A stretch of DNA of 64,000 nucleotides from an uncultured Candidatus Binatia bacterium (GTDB lineage Bacteria > Desulfobacterota > Binatia > UBA9968 > CAXXLF01). The stretch is from positions 2,368,001-2,432,000 of the forward strand of contig OZ244621.1 in the NCBI GenBank assembly GCA_965218425.1, read 5' to 3'. Positions 1-64,000 of this stretch are shown here, piece by piece (position 1 is the stretch's first letter; every line of letters starts with the position of its first letter). The notes beneath the pieces are model-generated. The model did no database searches. It saw nothing but the letters and a program-made list of their open reading frames with translations, and was not told the DNA's origin. The translations under genes were made by a program, and so were the position numbers.

Positions 1-517
1 CCCAGCGTCGTCCCTCCATGACAGCATTGGTGTGAGGGAAAAGAGATGCTGTATGACCATCCGGTCCGAGGCCCAATAGTATCAGATCAAAAGAGGGCGG
101 CTCCCCCTGATCGGAGACTCCGAAGGCTTGGGCGATCTCGGTTTGATAGTCCCTGGCGGCGGACTCTTGGTCCTCGCGCTCGGCTTGCATGCGGTGGATT
201 TGCTTAAGAGGAATTTTGAGCCTTTGAAGCAGTGCTTTGTTGGCCATATTGAAATTCGAGTCAGGATGATCAGGGGCCACTGTTCGTTCGTCTCCCCAGA
301 AGAACTCCACCTTTTCCCATTCCACCTTATCACGGTTCGGTGGCTCGGCCAGCAATTGGAACAGTCGTCGCGGCGTGGATCCGCCGGATAGAACCACTCT
401 AAATTGCCCGCCGTGGGCGGTTACGCTGCGGGCAATTTGGATGAACTTTTCTGCTGCCGCGTGGCTGAGATGCTCTGGGTCTGGAAATTTTTCCAATGCT
501 ACGCCTAAACGCCTCAT
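1..517 (-). CDS. pgl: 6-phosphogluconolactonase (3' end runs off window)
   Basis: Not in ORF track. Manual minus-strand translation from ATG 517 gives MRRLGVALEKFPDPEHL...VVLSGGSTP...FFWGDERTV...DLILLGLGPDGHTASLFP, the Pgl/DevB motifs; directly downstream of gnd. Confidence 0.93.
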   Translation of the reverse strand, partial: MRRLGVALEKFPDPEHLSHAAAEKFIQIARSVTAHGGQFRVVLSGGSTPRRLFQLLAEPPNRDKVEWEKVEFFWGDERTVAPDHPDSNFNMANKALLQRLKIPLKQIHRMQAEREDQESAARDYQTEIAQAFGVSDQGEPPSFDLILLGLGPDGHTASLFPHTNAVMEGRRW

Positions 518-567
518 GGTTCCCGTAGTGTATCATCGAGCGGGATAGTTACGCGAGTTGTAACCTC

Positions 568-1551
568 CTAACCCCCGGTGGGGAGCTCCACATGGCCGCC
601 GAACTTGTAACGCATGGCGGACAATACCTTTTCCGCAAACGTATGCTCCTGTCGTGAACGGAAACGCGCATAGAGGGAGGATGAGAGAACGTCCGCAGGC
701 ACCGCCTCTTCCACTGCTGCCTGTACCGTCCAACGCCCTTCTCCCGAATCCTGTACGAATCCGGAAAAGTCGGCGAGGGTTGGGCTTTCAAGCATGGCCA
801 TGGCTGTTAGGTCAAGCAGCCAAGAACTTATCACGCTGCCCCGCCGCCAAACCTCTGCGATATCTGCTGTATTGAGATCGTATCGCAGATCTTCCGGTAG
901 CTCCTTGGTGTTGGCATTGTGTAGGATGTCAAATCCTTCCGCGTAAGCCTGCATGAGACCGTACTCGATGCCATTGTGAATCATCTTTACGAAGTGTCCT
1001 GAGCCCGCCGGTCCGCAGTGCAAGTATCCCTCTTCCGGGCCTGCGGTTTTTTCAGTCCGTCCCGGCGTCCGCTCAATGTCCCCGCGACCGGGTGCAAGGC
1101 TCTTGAAAATTGGGTCCAGGTGATGGACGACCTGCTTAGGACCGCCTATCATCATGCAGTATCCGCGCTCCAATCCCCAGATCCCACCACTGGTGCCCAC
1201 GTCCACGTAGTGAAGTCCTTTTTGCTGTAAGATCTTGGCCCTGCGGACATCATCTTTAAAGTTGGAATTGCCCCCGTCGATAATGATGTCTCCAGACTCC
1301 AATTGTTCAGCCAGGGAGAACACGGTCTTTTCGGTGGGTTCTCCGGCAGGAACCATCACCCAGACCACCCGGGGCTTATTGAGTTTCCCTACGAAATCAT
1401 CCAGTGACGTGGCCCCCTGGGATCCCTCCTTTACCAGCTCTTTCACATTTTCAGGATTTAGGTCAAAGGAGACACAGAAATGCCCCCCACGCATCAGACG
1501 CCGCACAATGTTAGAGCCCATACGGCCCAAACCCACCATACCTAGTTGCAT
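568..1551 (-). CDS. gnd: 6-phosphogluconate dehydrogenase, decarboxylating (short type)
   Basis: GLGRMG Rossmann motif, [38 protein letters not shown]. Confidence 0.95.
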
Positions 1552-1554
1552 ATT

Positions 1555-2313
1555 CTATTCTCCTTTCGCGTCTTTGAATCCGTGATGAATGGCTTGTTGC
1601 CTCCGATTTGGTGTTCTAGACCCTTTCCCTGGAACTCGCTGCTTGATCTCAACAGATTCACCGTTCTGAACCACGACGGTGTCTGTCATACCTAAAAACA
1701 GTCCGGTCCCCACAACGCCGGGGATAGCCAATACGGATCTTTCTATGGACGCCGCATCAGCCATGGCGCTAACGGTGCAATCCAGAATATAATTGCCGTT
1801 ATCGGTGACAAATACCTTGCCGTCCTGCAGACGTGGCTTTGAAGGATAGCCCAGCTCTGCCAGGCGCCGGCGGCAATGGGAGAGGCCAAAGGGAATAACC
1901 TCCACGGGTAAAATTCCGCGGGACCCCAACTCGGGAACAAGTTTTGTGGAGTCCACCAGGATCACCAACCGGTTGGAAGCCGCGGCCACGATCTTTTCGC
2001 GTAACAAGGCACCGCCGTAGCCTTTAATGAGATCCAGATTCGGATCCACTTCATCTGCACCATCGACGCTGATGTCGATGGAATTGACCTGTTCCAGGCT
2101 CGCCAGTGAAATGCCGAGCTCCGTAGCCATCTCCTGCGTTGCTTGAGATGTGGGCACACAGCGGATTCGCAATCCTGATTTCACACGCTGACCCAGGAGA
2201 CCCACGAAAGTGAACGCTGCCCTCCCAGAGCCCAGACCCACCACGTTGCCCTCCTGTATCCATTGCAGAGCGCGTTCAGCCGCCAGATTGGATTTCGATT
2301 TGGATTCCATCAC
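1555..2313 (-). CDS. rpiA: ribose-5-phosphate isomerase A
   Basis: VGLGSG, DGADEVD, LIKGYGGALLREKIVA, TDNGNYILD motifs. Confidence 0.95.
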   Translation of the reverse strand: MMESKSKSNLAAERALQWIQEGNVVGLGSGRAAFTFVGLLGQRVKSGLRIRCVPTSQATQEMATELGISLASLEQVNSIDISVDGADEVDPNLDLIKGYGGALLREKIVAAASNRLVILVDSTKLVPELGSRGILPVEVIPFGLSHCRRRLAELGYPSKPRLQDGKVFVTDNGNYILDCTVSAMADAASIERSVLAIPGVVGTGLFLGMTDTVVVQNGESVEIKQRVPGKGSRTPNRRQQAIHHGFKDAKGE

Positions 2314-2365
2314 CGTAATGAATCAACCAATGGTGTCATCCTCATGTCAGAGTGATAAGAGTTGC

Positions 2366-5233
<2,868 letters not shown>

Positions 5234-5284
5234 TTTCAGCCTCCCTGTTGATACACCGTTTTTATACAGGCTAGTGGTCGGGAT

Positions 5285-6685
5285 TCAATCCTCCGCCCTC
5301 ACCTTGTTATAACCATCCAGTGCAGCCACTCTGTAGCACTCGGCAAAGGTGGGGTAGTTGAAAGTGTTTTCGATAAAGTAGTCGATGGTTCCCTCGTAGG
5401 CGAGCACCGCCTGACCGATGTGGATGATCTCAGTGGCCCCCTGGCCGATGGCGTGGACGCCCAGGAGCCTGCGTGAATCAGGATCAAAAAGCAACTTCAG
5501 CATTCCCACCTTATCACCGAGGATCTGTCCCCGGGCAATCTCACGGTAGCGGGCCACACCAATCTCATAGGGAGTGCGTTGCTCGGTAAGTTGTTGTTCG
5601 TTTTTTCCCACCAGTGATATCTCGGGCACCGTGTAGATTCCATAGGGGATCAGGTGGGGGCGGTCGTGGGTTGGAGCGCCGAAGGCATGGCAGGCCGCCA
5701 GCCGTCCCTGCTCCATGGAAGAAGAGGCAAGGCTTGGGAAGCCGATCACATCCCCCGCCGCATAAATATGCGGAACTTTGGTTTGGAAGTGCTCGTTCAC
5801 CGTGATCCGTCCACGATGGTCCGTTGCAATCCCCAGTGCTTCGAGGCCTAGTAACCGAGTTGCCCCTTGTCTCCCCACGGCATACAGAAGTGCATCGGAA
5901 AGCAGCTTCTTACCACTTCGAAAAGTCGTGCGCACCCTGCCCTTTGAAGTCTTTTCGATGGCCACTACCTCTTTGTCGAAGGTAAGCGTTACCCCGATAT
6001 CCCGCATGTGATAGGCGAGGGCCTCGGCGATCTCGTTGTCCACGAAGTCCAGAAGACGTGATGTCTGATCAATTAAGGTGACTTCAATGTCGAGAAGGGC
6101 AAGAATGCTTGCGTATTCGGTGCCGATGACTCCGGCCCCCACCACCACAAGAGAACGCGGGAGTCGGGAGAAGGTATCGAGACCCTCAGCGTCGATGATC
6201 AGATTGTCTTCAAAGGGAACCACGTCCGGGCGGGTGGGAACAGTTCCCGTTGCGATCAGAAAACTGTCTGCATTGAGCAGACGGCTGCTGCCACGGATTT
6301 TCAAAGTGTGAAGGTCGGAAAAATAGGAGTCTCCCTCCACCACCTCCACATGGTTTCTCTCTAGCTGCCTGAAGACCACCCGGGTTTCGTTCTCTACCAC
6401 CGCTTCGCATCGATGCATTAAGTCCTGCATGGTCAGGTCTTTTTTCTCGTATGCAGCATAGGCTTGCCGGTGGTAGAAACCGGTATAGTAAAGAACCGCT
6501 TCGCGCAGGGTCTTGCTGGGGATGGCCCCCTGTTGTATACAGCTGCCGCCGAGGGAATGGGGGCGATCGATTATGACGACCCGTTTGCCAAGCTTGGCAG
6601 CTTGGATGGCCGCCTTCTGCCCCGCGGGACCCGACCCAATGACTGCTAGATCGTACCGTTCGTTCATCCTTATATAATTATCCAC
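5285..6685 (-). CDS. sthA: soluble (Si-specific) NAD(P)+ transhydrogenase
   Basis: GSGPAG FAD motif, GGSCIQQGAIPSKTLREA (no redox CxxxxC), GIYTVPEIS, FNYPTFAECYRVAALDG. The start may be ATG 6667. Confidence 0.88.
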   Translation of the reverse strand: MDNYIRMNERYDLAVIGSGPAGQKAAIQAAKLGKRVVIIDRPHSLGGSCIQQGAIPSKTLREAVLYYTGFYHRQAYAAYEKKDLTMQDLMHRCEAVVENETRVVFRQLERNHVEVVEGDSYFSDLHTLKIRGSSRLLNADSFLIATGTVPTRPDVVPFEDNLIIDAEGLDTFSRLPRSLVVVGAGVIGTEYASILALLDIEVTLIDQTSRLLDFVDNEIAEALAYHMRDIGVTLTFDKEVVAIEKTSKGRVRTTFRSGKKLLSDALLYAVGRQGATRLLGLEALGIATDHRGRITVNEHFQTKVPHIYAAGDVIGFPSLASSSMEQGRLAACHAFGAPTHDRPHLIPYGIYTVPEISLVGKNEQQLTEQRTPYEIGVARYREIARGQILGDKVGMLKLLFDPDSRRLLGVHAIGQGATEIIHIGQAVLAYEGTIDYFIENTFNYPTFAECYRVAALDGYNKVRAED

Positions 6686-6782
6686 CTAATGCGGGAAAAG
6701 ACCAAGGCCCGTGGGCCTCATAGGCCGAGGTTGAATCCGGATGATGTTTTAAGATGGGTACAAAACAGGGGGGCGATGGGGT

Positions 6783-7199
6783 CTATTTCCCGGTCTCGCC
6801 CTCGGCTACTTGGATACGTACCAGCGCACGTCGAAGGGCAGCTTGAGCGACGCTGAACTCCTGGTTCTCAGGGTTCAAATCCTCCATCCTTTTTTCCGCC
6901 TTTTCCCGCGCGCTCCTTGCCCGTTCTACGTCGATTTCGCCCGCATACTCGGCGGCATCGGCCAGCACGGTCATTTCATTGTCGAGGACTTCGGTATACC
7001 CGCCGCTTAGGGCAAGGCGGATTCGATCTGCCCCCGCCTTATAGCTCATTTCTCCAATATCCAGCGTGGTTAGGAAGGCAATGTGATTTGGTAATACCCC
7101 CAACTCACCCGGAGTGCCTGGTACCGTAACTTCATCCACCTCCTGCTCCAGTAGGAGCCTGCTGGGTGTGACCAATTTCAATAGGACCTTTTCAGCCAT
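6783..7199 (-). CDS. atpC: F1Fo ATP synthase epsilon subunit (orphan copy)
   Basis: LKLVTPSR, GELGVLPNHIAFLTTL, LSGGYTEV, VLADAAE...IDVERA, C-terminal ALRRALVRIQVA helix. Confidence 0.9.
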   Translation of the reverse strand: MAEKVLLKLVTPSRLLLEQEVDEVTVPGTPGELGVLPNHIAFLTTLDIGEMSYKAGADRIRLALSGGYTEVLDNEMTVLADAAEYAGEIDVERARSAREKAEKRMEDLNPENQEFSVAQAALRRALVRIQVAEGETGK

Positions 7200-7428
7200 G
7201 AGAATTTAACCAATCTTTGAGTAAATTTGGTGCGACCGTTGATTCTAAGGGAAGCAGGGGCAGCGGTCAATGGCATTTCCGAGTCTGTCCTTTTTCTGCT
7301 TCAAGGACAGGCTACCATTCCTCCCATAGGACGCGGGTACGTAAATGTGCACAAATGTACCTTGGCGGGTCAAAAAGTAAAGAGGAAAATTTAGGATTAA
7401 ACTCGGAACGGAATGAGATCCATTGTAG

Positions 7429-7726
7429 ATGGGCGAGCTCGAAAGAGGAAGAAAACGGGTAGTCATTGAGGGGGTCCGACCAGAGATCGATGGGGGACGT
7501 TTCCCTGTGAAGCGAGTCGTGGGGAAAGGGTCACGGTCGAGGCGGACATCTACGCGGACGGGCATGATGCCATTTCTGCTGTGCTCAGTATCAAAAAGAA
7601 GGGGACGTACAATGGGAAGAGGTTCCCATGGTGCTCCTGGACAACGACCGTTGGCGTGGTGATTTTGAGGTTTCGGAAGTTGGCTGTTATCGCTTCCATT
7701 TTCGGAACCAACGGTTCCGAGGGTGA
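7429..7726 (+). pseudogene. glgE: 5' relic of GlgE (maltosyltransferase) N-terminal domain, two frameshifts, truncated
   Basis: Joining frames gives GRKRVVIEGVRPEIDGGRFPVKRVVG / RVTVEADIYADGHDAISAVL / QYQKEGDVQWEEVPMVLLDNDRWRGDFEVSEVGCY, the typical GlgE N-terminus; it then stops. Confidence 0.82.
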
Positions 7727-7788
7727 AGACGGTTGATCCCTAGATAACGTGATCTTTCTCGGCGAGTTGCGAGATTTTCCTGCCGTTC

Positions 7789-9408
7789 CTAGGCGGTAGT
7801 GCGGATGACCATATCAGTTAACTGACGCCACTCCGTTTGAGTGCCTTCCATCAGACGATTTGCCTGTTCCGGCCCATCGGTAAACGGGTAATAATTGGGA
7901 AACTGCGGGGGAGGAAGGTTGGCCCAGCCCTGGAGGACGGATGTGATGAACCTCCAGCTATACTCCACTTCGTCCGATCGAGTGAAAAGGGAGGCATCTC
8001 CCCGTAGGGCGTCCAGTAAGAGACGTTCGTAAGCCTCCGGGGAGCGCTGTTGAAAACCATGCTTGTATAGAAAATCCATGTTAACTTCTGAAAGTATGAT
8101 TCGCATGCCCGGCTGCTTGCAGGCAAAGGAAAGGCTGATCCCCTCATCGGGTTGGATCCTGAGCACCAGCACGTTGGTATAGGCTTTTACGGGCGCCATG
8201 TCGTTATCGTCGGGAAGTTGCTGGAAGAGATGGAGGGGTGGACGCTTGAACTCCACAGCGATCTCGGACACTCGATTGCGCAACCGCTTACCCGTGCGCA
8301 GAAAGAACGGAACGCCGGCCCAGCGCCAGTTGTCGATTTTGGTGCGAAGCGCCACATAGGTCTCCATCACGGAATTTGCCTCCACCTCTTCTTCTTGACG
8401 GTAGCCCTTCACAGGCTTCCCGTTCAATTCGCCGATCCCGTACTGACCGCGAACCGTGGATGCGGCCACTTCACTGCGTGTGAGAGGAACCAAAGCGCGC
8501 AACACTTTGACCTTTTCATCCCGAATGGATTGCGGTTCCAGGGAGCTGGGGGGTTCCATGGCAATCAAGCAGAGCAGTTGCAGCATGTGGTTTTGCACGA
8601 TGTCTCGGAGCGCCCCTGCGGTATCGTAAAACGCGCCGCGGCGTCCTTCCATCCCTAAGGTTTCCGCCACGGTGATCTGGACGTTATCAATATATTTTTG
8701 GTTAAATAGGGGTTCGAATATGGAATTCCCGAATCGAAAACTCAAAATGTTCTGGACCGTCTCCTTGCCCAGGTAATGGTCAATTCGATAGATTTGACTC
8801 TCTTCCAGAGACTCCTTGATGTCCCGGTTAAGCTTACGGCCACTGGCCAAATCGCGGCCGAAGGGTTTTTCGATGATGACCCTTGACCAGATCTTCTCCC
8901 GTGCGCCGCAGATGAGACCGGCCTCACAAAGATTGTGAATAATCGTGGGAAAGAACTGCGGGGCCACGGAGAGATAAAAAAGCCGGTTGCCGGGCAGATC
9001 GAACTTTTTATCTAACTGCTCGAGTTTTTCCTTTAGTTTTTTAAAGGACTCCAGCTCATTGTTATTCCCTGCCTGGTAGTGCAAGGCGCGCACCGAGGGG
9101 CTATCGACACTAATCGTTTTCTCTCCTTGTGGGATTCGCTGTTTAATTTCCCCTACCATTGCCTCCCTATAGGCTTCATCAGACATTTCCGTTCTGGAAA
9201 ATCCCACCACGGCGTAACGGTCCGGAAGGTAGTTGGACTCCTGGAGCTGGTAAAGGGCTGGGATCAACATCCTCTTGCTTAGGTCGCCGGAGGCGCCGAA
9301 AATGACCACCGCCACTGGATCTTTGGCCCGAAAGAGTTCATGACCGGCATCCACGGTCCCCGAAGAACTAATGTGCACCGATGCTTTGATTCCAGCGGGA
9401 TCATCCAT
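7789..9408 (-). CDS. zwf: glucose-6-phosphate 1-dehydrogenase
   Basis: IFGASGDL, IIEKPFG, RIDHYLGKETVQN, RWAGVPFFLRTGKRL, EAYERLLLD. Confidence 0.97.
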   Translation of the reverse strand: MDDPAGIKASVHISSSGTVDAGHELFRAKDPVAVVIFGASGDLSKRMLIPALYQLQESNYLPDRYAVVGFSRTEMSDEAYREAMVGEIKQRIPQGEKTISVDSPSVRALHYQAGNNNELESFKKLKEKLEQLDKKFDLPGNRLFYLSVAPQFFPTIIHNLCEAGLICGAREKIWSRVIIEKPFGRDLASGRKLNRDIKESLEESQIYRIDHYLGKETVQNILSFRFGNSIFEPLFNQKYIDNVQITVAETLGMEGRRGAFYDTAGALRDIVQNHMLQLLCLIAMEPPSSLEPQSIRDEKVKVLRALVPLTRSEVAASTVRGQYGIGELNGKPVKGYRQEEEVEANSVMETYVALRTKIDNWRWAGVPFFLRTGKRLRNRVSEIAVEFKRPPLHLFQQLPDDNDMAPVKAYTNVLVLRIQPDEGISLSFACKQPGMRIILSEVNMDFLYKHGFQQRSPEAYERLLLDALRGDASLFTRSDEVEYSWRFITSVLQGWANLPPPQFPNYYPFTDGPEQANRLMEGTQTEWRQLTDMVIRTTA

Positions 9409-9656
9409 GGGGGATCTTCCTCCTCATTAGTATCGAAATCTGAAAAATAGGGAATCGAACCCTTCCTGAGGTATGATACATGGTCTCAAAAGAGCTGTCG
9501 AGGTACCTATCCAGAGGGATGGTTTAATATAAAGCGGAGTTCATCTCCATCCATGGGGTTCACCCAAGTTGACAGATATTGGATGGGTGGATATTCTCTA
9601 ATACGAGTCGGCGGGTGTTGACCTCCGCTGATGCATCTAACCTAGAGGGTTCGATT

Positions 9657-10076
9657 ATGGGAATTCACCAAGCAATTCTCGGACATGTGGTCCTAAACGT
9701 TGGCAATCTCGAGCAGTCGGAAGAGTTTTACCGAGACATTCTGGGCATGATGGTCTCGGCAAGAAACCCGAGAACGAGAATGTCCTTTTTGAGCTTTGGC
9801 CAAGAGCATCACGACGTGGCCCTCTCTGAATTGCCCAGAGAAGCGAAAAGGATTTCGGGCGAGGAGTTCCCCGGCATGCACCATTTCTGTGTCTATGTGA
9901 GAACCCCCGAAGAAGTGGATGCTCTTGTCCCTGTTCTTAGGAAGAAAGGCGTAAGCATTGTTAGCGGCCCGGAAAATCTCGAGGTGGCAGGAAACCGCTC
10001 GGTGAGTTTCCTGGATCCAGACGGCAACCGGCTCGAGGTTGCCTGCAACGCGAACAAGTTTGAGGGAAAGACATGA
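9657..10076 (+). CDS. VOC (glyoxalase/extradiol-dioxygenase fold) family protein
   Basis: LGHVVLNV...FYRDILG, HHDVAL, GMHHFC, SFLDPDGNRLEV; ATG 9657 follows GAGGG. Confidence 0.85.
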   Translation: MGIHQAILGHVVLNVGNLEQSEEFYRDILGMMVSARNPRTRMSFLSFGQEHHDVALSELPREAKRISGEEFPGMHHFCVYVRTPEEVDALVPVLRKKGVSIVSGPENLEVAGNRSVSFLDPDGNRLEVACNANKFEGKT

Positions 10077-10120
10077 TAGACTTTAAATTGTGGCAGAATC
10101 ATCAGTGAGGGCTGGGGAAT

Positions 10121-10678
10121 ATGGATTTGCTTTCTACCTATAACCTCAAGCGCTGGGTGAAAGAGAACGCCCATCTGTTCAACCCGCCATTCAAGACGAA
10201 CCGAGTGTTGGCCTGTCATCAAGATTTCATTGTGATGATCCTGCGAGGTCCCAATACCAGGTTGGATTTTCACGTCGAGGAGGGTGAAGAGTTTTTCTAC
10301 CAGATCGAGGGTGATATCGAGTTCCATATCAAATCTCCAGATGACCGTCGTCAAGTGGTAAAAATTCGCGAGGGGGAGGTGTTTTTATGTCCTGGCAGGC
10401 TGCCCCACTCCCCGCGGCGCGAGGCAGGAACCTGGGGACTGGTCATTGAACGTAAAAGGCGTCCGGAAGAGATGGAAGAGTTTGTGTGGTTCTGTGAGAA
10501 GTGTGATGAAAAGGTGCATTCTCAGGCGGTGGCTCAAGGAGACATCGCCGCGCAGGTTGGCCGAATCTATGAGGCCTTTAACTCGGATGCCAAGTTACGT
10601 ACCTGCGCAGCCTGTGGCTTCGTTTTTCCCCGGACTCCCATGTCTGAGAGACTTGGGTTTTTGGAGTCGAAATCCTAA
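10121..10678 (+). CDS. nbaC: 3-hydroxyanthranilate 3,4-dioxygenase-like protein
   Basis: GPNTRLDFHVEEGEEFFYQIEG and PHSPRR iron ligands, GLVIERKR, rubredoxin-like CEKC...CAAC site. Confidence 0.88.
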   Translation: MDLLSTYNLKRWVKENAHLFNPPFKTNRVLACHQDFIVMILRGPNTRLDFHVEEGEEFFYQIEGDIEFHIKSPDDRRQVVKIREGEVFLCPGRLPHSPRREAGTWGLVIERKRRPEEMEEFVWFCEKCDEKVHSQAVAQGDIAAQVGRIYEAFNSDAKLRTCAACGFVFPRTPMSERLGFLESKS

Positions 10679-10794
10679 AAGCCCTCCAGGTAAGGGCGAA
10701 CTCCGCAGGGAACTAAGATCTCTCGCCGTCATCCAGTTCCTATGCCCTAGCTGTTTTCCAAATGAAGCCGGGTTAGCCGAACAGGGAGGATCTA

Positions 10795-11478
10795 ATGAGA
10801 AAATACGGTCTCGCTCACGTGGTAGGAATATTGGGAATTCTACTCCTTTCCCTGTCCACCTTCGCCCAATCTCCCGTCCGTACCGAATCCCTTTCACCCA
10901 CGCCCCAGGCACCGCAAGAAAGGCCTGGGGAAGAAGGAACTGTAAGAGCCACTTTGGATGCCCAGGTCCGCCCTGCACAGGTCCCTAGAGCCCCCAGGGG
11001 GTGGTCCATTGAGCTTGAAGCCACAAAAACCCCGCAGGCACAGCCTTTGGAGGTGGCCGAAGGGTCCCGATGGTACGTTGGCATTGGCGTGTTACTGATC
11101 CTTTCTCTTCTGGGAAACGCTTTTCAGCTTTATCGACAGAGCCTATATGGTAAAACCATTGGAAACCAACTCGTCTCCACATTCAATAGCATTGCCTGGT
11201 CATTGACCAGGTGTACCGGTAAAACGAGGGAGCTGGATGAAAGATTGACCGGCCAAAAGATCGCCGAGCCGGTCCTATTGAAGGAGTTCCGTGAGTTCAC
11301 TGTGGATTCCGAGTTCATTCTCCGGGCGCTCAACGAACAGTTGATTTCAGTGGCACGGAACCTCAGGCGAAAAGACCAAAGGTGGGGAGAAGGTCAATTT
11401 GGCCACTCCCCCGAGGAGATTGAAAAGCTGCGAAGGGTAAATACTGAGCGGTCGTTGGAGCGATCACAGACCGCGTGA
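10795..11478 (+). CDS. hypothetical membrane protein
   Basis: GGAGG RBS, N-terminal signal-like segment, Pro-rich linker, one TM segment (WYVGIGVLLILSLLGNAF), helical C-terminus. Confidence 0.65.
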   Translation: MRKYGLAHVVGILGILLLSLSTFAQSPVRTESLSPTPQAPQERPGEEGTVRATLDAQVRPAQVPRAPRGWSIELEATKTPQAQPLEVAEGSRWYVGIGVLLILSLLGNAFQLYRQSLYGKTIGNQLVSTFNSIAWSLTRCTGKTRELDERLTGQKIAEPVLLKEFREFTVDSEFILRALNEQLISVARNLRRKDQRWGEGQFGHSPEEIEKLRRVNTERSLERSQTA

Positions 11479-11569
11479 TGGGGACCGTGCCCAGCCGGAA
11501 ACGATGCAAAATGGTCCCAACTTAACACATGGAGAGGGGCCTAAAAATTCTTTGGGGGAAATTAGAATC

Positions 11570-11926
11570 ATGAGGCTAGCAGGACTTGGCAATTTACTGC
11601 GTTTGGGACCGCAACGGCTCCTATTGTCTCTGGTTCATCTTCCGAACTTCTTCAAACTCTTCTGGCGACTCTTCAAGGATGGACGGGTTGGGCTCACGCC
11701 CAAGCTGCTTCTCCTTCTTCTTGTGGCCTACGTGGTGATGCCGGTGGATCTATTGCCGGACCTTCTGCCAGGATTGGGTCAGTTGGACGATCTGTTACTG
11801 GTCTTCCTCGGACTGAAGGGCTTTATCTGGCTTTGCCCGCGGGAGGTTGTCCGGGAGCATGTCAGGGCCATTGCAGCCAATGAGACCGTGCGCAGGCCAG
11901 GAAGGAAACAGTACAGGAAACCGTGA
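11570..11926 (+). CDS. YkvA/DUF1232 family membrane protein
   Basis: RLFKDGRV...YVVMPVDLLPDLLPGLGQLDDL motif. Confidence 0.85.
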   Translation: MRLAGLGNLLRLGPQRLLLSLVHLPNFFKLFWRLFKDGRVGLTPKLLLLLLVAYVVMPVDLLPDLLPGLGQLDDLLLVFLGLKGFIWLCPREVVREHVRAIAANETVRRPGRKQYRKP

Positions 11927-12334
11927 CCTTAGAACAAACAGCTTGGCTTAAATGCTCCTGGCACCTGATTCCACGTGGGGTCGGATGACCCTTCTGCACC
12001 AGATTTAACCGGGAGTGTCAAAGTTCAACTTGTCGATAGGGGGTCATATTGAGCCCCATCCACCCAAATTCCCGTTAATCTGCACTAAAAAAACCTGTCG
12101 CTTAAGTGAGTCCACAGGCGAGACGGCAACTTAGGCCTCCCATGTCCCAATGGACCTTGTTGTCGTAAAAACGACAAAAGATGTCATAAAGGATGGATGG
12201 GAACAAAGGCTTTGAGTTCGATTATAGCGGGGAAAACAAGGATTTTTTCACGTTCAAAGCTATAACGCCAGAACACCATCAGCTCCCTGCAAGGTTCGGA
12301 AGGATTTGGCAGGGAGCATAAACCATCGACCTTC

Positions 12335-15067
12335 TCAGGGCTTCTGCATTTTCTTCAGCACGTCTTCAAGGCGTCTCAATTCATCTCCAAAACCTGCCCA
12401 ATTGCCCTCGCGCAGTAATTCCTGCGAGCGTTTGTAATGATCAATAGCCTGGCGGGCCAAAGTCATGTCTTCGCCGGGTTCTTCAGGCATGGCGGCTACC
12501 TTTGCCTCCAGATATTTAATCTGACGGCCGAAATGCTTTTCAAGGGATTCCTCCAGAGTCTCCTCCATTTCGATCCTATTGCCGAAAGCAGTGATGACCC
12601 GTTTGAGTTCCGGCAACGATCCTTTTTCGGCCGCGAGATAGAGAGGCTGAACATAGAGAAGTGAGTTCTCGATGGGGATGGCGAGCAGGTCGCCCCGGAT
12701 CACCTCAGAGCCGCCCTGCCCCCAGAGTGTCAGCAATTGAGAAATGTCGGCGTCCTGATCGATCCGGGCGTCGATTTGCTTTGGCCCGTAGACCAGCCTC
12801 GCCTTGGGGAAGTTAAGGGCAATGAGCTTGCCGTAGTTCGTTCCATCGCTTCGAGCCGCCAGCCAGGAGCGCATGTTATCCCTGTTGTTGGGAGTAAATG
12901 GCAGGAGCAGAACGAATTCCTCTTTTTCCTCCCCCGGTAGTTTCATAATGATGTAGTAGGGATCTATCTCCCGCTCTACTACCTGTTGCCTCGGTGCTAT
13001 TTGTCCTGGAATGGGTGACTGGGCCTGCGATTTAACGGCTTTTCGCGGGATACTCAGTAGGTCTTCCTTATTATAAAAGACCTGGGGATCCTGCATGTGA
13101 TAGGTGGCATAAATTCGTGCCTGGATGGCGAACAGATCCTGGGGATACCGAATATGGGTGCGCAGGTCTTTGGGCATATCCTCCAAAGGTGTGAGAAGGC
13201 CTGGAAAGGCCTTGGCATAGGTTCGCACCACGGGGTCACTGGGATCGCTGATATAGAACTTTACGGTCCCATTGTAGGCATCCACCACGGCTTTGACGGA
13301 GTTGCGTATGTAGTTTCCAACTTCAGGCACAGGCTCCGAATAGGGATATCGGTCGGAGGTGGTGTAGGCATCGATAATCCAGACAAGCTTGCCCGCTTTG
13401 TCGATGACCATGTAGGGGTCCCGGTCGAAGGTTAGGAACGGAGCAATTTTCTTGACTCGTTCCTGAATGCGACGGTGGTAGAGGATGCGGCTATCCTTGG
13501 TCATGTCATCGGACAGAGAAATTCTCAGCGAGGTAAAGCGGGCAGAAAACAGAAGTTTGCGCCAAAAAGATTTGAGAGGCACTCCCCCCTTGCCTTCATA
13601 GGTAGTGTAAATATTGCGGTCCCCTGCCGGGTAATCGAGCTCTTGAGCCTTGGTCTTTACGAAAACGTAGTCGTTGGCAAGCTCACCGTAGTATACCTCG
13701 GGCCGGCTCACCTGGATCGGACTATCAAACACGGGGGGGATATCCTTAATGAAAAACTCCGGGAGACCTTCGGGGGTCACCTTATTGACCGGGCCGAGAA
13801 CTGCACCATAACCGTGGGTATAGATCAGGTGTTCATTGATCCAAATCCGGCTGGGAAGCTGTTGGTGGGAGAGCTCCCGTGCCGAAATCATCACCTGGCG
13901 ATAGTTGCCGTCGATCAGATAACGGTCGTTGTCCACATTGACGAATTCATAGTAGGTGCGGAGCTGCTGAAGCTGGGCGTAGGTGGCTAAAAGAGGGCGG
14001 TGATCCCAAACCCGAATGTTTTTCACGGTGGCATCATTGCGGCGTAAATCTTCGGCGGTGAGACTCTCCTCCGCAGGAAATACCTTCTCCTCGACTTTAT
14101 CGATGCCATAGCCTAGTCGTGTGAAATGGATGTTGCGCTTGATATAGGGGGTTTCCAGAACGATTTCATTGGGGACCACCCGAAATTGTTGGAGGAAGGA
14201 AGGGTATGCGTAGAGACCCAGGAGGTGCACCAACAGCAATGCCCCTAGGCCTCCAAACAGGTACCTGACTCCAGGGCGATACATTTGGAAGACGGTAAGC
14301 CCAGCCGCCACCAATGAGAGCACCGTTAAAATTCGCAGAGCCGGAAGATTTGCGTAGATGTCCGAATAACTCGCGCCGTGGGCTGCTCCCCTGGGAGAGA
14401 AAAGCAATTCGTATGCATCCAGGAGGTACCCCCCTGCCTGGACTACCAGCAGAGCGGCAATGAGAATAAATAGGTGGGTTCTTGCATGCCGGGCGAGTGA
14501 CAGACCCTGCTCCGAGTAGTGAATTGCCCTATAGAGAAAATAAAGATAGCCGCTAGCGATGGCAATTAGCGCCAAGGTCACCAGCAGCCAGTTGTAGAGG
14601 GATTTGAGGGCTGGCAGCCAGAAGACAAAAAAGCCGATGTCATAGCCGAACAGGGGATCCTCAATGCCAAAAGGGATTGAGTTGAAAAAGAGTAGCGCAG
14701 GTTTCCATTGGGCAGCGGCCTGGGGCGCAGCGAGAAATCCCATCAGGATGGTCACTGGCAACAACAAACGTCGGATCAGCGGGTCGATGACTTCCGGGCT
14801 TGGCAGGTCCAAGCCGCCTTGAATATGCAGCAACCAGTCTTCGCTGGGAAGCCGGGCGGCGATCCTAAGATTGAAGTACAAAAATAGAAAGAAAAGGCCG
14901 CCAAAGAGCGTGCCCAGGGTGGCCTTAATGGCTAATGTCTTGGTGAATACCTGAGTAAACTGAACCTCCTGGAACCAGAGAAAATCGGTATAAAGGGAAA
15001 TGGCGTGACCGGACAAAAATACAACTGCAACAATGGCGAGAAAAATCAGCCCCAAATACCCCCTCAT
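12335..15067 (-). CDS. UPF0182 family membrane protein
   Basis: YTDFLWF, DPLFGYDIGFFVF, NIRVWD, HLIYTHGYG, NYIRNSVKAVVDAYNG, LLYVQPLYL; ATG 15067 has a GGAGG RBS. Confidence 0.93.
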   Translation of the reverse strand: MRGYLGLIFLAIVAVVFLSGHAISLYTDFLWFQEVQFTQVFTKTLAIKATLGTLFGGLFFLFLYFNLRIAARLPSEDWLLHIQGGLDLPSPEVIDPLIRRLLLPVTILMGFLAAPQAAAQWKPALLFFNSIPFGIEDPLFGYDIGFFVFWLPALKSLYNWLLVTLALIAIASGYLYFLYRAIHYSEQGLSLARHARTHLFILIAALLVVQAGGYLLDAYELLFSPRGAAHGASYSDIYANLPALRILTVLSLVAAGLTVFQMYRPGVRYLFGGLGALLLVHLLGLYAYPSFLQQFRVVPNEIVLETPYIKRNIHFTRLGYGIDKVEEKVFPAEESLTAEDLRRNDATVKNIRVWDHRPLLATYAQLQQLRTYYEFVNVDNDRYLIDGNYRQVMISARELSHQQLPSRIWINEHLIYTHGYGAVLGPVNKVTPEGLPEFFIKDIPPVFDSPIQVSRPEVYYGELANDYVFVKTKAQELDYPAGDRNIYTTYEGKGGVPLKSFWRKLLFSARFTSLRISLSDDMTKDSRILYHRRIQERVKKIAPFLTFDRDPYMVIDKAGKLVWIIDAYTTSDRYPYSEPVPEVGNYIRNSVKAVVDAYNGTVKFYISDPSDPVVRTYAKAFPGLLTPLEDMPKDLRTHIRYPQDLFAIQARIYATYHMQDPQVFYNKEDLLSIPRKAVKSQAQSPIPGQIAPRQQVVEREIDPYYIIMKLPGEEKEEFVLLLPFTPNNRDNMRSWLAARSDGTNYGKLIALNFPKARLVYGPKQIDARIDQDADISQLLTLWGQGGSEVIRGDLLAIPIENSLLYVQPLYLAAEKGSLPELKRVITAFGNRIEMEETLEESLEKHFGRQIKYLEAKVAAMPEEPGEDMTLARQAIDHYKRSQELLREGNWAGFGDELRRLEDVLKKMQKP

Positions 15068-15479
15068 CTTGCCTCCATGAAAAAATCTCTGATTTCGAAA
15101 GCGTCCTAATCTATAGCAGTTGATGTTGTAAAGCAACTAAAACTGAAGTTTAGGATGATGTACCAGTCTATGTGTAAATTTCGATGGGGGGATAAGGAGT
15201 GGAAAAGAACAGGGAATGGCTTTCACATTTGGCCGAGAATCGAGAAAGATCTCGAAGTGGTTAAGGGATAGGCCTAGGGTATTTTGGGATTGGGAAAAGA
15301 CAGCAGGGGCGCTACCTCCACAGTTGTACGACAAATACAAACATGGGCAGCGCTCCCCGATGCCGATCGAGCAAGCAACCCCAAAGAGTGTATCGCGAGC
15401 GATGCAAGAGATCAATGGCTTTGAGCGGCAGGGCGACTCTAAACCCATGGCCCGCCAAGCTCTAAAACACCCGGTCAAA

Positions 15480-15625
15480 AGCGGCTGGACGAAGAGATCG
15501 GAGTCCTTACCGGCAAACCGGGTGTGGAGCAAAATGTGGTAGTACAGACTCTTCTCCCGATGGGAAAGACCCGACTTTGGGAAAAGGTGGTTTTCCACCT
15601 CTTTCATGACTTGATCCCAATCCAC
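15480..15625 (-). pseudogene. probable truncated gene start (resembles, from recollection, N-termini of HTH-HNH proteins)
   Basis: GTG 15625 with GGAGG RBS encodes MDWDQVMKEVENHLFPKSGLSHREKSLYYHILLHTRFAGKDSDLF, after which the frame looks non-coding. Confidence 0.3.
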
Positions 15626-16020
15626 CTAGGAATACCTCCGAGAGATGTTTTGCAAAGCCACGAATTTCACCTCAGATCACATACACTGGACAGGACACCG
15701 ATGGGTTGAATTTTGTAACCTATTGAGATTATTGAAATATTGAAAAACCTAAGGGGGCTCGCAACTCTCGAAACCTATACAAATAATATCTCGCAAACGG
15801 CGCTGGAAAATCCACCTGTCCTCCCCCACTGATGGATTCGGAAATCATCCCCCAATGAAAGGAATTTTTTCCCAAGAGGCTTACACGCCTGCGTGGAATA
15901 TGGTAGAGGGATCTGTGCAACGCTAACGGGCTATCCGTTTATCCATTGGTCAAAGGTTAAGTCTTGACAACCGCTCCGTAGAGTCTGATAGGCTTGGCCC
16001 AAAAAAAGAAGGTGGAAATT

Positions 16021-17241
16021 ATGGCGACAGCTGCGAATGCGTCTCAAAGAAAGCTCAAGATCGGCGTTATCGGTATCGGGGTGGGTGCCTCAGAAATCCT
16101 TCCGGCGATGGAAAATATGCCTCAGCTTGAACTGGTGGCTGGGGCGGATGTGAACAATCGAGTTTTGGAAACATTCCAAAAAAGATATAACGCCAAAGTC
16201 TACAATAGCATCGAGAAACTCTGCGAAGACCCGGACGTGGATGCGGTTTGGATTTCCACACCAAACAAATTTCACGGTCCCCATACGATCATTGCCGCTG
16301 AGCATGGAAAGCATGTGGTGGTGGAAAAGCCCATGGCCATATCCATTGAGGAAGCTGAGAGCATGATCAATGCGGTGGAGAAAAACCAGGTTAAGCTTCT
16401 ATGCGGCCACACCCAAAGCTACGGTCCCCATATTCGAACCATGCGACGAATTATCCAGTCCGGTGAGCTGGGTAGATTAACGGCCCTAAACGTCTGGGCC
16501 TTTACCGACTGGATGCTCAGGCCCAGGACGGCGGAAGAACTTGACCTCGCCCAAGGCGGTGGCATGGCCTATCGGCAGGGACCCCATCAGATCGACTCGC
16601 TCCGCCTCCTGGGGGGCGGCATGGTAAGGAGTGTTCGTGGAACCACCGGGCAGTGGTTCAAAGGACGTTCGATTCCCGGATACTATGCGGGATATCTGGA
16701 ATTTGAGGACGGCACCCCTGCGAATCTTATGCATAATGGGTACGGGTACTTCCTTACCTCGGAGCTTGTGGCCTGGGGTACTAATCGTAGCCGGTACACG
16801 CCCGAAGAGAGGGCTGAGATCAGAAAAGGATTGCTTGACGGTACCAGGGATGAATTTCAGGCCAAGGATGCCATGCGTATCGGAGGCGCCCAGGAAGGAG
16901 CGCTGTTCCGCAGGGGGGGGGAGCGAAGGCCTTGGGTGCCCAATGACCTGGGGATCCTGGTTGCTACCTGTGAGAGAGGAGACATCCGGCAGTCCCAGTT
17001 TGGATTGTATGTATACAGTGACGATGGCGTGAAAGATGTGCCGCTGCCGGAGGGGGGCGCATCGCGTAGGGGAGAGTTGGAAGAACTCTACAACGCCGTG
17101 GTGCTGGACAAACCCATCCGGCATTCGGGTCGCTGGGGATTGGCTACTTTGGAAGTTTGCCTCGCCCTCATGCAATCGGGCAAGGAACGGCGGGAGATTA
17201 TGATGAAACACCAGATTCCTGCCCCGCCCGAGGACGATTGA
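16021..17241 (+). CDS. Gfo/Idh/MocA oxidoreductase, phthalate cis-dihydrodiol dehydrogenase (Pht4/OphB)-like
   Basis: KIGVIGIG, HVVVEKPMA, TDWMLRPRTAEELDLAQGGGMAYRQGPHQID, WGLATLEVCLALMQS. Confidence 0.85.
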   Translation: MATAANASQRKLKIGVIGIGVGASEILPAMENMPQLELVAGADVNNRVLETFQKRYNAKVYNSIEKLCEDPDVDAVWISTPNKFHGPHTIIAAEHGKHVVVEKPMAISIEEAESMINAVEKNQVKLLCGHTQSYGPHIRTMRRIIQSGELGRLTALNVWAFTDWMLRPRTAEELDLAQGGGMAYRQGPHQIDSLRLLGGGMVRSVRGTTGQWFKGRSIPGYYAGYLEFEDGTPANLMHNGYGYFLTSELVAWGTNRSRYTPEERAEIRKGLLDGTRDEFQAKDAMRIGGAQEGALFRRGGERRPWVPNDLGILVATCERGDIRQSQFGLYVYSDDGVKDVPLPEGGASRRGELEELYNAVVLDKPIRHSGRWGLATLEVCLALMQSGKERREIMMKHQIPAPPEDD

Positions 17242-17299
17242 ATCAGAGCTTCAATTGAGAAGGGTGTTCGAATAGAGAAATTTAGAAAGGGGATAAAAC

Positions 17300-18289
17300 A
17301 TGCATAACGGACAGAAAGTGGTCGACGTGCACGGCCATATGACAACTCCACCGCAGTTCAGGGGGCATCTGGCAGGAATGGTTGCTCAAAATACGGCCGG
17401 TTGGGGGAACCTCGATATTTCAGATGAGCAGTTGGAGGCGGCTCAGGGGCGCCATCTTAAGGTCATGGATGAGAGAAACATTGATCTTCAGCTGTTGGGT
17501 CCCCGGCCCATTGCCATGTGGCAATGGTTGCGTCCTTTTCTCCAGGAAGACTGGTGTAGAAAAACCAATGACGTGATCGCTCGCATTTGCAAGCTACATC
17601 CGGATCGGTTTGTGGGCATGGCCCAGATACCCCAGAGCCGGGAAAAGGACACCCGAAACTGTATCCCTGAGTTTGAACGGTGTGTCAAAGAGTTGGGTTT
17701 CGTGGGGGCCTACGTGAATCCCGATCCTGGTGCGGACAAGCAGACACCCGGGATGGCCGATGAGTATTGGTACCCCATTTACGAGAAGTCAGTGGAACTG
17801 GATGCCCCCCTCATGGTGCACCCTTCCACAAGCCGTGATCCTCGGATCGAGCATATACCGGCGAACTACCAGATGAACAACTATACGGAAGAGTTCCTAG
17901 CCATGCACATCTTGGCCCATAGTAATGTATTTGAGGTCTTTCCGAAGTTGAAGATTCTCATTTGCCACTGCGGTGGGGCGCTGAACCGCTTCATCCCCAC
18001 AGACCACCACAACTCCCAGAAGGACCTCAGGAACAATCTGTTCTATGATGCTTGCGCATACGATAAAGACTTCCTGACCGCTGCCATCAAGCAGAGGGGT
18101 GTCGATCAGATGTGTTTTGGAACTGAAGCCCCCGGCTCGGGTGGGGCGAAACGCCCTGACACGGGGAGGCCTTCCGATGACCTGGTCCCTGTGATCGATA
18201 GCCTTGAGTTCTTAACCGCCGAAGACAAGCTCAAAATCTTTCAAAAGAACCCGCTAAAGGTCTTCACTCGCGTCAAGCTCCCAAGCTAG
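17300..18289 (+). CDS. amidohydrolase family 2 protein, LigJ (4-oxalomesaconate hydratase)-like
   Basis: VDVHGHMTTP, ERCVKELGFVGAYVNPDP, WYPIYEKSVELDAPLMVH, CHCGGA, FGTE. Confidence 0.8.
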   Translation: MHNGQKVVDVHGHMTTPPQFRGHLAGMVAQNTAGWGNLDISDEQLEAAQGRHLKVMDERNIDLQLLGPRPIAMWQWLRPFLQEDWCRKTNDVIARICKLHPDRFVGMAQIPQSREKDTRNCIPEFERCVKELGFVGAYVNPDPGADKQTPGMADEYWYPIYEKSVELDAPLMVHPSTSRDPRIEHIPANYQMNNYTEEFLAMHILAHSNVFEVFPKLKILICHCGGALNRFIPTDHHNSQKDLRNNLFYDACAYDKDFLTAAIKQRGVDQMCFGTEAPGSGGAKRPDTGRPSDDLVPVIDSLEFLTAEDKLKIFQKNPLKVFTRVKLPS

Positions 18290-18315
18290 GAGACGGACAG
18301 GCGGGGATGATACGT

Positions 18316-18347
18316 AAAAGGGGACCGGATCTTTCCGGTCCCCTTTT
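18316..18347 (+). terminator. intrinsic terminator (likely bidirectional)
   Basis: AAAAGGGGACCGGA-tctt-TCCGGTCCCCTTTT perfect 14-bp inverted repeat followed by T-rich sequence. Confidence 0.85.
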
Positions 18348-18436
18348 GTCTTTTTAAAAACTCTTTTTGCTTGATCGAATCGGATTTGTATTGCCAACCT
18401 CAATGGCACTCCAGGATCCCCTAGAGGAATAATCCC

Positions 18437-19363
18437 ATGAGAATTGCGGTTCCTGACCTCATATCAAATTCCTATTTCCCGGTGATTGCCGCTGTGGAGT
18501 TGGGTTTTTTTAAGTCCGAGGGTTTGGACACAAAAAGGGTGGAGCTCCTGTTCCCGGTGCCAAAAACCATGGAAGCATTGCGTGATGGTGAACTGGATTT
18601 AGCGGTTGGCTCCGCCCATGCCACTCTGGCGGCGTTTCCCAACTGGAAGGGGGCGAGGCTCCTGGTGGCTCTGGCCCAAAGGATGTACTGGTTTCTTGTT
18701 CTCAGATCGGATCTTCGCGCCAGTCGTGGGGATATCAGTGCGGTCAAAGGCCTTCGTATCGGTGCGGCGCCGGGCCCTGATTTGGGGCTGCATCGGCTGC
18801 TGGCTGAAAGTGGCATCGACGAAAAAAGTAGCAATGTAGAGATCATGCCGATTCCTGGTGCCACTGGTGCAACGACATCCTTCGGCATTTCAGCCGCGAA
18901 GGCCCTGGAGGAGGGCAAGTTGGATGGGTTTTGGGCAAACGGGATGGGTTGTGAGGTGGCGGTTCGCCGTGGCGTCGGTACAGTGGTTTTGGATATTCGT
19001 CGAGGAGATGGACCGCCCGCTGCCCAGTACTATACCTTCCCAGCAATGGTGGCGACGGAAAAGAAGATCGAGGAGGATACCGAAGGCGTGGCAGCAGCGG
19101 TGCGAGCCTTGGTGAGAGCCCAAAAGGCGCTCGGCGAAAACCCCGATCGTGCCACCGAGGTGGGACGGCGCGTCTTCCCTCCCACGGAGGCTGGCCTTAT
19201 TGCCGAACTCGTTCGACGTGACCTTCCTTATTACGACCCCTCCATCTCCGAAGAGGTGGTTTCCAAGATGAACCGCTTTGCCCTGGAGAGTGGACTTCTC
19301 TCAGGGCCCGTGGCCTACAATCAGGTGGTTGAAACACGGTTCAGTCATCTTTGGACTGAGTGA
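18437..19363 (+). CDS. NMT1/SsuA-like periplasmic-binding-protein type 2 fold protein lacking a signal peptide
   Basis: AVELGFFKSEGLD, ALRDGELD, KGLRIG, ALEEGKLDG. An in-frame TAG at 18422 precludes an N-terminal extension. Confidence 0.8.
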   Translation: MRIAVPDLISNSYFPVIAAVELGFFKSEGLDTKRVELLFPVPKTMEALRDGELDLAVGSAHATLAAFPNWKGARLLVALAQRMYWFLVLRSDLRASRGDISAVKGLRIGAAPGPDLGLHRLLAESGIDEKSSNVEIMPIPGATGATTSFGISAAKALEEGKLDGFWANGMGCEVAVRRGVGTVVLDIRRGDGPPAAQYYTFPAMVATEKKIEEDTEGVAAAVRALVRAQKALGENPDRATEVGRRVFPPTEAGLIAELVRRDLPYYDPSISEEVVSKMNRFALESGLLSGPVAYNQVVETRFSHLWTE

Positions 19364-19383
19364 CAACAAAGAAAGGTAACGTG

Positions 19384-19806
19384 ATGAAGCTGACATTGGA
19401 AAAAGCCTCGATCATAGTGGACAAAAGCCTGGAAAAGGCCAAAGAGTTAAAGATCCGACCTCTATGTGTCGCGGTGCCGGACGAGGGTGGGCACTTAAAA
19501 GCGCTGAAACGAGAAGATGACGCGAGTATACTGCGTCCTCAGATTGCCATCGGAAAGGCTTGGGGAGCGGTGGGCATGGGGCAATCCACGCGTGAACTTG
19601 GTCGGCGTCTTAAGGATAGACCCGGCTTCTTACATTCCTTATCCGATCTGACCGATGGTAAAGTGGTCCCAGTGGCAGGGGGCGTATTAATTCTTGAAGG
19701 TACTTCCATTATCGGTGCAGTGGGCGTAAGCGGCGGGACATCCGACGAAGACGAAGCGTGCGCCATAGAGGGGATCCGGGCTGCCGGGCTGCAATTCAAG
19801 GCCTAA
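19384..19806 (+). CDS. GlcG/HbpS heme-binding family protein
   Basis: CVAVPDEGGHL, IAIGKAWGA, AGGVLI, IGAVGVSGGTSDEDEACA. Confidence 0.9.
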   Translation: MKLTLEKASIIVDKSLEKAKELKIRPLCVAVPDEGGHLKALKREDDASILRPQIAIGKAWGAVGMGQSTRELGRRLKDRPGFLHSLSDLTDGKVVPVAGGVLILEGTSIIGAVGVSGGTSDEDEACAIEGIRAAGLQFKA

Positions 19807-19837
19807 CCAATAGGGAATCGGATTGAAGATTCCTCGT

Positions 19838-20119
19838 GCAAAGGGCATAGCGCAAAGCGTAATAGGTTAACGGATCACTGACGACGGAACTACAAGAAAA
19901 GAAAGTAGTTAGCAGATGGCAGCGGGCAGGAATGAGTTCGGAGCTGATGGCTGAGAGCTGATAGCTTAAGAGTGAACGCTATGCTCTTTGCCATTCCTCG
20001 TCTGCGTTAATCTGCGTGAGTCTGCGGTTAAAATTTTTTTAAGAATTATTCTCTGCGTCTCTACGGTGAAATGTCCGAATCCTAATCTGCGATAATCGGC
20101 GAAAACCTGCGGTTAAGTT
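19838..20119. repeat. modular short-repeat element, family I copy 1
   Basis: Ordered triads GCAAAGG-GCATAGC-GCAAAGC; GTTAGCA-GATGGCA-GCGGGCA; GAGCTGA-TGGCTGA-GAGCTGA; inverted GC-heptad; two 10-bp TCTGCG triads. Homologous in inverted orientation to 44486-44735. Confidence 0.85.
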
Positions 20120-20152
20120 TCTTTGGTCTCCTGGCGCGTCGAGGAGTTTTAC

Positions 20153-20497
20153 CTACTTCTTGTAGTATCGAATCTCAAAAGTCTTGCAGCCGTTTTGTGA
20201 ACGCCATGGGCCATGTGGCATGCCAGGAGGCCTGCAGGCGTACATGCCCTTCACAAAAGTCTGCTCTAAAGAAATGTCGAAGAAGTCTCCTTCCAGGATC
20301 CACACTTCTTCCCAAAAATCGTGCCGCTGAACCCCCATGGCGGAGGTATCGGTCCCAGGCTCAAAGCGTAAAATGCGGGTGTAATCGCCGCTCTCTGGGT
20401 CTTGGGAAAGAGTCTGTTCACTCAGACCGGGGATCCCGCCCACGGGCTTTGCTGGAATACTGGAAGGGTCATAAAACTCTCGCTCAAGTTTTGGCAT
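20153..20497 (-). CDS. cupin domain protein (ChrR-like)
   Basis: HDFWEEVWILEG, YACRPPGMPHGPW. Confidence 0.85.
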   Translation of the reverse strand: MPKLEREFYDPSSIPAKPVGGIPGLSEQTLSQDPESGDYTRILRFEPGTDTSAMGVQRHDFWEEVWILEGDFFDISLEQTFVKGMYACRPPGMPHGPWRSQNGCKTFEIRYYKK

Positions 20498-20662
20498 AGT
20501 GATACTCGTCTGACGTTTAAATTAGCTTCATGAGTTAATGGATGATCCGGAACGCTCTGAACCCCGCTTTAACTTTGATTTGAGAGCTGACAACTCTTGA
20601 TGGAAAGCGTTCGCCTGCCGTTCCTATGACATTTCAGTGTTGGACTACGTCCGATAGTGTCA

Positions 20663-21135
20663 TCACTTTTTCTGCATGAGAACCTTATTGAAGAATTTGT
20701 TTACCGGTCTTTGATTTGATCTTTCCGGGGTGGACATGACAAAATAATTGACCCCTTCCTTTCGGCGTCGCCACTCAGGTATGGGGTCCTTTGGGATATC
20801 AGTTCTCAGTGATTCCACAACTGAATCCTGACTATTGACGATCTTCTGGTAGGTTATTTGACCCTCGCGAGAAAGGATCCAATTAATGAAGACCTTGGCG
20901 GCATTGGGATGAGGGGTCTGTTTGATGCGGATAATGGAGCCCGTTCCCCCCTAGGGAAAGGGAGGGTGTCTCTTTCCATCGGACGGTTTCGAACTCGTCA
21001 ACGGGAAGGCCTTGGCCGCGAGCAATCCTTGCATCGTTACACCAAATGCATATGGAATATTTCCCCACTACGAGCCAATCCGCAGCCTGCCTCCTGTCCC
21101 GGCTCACGGTCACTTCCATTTCCCCAAAGAGTTAT
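20663..21135 (-). pseudogene. C-terminal relic of an extracellular solute-binding protein, frameshifted
   Basis: Joined frames give ...SRDRRQAADWLVVGKYSIC...GLPVDEF... / GSIIRIKQTPHPNAAKVFINWILSREGQITYQK...SLRTDIPKD, including the PHPNAAKxFINWxLSxEGQ motif. The N-terminal half is missing. Confidence 0.78.
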
Positions 21136-21468
21136 TGATTCTCATCCAAGATTGTGTAGTCGAGCCGCTATGGTTTTGGCTGTTTAGCTGAATTTCGCAA
21201 AGAATTGGCGTGACGGCGAATCAAATCCCTCGTGCTTAAATTTGGTTCACTGCTCTGGTGCTTACTCTTCTTCAAGTTGCCTGTCAATGGCGATGGGTGA
21301 TGAAAAAACATCATAGTGAAGAGGTAAGAAATCACGCAACATGTAGATGCGTCGGTAAAAAATTCTATAACATCTTGTTTTTTTGACGCAAACTAGGTTG
21401 GTGAGTATGGAAATTCACTACACGCTAACAAAAGTTCAAAAAATTTTTTCGCAAAGGGGAAATAACAA

Positions 21469-21759
21469 ATGGATCAAGTCGAACAGGGCCTGTCAGGTCT
21501 GACTGAACTCATCGATCGCTATGGAAAGGAGATCCGGGGTATTTCGGAGGAAGCCCTGGACGGGGGCCGCGAGCCTTCTGCCGAAGAATTCCGTAGCCGC
21601 ATTACGGGAATCCCGGGCCGCATCTATCGTGAGGCCTTGGAAGTCTACGATCGTCTCGCCGGTTGCGGTGCTGAGATTGAGCAGGAGTTGTTGAGCAAGC
21701 TCAATCAGGTCAAAGGGACTATGGACGCGCGGCAGTGCTTGAGGAGGTTATCAGGGTAG
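21469..21759 (+). CDS. hypothetical helical protein
   Basis: 96-aa ORF with AGGGG RBS-like element, AT-rich upstream region and a downstream hairpin. Confidence 0.6.
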   Translation: MDQVEQGLSGLTELIDRYGKEIRGISEEALDGGREPSAEEFRSRITGIPGRIYREALEVYDRLAGCGAEIEQELLSKLNQVKGTMDARQCLRRLSG

Positions 21760-21840
21760 TGGTGACGGGGCGGTAGACCGACCGAAGTCGTAGATCATTC
21801 GCGCCGGTTATCAACAGGCGCAATTCAAAACAAAGCTTCG

Positions 21841-21888
21841 ATGAAAAGGCCGCCCTCATCCTAATAATAAGAGGGGCGACCTTTTCAT
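21841..21888. terminator. bidirectional terminator between convergent genes
   Basis: ATGAAAAGGCCGCCCTC...GAGGGGCGACCTTTTCAT imperfect inverted repeat. Confidence 0.7.
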
Positions 21889-21927
21889 TTATTGTGGCGT
21901 TATCAGGCCCTTTAGAGCGTTAACCGC

Positions 21928-23013
21928 CTAGGATCCTAGTCGATAGAACCGTTCGGCGTTGCCGTGGAGAACGGCGTGCTTGTCTTCCTGGGTCATCTGC
22001 TCATGATCGGCAATTTCTTTTATCTCCCCCCGGCAGTACTCGTTGTTTACCTCATGAGGGAAATCACTGGAGAACATGAAGGGCTTGTTGCCCAATTCCT
22101 TAATAGCGTAGTGTAGAGTCGGTTCCGTTCCCTCGCAACCGACGAACAGTCTACCTTCCTCAATGTGCCGTTTAATATAATCGCTAACTTTTTCGCCGGA
22201 CTTGAGTTGGATGAACTCACTCCGGGGGTCATAGGCGATATGGGTCTCCCACCCGCGGTCAAAACGCTCGATGCAGGTTTGAAGCCAAGAGACTCCACCC
22301 TCCATGAAGCCAATGCGCGCATTGGGGTGCTTATCGAAGATCCCGTTAAACACGATGCCGGCAAAGGCGACCATGAGACCAAAGGGATGCCCCAAGCCGT
22401 TGATAGGAGCGTAAGGAGTCAGATAGTCCATTCCCAACCCTTCATGGGCTCCTCCATGGATGGCCAGACAGCAACCCAGGCGATGGGCTTCCTCATAGAT
22501 GGGCCAATACTCCTTGCCGCCGAGGTGTCCCGTGTGGCCTGTGGAGGCGAGCATGGCGCCACAAAAACCCAATTTTTCCACGATGCGCCGTAACTCCTTG
22601 ACTGCTTCAGCAGGTTCTTGGAGCGGGATCAATCCGAGTCCCTGGAACCGAGGGCTCTTTTTCAGGTAAGTGGCGTGGAACCAGTCGTTATAGGCCCTGG
22701 CTGCGTCGATGGCAAAGTCCCGGTTGATGATCTTGCCAAAGGCGAGACCGCCCGTTGTGTACAGAACGGCCCTCTCGATACCAACGTCTTTCATGAATTC
22801 CATCCATCCATCAGCATTGACTTGCTTAAAGGCACCAGGGACGAGCTGATGAAGATTGGCGGAATGGAGGTGATCGAGGGGAGGGAAGATCCGTCCCTTA
22901 AACCGTCCACTTTTCCTGTAAGGTTCGGGCATGAACTCCATTAGGGAATCCCAGTCTTCCATTACATGTCCGTCGGCGTCCACCACGTCGATATTGTTCA
23001 GCGTCATACTCAA
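21928..23013 (-). CDS. amidohydrolase family 2 protein
   Basis: VVDADGHVME, ARAYNDW, YWPIYEEA...LAIHGG, FMEGGVSW, FSSDFPHE, NAERFY. Confidence 0.9.
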   Translation of the reverse strand: MSMTLNNIDVVDADGHVMEDWDSLMEFMPEPYRKSGRFKGRIFPPLDHLHSANLHQLVPGAFKQVNADGWMEFMKDVGIERAVLYTTGGLAFGKIINRDFAIDAARAYNDWFHATYLKKSPRFQGLGLIPLQEPAEAVKELRRIVEKLGFCGAMLASTGHTGHLGGKEYWPIYEEAHRLGCCLAIHGGAHEGLGMDYLTPYAPINGLGHPFGLMVAFAGIVFNGIFDKHPNARIGFMEGGVSWLQTCIERFDRGWETHIAYDPRSEFIQLKSGEKVSDYIKRHIEEGRLFVGCEGTEPTLHYAIKELGNKPFMFSSDFPHEVNNEYCRGEIKEIADHEQMTQEDKHAVLHGNAERFYRLGS

Positions 23014-23094
23014 TCCTCCCTTTTCAAAATGAAATTGTCATTTAATGGTCTATTCCAATTCCCGTGGCTGTATTCTTGCAACCTTTTAGGGCGG

Positions 23095-24093
23095 TTAAAG
23101 CCCCCCAGCCGGTATCCGTTTATATGTGCCCGTTTTCAGAAATGCAATGTATTCGCGAAATCCCCTCTCTACGTCATACTCGGGCACATATCCGAATTGA
23201 TCCTTTGCATGGGGGTCGGGCTCCACGGGTCCGCCTTTCTCCGGAGGCTCGGCAACTTCGATTTGGGACCCCGGGATAAGTTTCATGAGGCATTCTGCGA
23301 TCTCAAACATCGTCATTTGTTCTCTTGGTGAAATCCGAAAGACCCAATCTTGCAGCTTATCTGATAGCGTTGCCAGCATGGCGGCCCGCCCAGCGTCTCT
23401 TGCATACAACATACCTGTGGGACGAAGGGAGGGTTGCGGGTCAATTGCGAGGGGAGTGGACGTTAACGCTGCTTCAAATCGGGAGATTTTAACAGTCTCA
23501 CCTCTAAGCGCAGCCTCCACGATGGGCTTGAGACCTCTACCCGAACCGCCTGAAAAATCATAGCCGGGTCCGAAGAGTTGGGAAAAGTGAAGAATTACCA
23601 CATCCATATCGTAGAGTTGCCTGTAGTCATTGCACAGGAGCTCCGTGACCAGTTTGTAGCTTGTATAGGGGTCGGCCTTAACACCTAGCTTCCCGGTTCC
23701 AACCGACTTTGCCACCTGCCCTGCGGTTAGCCGCGTCTTACCCGTGCTGACATGCACCACACGCTTCAGTTTGAGGGCCCGTGCGGTCTCCAGTACATTC
23801 AAAGTCCCCATGACCATGGTTTGAGCCGCGGCGTAGGGGCGTTCGTAAGCTGGCCCCGTGAGAAAACTCGCCGTGTGAAGAATTCGGTCAACGTCGTATT
23901 CCCGCACGGTACGCATCAATTCCGGGGCACTGGTGACATCCCCTTTAACCAGTTCGACTCGGTCAAGGGCGTCTTGGAGCAACTCGGTCTTTAGCGCAAG
24001 GTCATAGGCCACAACCCGTTCCCCCAACTCCACCGCATGACGCACTGCAAAGGAGCCACCCAAGCCACATCCGCCGGTAACTAAGACCGCCAT
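23095..24093 (-). CDS. NAD-dependent epimerase/dehydratase (extended SDR)
   Basis: VLVTGGCGLGG, GDVT, GTLNVLE, YxxxK (YTSYK); ATG 24093 with GGAGG RBS. Confidence 0.85.
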   Translation of the reverse strand: MAVLVTGGCGLGGSFAVRHAVELGERVVAYDLALKTELLQDALDRVELVKGDVTSAPELMRTVREYDVDRILHTASFLTGPAYERPYAAAQTMVMGTLNVLETARALKLKRVVHVSTGKTRLTAGQVAKSVGTGKLGVKADPYTSYKLVTELLCNDYRQLYDMDVVILHFSQLFGPGYDFSGGSGRGLKPIVEAALRGETVKISRFEAALTSTPLAIDPQPSLRPTGMLYARDAGRAAMLATLSDKLQDWVFRISPREQMTMFEIAECLMKLIPGSQIEVAEPPEKGGPVEPDPHAKDQFGYVPEYDVERGFREYIAFLKTGTYKRIPAGGL

Positions 24094-24212
24094 AGTTTTT
24101 CTCCTCCCAGGTAAACTTCGCAGAACCACTTTTCCCGACTCGCCCCGTTGGGGGCAAGTCCGTGTCTAATGTGCTTCTACCACTGGCCTGGTTAATTTTC
24201 AATACTACTGAC

Positions 24213-24515
24213 TTACTCGGTTATGGGGCCCGATGGCTCCACTTCGGGAGGGAATTCGGACAAGGGAAAGGGTCGGTGGGGTTCGTTAAAGGTCAGGTAG
24301 CGCAGCATGCGGTATTGATAACTGAGGGCGCGATTGGCAAAAGTCCTGACCCCCTCGCTGGGAGGTTTTTTGGTAATCAACGTATAGAGCAGCTCAAAAA
24401 TGACAAGCACGGCCACGACCATTTTAACCACTTCCAGAATTATCCAGTAAAGCAGACTGAGTACGACCCGGACCCCGGTGTCTTTTCGCTCGATTTCAAT
24501 ACCTTCAAGCTCCAT
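24213..24515 (-). CDS. DUF4389-like small membrane protein
   Basis: Two hydrophobic segments, then YRMLRYLTFNEPHRPFPLS; GGAGG RBS. Confidence 0.75.
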   Translation of the reverse strand: MELEGIEIERKDTGVRVVLSLLYWIILEVVKMVVAVLVIFELLYTLITKKPPSEGVRTFANRALSYQYRMLRYLTFNEPHRPFPLSEFPPEVEPSGPITE

Positions 24516-24611
24516 TTCAGACCTCCAATCTGGTTCATACAATATCCCAGGTATCGTATCTTACTTCCGTGGAAAGTTATAGTGTAAAATCAGGTGCGTT
24601 GGGAGGACTCG

Positions 24612-24640
24612 TTGACAACAAATCCTTCATTGCATAATCT
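24612..24640 (+). promoter_or_regulatory. sigma70-like promoter for the CDGSH-cupin pair
   Basis: TTGACA-N17-TAATCT, followed by AAGGAG RBS and ATG 24660. Confidence 0.55.
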
Positions 24641-24659
24641 CGCTAATAAGGAGTTTTCA

Positions 24660-24935
24660 ATGAATTTAGCGTACCAGGACCTTAAGCAACCGTTTGTTAT
24701 CAAGCAGGTCTCGAAGAGTAAGGCCTACTGCATGTGCGGGCGTAGCAATAACCTGCCTTTTTGCGACGATTCTCATCTTGCCACCAGCATCCAGCCGAAG
24801 GTTTTGGAGTTTGACTCCCCCACGACCATTGCCATCTGCAGCTGTTGGAAATCGCAAAACCATCCCTTCTGTGACGGAACCCATGGCAAGCTCGTTGTGG
24901 AGCCGGCAGGGTCGGGTAGGGGTAACAGAGAGTAG
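24660..24935 (+). CDS. tandem CDGSH iron-sulfur domain protein
   Basis: CMCGRSNNLPFCDDSH and CSCWKSQNHPFCDGTH. Confidence 0.9.
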   Translation: MNLAYQDLKQPFVIKQVSKSKAYCMCGRSNNLPFCDDSHLATSIQPKVLEFDSPTTIAICSCWKSQNHPFCDGTHGKLVVEPAGSGRGNRE

Positions 24936-24997
24936 GAACACACGTCTAATTGGAGCTCACAACTCAACGTCATCATTTTTTTAAGGAGGCCGGCATC

Positions 24998-25384
24998 ATG
25001 GTCGAGGTAAAAAATCCGTTCGATGAAGTGGAAGCCCATCCAGGTGTCCGAAACTTCAAGCTCTGGAATACCGATAATGCGACATTTTGGGTGATTAACT
25101 CGGATCCGCTCGTCCAGGACGACATGCACTATCACGACAATGACGATCACATCTTCATGGTTCTGGAAGGAGAGGGAGTGGTGCGTACTCCGGAGAAAGA
25201 GTTTCAGCTAAAACCCTTCGATATCATTCTCCTGACATCGAAGCAGCCCTATCAACTGTGCAATACAGGGGAAAAGAGACTCCTTCTACTGGGTGCGGGG
25301 AACCGGGGAGTGAACGGGAAACTCAGGACTCGCGTGCCCAAGAACGCGAGCCATATGCCGATAACCGAGCCCATTGTGGCCTAG
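24998..25384 (+). CDS. cupin domain protein
   Basis: MHYHDNDDHIFMVLEGEG cupin motif; AAGGAGG RBS. Confidence 0.82.
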   Translation: MVEVKNPFDEVEAHPGVRNFKLWNTDNATFWVINSDPLVQDDMHYHDNDDHIFMVLEGEGVVRTPEKEFQLKPFDIILLTSKQPYQLCNTGEKRLLLLGAGNRGVNGKLRTRVPKNASHMPITEPIVA

Positions 25385-25417
25385 AGGCGACAATTTGGTC
25401 GGAAATTATTTGAGGGT

Positions 25418-26626
25418 TTAACGAACTTGCCCATCCGGGAAAGCAATTCGACTGCGAATTAGCGCCCAGGAGGCTCGGGTGAGCATGTAGTTTGAACTGG
25501 CCCGCTGAAGATCCCGCTTAATCTTTAAAGCGAATTCTTCACGCTTGTGGCCCAGGCTTTTCTTCATAGACCTGTATTCCTGCTTGAGTTCCCGCCACCT
25601 CCCGTAGGCTGACAGCAGCGCTTCGTGGGTATTGTGAATTTTCTGCTTCATTCGCTCACTGAATTCGTGGGAAAGCCCTACCAGCTTTTGCTCCGCCTGG
25701 GCTCGTTGGATGTCAAGGCGGGCCCGAAAGATATGCAGATCCGAGGCCCTGCGTAGGCCTTTTGCGAGACGCAGTGTCTCAAGGGATTTAATAAGCCATT
25801 TGGTTGGATCGAACTGAAACCAGCGGATGCCGTTACGGTAATCGTATTGAAAGCGGTGATGGAAATTATGGTAACCCTCGCCGCAGGTTAGAATCGCCAC
25901 AATGGCGCTGTCCCTCGACGAGTCGTTTTGGGAATAGGGCTGCTTACCGATATAGTGACAAAGCGAATTAATGAGGAAGGTTGAATGATGCACGATTACC
26001 GTACGGGCTACCCCCGCTAAGAGAAGGCAGCCTATTGCATTGCCTAAATAATATCCAATCAATAGAGGCAACCCTGCTCCCACAGTGATCGCTATGGGTA
26101 AGTAATACTTATCCTGCCAAGCCACCAAAAGGTCTTCCTTTAGGTCGCGTGTGATATCAAAGGGAGTATTCTCGATTTTCTTAAAGAAAACGGGATCTTT
26201 AAAAAAGACCCAGCCTATATGGGCGTGGAAAAATCCTCTGCGGATATTGTAGGGGTCTCCCTCCCGATCCACAAATCGGTGATGATTGCGATGATCGGAT
26301 ACCCACTGCAGTGCAGAGTTCTCGCACGCCGCCGCTCCAAAAAGGAGGTAGAAGAGTTTAACCATGCTGTTGGCTTCATAAGAGCGGTGGGCGAACAGAC
26401 GATGATAGCCGCCTGTAACGGACAACCCGGTGGCAGCCAGATAAAAGACGAACACGCCAACCAGAGACCAGGAGGTCCCGAAGTAGTAGATATGGAACGG
26501 CAAACCCACCAGAGCAATCAAAGCAGTAGATGTTAGAAAGATTGTATTGACCCAGTGTATGGAAGAGGACTGGCGGGTCAGGGGATCTGGTGTCGTTATT
26601 TCGCTATTTTGCATGACTATCATCAT
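25418..26626 (-). CDS. delta-9 acyl-CoA/acyl-lipid fatty acid desaturase
   Basis: His boxes HRLFAH, HRNHH and GEGYHNFHH; FDPTKWLI; coiled-coil C-terminus. Confidence 0.92.
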   Translation of the reverse strand: MMIVMQNSEITTPDPLTRQSSSIHWVNTIFLTSTALIALVGLPFHIYYFGTSWSLVGVFVFYLAATGLSVTGGYHRLFAHRSYEANSMVKLFYLLFGAAACENSALQWVSDHRNHHRFVDREGDPYNIRRGFFHAHIGWVFFKDPVFFKKIENTPFDITRDLKEDLLVAWQDKYYLPIAITVGAGLPLLIGYYLGNAIGCLLLAGVARTVIVHHSTFLINSLCHYIGKQPYSQNDSSRDSAIVAILTCGEGYHNFHHRFQYDYRNGIRWFQFDPTKWLIKSLETLRLAKGLRRASDLHIFRARLDIQRAQAEQKLVGLSHEFSERMKQKIHNTHEALLSAYGRWRELKQEYRSMKKSLGHKREEFALKIKRDLQRASSNYMLTRASWALIRSRIAFPDGQVR

Positions 26627-26969
26627 ACCATATTAATATATGAACTGGTACCCATTGAAGGCTGCTCCTTTGATATCAGGCATATCGGACCCTGCTCATC
26701 GCTAGGGACCCACCTCGCTAAAGTGGCTAAGGATTTCTCGCCCAACTAGATCTTACCAAAGACGCTGGTCTGCAAAGGCCCGTGATGACGCAGTCTGGAG
26801 GTAGGGCACGAATTCCACGGCACGACGGTCGTCCTGAAAACAGAAGTACGTAACAACCTTCCAAAAAAGGGAAAAAGAGGTCAAGATGACCCTTGCCCTT
26901 GCTTTGACACGGGCATTCGAATGTGAAAAGAGCCGGGATGGAGTACGACTTCAGACGCGGGAGGTTCAA

Positions 26970-27605
26970 ATGATCGAGCTGACACCGAGTGGCATCGAAG
27001 ATTATGCAATGCGCCATACCACCCCATTATCCGAAATCCATGAGCGATTGTGGCGCGAGACCCACGACAAGACAACCCGGCCGCAAATGATGGTTGGGCC
27101 CCTGGAGGGGGCGTTGCTCAGGTTTCTAGCGCGGCTAACCGTGGCACGTAGGATTCTAGAGATCGGGATGTTCACGGGATACAGCAGCCTGGCATGGGCG
27201 GAGGCCCTTCCGCCCGACGGTCAACTGATCACCCTGGATGTCAATCCAGAGACGGCCGAGATCGCAAAGCGCTACTTCCGAGAAAGTCCGCACGGAAAAA
27301 AGATCGACCTGAGGCTTGGACCGGCCTTGGATTCCCTAAAGACCCTGCGGGGACCTTTCGACCTGTGCTTTATCGATGCAGATAAGACCGAATACTCCGA
27401 TTATTACGAAATCTGCATCGGGCTCGTACGTCAGGGGGGATTGATCGTGCTGGATAACATGGTGCAGCGGGGCCAGGTACTCGACCCAAACGACGACAGA
27501 AGCCGTGAAATTAGAGTTCTGAACCGCCGTATCCTGGATGATCCCAGGGTCGAGAACGTCCTGCTTCCGTTGCGCGATGGAATCATGCTGGTCTACAAAC
27601 TTTAG
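26970..27605 (+). CDS. class I SAM-dependent O-methyltransferase (caffeoyl-CoA OMT family)
   Basis: LEIGMFTGYS, FDLCFIDADK, GGLIVLDN, LPLRDGI; GGAGG RBS. Confidence 0.92.
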   Translation: MIELTPSGIEDYAMRHTTPLSEIHERLWRETHDKTTRPQMMVGPLEGALLRFLARLTVARRILEIGMFTGYSSLAWAEALPPDGQLITLDVNPETAEIAKRYFRESPHGKKIDLRLGPALDSLKTLRGPFDLCFIDADKTEYSDYYEICIGLVRQGGLIVLDNMVQRGQVLDPNDDRSREIRVLNRRILDDPRVENVLLPLRDGIMLVYKL

Positions 27606-27733
27606 GGGGTCGGAGAGGGGGAGTGGGGCTTTGACTGGTTGCTCAGTGCGGCGGCGGAACAATGGATCGGTAGAGCAGTGGTTCGCATTGTCGCCTCCCC
27701 CGCTCCACTTCTCCATTGCGCCAATGCTCTAAA
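27606..27733. repeat. inverted 8-bp-period repeat arrays
   Basis: GCGGCGGA-ACAATGGA-TCGGTAGA-GCAGTGGT faces GCTCCACT-TCTCCATT-GCGCCAAT-GCTCTAAA; a G-rich octamer run follows the OMT stop. Confidence 0.55.
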
Positions 27734-27752
27734 ATTTTGCTTGGCAAAATTT

Positions 27753-27828
<76 letters not shown>

Positions 27829-27925
27829 ACTCGTAACCTTCACGATGCAAAAAAGATCATTGAAAGTCAAATAGCCGGACAGGACTGGGTACGCGTGCTG
27901 AAGCAAAAGTACCAAAACGTCAATT

Positions 27926-29620
27926 CTAGGCGCCCTTCAGCATCTCTTCCGCGTGCCGTTTGGTTTGTTCGGTGATCTTGATTCCCCCTAGCATCCGGGC
28001 AATCTCATGAACCTTTTCCCTCTGCGCCAGTTTCCTCACTTTGGTGAAGGTTCGACCCTTGGCCACCTCTTTTTCCACCGCGAAATGAGAGTTTGCCAGG
28101 GCTGCCACCTGTGGGAGGTGAGTTACGCAGATCACTTGATGGGTTTCGGCAACTTTTTTAAGTTTGTTCCCCACCATCTCGGCAACTCTCCCACCAATAC
28201 CTGCGTCCACCTCATCGAAAAGGAGAGTTGGGATCTCCCCTTTAGTCAACACCAATGATTTTACGGCCAACATGACCCGTGAGAGTTCTCCTCCCGAGGC
28301 AATCTTGGCCAAGGGTTTGACGTCCTCGCCAGGATTGGGAGCGAAGTAGAGCTCAACCTGATCGATGCCCTCTTCCGTTAGCGTTTTTCCATCCATGGAG
28401 AAGGGAGACTCTTCCCTATCCTCTTTTCCGTCCAAGAAGCGAACCTCAAACTGGGTGCGGCTCATACCTAGACCATCGGTCTCTTTTTGGAGATCCTTGC
28501 TCAAGTTTTTTGCAACACGTTTTCGTTGCGCCGACAGGGCTTCGGCTTCCCCCCACGCTACCCGCCGGTTCATTTCAAGGGTGTGCTCAAGGTCCGCGAT
28601 CCCCTCTTCGCCCTGGCCTAAAGCGGCAAGCTCTGCTTCCGCTTTCTCACCGAGGCTGATAATGTCTTCTATGGATCCGTTGTATTTTCGCTTTAGACGG
28701 TTCAGCTCAGCAAGGCGATCGTCCAATCGTTCCAGTGACTGGGGGTCAAATTCCACGCGACTCTTGTAGCCCCGGAGTTTCGAGGTTGCCTCCTCCAATT
28801 GAGCAAGGGCTGAATTGAGCAGTTCCACCGTCTCGGTAAGGGACGGATCAATGGCCGCTAACTCCTGTAAGCGAGACAGGACTCTTCCCAGCCTGCTCAC
28901 CACGGAGTCTTCCGCTTCGTAAAGGATCTCTTCTCCCTCCTGGCAGCCCGTGTAGAGTCTCTCCGCGTGGTTGAGGATATTCTTCTTTGCCTGGAGCTCC
29001 TCTGCTTCACCCGTCCGCAATGACGCCCGTGAAATCTCTTCCACCTGCTCTCTCAGGAGCGTCTCCTCTTGCAACTGTCTCTCCAGGGCATCCTTTGCCC
29101 GTGTCAGTCGGTCCCAGACACTCCGGAATTCTTGGAATCCCTTTTTCATCTCTGCGGCTTTATCCTCCAGGCCTCCATAGGCGTCGAGTAGTAGGAGATG
29201 ACTTTCAGGATTCAGCAGGCCGTGATGCTCGTGCTGACCGTAGATGTGAATGAGGCAACTGCCCAATTCAGACAGAAGGCTTAGGGCGCTAAGGCTTCCG
29301 TTTAAGTAGATGCGGTTTTTTCCCGATCGGCTGATAATCCTTTTGACGATCAGTTCACCTTCACTGGCGTAATCCGCTTCTTGGAGTTTGTCATCTAGCG
29401 GCTGAGGCAGGGAATCGAAAAGAGCCTCCACCGTGGCTTCCTCCTCCCCCTGGCGAATGATGTCCGAAGAGATCCTCCCTCCGAGGATGAGACCTAGGGC
29501 GTTCAAGACGATGGTCTTTCCCGCGCCCGTCTCTCCGGTCAATACGTTCAGCCCAGGACCCAACTCCAATGTGACCTGGTCAATGATTGCGAAGTTCTTG
29601 ATGCGTAGCTCTCGCAGCAT
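27926..29620 (-). CDS. recN: DNA repair protein RecN
   Basis: LRIKNFAII, LTGETGAGKT, ASGGELSRVMLA, FDEVDAGIGG, QVICVTHLPQVAA. Confidence 0.97.
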   Translation of the reverse strand: MLRELRIKNFAIIDQVTLELGPGLNVLTGETGAGKTIVLNALGLILGGRISSDIIRQGEEEATVEALFDSLPQPLDDKLQEADYASEGELIVKRIISRSGKNRIYLNGSLSALSLLSELGSCLIHIYGQHEHHGLLNPESHLLLLDAYGGLEDKAAEMKKGFQEFRSVWDRLTRAKDALERQLQEETLLREQVEEISRASLRTGEAEELQAKKNILNHAERLYTGCQEGEEILYEAEDSVVSRLGRVLSRLQELAAIDPSLTETVELLNSALAQLEEATSKLRGYKSRVEFDPQSLERLDDRLAELNRLKRKYNGSIEDIISLGEKAEAELAALGQGEEGIADLEHTLEMNRRVAWGEAEALSAQRKRVAKNLSKDLQKETDGLGMSRTQFEVRFLDGKEDREESPFSMDGKTLTEEGIDQVELYFAPNPGEDVKPLAKIASGGELSRVMLAVKSLVLTKGEIPTLLFDEVDAGIGGRVAEMVGNKLKKVAETHQVICVTHLPQVAALANSHFAVEKEVAKGRTFTKVRKLAQREKVHEIARMLGGIKITEQTKRHAEEMLKGA

Positions 29621-29638
29621 CTTCAAATAAAGCGTTTC

Positions 29639-30490
29639 TTATCTTTCGCCCCACTTTAGTCTGTTCCTCAGGATGTCAAAGTAGCCACGGGTGGGGGTCT
29701 CAACCAGGGAAACCGGCACTCCAAAATCCCGAGCTTCCACAACATCGCCGTCAGTCAATAGCATGGCTTGCAGCCCGTCCGGGCTCAAAAATACGGTGTC
29801 CTCACCTGAGCGCAAGGTAACGCGGACGGTGGATTTGTTGGAGATCACAATTGGGCGATTGGTAAGCATGTGAGGGCAAATGGGTGAAAGGATGATGGCT
29901 CCTAGGGACGGGTAGAGAATAGGTCCTCCCGCCGCCATGGAATATGCCGTGGATCCTGTTGGAGTGGAGATAACTAGACCATCGGCCCTATAGGTGCAAA
30001 GATAATCCTTTCCCACGTAGGTCTCCAAGCCAATGATCTTCGAGCGTGCCCCTTTAGTGATGACCCCGTCATTGAGCACGCGAAATTTTTGCGGTTTTGC
30101 CTTCTTGCTGTAGACGCGAAGCTCCAGAGTCATTCTTTTCTGTACAGAGAAATTCCCCTTCAAGGTATTCTCAAGCACGGATTCCAACTCGTCGGCGGCA
30201 ATTTCCGTGATAAAACCCAACCCCCCCAGGTTTACGCCCATAATCGGGACCTCGGGTCTTTCCACGAGTCGTGCGATGCTGAGAAAAGTCCCGTCTCCAC
30301 CAAGAACCAGGATCAAATCGGCTGATTTGGCCATGGTCTGTTTTTCGGAGGCCTTTCCGCCGGATTCGGTGAAGCCCGGTTCCACCAGGACCTGCTTCCC
30401 TTGTTTCTTGAGCCAGGGAATGAGCCACTTTGCGATTTCCACCGCCTTCGGCTCTCCATGCTTGGCCACCAATCCTACGGTCTTGATCAT
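29639..30490 (-). CDS. nadK: NAD kinase
   Basis: LGGDGTFL, GVNLGGLGF, DGLVISTPTGSTAYSMAAGGP. Confidence 0.96.
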   Translation of the reverse strand: MIKTVGLVAKHGEPKAVEIAKWLIPWLKKQGKQVLVEPGFTESGGKASEKQTMAKSADLILVLGGDGTFLSIARLVERPEVPIMGVNLGGLGFITEIAADELESVLENTLKGNFSVQKRMTLELRVYSKKAKPQKFRVLNDGVITKGARSKIIGLETYVGKDYLCTYRADGLVISTPTGSTAYSMAAGGPILYPSLGAIILSPICPHMLTNRPIVISNKSTVRVTLRSGEDTVFLSPDGLQAMLLTDGDVVEARDFGVPVSLVETPTRGYFDILRNRLKWGER

Positions 30491-30640
30491 TGACTCCCTT
30501 TCCCTCCAGCCGGACATTAGCATACCGGGAGAAAGGAAGTCCATGGAGCCAGCGGAAATTAGGGTACCTACCTACCCTCGACTTCCCCCCTCATTATTCG
30601 TATACAAAAGCAAAGCTCTAAGCAGGGGGGGAGAGAAGAA

Positions 30641-31285
30641 TTGGACAGCAAAGAGTTGTTGGCAATCATTCATAATCGGCGCAGTGTCAGGGTCTACAAG
30701 ACCGGCAAGGTGACGGAGCAACAATTGGAAACAATCCTGGAAGCCGCCCGTTGGTCTCCTTCAGGTGCCAACACGCAGCCATGGGAGCTCGTGATAACCC
30801 GTGACCGGGAAAAGATGAAGAAAGTGCGTCAGATCTATTCCAACGAATGGAAGCAACGGAAACTGGAAGATCCAGTCCATTACAAAGGGCTAAAAAAGGA
30901 CTACGTGGGAGACGTGAGTGTCTTGGTGTTGGTCTGTGGAGACCCGCGGACCATGGGGGTCTATCTTACCACGCGCCAACCGGGGGACCGGGAAAAGCTC
31001 TTTCAGGCCAGCGTGGCAAACGCCGTGGAGCACTTGATGCTTATGGCGGCAAGCATGGGTTTGGGGACGGTTTGGGTCTCGGTTCGCCAGGAGGTGGAGG
31101 CAGACCTGAGAAAGCTGTTTAACGTACCAGAGCCCCTTCGACTCCTCTGGGTGGTTCCCGTTGGTCACCCACGCGTTTTTCCCAGAGCCAGACCGAGACG
31201 GGAACTATCGGCCTTTGTGCACCGGGAAGGTTACGATCCTAAGAAGCTACGCAACGAACGGGACATCCGAGCCTGGCCCAAGTGA
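30641..31285 (+). CDS. nitroreductase family protein
   Basis: RRSVRVY, EAARWSPSGANTQPWE, LMAASMGLGTVW. Confidence 0.9.
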   Translation: MDSKELLAIIHNRRSVRVYKTGKVTEQQLETILEAARWSPSGANTQPWELVITRDREKMKKVRQIYSNEWKQRKLEDPVHYKGLKKDYVGDVSVLVLVCGDPRTMGVYLTTRQPGDREKLFQASVANAVEHLMLMAASMGLGTVWVSVRQEVEADLRKLFNVPEPLRLLWVVPVGHPRVFPRARPRRELSAFVHREGYDPKKLRNERDIRAWPK

Positions 31286-31345
31286 CCCCTAGACTAGAAG
31301 ATGCGAAGCTTATTGCCCGCGCCCTGAATACTTGCGCCCCCAGGA

Positions 31346-31487
31346 GAGTGAGGGCTCAGGGGCCCGCCCCTCAGCGGGAGCCGATGGGTCTATGCCTTGA
31401 GGCCCTGTCATTTGATTCGGCGGGTCAGGCTGGCATGCGCCTAAAGTATCGGACGTCTCCCTTTCTTCGGTACAAGCCCCTTCACCC
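31346..31487 (-). ncRNA. candidate structured ncRNA (rod-like with internal bubble, 6S-like topology)
   Basis: Nested complementarity GGGTGA/TCACTC, GGGCTT/GAGCCC, GGGAG/CTCCC, CCGAT/ATCGG, ATGCC/GGCAT, CCTG/CAGG. G-U pairs favour the minus strand; a TAGATT -10-like hexamer lies just upstream. Confidence 0.35.
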
Positions 31488-31634
31488 ACCACAATCTACG
31501 ACGAAGGGGAGCGAAGCAAGACCCCGAAGCCCTAAGGTAACGGTGATGGAGAATGTGCGAACTTCATTCTCCCTAGTCGAAAAGGCCGACGAGACATTTC
31601 GCACCACACTTTCTGAAGGAGAGCCAACCATCCG

Positions 31635-31673
31635 TTGACACCGCATAGGTTGAGGAGCTATAGTGAAAATCCG
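31635..31673 (+). promoter_or_regulatory. sigma70-like promoter upstream of the kdsB-pyrG operon, with TCCG start region
   Basis: TTGACA (31635-40), N18, TATAGT (31659-64); TCCG lies 6-9 nt after the -10 box. Confidence 0.65.
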
Positions 31674-31705
31674 TAATGACCCGGCGGGGACATTACGGTT
31701 TTTTT
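31671..31705 (+). terminator. intrinsic terminator / attenuator in the kdsB leader
   Basis: CCGTAATG-acccggcgggga-CATTACGG followed by T7. Confidence 0.8.
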
Positions 31706-31776
31706 ATTGTGACCATGAGACAACTGGACATTGAGTATTGCCTAGATCGGGTCTCCACCCTTAGGAACCGAATCTG

Positions 31777-32526
31777 GTGATGACCGTTGTCGCAATCATT
31801 CCGGCCCGATACGGCTCCACACGTTTCCCTGGAAAACCCTTGGCAACCATCGGCGGCAAGCCCATGGTGCAGCATGTCTATGAAAGCGCCTCTAGGCCCC
31901 GGGGTCTGGACCAGGTCTTGGTGGCCACGGATGACCGTCGAATCCTGGAAACGGTTAGGGGCTTTGGTGGGGAGGCGGTGCTCACAGCCATTGATCACGC
32001 CAGCGGAACCGACCGGCTGGCAGAGGTGGCAAAGAAAATAAGATCCCGATGGGTGATCAACGTGCAGGGTGATTTACCGTTTATCCGTCCTCAAACCATC
32101 ACCCGCACCCTCAGGGCACTCCAGCGTGAAAGTTCTATAGTCATGGGGACCGCCAGGGTTCCCATCACTAGCAAGGAAGAGCTGCTAAATCCCAACGTGG
32201 TCAAAGTGGTCACCGATGCCGAGGGATTCGCCTTGTATTTCTCTCGTGCTCCCATACCTTTTAGGCGGACGCCACAGGTACATCAAATGAAAGGTAGAGA
32301 AGTCCTGGGGCATCGTCATCTAGGCATCTATGTCTACCGGCGGGACTTTTTACTCAAGCTCTCCCGTCTCCGGCCCGTTCCTTTGGAGCTCGCCGAAGGG
32401 TTGGAACAGCTACGACCCATGTCCCACGGATATCGCATACGAGTAGTGGATGTGGATGAGAATTCAGTTGAGGTGGATACCCCGCAGGATTTGAAAAGAG
32501 CCGAAAAGTATTTAAAGAACTTGTAA
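31777..32526 (+). CDS. kdsB: 3-deoxy-manno-octulosonate cytidylyltransferase
   Basis: IIPARYGSTRFPGKPL, SGTDRLAE, INVQGD, ALYFSRAPIP, VDTPQDL. Confidence 0.97.
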   Translation: MMTVVAIIPARYGSTRFPGKPLATIGGKPMVQHVYESASRPRGLDQVLVATDDRRILETVRGFGGEAVLTAIDHASGTDRLAEVAKKIRSRWVINVQGDLPFIRPQTITRTLRALQRESSIVMGTARVPITSKEELLNPNVVKVVTDAEGFALYFSRAPIPFRRTPQVHQMKGREVLGHRHLGIYVYRRDFLLKLSRLRPVPLELAEGLEQLRPMSHGYRIRVVDVDENSVEVDTPQDLKRAEKYLKNL

Positions 32527-32532
32527 GGTTAG

Positions 32533-34188
<1,656 letters not shown>

Positions 34189-34209
34189 CGCTCCGCTAGC
34201 TTCGATACC

Positions 34210-35046
34210 ATGTCGAGTAAGGGTGTGAAAATTGGCAGGCTTGAGATCGGTGCTGGAAAGCCTCTCGCCCTTATGGCTGGACCCTGTGTGATCGAAGGAC
34301 GGGAAGCGGCCCTCCACCATGCTTCCCTACTCAAGGAGGTCACGGAGCGGGTTGGTGTGGCCTTTATCTATAAATCCTCCTACGACAAAGCCAATCGAAC
34401 GTCTCTGGAGTCCTATCGAGGCCCGGGCATCGAAAGAGGTCTGGAGATCCTGGCGGAGGTGAAGGAGAAGGTCGGCGTCCCAATCCTCACCGATGTCCAC
34501 GAAAAAGAGCAGGTGAAATTGGTGAAAAAGGTGGCCGATATCCTCCAGATTCCGGCATTTCTCTGCCGTCAGACCGATTTCGTCATGGAGGTGGCGCGGT
34601 CCGGTAAGGCGGTCAATGTTAAGAAGGGACAGTTTCTCGCCCCCTGGGACATTCAAAATGTCGTCGACAAAATCATCTCCACCGGCAATGAAAAGATCAT
34701 GGTGACAGAGCGCGGGGTTTCATTCGGTTACAACAATTTGGTTGCGGACATGCGGTCCTTGGCCGTGCTTCGGGAACTGGGCTATCCTGTGGTGTTCGAT
34801 GCCACCCACAGCCTCCAACTTCCAGGAGGTACAGGAAAGGCATCGGGGGGGCAACGCCAGTTCATTTCTAGCCTGGCCCAGGCGGGGGTGGCGGTGGGAA
34901 TCGATGCGGTGTTCATGGAAGTCCATGAGGACCCGGACCGGGCGCTGAGCGATGGTCCCAATTCACTTCCCTTGAAAGAGTTGGAAGTCCTGCTCAGGCG
35001 TCTCAAAAAAATCGACACTGTCGTGAAAGATGACTTGAGGACTTGA
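34210..35046 (+). CDS. kdsA: KDO-8-phosphate synthase
   Basis: AGPCVIE, YDKANRTS, QIPAFLCRQTD, VFDATHS, SDGPN. Confidence 0.98.
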   Translation: MSSKGVKIGRLEIGAGKPLALMAGPCVIEGREAALHHASLLKEVTERVGVAFIYKSSYDKANRTSLESYRGPGIERGLEILAEVKEKVGVPILTDVHEKEQVKLVKKVADILQIPAFLCRQTDFVMEVARSGKAVNVKKGQFLAPWDIQNVVDKIISTGNEKIMVTERGVSFGYNNLVADMRSLAVLRELGYPVVFDATHSLQLPGGTGKASGGQRQFISSLAQAGVAVGIDAVFMEVHEDPDRALSDGPNSLPLKELEVLLRRLKKIDTVVKDDLRT

Positions 35047-36026
35047 CCGTGAAAGAAAGTGCAAAAATTCTCAAACGTGCGAAGGAAGTTCTGGATGTGG
35101 AGGCGAATGGAATTCTTTCCCTTAGGGATCAACTGGATGAAAGCTTCGTGCGGGCCGTGGAGCTTCTGTTTCGTTGCAAGGGGAAGGTGGTGGTGACGGG
35201 ACTGGGAAAATCGGGACTCATTTGCCGCAAGATCGCAGCGACTCTGTCCAGCACGGGAACGCCTTCCTTTTTTCTCCATGCCGGGGATGGAATCCATGGG
35301 GATCTGGGCATGATCATGAAGGGGGACGTGGTCCTTGCGGTTTCCAACAGCGGTGAGACCGGAGAGCTACTGAAGTTGCTTCCCATCATCAAGAGACTGG
35401 GGTTAAAACTCATTGCAATGACCGGCCACCCCAAGTCCGCCTTGGCCCAGGCGGCAGATGTCGCCCTCAATGTGGTCGTCAAGGAGGAAGCGTGTTCCCT
35501 TGGCCTTTCGCCAACCACAAGTACCACCGCGGCGCTGGCCATGGGTGACGCCCTGGCAGTGGTGCTTTTGAGCGAGAAAAATTTCAAAGAGGAGGACTTC
35601 GCACTCCGACACCCAGGGGGAATTCTGGGACGTAGGCTTCTTCTCCATGTGGAAGATCTGATGCATCAAGGCGAAGATCTACCCCTGGTGGGTCAGGATG
35701 CCCCCATGAAGGACACTCTGCTGGAGATTACTTCGAAACGTTTGGGGATCACCGGAGTGACCGACAACCGTGGCCAGCTAGTGGGTGTAATTACCGACGG
35801 AGATTTGAGAAGAGGTCTCAACAACAAAGGGGACATTTTCCGTCTCAAGGCGAAAGATTTAATGACCAAGAATCCGAAGACCGTAACTTCCGATGAACTT
35901 GCCTCCCGGGCCCTGGCCCTGATGGAGAGGCATTCTATTACCTCCCTGTTTATTCAGCAAAACGGAGACACAAGGCCGTCGGGTGTCATACACATCCATG
36001 ATCTTTTGAAAGCCGGCATCGCTTAA
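35043..36026 (+). CDS. kdsD: arabinose-5-phosphate isomerase (KpsF/GutQ)
   Basis: GLGKSG, HGDLG, SNSGET, PTTSTTA, HPGG, two CBS domains. Confidence 0.95.
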   Translation: MTVKESAKILKRAKEVLDVEANGILSLRDQLDESFVRAVELLFRCKGKVVVTGLGKSGLICRKIAATLSSTGTPSFFLHAGDGIHGDLGMIMKGDVVLAVSNSGETGELLKLLPIIKRLGLKLIAMTGHPKSALAQAADVALNVVVKEEACSLGLSPTTSTTAALAMGDALAVVLLSEKNFKEEDFALRHPGGILGRRLLLHVEDLMHQGEDLPLVGQDAPMKDTLLEITSKRLGITGVTDNRGQLVGVITDGDLRRGLNNKGDIFRLKAKDLMTKNPKTVTSDELASRALALMERHSITSLFIQQNGDTRPSGVIHIHDLLKAGIA

Positions 36027-36034
36027 TCCCTACC

Positions 36035-36571
36035 GTGAGGCCCATTCCAGCAAAGGTCCGAAAGGGGGCCCAGAGGATCAAACTCCTCCTCCTCGACGTG
36101 GATGGGGTCATGACCGATGGGGGTATTGTCATGAACCACCAGGGGGAAGAGATTAAGCGTTTCGACGTGCGTGACGGACACGGGATCAGATTGTTAATAG
36201 ACGCTGGAGTTCAGGTGGGTTTGGTGACGGGACGATCCTCACGGGTGGTGACCCATCGAGCCAAGGACCTCGGTATTCGAATAGTCTACCAAAAAGCCTT
36301 TGACAAACTCCAGGCCTATCAGGAGATAAAGAGGAAGACCGGATTGTCGGATGGCGAGATTGCCTACGTTGGGGATGACGTCGTAGACCTGCCGGTTCTA
36401 CGGCGGGTTGGTCTGGCCATGGCGGTAAAGGATGCGGATGAAAACGTAAGACGTAGAGTGGATTATGTCACAGGGCAAAAAGGGGGAAGAGGGGCGGTTC
36501 GGGAGATAGTGGAACTACTACTGAGGGCGCAGGGAAGGTGGGAGCCGTTGATAAAAAAGTACTTTGAATAA
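36035..36571 (+). CDS. kdsC: KDO-8-phosphate phosphatase
   Basis: LDVDGVMTDG, FDVRDG, YVGDDVVDL, GGRGAVRE. Confidence 0.95.
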   Translation: MRPIPAKVRKGAQRIKLLLLDVDGVMTDGGIVMNHQGEEIKRFDVRDGHGIRLLIDAGVQVGLVTGRSSRVVTHRAKDLGIRIVYQKAFDKLQAYQEIKRKTGLSDGEIAYVGDDVVDLPVLRRVGLAMAVKDADENVRRRVDYVTGQKGGRGAVREIVELLLRAQGRWEPLIKKYFE

Positions 36572-36680
36572 TGGGGTCTTATGTGATCAATGTGAAGTTC
36601 GAGCAAATTCCATGCCCGCCGGCTTTACAGGTTTCCCGAATAATGATATTTGATATTTTCCGAGTGTACGCGGAAAGACC

Positions 36681-37289
36681 ATGGTTAGACCCAAAAAATT
36701 AATAATCCTGTCCGTAATATCGATTTCGTTGGGGGCTGTTGTCTATAAGGTCGCCGAGACCCTTTGGCTGCAAAAAGCCATGGAGTTCCAGGAAGACCCA
36801 ATTAAGATTTTGGACCTTGTGCCCCAGCCTTCCCTTCAGTTGAAGAAGTTCCGCCGAAGCAGAGTCGAAGAGGGACGCAAGGTTTGGGAGATTACCGGTG
36901 ATGAGGCGGTTTATATTAAGGCAGACAGGGAGGCGGTGATTACGGGTCCCAGGCTGGTCTTTTACAATCAAAACGATGAAAACGTGGAGGTCCGTGGCGA
37001 CGTAGGACATCTCTATTTCAACGAGCGGAAAATGGATCGACTGGAGCTGCGCGGCGAGGTGGAAATTTATTACCAAGGGTTTATCCTCAAAACCAATGAG
37101 ATTGTCTACCATCAGAATAAAAACCAGGTCATCTCAAGGGGTAAGGTTGCCATGAAAGGGAAGGGGTTGGATTTAGAGGGTGTAGGAGCAGAGATCTCTC
37201 TGAAAAACTCAAGGCTTCGACTCAGAAATAAGGTGAAAACCAGGATTAGGCCAGGCCTGCTTGAAAAACAGGGGGTAACTGCGGGTTGA
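36681..37289 (+). CDS. lptC: LPS export ABC transporter periplasmic protein LptC
   Basis: N-terminal TM anchor, GRKVWEI, beta-rich body; located between kdsC and lptA. Confidence 0.8.
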   Translation: MVRPKKLIILSVISISLGAVVYKVAETLWLQKAMEFQEDPIKILDLVPQPSLQLKKFRRSRVEEGRKVWEITGDEAVYIKADREAVITGPRLVFYNQNDENVEVRGDVGHLYFNERKMDRLELRGEVEIYYQGFILKTNEIVYHQNKNQVISRGKVAMKGKGLDLEGVGAEISLKNSRLRLRNKVKTRIRPGLLEKQGVTAG

Positions 37290-37837
37290 GAATGGATAGG
37301 GGGTGTTCCAAGCTTCAAAAACTATGTGCAATGGCGTCCATGGGTTTTGCCCTGTTGGCTTACTATCCTAATGGAGAGGCGGCAGGCGTTGAAACGGCGC
37401 AAACACAGACTGGTTTGGAGGGGACCATCACCATTACCTCCGATCGTATGGAATTGGACCAGAAGAAGAACTCCATCGTCTACATCGGCAATGTGGTTAC
37501 TTCCCGTGGGAACGTCACCATTAAAAGCGATACTCTCACCGCCGTCTACAATCCAGAGATGAAACGTCTCACGGGGGTGGTGGCCGAAGGGAATCTCGAG
37601 ATAACCCAGGGAGATCAAATTGCCACGGGGACCAAGGCGGTATTCAACAGTGAAAGTAATTCCGTTGCCCTCACGGGCGACCCTGTGGTGCGGCAAGGAA
37701 ACAGTCGGGTTTCGGGGTGCCGTATTGTTTTGTTCATCGGCGAGGAGCGGGGTGTCGTGGATGGGGGATGCCAAAGAGTGAAGGCGGTGATATTTCCGAT
37801 GAACTTGGAAGGCAGTGAGCGAATCGAAGAGCAATGA
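37286..37837 (+). CDS. lptA: LPS transport periplasmic protein LptA
   Basis: ITITSDRME, YIGNVV, AEGNLEITQG, LTGDPVVRQG; synteny. Confidence 0.88.
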   Translation: MRMDRGCSKLQKLCAMASMGFALLAYYPNGEAAGVETAQTQTGLEGTITITSDRMELDQKKNSIVYIGNVVTSRGNVTIKSDTLTAVYNPEMKRLTGVVAEGNLEITQGDQIATGTKAVFNSESNSVALTGDPVVRQGNSRVSGCRIVLFIGEERGVVDGGCQRVKAVIFPMNLEGSERIEEQ

Positions 37838-37852
37838 TCCAGGAAGCAAGGA

Positions 37853-38575
37853 ATGAGTGTTCTGAAAGCAGAGAGAGTCACCAAGAGCTATCACGGTCGA
37901 CGGGTCGTGGATCAAGTCAATCTAGAAATCAATGGTGGAGAAGTGGTGGGCTTGCTAGGCCCCAATGGTGCGGGAAAGACGACAACGTTTCATATGATGG
38001 TGGGTTTGGTGCGACCCGATGAAGGAAAGGTGTTTCTAAACGGGGAGGATATGACCTCAGCCCCCATTTACCAGAGGGCTCGGGCCGGCATTAGCTACCT
38101 CCCGCAGGAATCCTCTGTGTTCCGGCGACTGACGGTGGAAGGAAACTTGATGGCTATTCTTGAAACACTCGACCTCAGCCGGGAAGAGCGGGAAAATCGT
38201 TCTAAGGAACTCATGCGGATGCTTGGGGTTTCTCACTTGAACAAGCATAAGGCATTTACCCTTTCCGGGGGGGAGCGGCGCAGGGTAGAGATTGCCCGAG
38301 CGTTGGTACTTTCCCCGTTTTTTATACTTCTGGATGAACCCTTCACGGGGGTGGACCCCATTGCTGTGTCGGAAATTCAAAAAATTATCCGCAAACTGAT
38401 CGCGGGCAGTATTGGAGTTCTCATCACGGATCACAACGTTCGCGAGACCATGGGCATCTGCGACCGAGCCTATATCTTGAGCGATGGGATGATCCTGGAG
38501 GAAGGAAGCCCCGAAAAGATTGCCTCCAGCTCCAAGGCCCAAAAAGTTTATCTTGGTGAAGGATTTAGGCTCTAG
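37853..38575 (+). CDS. lptB: LPS export ABC transporter ATPase
   Basis: GPNGAGKTT, YLPQESSVFR, LSGGERRRVEIARAL, LITDHNVRE, VYLGEGF. Confidence 0.97.
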   Translation: MSVLKAERVTKSYHGRRVVDQVNLEINGGEVVGLLGPNGAGKTTTFHMMVGLVRPDEGKVFLNGEDMTSAPIYQRARAGISYLPQESSVFRRLTVEGNLMAILETLDLSREERENRSKELMRMLGVSHLNKHKAFTLSGGERRRVEIARALVLSPFFILLDEPFTGVDPIAVSEIQKIIRKLIAGSIGVLITDHNVRETMGICDRAYILSDGMILEEGSPEKIASSSKAQKVYLGEGFRL

Positions 38576-38577
38576 TT

Positions 38578-40023
38578 ATGGCCCTTGAAACCAGACTCCT
38601 CCAGAAACCTGCTCAACAGCAGGTTATGACTCTTCAACAGCAACAGGACCTCAAACTGTTGCAACTGTCACGTATTGATCTCGAAGACTTAATCGCCCAA
38701 GAGCTTGAAGAGAATCCCGCCCTGGAAGAGACAGCTCCCGAAGAAGATGGGGCCACCGATGAGAACAAGAAGCAAGACAAGACCGATGAGTTGGCCGTGG
38801 CGAAGTCAGAAAAAATTGGGAGTGTCGATTGGCGGGATTATCTGGAAAGCCATTCCAATTCCATTCACGGTTCACTGACTGCCGAGGCGGGGCGAGAGGA
38901 TGGAGATGGGTACCCTTCTTGGGAGAACACCCTGACCAAAACGGAGTCCCTTTGCGATCACTTGGTGTGGCAACTCCGTCTCTCCGATCTTGACGAGCGC
39001 GAACAGGCCATCGGCCTGTACATCATCGGCAACCTCGATGAGAGGGGTTACGTGGAACTGCCCCTGGAAGAGGTCTGTCGGGTGACGGGGGCGACCGCAG
39101 AGGATGCGGAACGGGTCTTGAAGCGAATCCATTTTTTTGACCCGGTTGGAGCGGCCTCCCGCGACCTAAGAGAGTGCCTCCTGGTACAGTTGGAGAATCT
39201 CGGGTTGAACGACAGCCTGGCCGCACGCATCGTCTCGAGCTACCTTCCCGAGCTGGAATCTAGGCGATATGAGAATGTGGCGCGAGAGCTGGGCGTTACC
39301 GTAGACGACGTGGTCACCGCTGCTCATCTCATTGCGACATTGGAACCCAAGCCGGCTCGAAGTTTTGGAGAAGAACAGGTGCGTACCATTATCCCCGATG
39401 TGACGGTACAAAAGCTGGGTGATGAGTGCATGGTTCTGCTCAACGATGAGGGGGTTCCCCGTCTGAGAGTGAGCGCCCTTTACCAGCGGTTGTCTGGTGC
39501 GGAGGGGGATGAGGCTGCCCAGGCAAGGGACTACCTCAAGAAGAAGGTGGAGGCGGCTGCCTACTTGATCAAGAGCATCCATTGGCGGCAGCAAACCCTC
39601 TATCGAGTCACTCAAAGCATTTTCAAGTTTCAACACGATTTCCTGGACAATGGTGTGAGTCAGTTGAAACCCATGGTTTTGAGGGACGTGGCTGAGGATA
39701 TTGGAAGGCACGAGTCTACGGTAAGCCGTGCCACCGCCAATAAATATGTCTATACCCCTCAGGGAGTATTTGCGTTGAAGTATTTTTTCCAGAACGGTCT
39801 TCGGAGAGGGAATGGAGAAGATGTGGCATCGGAAAGCGTCAGGGAGAAGATCCGCAACCTCATCTCCACCGAGGATCCTCGTAAACCATACAGCGACCAA
39901 GACCTCGCTCGGCTTTTTAGCCAACAGACCATTGATATCGCCCGGCGTACGGTTGCCAAGTATCGCGAGGCTATGGGGATTCTCCCATCCTCACGACGTC
40001 GGCAGCCTCACCTTCGTAGGTAG
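38578..40023 (+). CDS. rpoN: RNA polymerase sigma-54 factor
   Basis: HESTVSRAT, RpoN box ARRTVAKYRE, Q/L-rich region I (divergent). Confidence 0.97.
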   Translation: MALETRLLQKPAQQQVMTLQQQQDLKLLQLSRIDLEDLIAQELEENPALEETAPEEDGATDENKKQDKTDELAVAKSEKIGSVDWRDYLESHSNSIHGSLTAEAGREDGDGYPSWENTLTKTESLCDHLVWQLRLSDLDEREQAIGLYIIGNLDERGYVELPLEEVCRVTGATAEDAERVLKRIHFFDPVGAASRDLRECLLVQLENLGLNDSLAARIVSSYLPELESRRYENVARELGVTVDDVVTAAHLIATLEPKPARSFGEEQVRTIIPDVTVQKLGDECMVLLNDEGVPRLRVSALYQRLSGAEGDEAAQARDYLKKKVEAAAYLIKSIHWRQQTLYRVTQSIFKFQHDFLDNGVSQLKPMVLRDVAEDIGRHESTVSRATANKYVYTPQGVFALKYFFQNGLRRGNGEDVASESVREKIRNLISTEDPRKPYSDQDLARLFSQQTIDIARRTVAKYREAMGILPSSRRRQPHLRR

Positions 40024-40290
40024 AATATAGAAATCGAGGAAAGTCAAGCCATGGCTTAACCCCCCTGGCCTCTTTACCCTCCCACCGCGCGCGTACCGTC
40101 TGATCGCGAACATAACGATGTCGAAAAAAATGAGTTTTTCCATAATTTATTGCCATTGCATTTAGGCGCCCATGGAGTTTGAGTTGAAGCTTGACGGACA
40201 CCCACCGTACGGTTAGAGACAGGATGGGATAGTCATTCAATGTTGCGGCGGACAAAATCCAGCACATTTTGAAAGGAGAACAGGCAGGAG

Positions 40291-40752
40291 GTGAGGATCA
40301 CTGATTTTTTAACTGCGGACAGAATCATTCCGGATCTTAAAGGAAGTGACAAGGACACGATCTTGTCAGAAATGGGACATATGCTCGCGTCTCATTCACA
40401 ATCCGTTGATCCTGAAAAAGTGATGGAGATGGTTCTGGCAAGGGAGAAGGTGGGCAGTACGGCCGTGGGAGACGGGGTGGCGATTCCCCACGGAAGAATG
40501 CCAGGGATGAAGCAGGTGGTGGCTGTATTCGCACGGAGCACCCAGGGGGTGGATTTTCGCGCTCCAGACGGCGGATTGACCCATCTCTTTTTTTTCCTGA
40601 TAGCGCCTGAGGAGTCCCCCACGGACCACCTTGAGTGTTTGGCAAGGATCTCCCGTTTGCTTAAGGACGCGGGGTTGCGTTCAAAACTAATGGCGGGAAA
40701 GACGAAGGAAGAGATCTTTAGTGCCCTCCAAGAGGAGGACGGGAAACTCTAA
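40291..40752 (+). CDS. ptsN: PTS EIIA (Ntr/fructose type)
   Basis: REKVGSTAVGDGVAIPHGR, HLECLARISRLL. Confidence 0.88.
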   Translation: MRITDFLTADRIIPDLKGSDKDTILSEMGHMLASHSQSVDPEKVMEMVLAREKVGSTAVGDGVAIPHGRMPGMKQVVAVFARSTQGVDFRAPDGGLTHLFFFLIAPEESPTDHLECLARISRLLKDAGLRSKLMAGKTKEEIFSALQEEDGKL

Positions 40753-40758
40753 TTGGGT

Positions 40759-41624
40759 ATGGCCAAAGCCCTCGATGTTATCGTAATCACCGGACTTTCT
40801 GGCTCGGGGAAGGGTCATGCCATCCACTCTCTAGAAGACAGCGGATTTTTCTGTATCGACAACCTTCCCGTTGTTCTCATCCCTAAATTCATTGATCTTT
40901 GCCAGGGCTATCGGAAGGGAATCCAAAAGATCGCCCTGGGCATTGATCTTCGTGTCGGTCAATTTTTTCAGGATTGGCCCCACGTGCTCGCCGAGATCCG
41001 TGAGGCGGGACACCATCTGAAAGTTCTCTTTTTTGACGCCAGGGACGAAATACTGCTGCGCCGTTTTGGCGGAACCCGACGTCCTCATCCACTAGCCGGA
41101 GGGGGACCCATTCAAGAAGGTATCACCAAGGAGAGAAAGGCCCTGGAAGGTATGCGGGCCCTAGCCGGTATTGCCATTGATACCAGCGATTTTAATGTCC
41201 ATGAGCTCAAAAGGGCCATGGAAAATTATTATTCCGAGATTGTAAGCGCTCGCACCATGACATTCTTCCCAACCTCCTTCGGGTACAAGTTCGGCATTCC
41301 CCACGATACTGACATGATCGTGGACGTTCGATTTCTTCCCGATCCCTTTTTCATTGGCGAGCTGCGGGGAAAAAGCGGTTTAGAGTCCGAAGTTCGGATT
41401 TTATGCTTAAACGCGAGGAAACCAGCGTTTTTCTGGATCGGCTATGTGCTCTCCTGGACTTTACCGTCCCCCAATACGAACGGGAGGGAAAGAGCGCCCT
41501 CACGTTGGCGCTTGGGTGCACCGCGGGGAGGCATCGATCTGTGGTATTGGTGGAAGAGTTGAAGCGCAGGTTGGGAGGCGGACGGTTGGGAATCCACGTT
41601 AAACACCGGGACATCGATCAATAA
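40759..41624 (+). pseudogene. rapZ: RNase adapter RapZ, frameshifted near 41396 (pseudogene or sequencing error)
   Basis: The 5' frame has TGLSGSGK, CIDNLP, RRPHPL, SFGYK, DVRFLP; the 3' frame (41403-41624) has EGKS...GCTAGRHRSV...HRDI. Adding one G to CGGAT restores EVRDFMLK. Confidence 0.85.
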
Positions 41625-41627
41625 ATT

Positions 41628-41906
41628 ATGAAAATCAGTAAACGACTTGAAATAAAGAATCGGCTTGGTCTTCACGCCCGCGCGGCGGCCCTTTTGGTCC
41701 AGACGGTCAGTCGTTTTTCTTCGGAAGTGAAAATTGCCAAGGATGGGCAGGTTGTGGATGGTAGAAGTATCATTGGCCTGCTAACTCTCGGCGCCGCCAA
41801 GGGTAGCAGAGTGCGTGTGGAGGCGAAGGGGAACGATGCCGAGGAATCCCTCGAGGCCATCGAAGATCTTTTCGAAAAACGATTCGATGAGGGTGAGAGC
41901 ACTTGA
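41628..41906 (+). CDS. ptsH: HPr family phosphocarrier protein
   Basis: NRLGLHARAA, DGRSIIGLLTLGA. Confidence 0.9.
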   Translation: MKISKRLEIKNRLGLHARAAALLVQTVSRFSSEVKIAKDGQVVDGRSIIGLLTLGAAKGSRVRVEAKGNDAEESLEAIEDLFEKRFDEGEST

Positions 41907-41963
41907 CTTTGCCGCGGGTTGTCCGCTATGCGTTGTCGTTTCAAAGGGAGGAAGAGTTCGAGA

Positions 41964-43154
41964 ATGGTGGATCAATTAAAAAAAGGTAAAGTTCTATTCA
42001 CTTCCGAGTCCGTCTCGGAGGGACATCCGGACAAGGTATGCGATCAAGTGTCCGATGCCATCCTTGATGCCCATCTCGCAGGTGACCCCAACAGTCGTGT
42101 GGCCTGTGAAACTCTAGTCAAGAGCGGGATCATGGTGATCGCCGGGGAAATCACAAGCAACACCAAAGTGAGCTATGCCGACGTGGCTCGGGAAGTGATC
42201 TTGGATATTGGTTACGACGACGCGGCCAAAGGCTTTGATGCCAATAAGTGTGCCACTATCGTGGCCGTGGAACCCCAATCACAGGATATCTCCATAGGTG
42301 TGACTGAAGGTGAAGGGCTGCATAAGGAGCAGGGAGCAGGGGATCAGGGTATGATGTTCGGGTATGCCTGTGATGAAACCCCGGAGTTTATGCCCTTGCC
42401 GATTCAGATGGCTCAGGATCTGGTTCGCTATTTGGCGAAAATTCGTAAGGGTGGGGAGGCCCCGTTTCTGCGGCCCGACAGCAAGTCTCAAGTGACGGTG
42501 GAATACCGTGATGGCACACCTGAGCGGGTCAGCAGCGTGGTGATCTCGACGCAGCATAGTCCGGAAGTGAAATACGAGAAACTCAAGGAAACCGTTATTG
42601 ATGGGGTGATCAGGGCTGTAGTGCCTACTCACTATTTGGATAAAGACACCGTCTTTCATGTGAATCCCACGGGCCGTTTCGAGATCGGCGGACCCCAAGG
42701 AGACTGCGGTCTCACTGGCCGGAAGATCATTGTGGATACCTATGGCGGTATGGGGCGTCACGGCGGCGGTGCCTTCTCAGGCAAGGATCCCTCCAAGGTG
42801 GATAGAAGCGCCGCCTATATGGCTCGCTATATTGCCAAGAATATCGTGGCCGCTAAATTGGCCCGAAGGTGCGAAGTTCAGATGGCCTACGTCATCGGGG
42901 TCCCCGAGCCTGTCTCGGTGGCAGTGGATACTTTCAATACGGGAGTTATTGGAGACGTGACCCTGGCGGAACTCTTACGTGAACTCTTTAATCTTAGACC
43001 CAAAGGGATCATTGAAACATTACAACTTAGAAGGCCCATCTACCGGCCGACAGCAGCCTATGGACACTTTGGCCGGTCCCCTGAGAACGGCACATTTACC
43101 TGGGAGAAGACTGATCGGGCCAACGATCTTAGCAAGGCTGCGGAGAAGCGCTGA
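41964..43154 (+). CDS. metK: S-adenosylmethionine synthetase
   Basis: [48 protein letters not shown]. Confidence 0.98.
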
Positions 43155-43189
43155 GCGAGGTCCGAGTATGCGGGGGAGGAGATGCAGGA

Positions 43190-44458
43190 ATGGGAAAAAA
43201 GAACTTTCATATCCGGGACATTCGATTAGCGGAGCAAGGTAGAAAACGGGTCCTCTGGGCGGATCAAGAAATGCCCGTCCTGAGGCGGGTCCGCAGCCGC
43301 TTTGAGAGCGAAAAGCCGCTACGAGGACTTCGGTTTTCCGCTTGTCTGCATGTCACTGCGGAGACGGCAAACCTGGTTCGAGCACTGAAGGCCGGTGGGG
43401 CCCAAGTGGTCCTTTGTGCATCCAATCCACTTTCCACCCAAGATGACGTTGCTGCCGCCCTTGTCAAGTATGACAAGATTCCTGTCTTTGCCGTTCGAGC
43501 GGAGGATCGGAAGACCTATTATCAACACCTCCATGCGGCTTTGGATCATGCACCGGTCATCACCATGGATGACGGTGCGGATCTCGTTTCCATGCTCCAT
43601 AAAGAATACGCAAAACTTGCATCCGGTATGATGGCGAGCATGGAGGAGACCACCACGGGTGTCATTCGGCTTCGCGCCTTGGCTGCGGACGGAATGCTCA
43701 AGATTCCCGTCATCGCCGTCAACGATGCGGCCACGAAGCACCTCTTTGACAACCGATACGGAACGGGGCAGTCCACCATCGATGGCATCATCCGGGCCAC
43801 AGATATTTTGATAGCAGGGAAGAAAATCGTGGTAGCCGGCTACGGCTGGTGCGGGAGGGGATTCGCCGCTCGGGCCAGGGGGATGGGGGCTCAGGTCATC
43901 GTGACGGAGGTGGATCCGATCCGGGCCCTAGAGGCTGCCATGGATGGATTTGATGTGAAGACCATGAAAGATGCCGCCAAAGTGGGTGATGTGTTCGTTA
44001 CCTTGACCGGTGACATGCATGTCATCGGTAAGGAGCACTTGCGGCTCATGAAGGATGGCGCCATCATTTGCAACTCAGGCCACTTCGACATCGAGATTGA
44101 CATCAAGAGCCTCCAACAGATGGCGGCGAAGCGCCGCAAGGATGTAAGGACCCACGTGGACGCCTACACCATGCCAGGGGGTAAGACGCTTTACTTATTG
44201 GGGGAGGGGCGGTTGGTAAATCTCGCCGCTGCAGAAGGACATCCAGCGTCTGTCATGGATATGAGCTTTGCCACCCAAGCACTGGCTTCCGAGTGGGCGG
44301 TGAAGAATCGAAAGAGGCTCAAGTCCGAGGTTTATGATGTTCCAAAGGTGGTGGAGGACTGGGTTGCGCGCTTGAAGCTCAACAGCATGGGAATTCACGT
44401 GGACCGGCTCTCCGATAAACAAAAGGAATACCTCACTTCCTGGAACGTCGGGACCTAG
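43190..44458 (+). CDS. ahcY: adenosylhomocysteinase
   Basis: [42 protein letters not shown]. Confidence 0.98.
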
Positions 44459-44485
44459 ATTGTTACCGCCGGATAATTCACTAAT

Positions 44486-44735
44486 AACTTAACCGCAGAT
44501 TTTCGCCGATTCTCGCAGACGAAAAATGGCATAGCGCGAAGCGTCCATCTTTAAGCCATCAGCCGTCAGCGTTCAGCTCCGAACTCACTACTGCCAACTG
44601 AATACTGTCTTTCTAAATTCCGTAGGCCTGAGGTCAGCAGTCCCGTCTCAACCCTTAACCCCCGGAGATTCAACACTCTTTTCGCTTTGCGCCACGCGCT
44701 TAGCATGCTTGCTCAGTCCTCGGCACTCGCTACTC
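44486..44735. repeat. modular short-repeat element, family I copy 2 (inverted relative to copy 1)
   Basis: 44489-44587 aligns without gaps to the reverse complement of 19933-20031 (hand count 78/99, including an exact TCAGCTCCGAACTCA); the module order is the same. Confidence 0.85.
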
Positions 44736-44948
44736 TTTGCTCAGTTTGGTCTAAGCCCCCTCGCTTCAATGATAGTGCGACGAGGGGAATGAGGATGAAG
44801 GGCGTGGGCACCTAACGACTCGCTCTCCGAGATGGGCTGACCAATGCTCGCCAAGGTCTGTGCGGGAGCTAAGTTCGGATTGACAGTGTCCATCGTCCTC
44901 GAGTATTTCTTAGGCTTTGAGTCTCTTCATTTAGGGGAGGGCTATCTT

Positions 44949-45827
44949 ATGGCGCGACGTGACTATTCGGATGAGGATGTTGGTAATGTTATTTCGCTGG
45001 AGCACGTCAACTTTTACATTCCCAGCCAGGAATTAGCTATCCTGTTTTATGTTGTGGGTCTCGGGTTTACGCGCGACCCTTACCTATCGGTAGGTACGGG
45101 GAATATGTGGATCAATGTGGGCGAACAGCAGTTCCACTTGCCCACTCGGGGTGAGCAGGTTATTCCAGGAACCATAGGGATCGTTGTTCCGGACCTGGCA
45201 TTATTGCAGAAGCGCTTGAAAGCGATCGAGGAGCAACTCACGGGGACCCAATTCTCCTGGTCCCTGGACGATGGCCATATGATAGTGATCTGTCCGTGGG
45301 GCAATCGATTTCGCTGCCACGGCCCGGGTCCAAAATTCGGCGACACGGCCCTTGGCCTTCCATACGTAGAATTTCACACGAGACCTCGCACGGCTGCCGG
45401 AATCGGGCGTTTTTATCAGGAGGTCATGGGAGCACCGTCCGTCATTGAATCAGAAGGAGGCGCCCCTATGGCTCGCATCGCCGTGGGTCGCAATCAGTGG
45501 CTGCTCTTCCGGGAAACCCGGCACGATATTCCGTCTTACGACGGTCACCACATCGCCGTGTACATCGCTAACTTCTCTAGCCCCTATGGGTTTTTGAAAA
45601 AACACAAGCTCATCGTGGAAGACGTTGTCAACCATCAGTTCCGTTTCAAGGATGTGGTGGATCCGAAGAGCGGCAAGAAGTTGTTCACCCTCGAGCACGA
45701 GGTTCGTAGCCTGCGCCACCCGCTGTACCACCGATTGCTCGTCAATCGTGACCCGACCCAGATACAGAGCAGCTATGCCCGTGGGAAGGATGCCCTGATT
45801 CCAATGGTTAAAAACCATTGGGCATGA
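44949..45827 (+). CDS. hypothetical protein, probable double VOC/glyoxalase-like fold
   Basis: LEHVNF...FYVVGLGF, QFHLP, CPWGNRF, FYQEVMG, GHHIAVY; GGAGG RBS. Confidence 0.75.
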   Translation: MARRDYSDEDVGNVISLEHVNFYIPSQELAILFYVVGLGFTRDPYLSVGTGNMWINVGEQQFHLPTRGEQVIPGTIGIVVPDLALLQKRLKAIEEQLTGTQFSWSLDDGHMIVICPWGNRFRCHGPGPKFGDTALGLPYVEFHTRPRTAAGIGRFYQEVMGAPSVIESEGGAPMARIAVGRNQWLLFRETRHDIPSYDGHHIAVYIANFSSPYGFLKKHKLIVEDVVNHQFRFKDVVDPKSGKKLFTLEHEVRSLRHPLYHRLLVNRDPTQIQSSYARGKDALIPMVKNHWA

Positions 45828-45840
45828 TCGATTTCAAAAA

Positions 45841-47007
45841 TCAGACGAAATTTATAAAAATGGAATTGGCGACCAGGAGACCGCGGCGGGTGAGTCGGAG
45901 CCGTTGGTCTCGTTCTTCCATCAGTCCCTGGTGGATCCATTGGTTGATTTGTGGATAAAACCCGTCAGGGTATTTACCAAAGCGATGAAAAAATTCCTCC
46001 TTGGATATGCCCCGGGTCATCCTTAAGCCAAGAAACATGAACTCGCCTGTGGCCTTGTTCAAGTCGCTCACCTCGGATTCAACCGTCCCCTGTCCCTTCC
46101 CTGCAACCTGTTTCATGTATCGACCGGGATCCTTCTCGTTTTGCCACCTGTGCCCCCGGATATCGCCGCCCCTCATTTGCTTGTAACTGTGTGCGCCGGC
46201 CCCGATCCCTAGGTAGTCGCCCCCTTGCCAGTAGTTGACGTTATGTCGGGAATGCAGTCCATTGCGCGCGTAGTTGGAGATCTCGTAACGTTGGATTTGT
46301 TTGGCGGCGAGGGTTTCTTCGATGAGTTCTGCCATCGAGATCTCATCTTCTTCGGGTAGGGAGCGAATCTTTCCGGCGCGGTACTGGCGTTCAAATGGAG
46401 TTCCCTCTTCGAAGGTGAGGTTGTATACGGACATGTGAGGGGGTTGGAACGTCAACGCCTCTTTCAGGTCTGCTTCCAAGTGAGCCAGGGATTGACCGGG
46501 AATGGCGAAGATCAGATCCAAATTAAAATTCTCAAATCCAGCGTCCCGAAGGATCCGCAAAGACTTGCGTGTTTCATCGGCGCTGTGGATACGACCTAGG
46601 AACTTGAGGAGATGGGGCTGAAAGGATTGTGCGCCGATGCTGATGCGATTAACCCCTGAGGTCCGATAGCCGGTAAAGTTCTTGCTGTCTGCCGTTGCGG
46701 GGTTGGCCTCTAGGGTAATTTCAATATCTTTCTCAAAAGGAAAATAGGATGCCGCGTTCTGGAGGAGCTTCGCAATACTCTCCGGTGCGAACGTAGATGG
46801 AGTTCCCCCGCCAAAAAAAATACTCTTTAGGGTCCTCCCCCGCCACTCCTCTTTCCCCGCGTAGAAATCAAGTTCCTTTGTCAAAGTGTCCGTATAAGTC
46901 GCCTCTGGGATATTGGGGACCACATGGGAATTGAAATCACAGTAAGGGCACTTGCTGATGCAATAAGGAATGTGGAGATAGAGAGAGAAGGGGTCGCGGT
47001 CCGTCAT
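45841..47007 (-). CDS. hemW: radical SAM heme chaperone HemW
   Basis: LYLHIPYCISKCPYCDFN, FFGGGTPS, EITLEANP, YEISNYA, HNVNYW. Confidence 0.92.
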   Translation of the reverse strand: MTDRDPFSLYLHIPYCISKCPYCDFNSHVVPNIPEATYTDTLTKELDFYAGKEEWRGRTLKSIFFGGGTPSTFAPESIAKLLQNAASYFPFEKDIEITLEANPATADSKNFTGYRTSGVNRISIGAQSFQPHLLKFLGRIHSADETRKSLRILRDAGFENFNLDLIFAIPGQSLAHLEADLKEALTFQPPHMSVYNLTFEEGTPFERQYRAGKIRSLPEEDEISMAELIEETLAAKQIQRYEISNYARNGLHSRHNVNYWQGGDYLGIGAGAHSYKQMRGGDIRGHRWQNEKDPGRYMKQVAGKGQGTVESEVSDLNKATGEFMFLGLRMTRGISKEEFFHRFGKYPDGFYPQINQWIHQGLMEERDQRLRLTRRGLLVANSIFINFV

Positions 47008-47087
47008 TGACTACATCCTTATGAATCTAATCCTTAAAAACATGCCGTGGACTATTGCGGTGAATATAACGAGGCGTCGCGCATGAC

Positions 47088-48359
47088 CTACACCTGGCGA
47101 AGCGCTTCGACCCGTTCCGAAGCGGTAGGATGGGAATAATGATAGGCAGAGTACCACGGGTGGGGAGTTAGATTTGATAGGTTCTGGACGGTGAGTTGAA
47201 TTAAGGCCTCCTCCATGGCCGTTGCATCCTTTGAGGTCTTTGCGGCAAAGCGGTCCGCCTCGTATTCGTGCTTGCGGGAAATATGGTTGAACAAGGGGCT
47301 CAGGTAGAAGGTAAAGGGACCCGCCATGAAAGCAAACAGGACCAAGGCTCCATGGGTAGAGGGTTCTTCCAAACCAAAGGCTCTAAACATGGGAACGAAA
47401 TCAATGAGCCAGCTGAGGAGGTACAGCCCTAGCAAGAGAAACACACCGCTTAGCAAGAGCATTCGGCGAATGTGTTTCATTTTGTAGTGTCCCATCTCGT
47501 GGGCTAGAACCGCCAGCAGCTGCTCACCAGTCAATTGTTTAAGGAGAGTATCGAAGAGGACAATCCTCTTGGCCTTCCCTATGCCGGTAAAATAGGCATT
47601 GGAATGAGCGGAGCGTTTTGAGCCGTCCATGGTGAATATCCCACTGGTCTTTAATCCCACCTTTTGGGTCAATGCTGAAATCCGCTCCCGTAACTCACCC
47701 GTCTCCAGCGGCTGAAACTTATTAAAAAGCGGGGCGATGACGGCTGGATAAATAATGATCATCACGACTTGAAAACCGAAGATGAAAAAAAAGGCCCAGA
47801 TCCACCAATAACGGCCCGATGCCTGCATGAGCCAGAGGACTCCGAAGAGAAACGGTAGGCCCAAAGCGATACCCAGAATCAACCCCTTTACCTTATCGCT
47901 GAGATAGAGTTTGAAGGTTAGTTTGTTGAAACCAAAGCGCTCCTCCAACACGAAAGTCGAATACAATTCCGTGGGCAGTCCTAAGATGGAAACGAAAAGG
48001 GTGGTGCCAAAACAGAATATAATTCCCGTCGCCAGGGTGCTGGATGGAAAAACGCTTCCAAGGTACTGGGAGAGGCGGTCAAGAAAAGGTAACACCCCGC
48101 CAAAAAGCACAAGAAGCGTAACAGCACCGCCGTAGATTTCAGCCCAACGCTGGAAACGGTTCTTCGCTATGGTATACGCAACTGATTTTTCGTAGTCCCC
48201 AGCGGGTATCTGGTTATGGAAAATACTGGGAAGCGCTTTTGCGGACCAAAGGCGGCGGACATAGGCAATATTAACCTCATTAAGCGAAAGCTCCACAACC
48301 AGTTCGAGGAAGAAAAAAGTCAGGAATAAACCGACCACCCAATGTTCCATCAAAACCAA
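47088..48359 (-). CDS. M48 family (Ste24-like) zinc metalloprotease
   Basis: DGSKRSAHSNAYFTG, LAHEMGH, EYEADRFA, YSHP; multiple TM segments. Confidence 0.93.
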   Translation of the reverse strand: MVLMEHWVVGLFLTFFFLELVVELSLNEVNIAYVRRLWSAKALPSIFHNQIPAGDYEKSVAYTIAKNRFQRWAEIYGGAVTLLVLFGGVLPFLDRLSQYLGSVFPSSTLATGIIFCFGTTLFVSILGLPTELYSTFVLEERFGFNKLTFKLYLSDKVKGLILGIALGLPFLFGVLWLMQASGRYWWIWAFFFIFGFQVVMIIIYPAVIAPLFNKFQPLETGELRERISALTQKVGLKTSGIFTMDGSKRSAHSNAYFTGIGKAKRIVLFDTLLKQLTGEQLLAVLAHEMGHYKMKHIRRMLLLSGVFLLLGLYLLSWLIDFVPMFRAFGLEEPSTHGALVLFAFMAGPFTFYLSPLFNHISRKHEYEADRFAAKTSKDATAMEEALIQLTVQNLSNLTPHPWYSAYHYSHPTASERVEALRQV

Positions 48360-48764
48360 TCTCGCTCCCCATGATACAAGGATTCGGATGATTCTACAGT
48401 GTGGCTTTCACTGTAGTATGAGTCTCCTGGGGACGCAATCAGGCTGTTACGAAGGCTCTGTTGTGTCTCAGCGGGTAAACGCGGAAAATGGTTATTAGGG
48501 ATAAAAAGCATTGGGTGTGGACAAAAATGTACGAAAGGTCTGGAACAAGAATGACTAGCACCGGGATTCTATAGAGCACGATACTCCGGGTTAAATGTGG
48601 TTTTTCCCCAAGTTTGCTTGACAATCCGGGTGATTGTAGAACATATGTGATGGGTTTCGATGAGAGGACGGGTGGTTACAGAACCAATCTTGTTTTTTCC
48701 AGGAAGTATGGTAGTTTAAAAAGTTGCCTAAAATGGCATGAATCGTCTTCAGGAGCTTTTCTAA

Positions 48765-50609
48765 ATGCCTTCAATAAATGATCTGAGTATTTCCGTGGCC
48801 ACGGAAAATGGCTCGGGTAGCGCCTCTTCAAATAACATTCTTTTCAAGTCCATTTTTAAAATGGGCATCCCCTGTTCGTCAAAGAATATGTTTCCTTCCA
48901 ATATCCAGGGCCTGCCAACCTGGTACCAGATCCGGGCTTGTGGGGACGGCTACTTTGGCCGTAAAGACGTCATTGATGTCATCGTGATGTTCAATGATGC
49001 CACAGCAGGCCAGGATATCCACCGAGTCAGGGGAGGTGGCCTCATTATCTTCGACGACTCGAAGCCCCTACCTTCCCACCTAAAACGTGAAGGGGTTCAA
49101 TACGTGGGTGTTCCGGCCAACAAACTTGTGCAGGAACATGTGGAGGCTTCTCCCCTGCGGGCCAAGCAGCGAAACATGATTTACGTGGGTGTCCTGGCAA
49201 AGCTGTTTGGTATTAATTTAGAAGTCATCAAAGAGGTGCTACGGGATACCTTTGGAAACAAGCCTGCCGTTATTGAGTCCAACCTTCTCTGTATCGAGCT
49301 TGGCTACCGACATGTGGAAGAGAACGGGCTGACACAAGACATCGGCCGGTTAGAGGCGATCCCGAATGGCAATGATGGAAAAATCATTACCGAGGGGAAT
49401 ACGGCCTGCGCATTGGGAGCCATCTACGGTGGAGTATCAATGGTCTCGTGGTATCCCATTACCCCGTCCAGCTCCCTAGCGGAAGCCATCGAGCACTATA
49501 TGCCGCGGCTACGCAAGAGGCCTGACGGCAAGGCAAACTATGCGATCGTTCAGGCGGAGGATGAGATTGCCGCCGCAGGGATGGTGGTTGGGGCTGGTTG
49601 GGGCGGGGTACGTGCCATGACATCCACTTCTGGACCAGGACTCTCCCTCATGAACGAAACCGTGGGGTTGGCCTATTTCGCTGAAATTCCGAGTGTTTTT
49701 TTCATCATCCAACGTGGAGGCCCCTCCACCGGGTTGCCCACGCGAACCCAACAGGCCGATATCTTGTCCATGTATCACTGTTCCCACGGAGACACCCGTA
49801 ATATCATCTTGATCCCCCATGACACGAGCACCTGTTTTGATCTTGCCCGCCGGAGTTTTGATTATGCGGAGCGGTTTCAGACACCGGTCTTTGTCATGAT
49901 GGACCTGGATCTGGGGATGAACCTATGGTCCTCTGATCCCCTCAGGCTGGAAAAGGAACCCTTCGATCGGGGCAAGCTTCTGAGCGCCGATGATCTGCAA
50001 AAAATCGAGGGAAAATTCCGTCGCTATTTTGATCTGGACGGAGATGGTATCCCCCAGAGGACCGTGCCCGGGAACACCCATCCCAAAGCCGCCTATTTTG
50101 CTCGGGGCTCGGGCCATGATTCCGACGCGCGCTACAGCGAAGACGAAAACGACTATAAGGAGACCCTGGATCGGCTGGCTCGGAAGCTTGAAACAGCTCG
50201 CAAGGCAGTTCCCAAGCCCATTGTGGAGGCGTCTCCCAATATCAAGTCCGGTTTCATCTGCTTTGGTTCCAGTTTTGAATCCACTCGAGAAGCCCGGGAT
50301 CGGCTCAGGTCTGAAGGCCTGGAATCCAATCATTTGTTGCTGAGGGCTCTACCCTTAACCGATGAAGTAAAAAAGTTTGTTGCCGCTCATGAAGTGGTTT
50401 ATCTCGTGGAACAAAATCGTGATGGCCAGATGGCGGCGATTCTCAAATCCGAATGGCCCGAGCTGGGAGCCAGGATCGTGAGCGTACTCGTCTACGACGG
50501 CCTCCCGATAGCCGCAGGCGAAATCGTCCGGCAGGTTCGGGAGTTTCTATCAACTTCTGAAAAAGGGGTGAAACAGTGGCTGCCCAAAAGACCAATCGCG
50601 TCAGTTTAA
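48765..50609 (+). CDS. 2-oxoacid:acceptor oxidoreductase alpha subunit
   Basis: NGSGSAS, FPSNIQGLPTWY, WYPITPSS, QAEDEIAA, TSGPGLSLM, RGGPSTGLPT. Confidence 0.95.
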   Translation: MPSINDLSISVATENGSGSASSNNILFKSIFKMGIPCSSKNMFPSNIQGLPTWYQIRACGDGYFGRKDVIDVIVMFNDATAGQDIHRVRGGGLIIFDDSKPLPSHLKREGVQYVGVPANKLVQEHVEASPLRAKQRNMIYVGVLAKLFGINLEVIKEVLRDTFGNKPAVIESNLLCIELGYRHVEENGLTQDIGRLEAIPNGNDGKIITEGNTACALGAIYGGVSMVSWYPITPSSSLAEAIEHYMPRLRKRPDGKANYAIVQAEDEIAAAGMVVGAGWGGVRAMTSTSGPGLSLMNETVGLAYFAEIPSVFFIIQRGGPSTGLPTRTQQADILSMYHCSHGDTRNIILIPHDTSTCFDLARRSFDYAERFQTPVFVMMDLDLGMNLWSSDPLRLEKEPFDRGKLLSADDLQKIEGKFRRYFDLDGDGIPQRTVPGNTHPKAAYFARGSGHDSDARYSEDENDYKETLDRLARKLETARKAVPKPIVEASPNIKSGFICFGSSFESTREARDRLRSEGLESNHLLLRALPLTDEVKKFVAAHEVVYLVEQNRDGQMAAILKSEWPELGARIVSVLVYDGLPIAAGEIVRQVREFLSTSEKGVKQWLPKRPIASV

Positions 50610-51604
50610 CGGAAAAGGATTATCGTGGCGCCGAGTCCACCATGTGCAAAGGGTGCGGCCACGATGCCATTTCCGCCTCCATTATTCGGGCTTTCTTCGA
50701 TAGCAGTGTAGACCCACGGAAGGTCATAAAACTGAGCGGCATTGGTTGTTCCTCGAAGACACCGGCTTACTTTCTCAGTCAATCCTTTGGTTTTAATGCC
50801 GTTCATGGACGCATGTCTGCGGTGGCCACGGGTGCCAATCTGGCCAACCATTCGCTGCTTCCCATTGGCGTGTCGGGGGATGGGGATACTTCCGCCATCG
50901 GTCTGGGAAACTTTTGCCATATGATGCGCCGCAACGTGAATATTACCTACATCATCGAAAACAACGGCGTCTATGGGTTGACCAAAGGACAGTTTTCGGC
51001 CACAGCAGATAAGGGAACCCGCATGAAAGGCGGGAAGATCAATGAGATGTCCGCCATCGACCTAGCCGAGCTGGCCATCAATTTTGGGGCTACCTATGTG
51101 GCGCGGAGCTTCTCGGGGGATCGCAAACAATTGGCTCCCCTCATTCAAGGGGCCTTCGCCCATAAGGGGAGTGCCATCTTGGATGTTCTGAGCCCCTGCG
51201 TTACCTTCAACAACCATGAGGGTTCCACCAAGAGCCTGAAGTATATCAAGGATAACCTTGACCCACTCCACGACGTGGACTTTATCCCTCACTATGAAAA
51301 CATTGAGGCGGATTACGAGCCGGGGACCGACCACGAAGTGGTCCTCCATGACGGCTCCCGCATCACCCTGCACAAGCTAAGAGAAAGTTATGACCCCACT
51401 AACAAGGCGAGTGCCTTGACCGCAATCCATGGTTCCGTTGCCGAAGGGAAATTCTTAACGGGCCTCATCTACTGCGACCCGGATTCATCGGATCTTGTCG
51501 AGGAGATGAATCTCTGCGAAACCCCTTTGGCCGAACTGGGGCAAGACGAACTCCAGCCTTCTCCTGAGCTGCTTGATCAGATCAACGCTGAATTGATGAA
51601 ATAG
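50576..51604 (+). CDS. 2-oxoacid:ferredoxin oxidoreductase beta subunit
   Basis: CKGCGHD, SGIGCSSK, SGDGD, NNGVYGLTKGQ, SPCVTFN. Confidence 0.95.
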   Translation: MAAQKTNRVSLTEKDYRGAESTMCKGCGHDAISASIIRAFFDSSVDPRKVIKLSGIGCSSKTPAYFLSQSFGFNAVHGRMSAVATGANLANHSLLPIGVSGDGDTSAIGLGNFCHMMRRNVNITYIIENNGVYGLTKGQFSATADKGTRMKGGKINEMSAIDLAELAINFGATYVARSFSGDRKQLAPLIQGAFAHKGSAILDVLSPCVTFNNHEGSTKSLKYIKDNLDPLHDVDFIPHYENIEADYEPGTDHEVVLHDGSRITLHKLRESYDPTNKASALTAIHGSVAEGKFLTGLIYCDPDSSDLVEEMNLCETPLAELGQDELQPSPELLDQINAELMK

Positions 51605-51610
51605 GAACCC

Positions 51611-51726
51611 AGACAGAGATTTGAGACAGCGACTGCGGCCACTCCCCTCCACCTCTTTTTCTTGCTCTGTCTCAAATCTCTGTCTTTTCCTTAGTCTCTA
51701 TCCCTGTCTCTATCTGTGTCTGTTTA
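51611..51726. repeat. modular repeat element, family II copy 1, with a 19-bp perfect inverted repeat
   Basis: AGACAGAGATTTGAGACAG (51611-29) / CTGTCTCAAATCTCTGTCT (51667-85), plus a CTCTATCCCTGTCTC module; lies between convergent genes. Confidence 0.85.
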
Positions 51727-52713
51727 GTGGTGATGTTTCCTCTGGAGTCCTCCGTGCGCGAGGGCGAGAATGTCCGAGCGGGACAGTTTCTCACCTCCCA
51801 ATAGACGAGGAAGAACGACATCGAATGCGCTCACTGGGTCATGGAGGACGCAGCCGGAAAGGCCCAGGATGGGCGTGTTTTTGAGGTGGGCAAGAAGGAA
51901 CATGGAACCCGGCAACACTGGAAATCCATGGCACACAACTTTGGCCCCGCTTCGTCTGACCCCCTCTGGGGTTTGATCGTCAGGGTCCACGGACATGCCT
52001 CCGCTCACCAGAATCAACTCGGCACCGGCCCCATGGGAGTCGCGAATATGAGAGGCGATCTGATCGGGATCATCCAGGACCAGTTTCTTCGCTTCCAGGT
52101 CAGAGCCCAATTGTTCGAGTTTGCGCCGAACCACGGGTTCGAAACCGTCCTTGATACGGCCAGTGAAAACCTCGCTTCCGGTGACGATGAGATGGACCCG
52201 CCTCGAAGGGATCGGTAGGATAGAGGCAAGGGGTTTATTTTTGCACAGGGATTCGGCTTTTTTGACGAGTGATTCTTTGACGATAATGGGAATGGTTCGG
52301 GTCCCTGCCACAACCTCTCCTTCTTGCACGTACTGGTTCGTAGGTAACGTGGAAAGGATGAGATCTCCCATCTCATTAAAACGGTAGAGAAGCTTTTCGT
52401 CCACTTTCAGTAGTCCGGAGATTTCCGCCACCAGATTGACCCGCCCTTCCACGGGATCCGTCAGGCTAATATGAGGACCCGCCGCCGCTTGAGCCAATCT
52501 CCGCGCGGCGTCCTCCTCGTGCAGTTCGCCCTTTTCCAGATCGATGATGTAGATGTGAGCCTTTCCAATGTCGAGCAGCTTGGCCACGTCCTCGCTTCTG
52601 ATAACATGGCCACGTCGGAAGGCCGGGCCCTTGTGCTTGCCTGGTATGATTTCAGTAACGTCGTGGGCCAGGAGTGTCCCCACGGCCTCTTCGACGGGGA
52701 TAATCTTAAGCAT
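51724..52713 (-). CDS. molybdopterin-binding protein (MoeA/MogA-like domain)
   Basis: LAHDVTEIIPG, HEEDAA, TGSEVFTGRIKDGF, SGGMSVDPDDQTP, PVLPGSMF. Confidence 0.85.
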   Translation of the reverse strand: MLKIIPVEEAVGTLLAHDVTEIIPGKHKGPAFRRGHVIRSEDVAKLLDIGKAHIYIIDLEKGELHEEDAARRLAQAAAGPHISLTDPVEGRVNLVAEISGLLKVDEKLLYRFNEMGDLILSTLPTNQYVQEGEVVAGTRTIPIIVKESLVKKAESLCKNKPLASILPIPSRRVHLIVTGSEVFTGRIKDGFEPVVRRKLEQLGSDLEAKKLVLDDPDQIASHIRDSHGAGAELILVSGGMSVDPDDQTPEGVRRSGAKVVCHGFPVLPGSMFLLAHLKNTPILGLSGCVLHDPVSAFDVVLPRLLGGEKLSRSDILALAHGGLQRKHHH

Positions 52714-52865
52714 GCTCCTTCCTCCCTCACCTCTGGGTTAGGATCAATATAGACATGGGACCTTTCATTGTCCAGTTGGCTGGAACGAGTTCCCTTATGA
52801 GTTAAGGGAAACGTTTCCTCTTGTGGGTGGGAACAAATGCCGGAGGCTCTGGCCAGGGTGGGGGG

Positions 52866-53879
52866 TCAGCCACCGAGGGTGATCATCTCGATCTTTTTTT
52901 GCCCTTTGGGATTGTAGCCCGTGTCGGATTGCATGGCCTCTAGCCGTTCGTCGGAGTAACGGTCCTTTCTACCCGTCCAGACCGATCCCAGGAGATCCAG
53001 GATCTCTTTGTCCGAGGCCCCTTTCCTTAGCAGTCCTTTTAAGTCGTGGCCTGTCTGGGAGAATAGGCAGGTCACCAATTTCCCGTCGGCGGTCAGTCTG
53101 GCTCGAACGCAGGTCGAGCAAAAAGGTTCTGAGACGGAGGCGATGACGCCGATGTCTCCGCGTCCGTCAACAAATTGATAGTCCACCGATGGCGCGCTGC
53201 CTTTGTCTCGACCCTTTTCTTTCAAGGGAAATCGAGCGTGAACCAGTTCAAGGATTTCCTTCTTGGAGACCATCTTTTGTGAGGCCCAGTTGTTGGAGTT
53301 GCCCACGTCCATGTACTCGATAAAGCGGATGGCGAAGCCGTTCTCTCTGGAAAACTCCACTAGACTCAACACATCGTCATCATTGACTCCCCGTTCGATG
53401 ACCGAGTTAATTTTGATGGGGATCAGACCGACTTTCTTAGCAACGAATAGACCCTCGATGACTTTGTCTAGATCGCCGCGTTTTGTGATTTGTTTAAACT
53501 TCTCCGGGTTGAGGGTATCCAGGCTCACGTTGATCCGTTTGAGCCCCGCGGACTTTAGAAGGGGGGCCTTTTCGGCGAGCAATGATCCATTGGTGGTAAG
53601 AGAGATATCCTTGAGCCCGGGTATGGTGGAAAGCTGGCCAATCAGCTCTTCCAAACTTTGGCGGACCAGGGGCTCTCCGCCGGTTAGGCGGATCTTTTCA
53701 ACGCCCAATTGGACAAACAGACGGGCCAGCCGGGTGATTTCTTCGAAAGAGAGAATCTCTTGCTTGTTGATCCAGGTATATTCGTCAAATGGCATACAGT
53801 AGGTGCAGCGGAAATTGCACCTGTCCGTGACGGATATCCTGAGGTCCCTCATGGGTCTGTTGAAAGTATCGGTCAACAC
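52866..53879 (-). CDS. moaA: GTP 3',8-cyclase MoaA
   Basis: LRISVTDRCNFRCTYCM, RLTGGEPL, RFIEYM, FCSTCVRARLTADG...CLF, C-terminal GG. The start is approximate. Confidence 0.96.
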   Translation of the reverse strand: MLTDTFNRPMRDLRISVTDRCNFRCTYCMPFDEYTWINKQEILSFEEITRLARLFVQLGVEKIRLTGGEPLVRQSLEELIGQLSTIPGLKDISLTTNGSLLAEKAPLLKSAGLKRINVSLDTLNPEKFKQITKRGDLDKVIEGLFVAKKVGLIPIKINSVIERGVNDDDVLSLVEFSRENGFAIRFIEYMDVGNSNNWASQKMVSKKEILELVHARFPLKEKGRDKGSAPSVDYQFVDGRGDIGVIASVSEPFCSTCVRARLTADGKLVTCLFSQTGHDLKGLLRKGASDKEILDLLGSVWTGRKDRYSDERLEAMQSDTGYNPKGQKKIEMITLGG

Positions 53880-54035
53880 GCTTTCCAATATGCAGGAAAG
53901 GGCCTGTGTAGGCAAGCCTGCGAAAATCACGTCATTTCTGCGGCGGTGGCAAGAGGCGGCAGCAGCCTAAAACGGAGGTTGTTTTTTAATGCAGTAACGG
54001 TATGTTAGAATACGTTTTTCTGAGCGGGCTGGAGT

Positions 54036-54947
54036 ATGGAAGATCTCATGGAACAATACAAAAACCATCTACAAAACGAGCGCCATGTTTCTCTCCACAC
54101 CCTGAGAAATTACGTGAGCGATCTGAGGCAGTTTCATGAGTTTGTCAAATCTCAGGGGATCCAGGAGACAAGAACTGCCGCCGGGGAGTTCCTATGGGCG
54201 GATGCTCATCATGTGAGAGCTTATCTTGGCACCATGGCCAAGGTATGCCAGAAGAGCTCACTTGGCAGAAAAGTTGCCGCGCTCAAGAGTTTTTTTCGAT
54301 ATCTCGTAAGGGAGCGGTGTCTCCAGCGGGATCCTTTGTTGGGCTTCGGCAGTCCTAAGCAGGAAAAACCTCTGGTGACCTTTCTCTCCGTAGACGATGT
54401 CTTTCGATTATTGGATGGGTTTAAAGGATTGGGCCCGTTGGCGATGCGGGATCGGGCGGTTCTGGAAGTTCTGTATTCTACGGGGATACGGGTAAGTGAA
54501 TTGGTAGGTCTGAATTGGGGTGATGTTGACTTCCGGCTGGGTGTTATCAGGGTCGTTGGAAAAGGTTCCAAGGAACGAATCGTCCCAATTGGTGAGGTGG
54601 CACTTGGTGTCCTTCGAGACTATGCGATGGAACAAGAAAAAAAATGGCGGCGACCTTCCAAAGGACGGTCAGCGGTCGTATTAAATCGCCAGGGTAAAAG
54701 GATTACCACTCGGAGCGTCGGACGAATTGTGGAAAAGCACCTGCGGGCCAGAGGAATAGCGGTTCAAACAGGACCCCACGGCCTCCGCCACACCTTTGCC
54801 ACGCATTTGCTCAACAGCGGTGCCGACCTGAGGGTGATCCAGGAACTGCTGGGTCATACCAGTCTGTCAACGACCCAGCGGTACACCCATGTGAGCCTGG
54901 ATCATCTCACTGCGGTGTACGACCGTGCTCATCCAAGGGCGCAATGA
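54036..54947 (+). CDS. xerC: tyrosine recombinase XerC
   Basis: LYSTGIRVSEL, GKGSKER, HGLRHTFATHLL, LLGH...TTQRYTH; upstream of hslVU. Confidence 0.9.
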   Translation: MEDLMEQYKNHLQNERHVSLHTLRNYVSDLRQFHEFVKSQGIQETRTAAGEFLWADAHHVRAYLGTMAKVCQKSSLGRKVAALKSFFRYLVRERCLQRDPLLGFGSPKQEKPLVTFLSVDDVFRLLDGFKGLGPLAMRDRAVLEVLYSTGIRVSELVGLNWGDVDFRLGVIRVVGKGSKERIVPIGEVALGVLRDYAMEQEKKWRRPSKGRSAVVLNRQGKRITTRSVGRIVEKHLRARGIAVQTGPHGLRHTFATHLLNSGADLRVIQELLGHTSLSTTQRYTHVSLDHLTAVYDRAHPRAQ

Positions 54948-54966
54948 GGGAGACTTGAGGTAAACC

Positions 54967-55497
54967 ATGTTTCAAGGAACGACGATACTGGCGGTTCGTC
55001 ATGGGGGGCGAGTGGTGGTGGTTGGAGACGGGCAGGTGAGCCTGGGACAAACCGTGTTGAAGCACAGCGCGAAGAAAGTCCGTAAGATCTACCAGGATCG
55101 AGTCATTGCCGGATTTGCGGGGGCTACGGCGGATGCCTTCACTTTATTTGAAAAATTTGAGGCGAAGCTGGAGCAGTACAACGGCAATCTCAGACGGGGT
55201 GCCGTGGAGCTCGCCAAGGATTGGCGAACCGATCGCGTACTGAGGAGGTTGGAGGCCTTATTGGTGGTTGCGGATACAGAGGGATTGCTGGTGATCTCGG
55301 GAGTAGGAGATGTGGTGGAACCGGACGACGGTTTGATTGCCATTGGGTCCGGCGGTAACTTCGCTCTGGCCGCGGCGCGGGTCTTGGTAAAGCACAGCCA
55401 GCTCGATGCCCGGGCCATTGCCGTTGAGTCCATGAAGGCAGCGGCTGCCATCTGTGTGTATACCAACGAACAATTGACCGTTGAGGAGCTACCTTAA
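54967..55497 (+). CDS. hslV: ATP-dependent protease peptidase subunit
   Basis: [34 protein letters not shown]. Confidence 0.97.
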
Positions 55498-55502
55498 TCC
55501 CT

Positions 55503-56897
55503 ATGAAAATGGAACCGAACGCAGCATCAACCCAGGGCGAGTTAAACCCAGCACCGGCGCCGGTTATGACGCCACGGGAAGTGGTGTCGGAACTCGATCG
55601 GTACATTGTGGGGCAAAAAGACGCGAAACGGGCTGTGGCCATAGCCCTGCGCAATCGTTGGCGGCGCCAACTGGTACCCGAGGATCTGCGGGAGGAGATT
55701 GCTCCGAAGAATATTATTATGATCGGACCCACTGGAGTGGGCAAGACCGAGATCTCTCGCAGGCTTGCCAAGTTGGCCCAGGCCCCCTTCATTAAAGTGG
55801 AAGCGTCGAAGTTCACCGAGGTCGGCTACGTGGGCAGGGATGTGGAATCCATCATTCGCGACCTCATGGAGCTCGCGGTGAATATGGTCAAAGAGGAAGA
55901 GAAGCAACAGGTTGAGATCAAAGCCAGGGAGTTGGCAGAGGAGAGGATTCTCGATCTTCTGTTACCCCCTGCACCCACAAGTAAACCGACCGGGTCAGCC
56001 GAACCGGAGGCAGGGGCACCAACGACCCGGGGGAAGCTCAAAAAGTTGCTGCGGGAGGGCAAACTCAATGACCGGTCCGTGGAGGTGGAAATCACACGTG
56101 CAGCGACGCCCATGGTGGAGGTGATGACCCCCCAGGGGATGGAGGAGATGGAGTCCAACCTCAAGGAGATGTTTTCTAACCTTCTTCCCAAACGGACGAA
56201 GAAGAAAACCGTCAAGGTGCCCGAGGCCATCGATATCCTCACCCAAGAGGAGGCCGCTAAATTGGTGGATATGGATAAGGTGGTGGGGGAGGCGAACCAT
56301 CGGGTGGAGCACTCGGGTATCGTTTTTATCGATGAGATCGATAAGATTGCCGGACGAGAGTCTATGCAGGGGCCTGATGTCTCCCGTGAGGGTGTTCAGC
56401 GGGATCTGCTCCCCATTGTGGAGGGTTCAACGGTCAATACGAAATATGGGATGGTGAGGACCGACCACATCCTGTTCATCGCCTCCGGCGCGTTTCACAA
56501 TTCCAAACCATCCGATTTGATCCCAGAGTTTCAAGGTCGATTTCCCATTCGGGTGGAGCTTAGCTCTCTGGGTAAAGATGATTTTGTTAGGATCCTCACG
56601 GAACCAAAAAATGCATTAATCAAGCAGTACGTGGCTTTGCTTGAGACTGAAAGGGTGCATCTTTCATTTAAAGAGGATGCCATTGAAGAAATTGCCCGCA
56701 TTGCCGCTCAGGTGAATGATAAGGCGGAGAATATCGGCGCCAGGCGGCTTCACACTATTTTGGAGAGGCTGGTTGACGAAATCTCCTACTCGGCTCCCGA
56801 GATGCCGGGCAAAGACGTCGACATCGATGCCCAATACGTTAAAGCACGCCTAACTCCAATTTTGCAGGACGAGGATCTATCACGTTACATCCTATAA
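55503..56897 (+). CDS. hslU: ATP-dependent protease ATPase subunit
   Basis: [48 protein letters not shown]. Confidence 0.98.
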
Positions 56898-56974
56898 GGG
56901 CTGGAAGGAGCGCTTGTCATTGAAGGCTGTTTGATGACCGCGTGTTAGGCTTTATCATAGGAAAGGCAAGTTTG

Positions 56975-57862
56975 GTGGAAGATTTTATCGGGAAAGCTGA
57001 GATCTTGATGGAAGCGCTTCCCTATATACGGCGCTTTTATGGGAAGACCTTCGTCGTAAAATACGGTGGCAAGGCCATGGTAGACGAGGAACTCAAGGCT
57101 AGCTTTGCCCAGGACATGGTGCTGCTCAAGTATGTGGGCATAAACCCGGTTGTGGTCCACGGGGGAGGTCCCCAGATCAATCAGACCCTAGAGAAGATGG
57201 GGGTCTCCAGCCGTTACGTACGGGGGATGCGGGTCACGGACCGGGAGACCCTCGATGTGATTGAAATGGTGCTGGTGGGCAAGGTGAACAAGGAAATCGT
57301 GGGGCTCATCAATCATCATGGGGGCATGGCGGTGGGATTGAGTGGCAAGGATGGGGAGCTCATCCTCGCGCGTAAGATGAACGTAACGGTTGCCTCCGCC
57401 AACAAGGAAGAGAGTCCGGAAATTATTGACATCGGTATGGTTGGTGAGATTGTTGGAATCAACCCATTGCTAATCAACTCGTTGGATGAGAATAAATTTA
57501 TCCCGGTCATTGCTCCCGTAGGAGTGGGCGAGCAAGGAGAGACCTACAATATTAACGCCGACCTCGTGGCTGGGCACACCGCCGCGGCCCTGGGGGCTGA
57601 AAAGCTCATTTTGCTCACGGATGTGGAGGGGGTCAAAAACAAAAAAGGGGAGCAGTTGAGCACCCTGAAGGTGAATCAGGCTCGAAAGATGATCAACGAA
57701 GGGGTGGTGGCAGCCGGGATGATCCCGAAAGTGGAGTGCTGTATTGACGCCCTGGAGGGGGGGGTGGGAAAAACCCACATCATCGACGGTCGGGTTAGGC
57801 ACGCCGTGTTGTTGGAAATTTTTACCCAGGCGGGTGTCGGGACGGAAGTGGTACTCAAGTAA
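56975..57862 (+). CDS. argB: acetylglutamate kinase
   Basis: [37 protein letters not shown]. Confidence 0.97.
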
Positions 57863-57865
57863 GCG

Positions 57866-59056
57866 ATGAAGAACCAGAATGTCATAGAGCTGACTCACCG
57901 ATACGTGGCGCAGACCTATGCCCGCTACCCCATCGCATTGGTGCGGGGGAAAGGGGTCAAGGTATGGGATGTGAACGGCAAACAGTATCTGGATTTTGCC
58001 GCTGGTATCGCCGTCAATAACCTGGGACATAGTCATCCTGCTGTGGTCCGTGCGATCCAACGTCAGGCGAAGAACCTCATTCACGTGTCCAATTTGTATC
58101 ATATTGTCCCCCAGTCGGAGCTTGCCCGAGAACTCTGTCGCCGATCCTTTGCGGATCGGGTTTTTTTTTGTAATAGCGGGGCTGAGGCGAACGAGGCCGC
58201 GGTTAAACTGGCGCGGCGCTATGGTGCGGAGCGCCTGGGAGGGAAATACGAGATTCTCTCCATGCTGAACTCTTTTCACGGTAGGACCTTGGCTACTTTG
58301 ACGGCCACCGGACAGGAGAAGGTGCGATTGGGTTTTGATCCGCTCCCGCAGGGTTTCCGCCAGGTCCCCTACGGTGATCTCGATGCCATTGAAGATGCCA
58401 TTGGTGAAAAAACCGCCGCCGTTTTGGTGGAGCCCATACAGGGTGAAGGGGGAGTTGTGGTCCCTCAGGAGGGTTATCTGCAGGGATTGAGAGAGCTGTG
58501 TGATAACAGGGGCCTGCTGCTAATCTTTGACGAGGTCCAAGTGGGCATGGGCCGTACGGGCAAGCTCTTTGCCTATGAACACTTCGGTGTGGAACCGGAC
58601 ATCATGACCTTGGCGAAGGCCTTGGGGGGAGGGCTTCCCGCGGGAGCCATGCTGGCTAAGGAAGAGGTGGCTTATAGCTTTGTCCCAGGGACTCACGCAT
58701 CCACGTTTGGCGGCAATCCGTTGGTCTGCTCGGTTGCCCTCGCTGTGCTAAAGGCATTGGTGCGGGACGGGGTGTTACGAAACTGTGCCAAGATGAGCAA
58801 GGTTCTCTTCCAGGGACTCCAATCTCTGAAGGAGCGTTTTGATTTTATCCGGGACATCCGCGGGAAGGGGTTGATCTTGGGGGTAGAAATCGAGGGGGAT
58901 GCAAGTAAGATCGTGGCGGACTGCCTTCAAGCTGGACTATTAATTACCAGTGCGGGACACAATAACGTTCTGCGTTTTCTCCCACCCTTGATCGTGAGTA
59001 AACGGGACATCGACAGCGGATTGGCAATTTTTGAAAAGGTCCTGGCGCGCCAATAA
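57866..59056 (+). CDS. argD: acetylornithine aminotransferase
   Basis: NSGAEANE, SFHGRT, EPIQGEGG, FDEVQVGMGRTG, AKALGGG, STFGGNP. Confidence 0.95.
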   Translation: MKNQNVIELTHRYVAQTYARYPIALVRGKGVKVWDVNGKQYLDFAAGIAVNNLGHSHPAVVRAIQRQAKNLIHVSNLYHIVPQSELARELCRRSFADRVFFCNSGAEANEAAVKLARRYGAERLGGKYEILSMLNSFHGRTLATLTATGQEKVRLGFDPLPQGFRQVPYGDLDAIEDAIGEKTAAVLVEPIQGEGGVVVPQEGYLQGLRELCDNRGLLLIFDEVQVGMGRTGKLFAYEHFGVEPDIMTLAKALGGGLPAGAMLAKEEVAYSFVPGTHASTFGGNPLVCSVALAVLKALVRDGVLRNCAKMSKVLFQGLQSLKERFDFIRDIRGKGLILGVEIEGDASKIVADCLQAGLLITSAGHNNVLRFLPPLIVSKRDIDSGLAIFEKVLARQ

Positions 59057-59078
59057 AAGGCCGCCTCCATCCTGAGCC

Positions 59079-60035
59079 ATGAAAAAGAGAGATCTTCTGA
59101 GCCTTAGGGACCTCAGTGGAGAGGAAGTGAACGATCTGTTTTCCCTTGCCTGGAAACTTAAGCGGAGGTCGGCAGGCGGAAAGGCCGGGTTGTTGGCAGG
59201 GCGGACCTTGGCCCTGGTCTTTGAGAAGCCAAGTCTTAGGACCCGGGTCAGCTTTGAAACTGGCATGCTGGAACTGGGTGGGCATGCGATTTTTTTAGGG
59301 CCTGAGGAGATCAATCTCGGAGTGCGGGAGAGTCCCATGGACTGTGCCCGGGTTTTGAGTCGTTGGGTGGATCTTATTGTGGTCCGGACCTTTTCCCAGG
59401 AAACCCTGAAGGAAATGGCGGGTTACGCTTCGGTCCCAGTGATCAATGGCCTGACGGACCGGTTCCATCCCTGCCAGGTACTGGCGGACTGTCTCACGCT
59501 CCTTGAGCGCAAGGGAACTCTGAAAGGGTTAAAGATTGCTTTCGTTGGGGACGGGAACAACGTCGTCCATTCATGGATGCTGGCTGCGGAAAAATTTCCC
59601 CTTTCATTTTTCCTTGCTTGCCCGAGAGACTATGGGCCGGATCCAGAGATTACGCGGTCTGCCAGGGAGAACGGCGCCCATGTGACGGTTACCCAGGATG
59701 TGAATGAAGCGGTGCAGGGGGCCGATGTAGTTTACACGGATGTATGGGCAAGCATGGGTCAAGAGAAAGAGCTGGAGGAGAGGCGCAAGATCTTTCATGA
59801 CTACCAGGTGACGGAGGAAGTGGTGGCTATGGCCAACAAGGACGCCATGGTTATGCACTGTCTTCCCGCCCATCGGGGAGAGGAGATCACCCATGAGGTC
59901 CTGGAAGGCCCCCACTCCGTTGTTTTCGATCAAGCTGAAAATCGCCTACACATGCAAAAAGCCGTCATGGTTTGGATTTTGGGTCGGTTGAAGGGATCCA
60001 CAGCTAAAAAAAGAAGGGAAGTAAATGAAGGTTAG
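59079..60035 (+). CDS. argF: ornithine carbamoyltransferase
   Basis: [33 protein letters not shown]. Confidence 0.97.
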
Positions 60036-61224
60036 GAAAGTCGTCTTGGCCTACTCTGGTGGATTGGACACCTCAGTTTGCCTGCGCTGGATCAAGGAGC
60101 AGTATGAGTGCGAGGTGGTTGCCTACTGCGCCGATCTTGGGCAAGAGGAAGACCTGAAGGCAGTGAGACGAAAGGCCCGGGAGACGGGTGCGAGCAAGGT
60201 CATTGTGGATGACCTGCGGGAGGAGTTCGTCAAAAATTATATCTTTCCAATGCTGCGCGCCAACGCAGTTTATGAGGGGTCCTACCTGTTAGGGACCTCC
60301 ATTGCCCGTCCCTTGATAGCAAGGAGACAAATGGAGGTCGCCGCAAAGGAAAAGGCCGATGCAGTGGCCCATGGGGCCACGGGCAAGGGAAACGATCAAA
60401 TCCGATTTGAGTTGACCTACTACGCATTGAAGCCCGATGTGAAGGTGATTGCCCCATGGAGAGTGTGGGATCTTAACTCACGCCAGTCCTTGATATCCTA
60501 CGCAAAGCGTCAGGGCATTTCTGTCCCAGTGAGCCGTAAAAGGCCCTACAGCGTCGACCGAAATCTCTTTCACGTTAGCTACGAAGGGGGCATCTTGGAA
60601 AACCCATGGCAGGAGCCCCCTACCGATATGTTCCTCTGGACCACTTCGCCCGAGAAGGCACCCGATCGCAGTGAATACGTTGAGATCGATTTTCGCCGTG
60701 GAGATCCAGTGTCATTGAACGGAAGAACCAAGTCTCCGGCTGCACTACTGGCACATTTGAATACCCTGGGAGCGAAACACGGAGTGGGAAGGGTGGATTT
60801 GGTGGAGGACCGCTACGTGGGTATGAAGGCACGCGGTGTCTATGAGACCCCTGGCGGTACTCTCCTGCACCGGGCACGTCGGGCGCTGGAGTCCATCACC
60901 ATGGATCGGGAGGTCATGAGCTTGCGCGACTCGTTGATCCCCAAATATTCAGAACTGGTCTATAATGGCTACTGGTTTTCCCCGGAGCGGGAGCTCCTGC
61001 AAAAAGCCATGGATGGCTCCCAGGAGAATGTGAGCGGCCGCGTCCGGCTAAAGCTCTACAAGGGAAACGCCATGGTGGCCGGTAGACAATCGAATTCCTC
61101 TCTCTATGATCCCAAGGTGGCTACCTTTGAGGAGGATAGCGATTATCACCAGGCGGATGCGGATGGTTTTATAAAACTAAACGCCTTGCGTCTGAGGCTC
61201 CGGCGGCTCACAAAGCACAAGTAG
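60025..61224 (+). CDS. argG: argininosuccinate synthase
   Basis: [29 protein letters not shown]. Confidence 0.98.
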
Positions 61225-61232
61225 TTGGGAGG

Positions 61233-62618
61233 TTGAGTTTGGCAGCGGCGAAAAAGAAAAAACTTTGGGCGGGACGATTTGACGGGGCCACGGCTAGCTC
61301 CGTGGAGGCCTTTACGTCGTCCATTGCTGTGGATAAGAGATTGTACTCCTACGATATCGAAGGCAGCATTGCCCATGCGCGGATGCTTGGCCGCCAAAAG
61401 ATCATCTCACAGGCAGATGCGGCAAAGATTGTTAGGGGACTTAAGCTGATCGAAAAGGAAATTCAAAGAGGCGCTTCCACCTTCTCCCAGACCGATGAAG
61501 ACATCCATATGAATATCGAGCGCCGGCTCTTTCGCAAAATCGGCCCTGCGGCAGGAAAGCTTCATACCGCCAGGAGCCGCAATGATCAGGTGGCGTTGGA
61601 TATGCGCCTCTATCTCAGGGAAGAGCTCAAGGCCATTCAGACGGCCCTTAACCGGTTAAAGGCAGAGCTCGTGCGCTCAGCAAAGCGCAACGTGAAGGTT
61701 ATTATGCCTGGCTACACTCACCTGCAACGGGCCCAGCCCATTCTCTTTTCCCACCACCTTCTTGCCTACGCGGAAATGCTGGATCGGGACCTTGAACGTG
61801 CGGGGGAGTGTGCCAAGCGAGTCAACGTACTTCCCCTGGGCTCGGGAGCATTGGCCGGCACCACCTTCCCCATCGATCGGGCCTATGTGGCGAGGCTGCT
61901 GGGTTTCCCCCGGTTGTCCAAGAATAGTGTGGACGCGGTCAGTGATCGTGACTTCGTACTGGAATTCCTCGCTGTTTCGGCCATCCTTTTTGCCCACCTG
62001 AGTCGTCTTGCCGAGGAGATGGTGTTGTGGTCTAGTGAGGAGTTCGGATTCATCGAGCTCCCGGACCGATACTGCACGGGAAGTTCCATTATGCCGCAGA
62101 AAAAAAACCCCGACGTCCCCGAGTTGATCCGTGGGCGAACGGGTCGGGTCTATGGACACCTCCATGCCCTTCTGACAGTGATCAAAGGGTTACCCTTGTC
62201 CTATAACCGTGACCTTCAGGAGGATAAGACTCCTCTATTTGATACTGTGGATACCGTTAAGGCGAGCCTGGCCATGATGGCGGAGCTGGTAAGGGAAACA
62301 AAGGTCAGAAAGGAACGGATGCTCGCAGCCGCGCAGGATGGTTTTATGAATGCAACGGACCTGGCGGATTACCTCGTTCGCCGTGGCATGAGCTTTCGGG
62401 CTGCCCATGGGCTGGTGGGGAAGATCGTTCGTCATTGTCTGTCATCCCACCAGAGGATCGAGGACCTCACACTTAAGGAGTTGCAACACTATTACCCAAA
62501 AATTGAAAAGGACGTGTACCGTTATCTGTCCCTAGAGGCGGTTGTGGAACGACGCCGCACCCCGGGGGGAACCGCCTCCTCCAATGTCCGTCGGCGTCTA
62601 AGGGAAATGGGGGGATGA
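61233..62618 (+). CDS. argH: argininosuccinate lyase
   Basis: [46 protein letters not shown]. Confidence 0.98.
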
Positions 62619-62627
62619 GAGGGAGAA

Positions 62628-62805
62628 GAGACAGGGATAGAGTAATTTTAGATTTGTGATTTTAGATTGGGGATAAACAGACAGAGACAGAGTAAGAGAG
62701 AAGGATAGAAGATAGAGAATAGAAGGAACAAAGAGAGTGACGAAGGAAAAAGAAAGAAGTAGACAAAAAAGAGGATGGGGGCGGTCTCTGTCTCAAATCT
62801 CTGTC
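62628..62805. repeat. modular repeat element, family II copy 2
   Basis: GAGACAGGGATAGAG (exact reverse complement of 51696-51710), TTTAGAT and ATAGA heptad triads, CTCTGTCTCAAATCTCTGTC (identical to 51665-84). Confidence 0.8.
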
Positions 62806-63240
62806 ATGGGAACATTCTTTTGTCTGATAATGCTAATTGCAACTGCGTCGTGCGGAAAGAAAGGACCCCCGCGAGCGCCGGAGCTGGCTGTGCCCGAGAC
62901 CATAAGAGACCTCAAGGTGCAGGCTCAGGGAGGAGGAATCGCTCTCACTTGGACCAGGCCCACCCGTTACTTGGACGGGAAGCCCTTGGATGATCTTGCT
63001 GGCTTCGTGGTGTTTCGCAAAGAGGTCACTCAGGCGTGTCCCGGGTGCCCGGCACCCTACCGGGAGAGGATCGCCCTGCCGGTTGAGGATCAGCAGAAGT
63101 TTTTAAAGAAGCAAAAATTTCGCTATGTGGATGGACCATTGACACCACAGGTGAGTTACCGCTACCGCGTATTTTCCCGTCTCATGGACGGCTCCCTCAG
63201 CGATCCATCCAATGAAGCTAAACTAACCTGGAGACCATAA
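62737..63240 (+). CDS. lipoprotein with LptM/YifL-like CGKKGPP motif and fibronectin-III-like domain
   Basis: Hydrophobic stretch plus lipobox ATASC, CGKKGPP, LTWTRP, YRYRV; lies between argH and lysA. Start uncertain (62737 or 62806). Confidence 0.8.
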
Positions 63241-64000
63241 TGGATTTCTTTAAATACAAAAACGGTGAGCTATGTGCAGAGGATGTTCCTGTGGAGCGTA
63301 TCGCTAAAGAAGTTGGTACGCCGGCATACATCTATAGTTTAGCCACCCTGCGACGCCATTTCAGAGTCTTCGACCAAGCGTTTGGAAAACAGTCCCATCT
63401 GGTTTGTTTTTCTGTGAAGGCGAACTCGAATATTGCAGTGCTAAGGGTGTTTGTGAATGAAGGGGGAGGATTTGACATCGTCTCGGGAGGCGAGCTTTTC
63501 CGTGTCCTCAAGGCGGGCTCCGATCCTAAGAAGGTTGTCTTCTCGGGTGTGGGAAAGAGCAGAAGCGAAATCGAGTACGCCCTGAATTCCGGCATCCTCA
63601 TGTTCAACGTTGAGTCGGAGCAGGAACTTAACGTGCTGGATCAGGTGGCGGCGGGGTTGGGAAAGAAAGCCCCCATCAGTCTCAGAATCAACCCGGATGT
63701 GGACCCGCAAACCCATCCCTATATCTCAACCGGGATGAAAAAGAGCAAGTTTGGCATCGACATCAAACGCTCCGTGGAACAATACAAGAGGGCCCTTTCC
63801 CTCAGCCACGTTGAGGTGATCGGAGTGGACTGTCACATCGGATCACAACTCACATCGGTCTCTCCCTTTGTGGATGCGCTTGCCCGAGTGAGGGGCTTCC
63901 TTGAAGTTTTGAAGAAGGAAGGTGCCAACATTCGTTACCTCGATCTAGGAGGGGGTTTAGGCATACGCTACAAAGACGAGAAGCCTCCCCATCCAGAGGA
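63240..64000 (+). CDS. lysA: diaminopimelate decarboxylase (runs off window)
   Basis: ATG overlaps the upstream [61 protein letters not shown]. Confidence 0.97.

Follow-up and report, generated by a model that had tools for sequence, protein, structure and literature searches.

Results

The window, a 64,000-nucleotide stretch of DNA from an uncultured Candidatus Binatia bacterium, holds a plus-strand run of Kdo and Lpt genes that includes pyrG. Its first gene, kdsB (31780..32526), encodes CMP-Kdo synthetase (NCBIfam TIGR00466 above cut-off), with a reading frame open from a GTG at 31777. The CTP synthase gene pyrG follows at 32542..34188 (NCBIfam TIGR00337 above cut-off), and kdsA, a kdsD-like isomerase gene, kdsC, lptC, lptA and lptB (34210..38575) are likely the rest of the operon. 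Judged by spacing, kdsB-pyrG-kdsA-kdsD-kdsC-lptC-lptA-lptB are likely transcribed together, and pyrG is the likely target of the switch that we predict below.

Between the operon promoter and the upstream nitroreductase gene lie two pieces of a dispersed non-coding repeat (31341-31490 and 31508-31625). Matches of at least 100 nt number 27 for the first piece, this locus included, and six for the second, at ~70-87% identity; the repeat has no Rfam match, and no IS110-type transposase was recognised next to it in a simple motif check. Farther upstream, at ~27700-27790 on the minus strand, tRNA-gene-like sequence, noticed in the open reading frame translations, sits between an O-methyltransferase gene and recN. 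At a separate locus, L503 (G000:C1:3617452-3618465), an aspartate transcarbamylase match within a 647-aa open frame is broken by a short gap, which suggests an insertion or a fusion.

Directly ahead of kdsB, a promoter and a terminator hairpin share the same few bases. A sigma-70-type -35 box (TTGACA, 31635..31640), evident both by direct reading and in a promoter scan, is followed after an 18-nt spacer by a -10 box (TATAGT, 31659..31664), GAAAA (31665-31669), and the predicted start region T6-C7-C8-G9-T10 (31670..31674, numbered from the -10 box). T6-C7-C8-G9 is exactly the start string of enteric pyrC. C7 is also the first base of the hairpin (31671..31698), whose 8-bp stem has the arms CCGTAATG (31671-31678) and CATTACGG (31691-31698); above an A-A mismatch, the 12-nt loop between these arms contains a further 3-bp stem and a 4-nt terminal loop. 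The partners of C7 and C8 are the two G's that adjoin the U tract, which runs for seven U's (31699-31705) and continues with AU to 31707, the predicted main 3′ end, giving a 37-nt RNA from C7. The whole plus-strand element, promoter included, measures ~70 bp, and the kdsB ATG lies 81 nt past the stem. The earlier note had read the same anatomy from the letters, TTGACA-N18-TATAGT, T6-C7-C8-G9, an 8-bp stem from C7 and T7, with C7 and C8 paired to the G's at the U tract; each part is confirmed by position and the pairing geometry holds. Its estimate of ~70 nt to kdsB also agrees with our 71-74 nt from the U tract (GTG 31777 or ATG 31780). Four contig runs confirm the sequence of the region.

The 5′ C's close the hairpin, and a start at G weakens it. 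Predicted folds reach -16.5 kcal/mol for the C7 transcript (z -4.5; none of 200 shuffles was equally stable), -13.9 kcal/mol for the C8 transcript and -11.9 kcal/mol for the G9 transcript. The hairpin is thus stable and carries a U tract immediately 3′, as intrinsic terminators do. The promoter is the top promoter-like site within 29000-35000, scoring 11 of 12; the terminator rule of the promoter-region scan, which allows loops of up to 8 nt, overlooks this hairpin. The genome has 289 terminator-like hairpins, and no other has its first base at position 7 behind a consensus-like promoter; the combined promoter and hairpin pattern has a single match in this genome.

We looked for the element in related kdsB leaders. 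Within the order it was present in 27 of 41 leaders, drawn from 58 full-length kdsB matches as the best 30 and 11 others; one leader was cut by a contig end and 13 were without it. All 13 loci of family f3 lack the element, mostly with a purine at position 6 or 7. A strict pattern matched 20 of 21 f1 and f2 genomes, once each, and none of 16 f3 genomes. Across the class it matched 22 of 251 Binatia genomes (reversed control, 0 of 251), an under-count in that other Binatia orders have TATAAR-type -10 boxes; its only match outside the order, L031, is not at kdsB. The earlier note had predicted that the -10/YCCG spacing would be conserved and the stem would covary, and the related leaders bear this out. 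The -10 box always lies 5 nt from YCCG, whether the promoter spacer is 17 or 18 nt, and TTGACA occupies all 19 rows of alignment A1 (one unaligned locus has TTGACT). In the 19 aligned elements the 8 pairs are 100% paired; three pairs show two-sided changes, all in the upper stem, and the bottom three are invariant. Two relatives carry insertions between the U tract and kdsB, of ~230 nt in L003 (genome G002), where the promoter-terminator is undisturbed, and of ~135 nt at the same place in L019.

Outside the order, the element was found in 16 of 39 gene-anchored loci of other Binatia orders, spanning 9 of 17 families. Their -10 box is often TATAAR-type and often without its last T, and its register is ambiguous in L294 and L299. 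A GTDB-wide pattern scan, in which 119 of ~130 loci were covered, comprised 61 kdsB-linked loci, two further Binatia elements at contig ends and 56 others. Among these 56, 23 non-Binatia loci had a closed hairpin (-8 kcal/mol or better), and 7 of the 23 head pyrG operons. In L080 (phylum of genome G280) and L086 (Polyangiales) the element stands directly before pyrG, with no kdsB between. Five Sumerlaeota matches precede LysM/YkuD-hisG-kdsB-pyrG, with pyrG on the same contig in L089, L133 and L137 and its linkage deduced from identical first genes in L087 and L167. When Sumerlaeota were anchored on that first gene, 9 of 66 loci carried the element, four of which the pattern scan had missed. 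From sequence, then, the predicted element is found in four groups of mostly uncultured bacteria ahead of the CTP-synthase operon, and pyrG rather than kdsB is the common predicted target, being itself the first gene in L080 and L086.

Its distribution is patchy. None of 36 more distant Sumerlaeota loci had the element, most being without a TTGAC..TA promoter in the fetched stretch; neither did 30 other loci from the phylum of the Polyangiales genome, nor, within 1.5 kb of pyrG, 29 other loci of the G280 phylum. In 401 genomes of the phylum of G448, a relaxed pattern matched 13 times against 10 in the reversed control and gave no pyrG link outside Binatia; its sole kdsB-linked matches were in two Binatia genomes found before. 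One pyrG locus from each of five further phyla (L311-L315) showed no element by eye. In a quick pyrG tree (80 of 81 rows, Binatia rows partial, and L222 labelled as a non-carrier although it is truncated), each carrier groups with its own lineage and the carrier label changes 11 times. The tree gives no direction, and repeated gain and an old origin with losses both fit it.

Other arrangements were seen as well. The pyrG or kdsB promoters of L193, L198, L203, L216, L226-L229, L245 and L282 carry YCC(G/A) at positions 6-9 but are not followed by a terminator. At L097 and L141 the pattern of the element, its hairpin closed and its U tract present, immediately precedes tRNA clusters, and L097 continues to tuf.

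To separate fixed from free positions, we compared 51 unique hairpins, leaving out L294 and L299 for their ambiguous -10 boxes. A pyrimidine always occupies position 6 (T in 28, C in 23). T stands at position 10 in 50 of 51 and pairs with A in 19 and with G in 31, and positions 11-14 covary. The script required CCG..CGG, so the invariance of C7-C8-G9 in this set is partly built in; in a preceding sequence-agnostic hairpin scan, every hairpin found behind these promoters began with CCG or CCCG. Hairpin length ranges from ~16 to 72 nt and loop sequences are unrelated across lineages, leaving only the foot and the register fixed. Among the 289 terminator-like hairpins of the genome the foot is CC..GG in 44 and CCG..CGG in 11. 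Since the strongest terminators prefer a GC foot and not GG, termination alone does not explain the fixed 5′ CC.

A register-free metagenome scan (117 of 118 loci analysed, 38 with short flanks) addressed the register without presupposing it. All 15 kdsB-linked matches, Binatia-like throughout and hence kin, have their first C at position 7, and none of 92 matches at other positions is kdsB-linked. Thirty of these 92 are closed CCG..CGG hairpins with U tracts before unrelated genes, at positions 4-10, and 16 of the 23 non-Binatia closed-hairpin matches from the GTDB-wide scan likewise lie near promoters of unrelated genes. The layout alone is therefore not diagnostic. Seven loci of this kind (L408, L423, L424, L428, L433, L470 and L476), in which a CCG..CGG hairpin and U tract overlap the promoter start region at positions 4-10, recur in more than one contig; by their N-terminal sequence, we take their genes to be rplM-, tgt- and ilvC-like.

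How could a two-base choice at initiation reach the terminator? Transcription most often begins at position 7, within a usable range of 6-9; it favours purines, and the site chosen moves with NTP levels (PMC5730371). In the window a consensus promoter presents only pyrimidines at 6-8 and G9 as the first purine, with a U tract directly behind the hairpin. A recent bubble-edge rule describes terminators as GC(U)7RU, with GC as the optimal foot (bioRxiv 10.64898/2026.05.29.728758). The site that fits it best here is GG-U7-AU ending at 31707, which agrees at -11G, U7 and RU and has G instead of C at -10; the G's at -11 and -10 are the partners of C8 and C7. The C7 stem accordingly reaches -10 and the G9 stem -12, and at U5/U6 the G9 stem reaches -9, where the hybrid contains CGG. 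Hairpin completion requires at least two upstream hybrid pairs to be melted, and duplexes that halt at the hybrid edge terminate poorly (bioRxiv 10.1101/2022.08.30.505822). From these stem lengths and the melting requirement we infer that a C start would terminate and a G9 start would read through.

We propose that the element is probably a CTP/GTP-sensing attenuator, a start-site switch of the pyrC type whose output is intrinsic termination. It would need neither a protein nor an alternative RNA fold, as the start nucleotide itself would build or break the terminator. With ample CTP, RNA polymerase would start at C7 (or at Y6 or C8), the preferred distance, and the RNA would pair down to -10 and be released at ~35-37 nt. 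With scarce CTP the start would move to G9, as at enteric pyrC. That RNA would still fold, but at the best site its stem would end at -12, leaving two rG-dC pairs in the hybrid, and polymerase would read into kdsB-pyrG. The resulting PyrG would restore CTP and close a feedback loop, and termination would have to stay somewhat leaky, since the same transcript carries the Kdo and Lpt genes.

The proposal draws on gene-anchored conservation, a register tied to the -10 box, pyrG as the common gene and covariation in the upper stem. Against it, the G9 hairpin loses only ~4 kcal/mol (medians -17.9 versus -13.9), and termination may persist with a G9 start at U5/U6, where its stem reaches -9. The -10 position is G and not the optimal C, kdsB is a CTP consumer with no obvious benefit from being raised at low CTP, the distribution is patchy, and family f3 does without the element. 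Of the earlier note's interpretation, a start switch wired to a terminator, the anatomy, conservation and pairing geometry have held up, and the mechanism itself continues as a prediction.

The genes upstream bear on simpler readings of the hairpin. That it merely ends nitroreductase transcription, as the earlier note had considered, we reject: it lies 385 nt past the nitroreductase stop codon, inside the start region of the promoter, and in relatives the upstream gene differs or runs divergently. By a crude automatic codon score, 46 loci (one more could not be indexed) divide into 23 with a divergent upstream gene, about half, 19 with a co-directional one and four uncalled; clear divergent cases with an intact element are L003, L007, L008, L012, L020 and L258. 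In the window itself the upstream gene is co-directional. A broader version dispenses with sensing: every start would fall at G9 or be spread over several sites in fixed proportions, and the hairpin would either terminate constitutively but leakily or insulate the operon against upstream read-through while letting its own transcripts pass. The strong preference for purine starts, the similar hairpins at the promoters of unrelated genes (rplM, tgt, ilvC) and the co-directional upstream genes of the window and 19 of the 46 loci would all suit it. Yet the element stays intact in the 23 loci called divergent by that crude score with its four uncalled loci, and an insulator needs no pyrimidines at 6-8 and no fixed register, nor need it be tied to pyrG across four lineages whose operons begin with three different genes. 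We therefore consider a start without sensing unlikely.

The start could also switch in response mainly to GTP or UTP instead of CTP. A fall in GTP, as in the stringent response, would force C starts and shut an LPS/CTP operon, or U6 and U10 would read UTP. The pyrC switch does sense the CTP/GTP ratio, the operon is mostly concerned with envelope synthesis, and 50 of 51 elements retain U10, 31 of them as a U-G wobble, so that a G9 start would need GTP and then UTP. Position 6 is nonetheless C in 23 of the 51, and the elements of L080 and L086, directly before pyrG without kdsB, fit feedback by CTP. This makes a primary GTP or UTP signal quite improbable in our judgement.

Loop sequences speak to a third alternative, in which a protein antiterminator or a trans-acting RNA opens the terminator, or the 35-nt RNA has a function of its own once released. 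Within family f2 the loop is fairly conserved, and a leader with a terminator and no antiterminator, that of rimP, has been read as protein-controlled (PMC2965389). Across lineages, however, only the foot and register are held constant while hairpins of ~16-72 nt carry unrelated loops, and Rfam offers no family match to the element, only a chance match to SurA (E 2). A trans-acting partner or a functional released RNA thus appears very improbable.

The distance from hairpin to start codon separates termination from translational control. Other Binatia orders contributed 16 elements, and in 13 of them (a count that excludes L307, where the script matched a second CGG) an in-frame kdsB ATG lies 6-11 nt behind the stem foot. 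This places the GG at Shine-Dalgarno distance with the U tract as spacer, which is the pyrC geometry. One could thus suppose that the hairpin acts on translation, like that of pyrC, with the U tract a mere spacer between Shine-Dalgarno sequence and AUG; L309 and L355, which keep a CCG-footed hairpin without a U tract, would fit. This ribosome-binding-site-hiding geometry is absent from the window, with its ATG 81 nt past the stem, and the start codons of the order, Sumerlaeota, L080 and L086 lie tens to hundreds of nt away while the U tract is kept. For the element as a whole, we give a purely translational output only the faintest of chances.

Some relatives lack parts of the terminator. L282, L261 and L226 have YCCR with neither hairpin nor U tract. 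Promoter-proximal hairpins without a U tract, several of them CCG- or CCA-footed, precede kdsB-pyrG or the Sumerlaeota operon in L309, L355, L304, L286, L291 and L264; these may be forms of the switch that act on translation or have decayed. Termination may thus be a later addition to a translational switch like that of pyrC.

Discussion

The kdsB-pyrG leader of this Binatia genome combines a promoter and a predicted intrinsic terminator in such a way that the first transcribed bases would form the foot of the hairpin. Taken further, we see a little better than an even chance that such elements form a bacterial attenuator class that works without riboswitch, leader peptide, protein or slippage and precedes CTP synthase in four or more lineages of phylum rank. 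On this view the class descends from translational switches like that of pyrC, by conversion of the spacer between Shine-Dalgarno sequence and AUG into a U tract, and several Binatia orders still show this stage. If the mechanism is correct, the element would be a very small attenuator, ~70 bp including its promoter, that turns on a 2-nt decision. It would also let one gauge, in a natural setting, what the last two stem pairs contribute to intrinsic termination, and could be put to use as a small reporter of CTP/GTP. Although the hosts are uncultured, the near-consensus promoter makes the claim testable with E. coli polymerase.

The closest relatives in initiation are pyrC and pyrD of E. coli and Salmonella. 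At high CTP/GTP these start with two extra C's that close a 5′ hairpin; the CTP start falls 6-7 nt after the -10 box, and both C's are lost when transcription begins at a G two bases on (PMC6524683). The window element shares the sigma-70 promoter, the C's at the preferred start distance, the G two bases later and the closure of a hairpin by the 5′ C's. Whereas the pyrC hairpin hides the ribosome-binding site, the one described here is 81 nt from the ATG, has a U tract behind it and serves a pyrG operon.

In gene and signal, the nearest comparison is pyrG of B. subtilis, whose attenuator depends on initiation at GGGC, on slippage that adds G's and on a poly-G antiterminator helix (PMC7039003; Rfam RF02371). 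The two share the gene, a leader terminator, which in the window is an intrinsic one predicted from sequence, and the CTP signal with its sensing by RNA polymerase at initiation, both of which are predictions for the window. Unlike the B. subtilis leader, positions 6-10 read YCCGT and not GGGC, and there is neither a slippage site nor an antiterminator. We rejected Bacillus-type G slippage, as no GGG start exists, and RF02371 had no match in this genome while the B. subtilis control matched. If the proposal is right, it would add a third bacterial way of coupling CTP to pyrG expression. In E. coli codBA and upp, a start-site switch under UTP control is coupled to non-productive U slippage (PMC12709180). 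There too the choice of start decides whether a full-length transcript is made, but the abort is reiterative U addition at initiation with no terminator hairpin, whereas the window element has one.

The earlier note had remarked that it knew of no description of start-site switching combined with transcriptional attenuation. That remark needs narrowing: nucleotide-sensitive start choice with early termination has been published for yeast IMD2 and proposed for URA8, the yeast CTP synthase gene, and we found no bacterial form in print. In the open-licence literature we found no bacterial start-site choice that gates an intrinsic terminator, though specialist reviews may hold an earlier mention, and pyrG is absent from the main text of an attenuator survey (PMC2965389). 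What appears new is the bacterial form, in which a 2-nt shift would remove the foot of an intrinsic terminator.

Yeast IMD2, URA2 and URA8 join start-site choice to Nrd1-Nab3 termination; at URA8, RNAs that begin with C are terminated by Nrd1, and a start shift at low CTP has been proposed, for which mutants give mixed support (PMC8923462, PMC3335523). The logic that URA8 and IMD2 share with our proposal is that a start with the product nucleotide yields a short, terminated RNA, and shortage shifts the start to produce mRNA. In yeast, Pol II skips the Nrd1-Nab3 signals by scanning over tens to hundreds of bases, whereas here the shift would be 2 nt and the predicted terminator is a factor-independent hairpin with a U tract. 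Hence, if it works as proposed, the element would be a bacterial counterpart of the URA8/IMD2 logic, reached by a different physical route.
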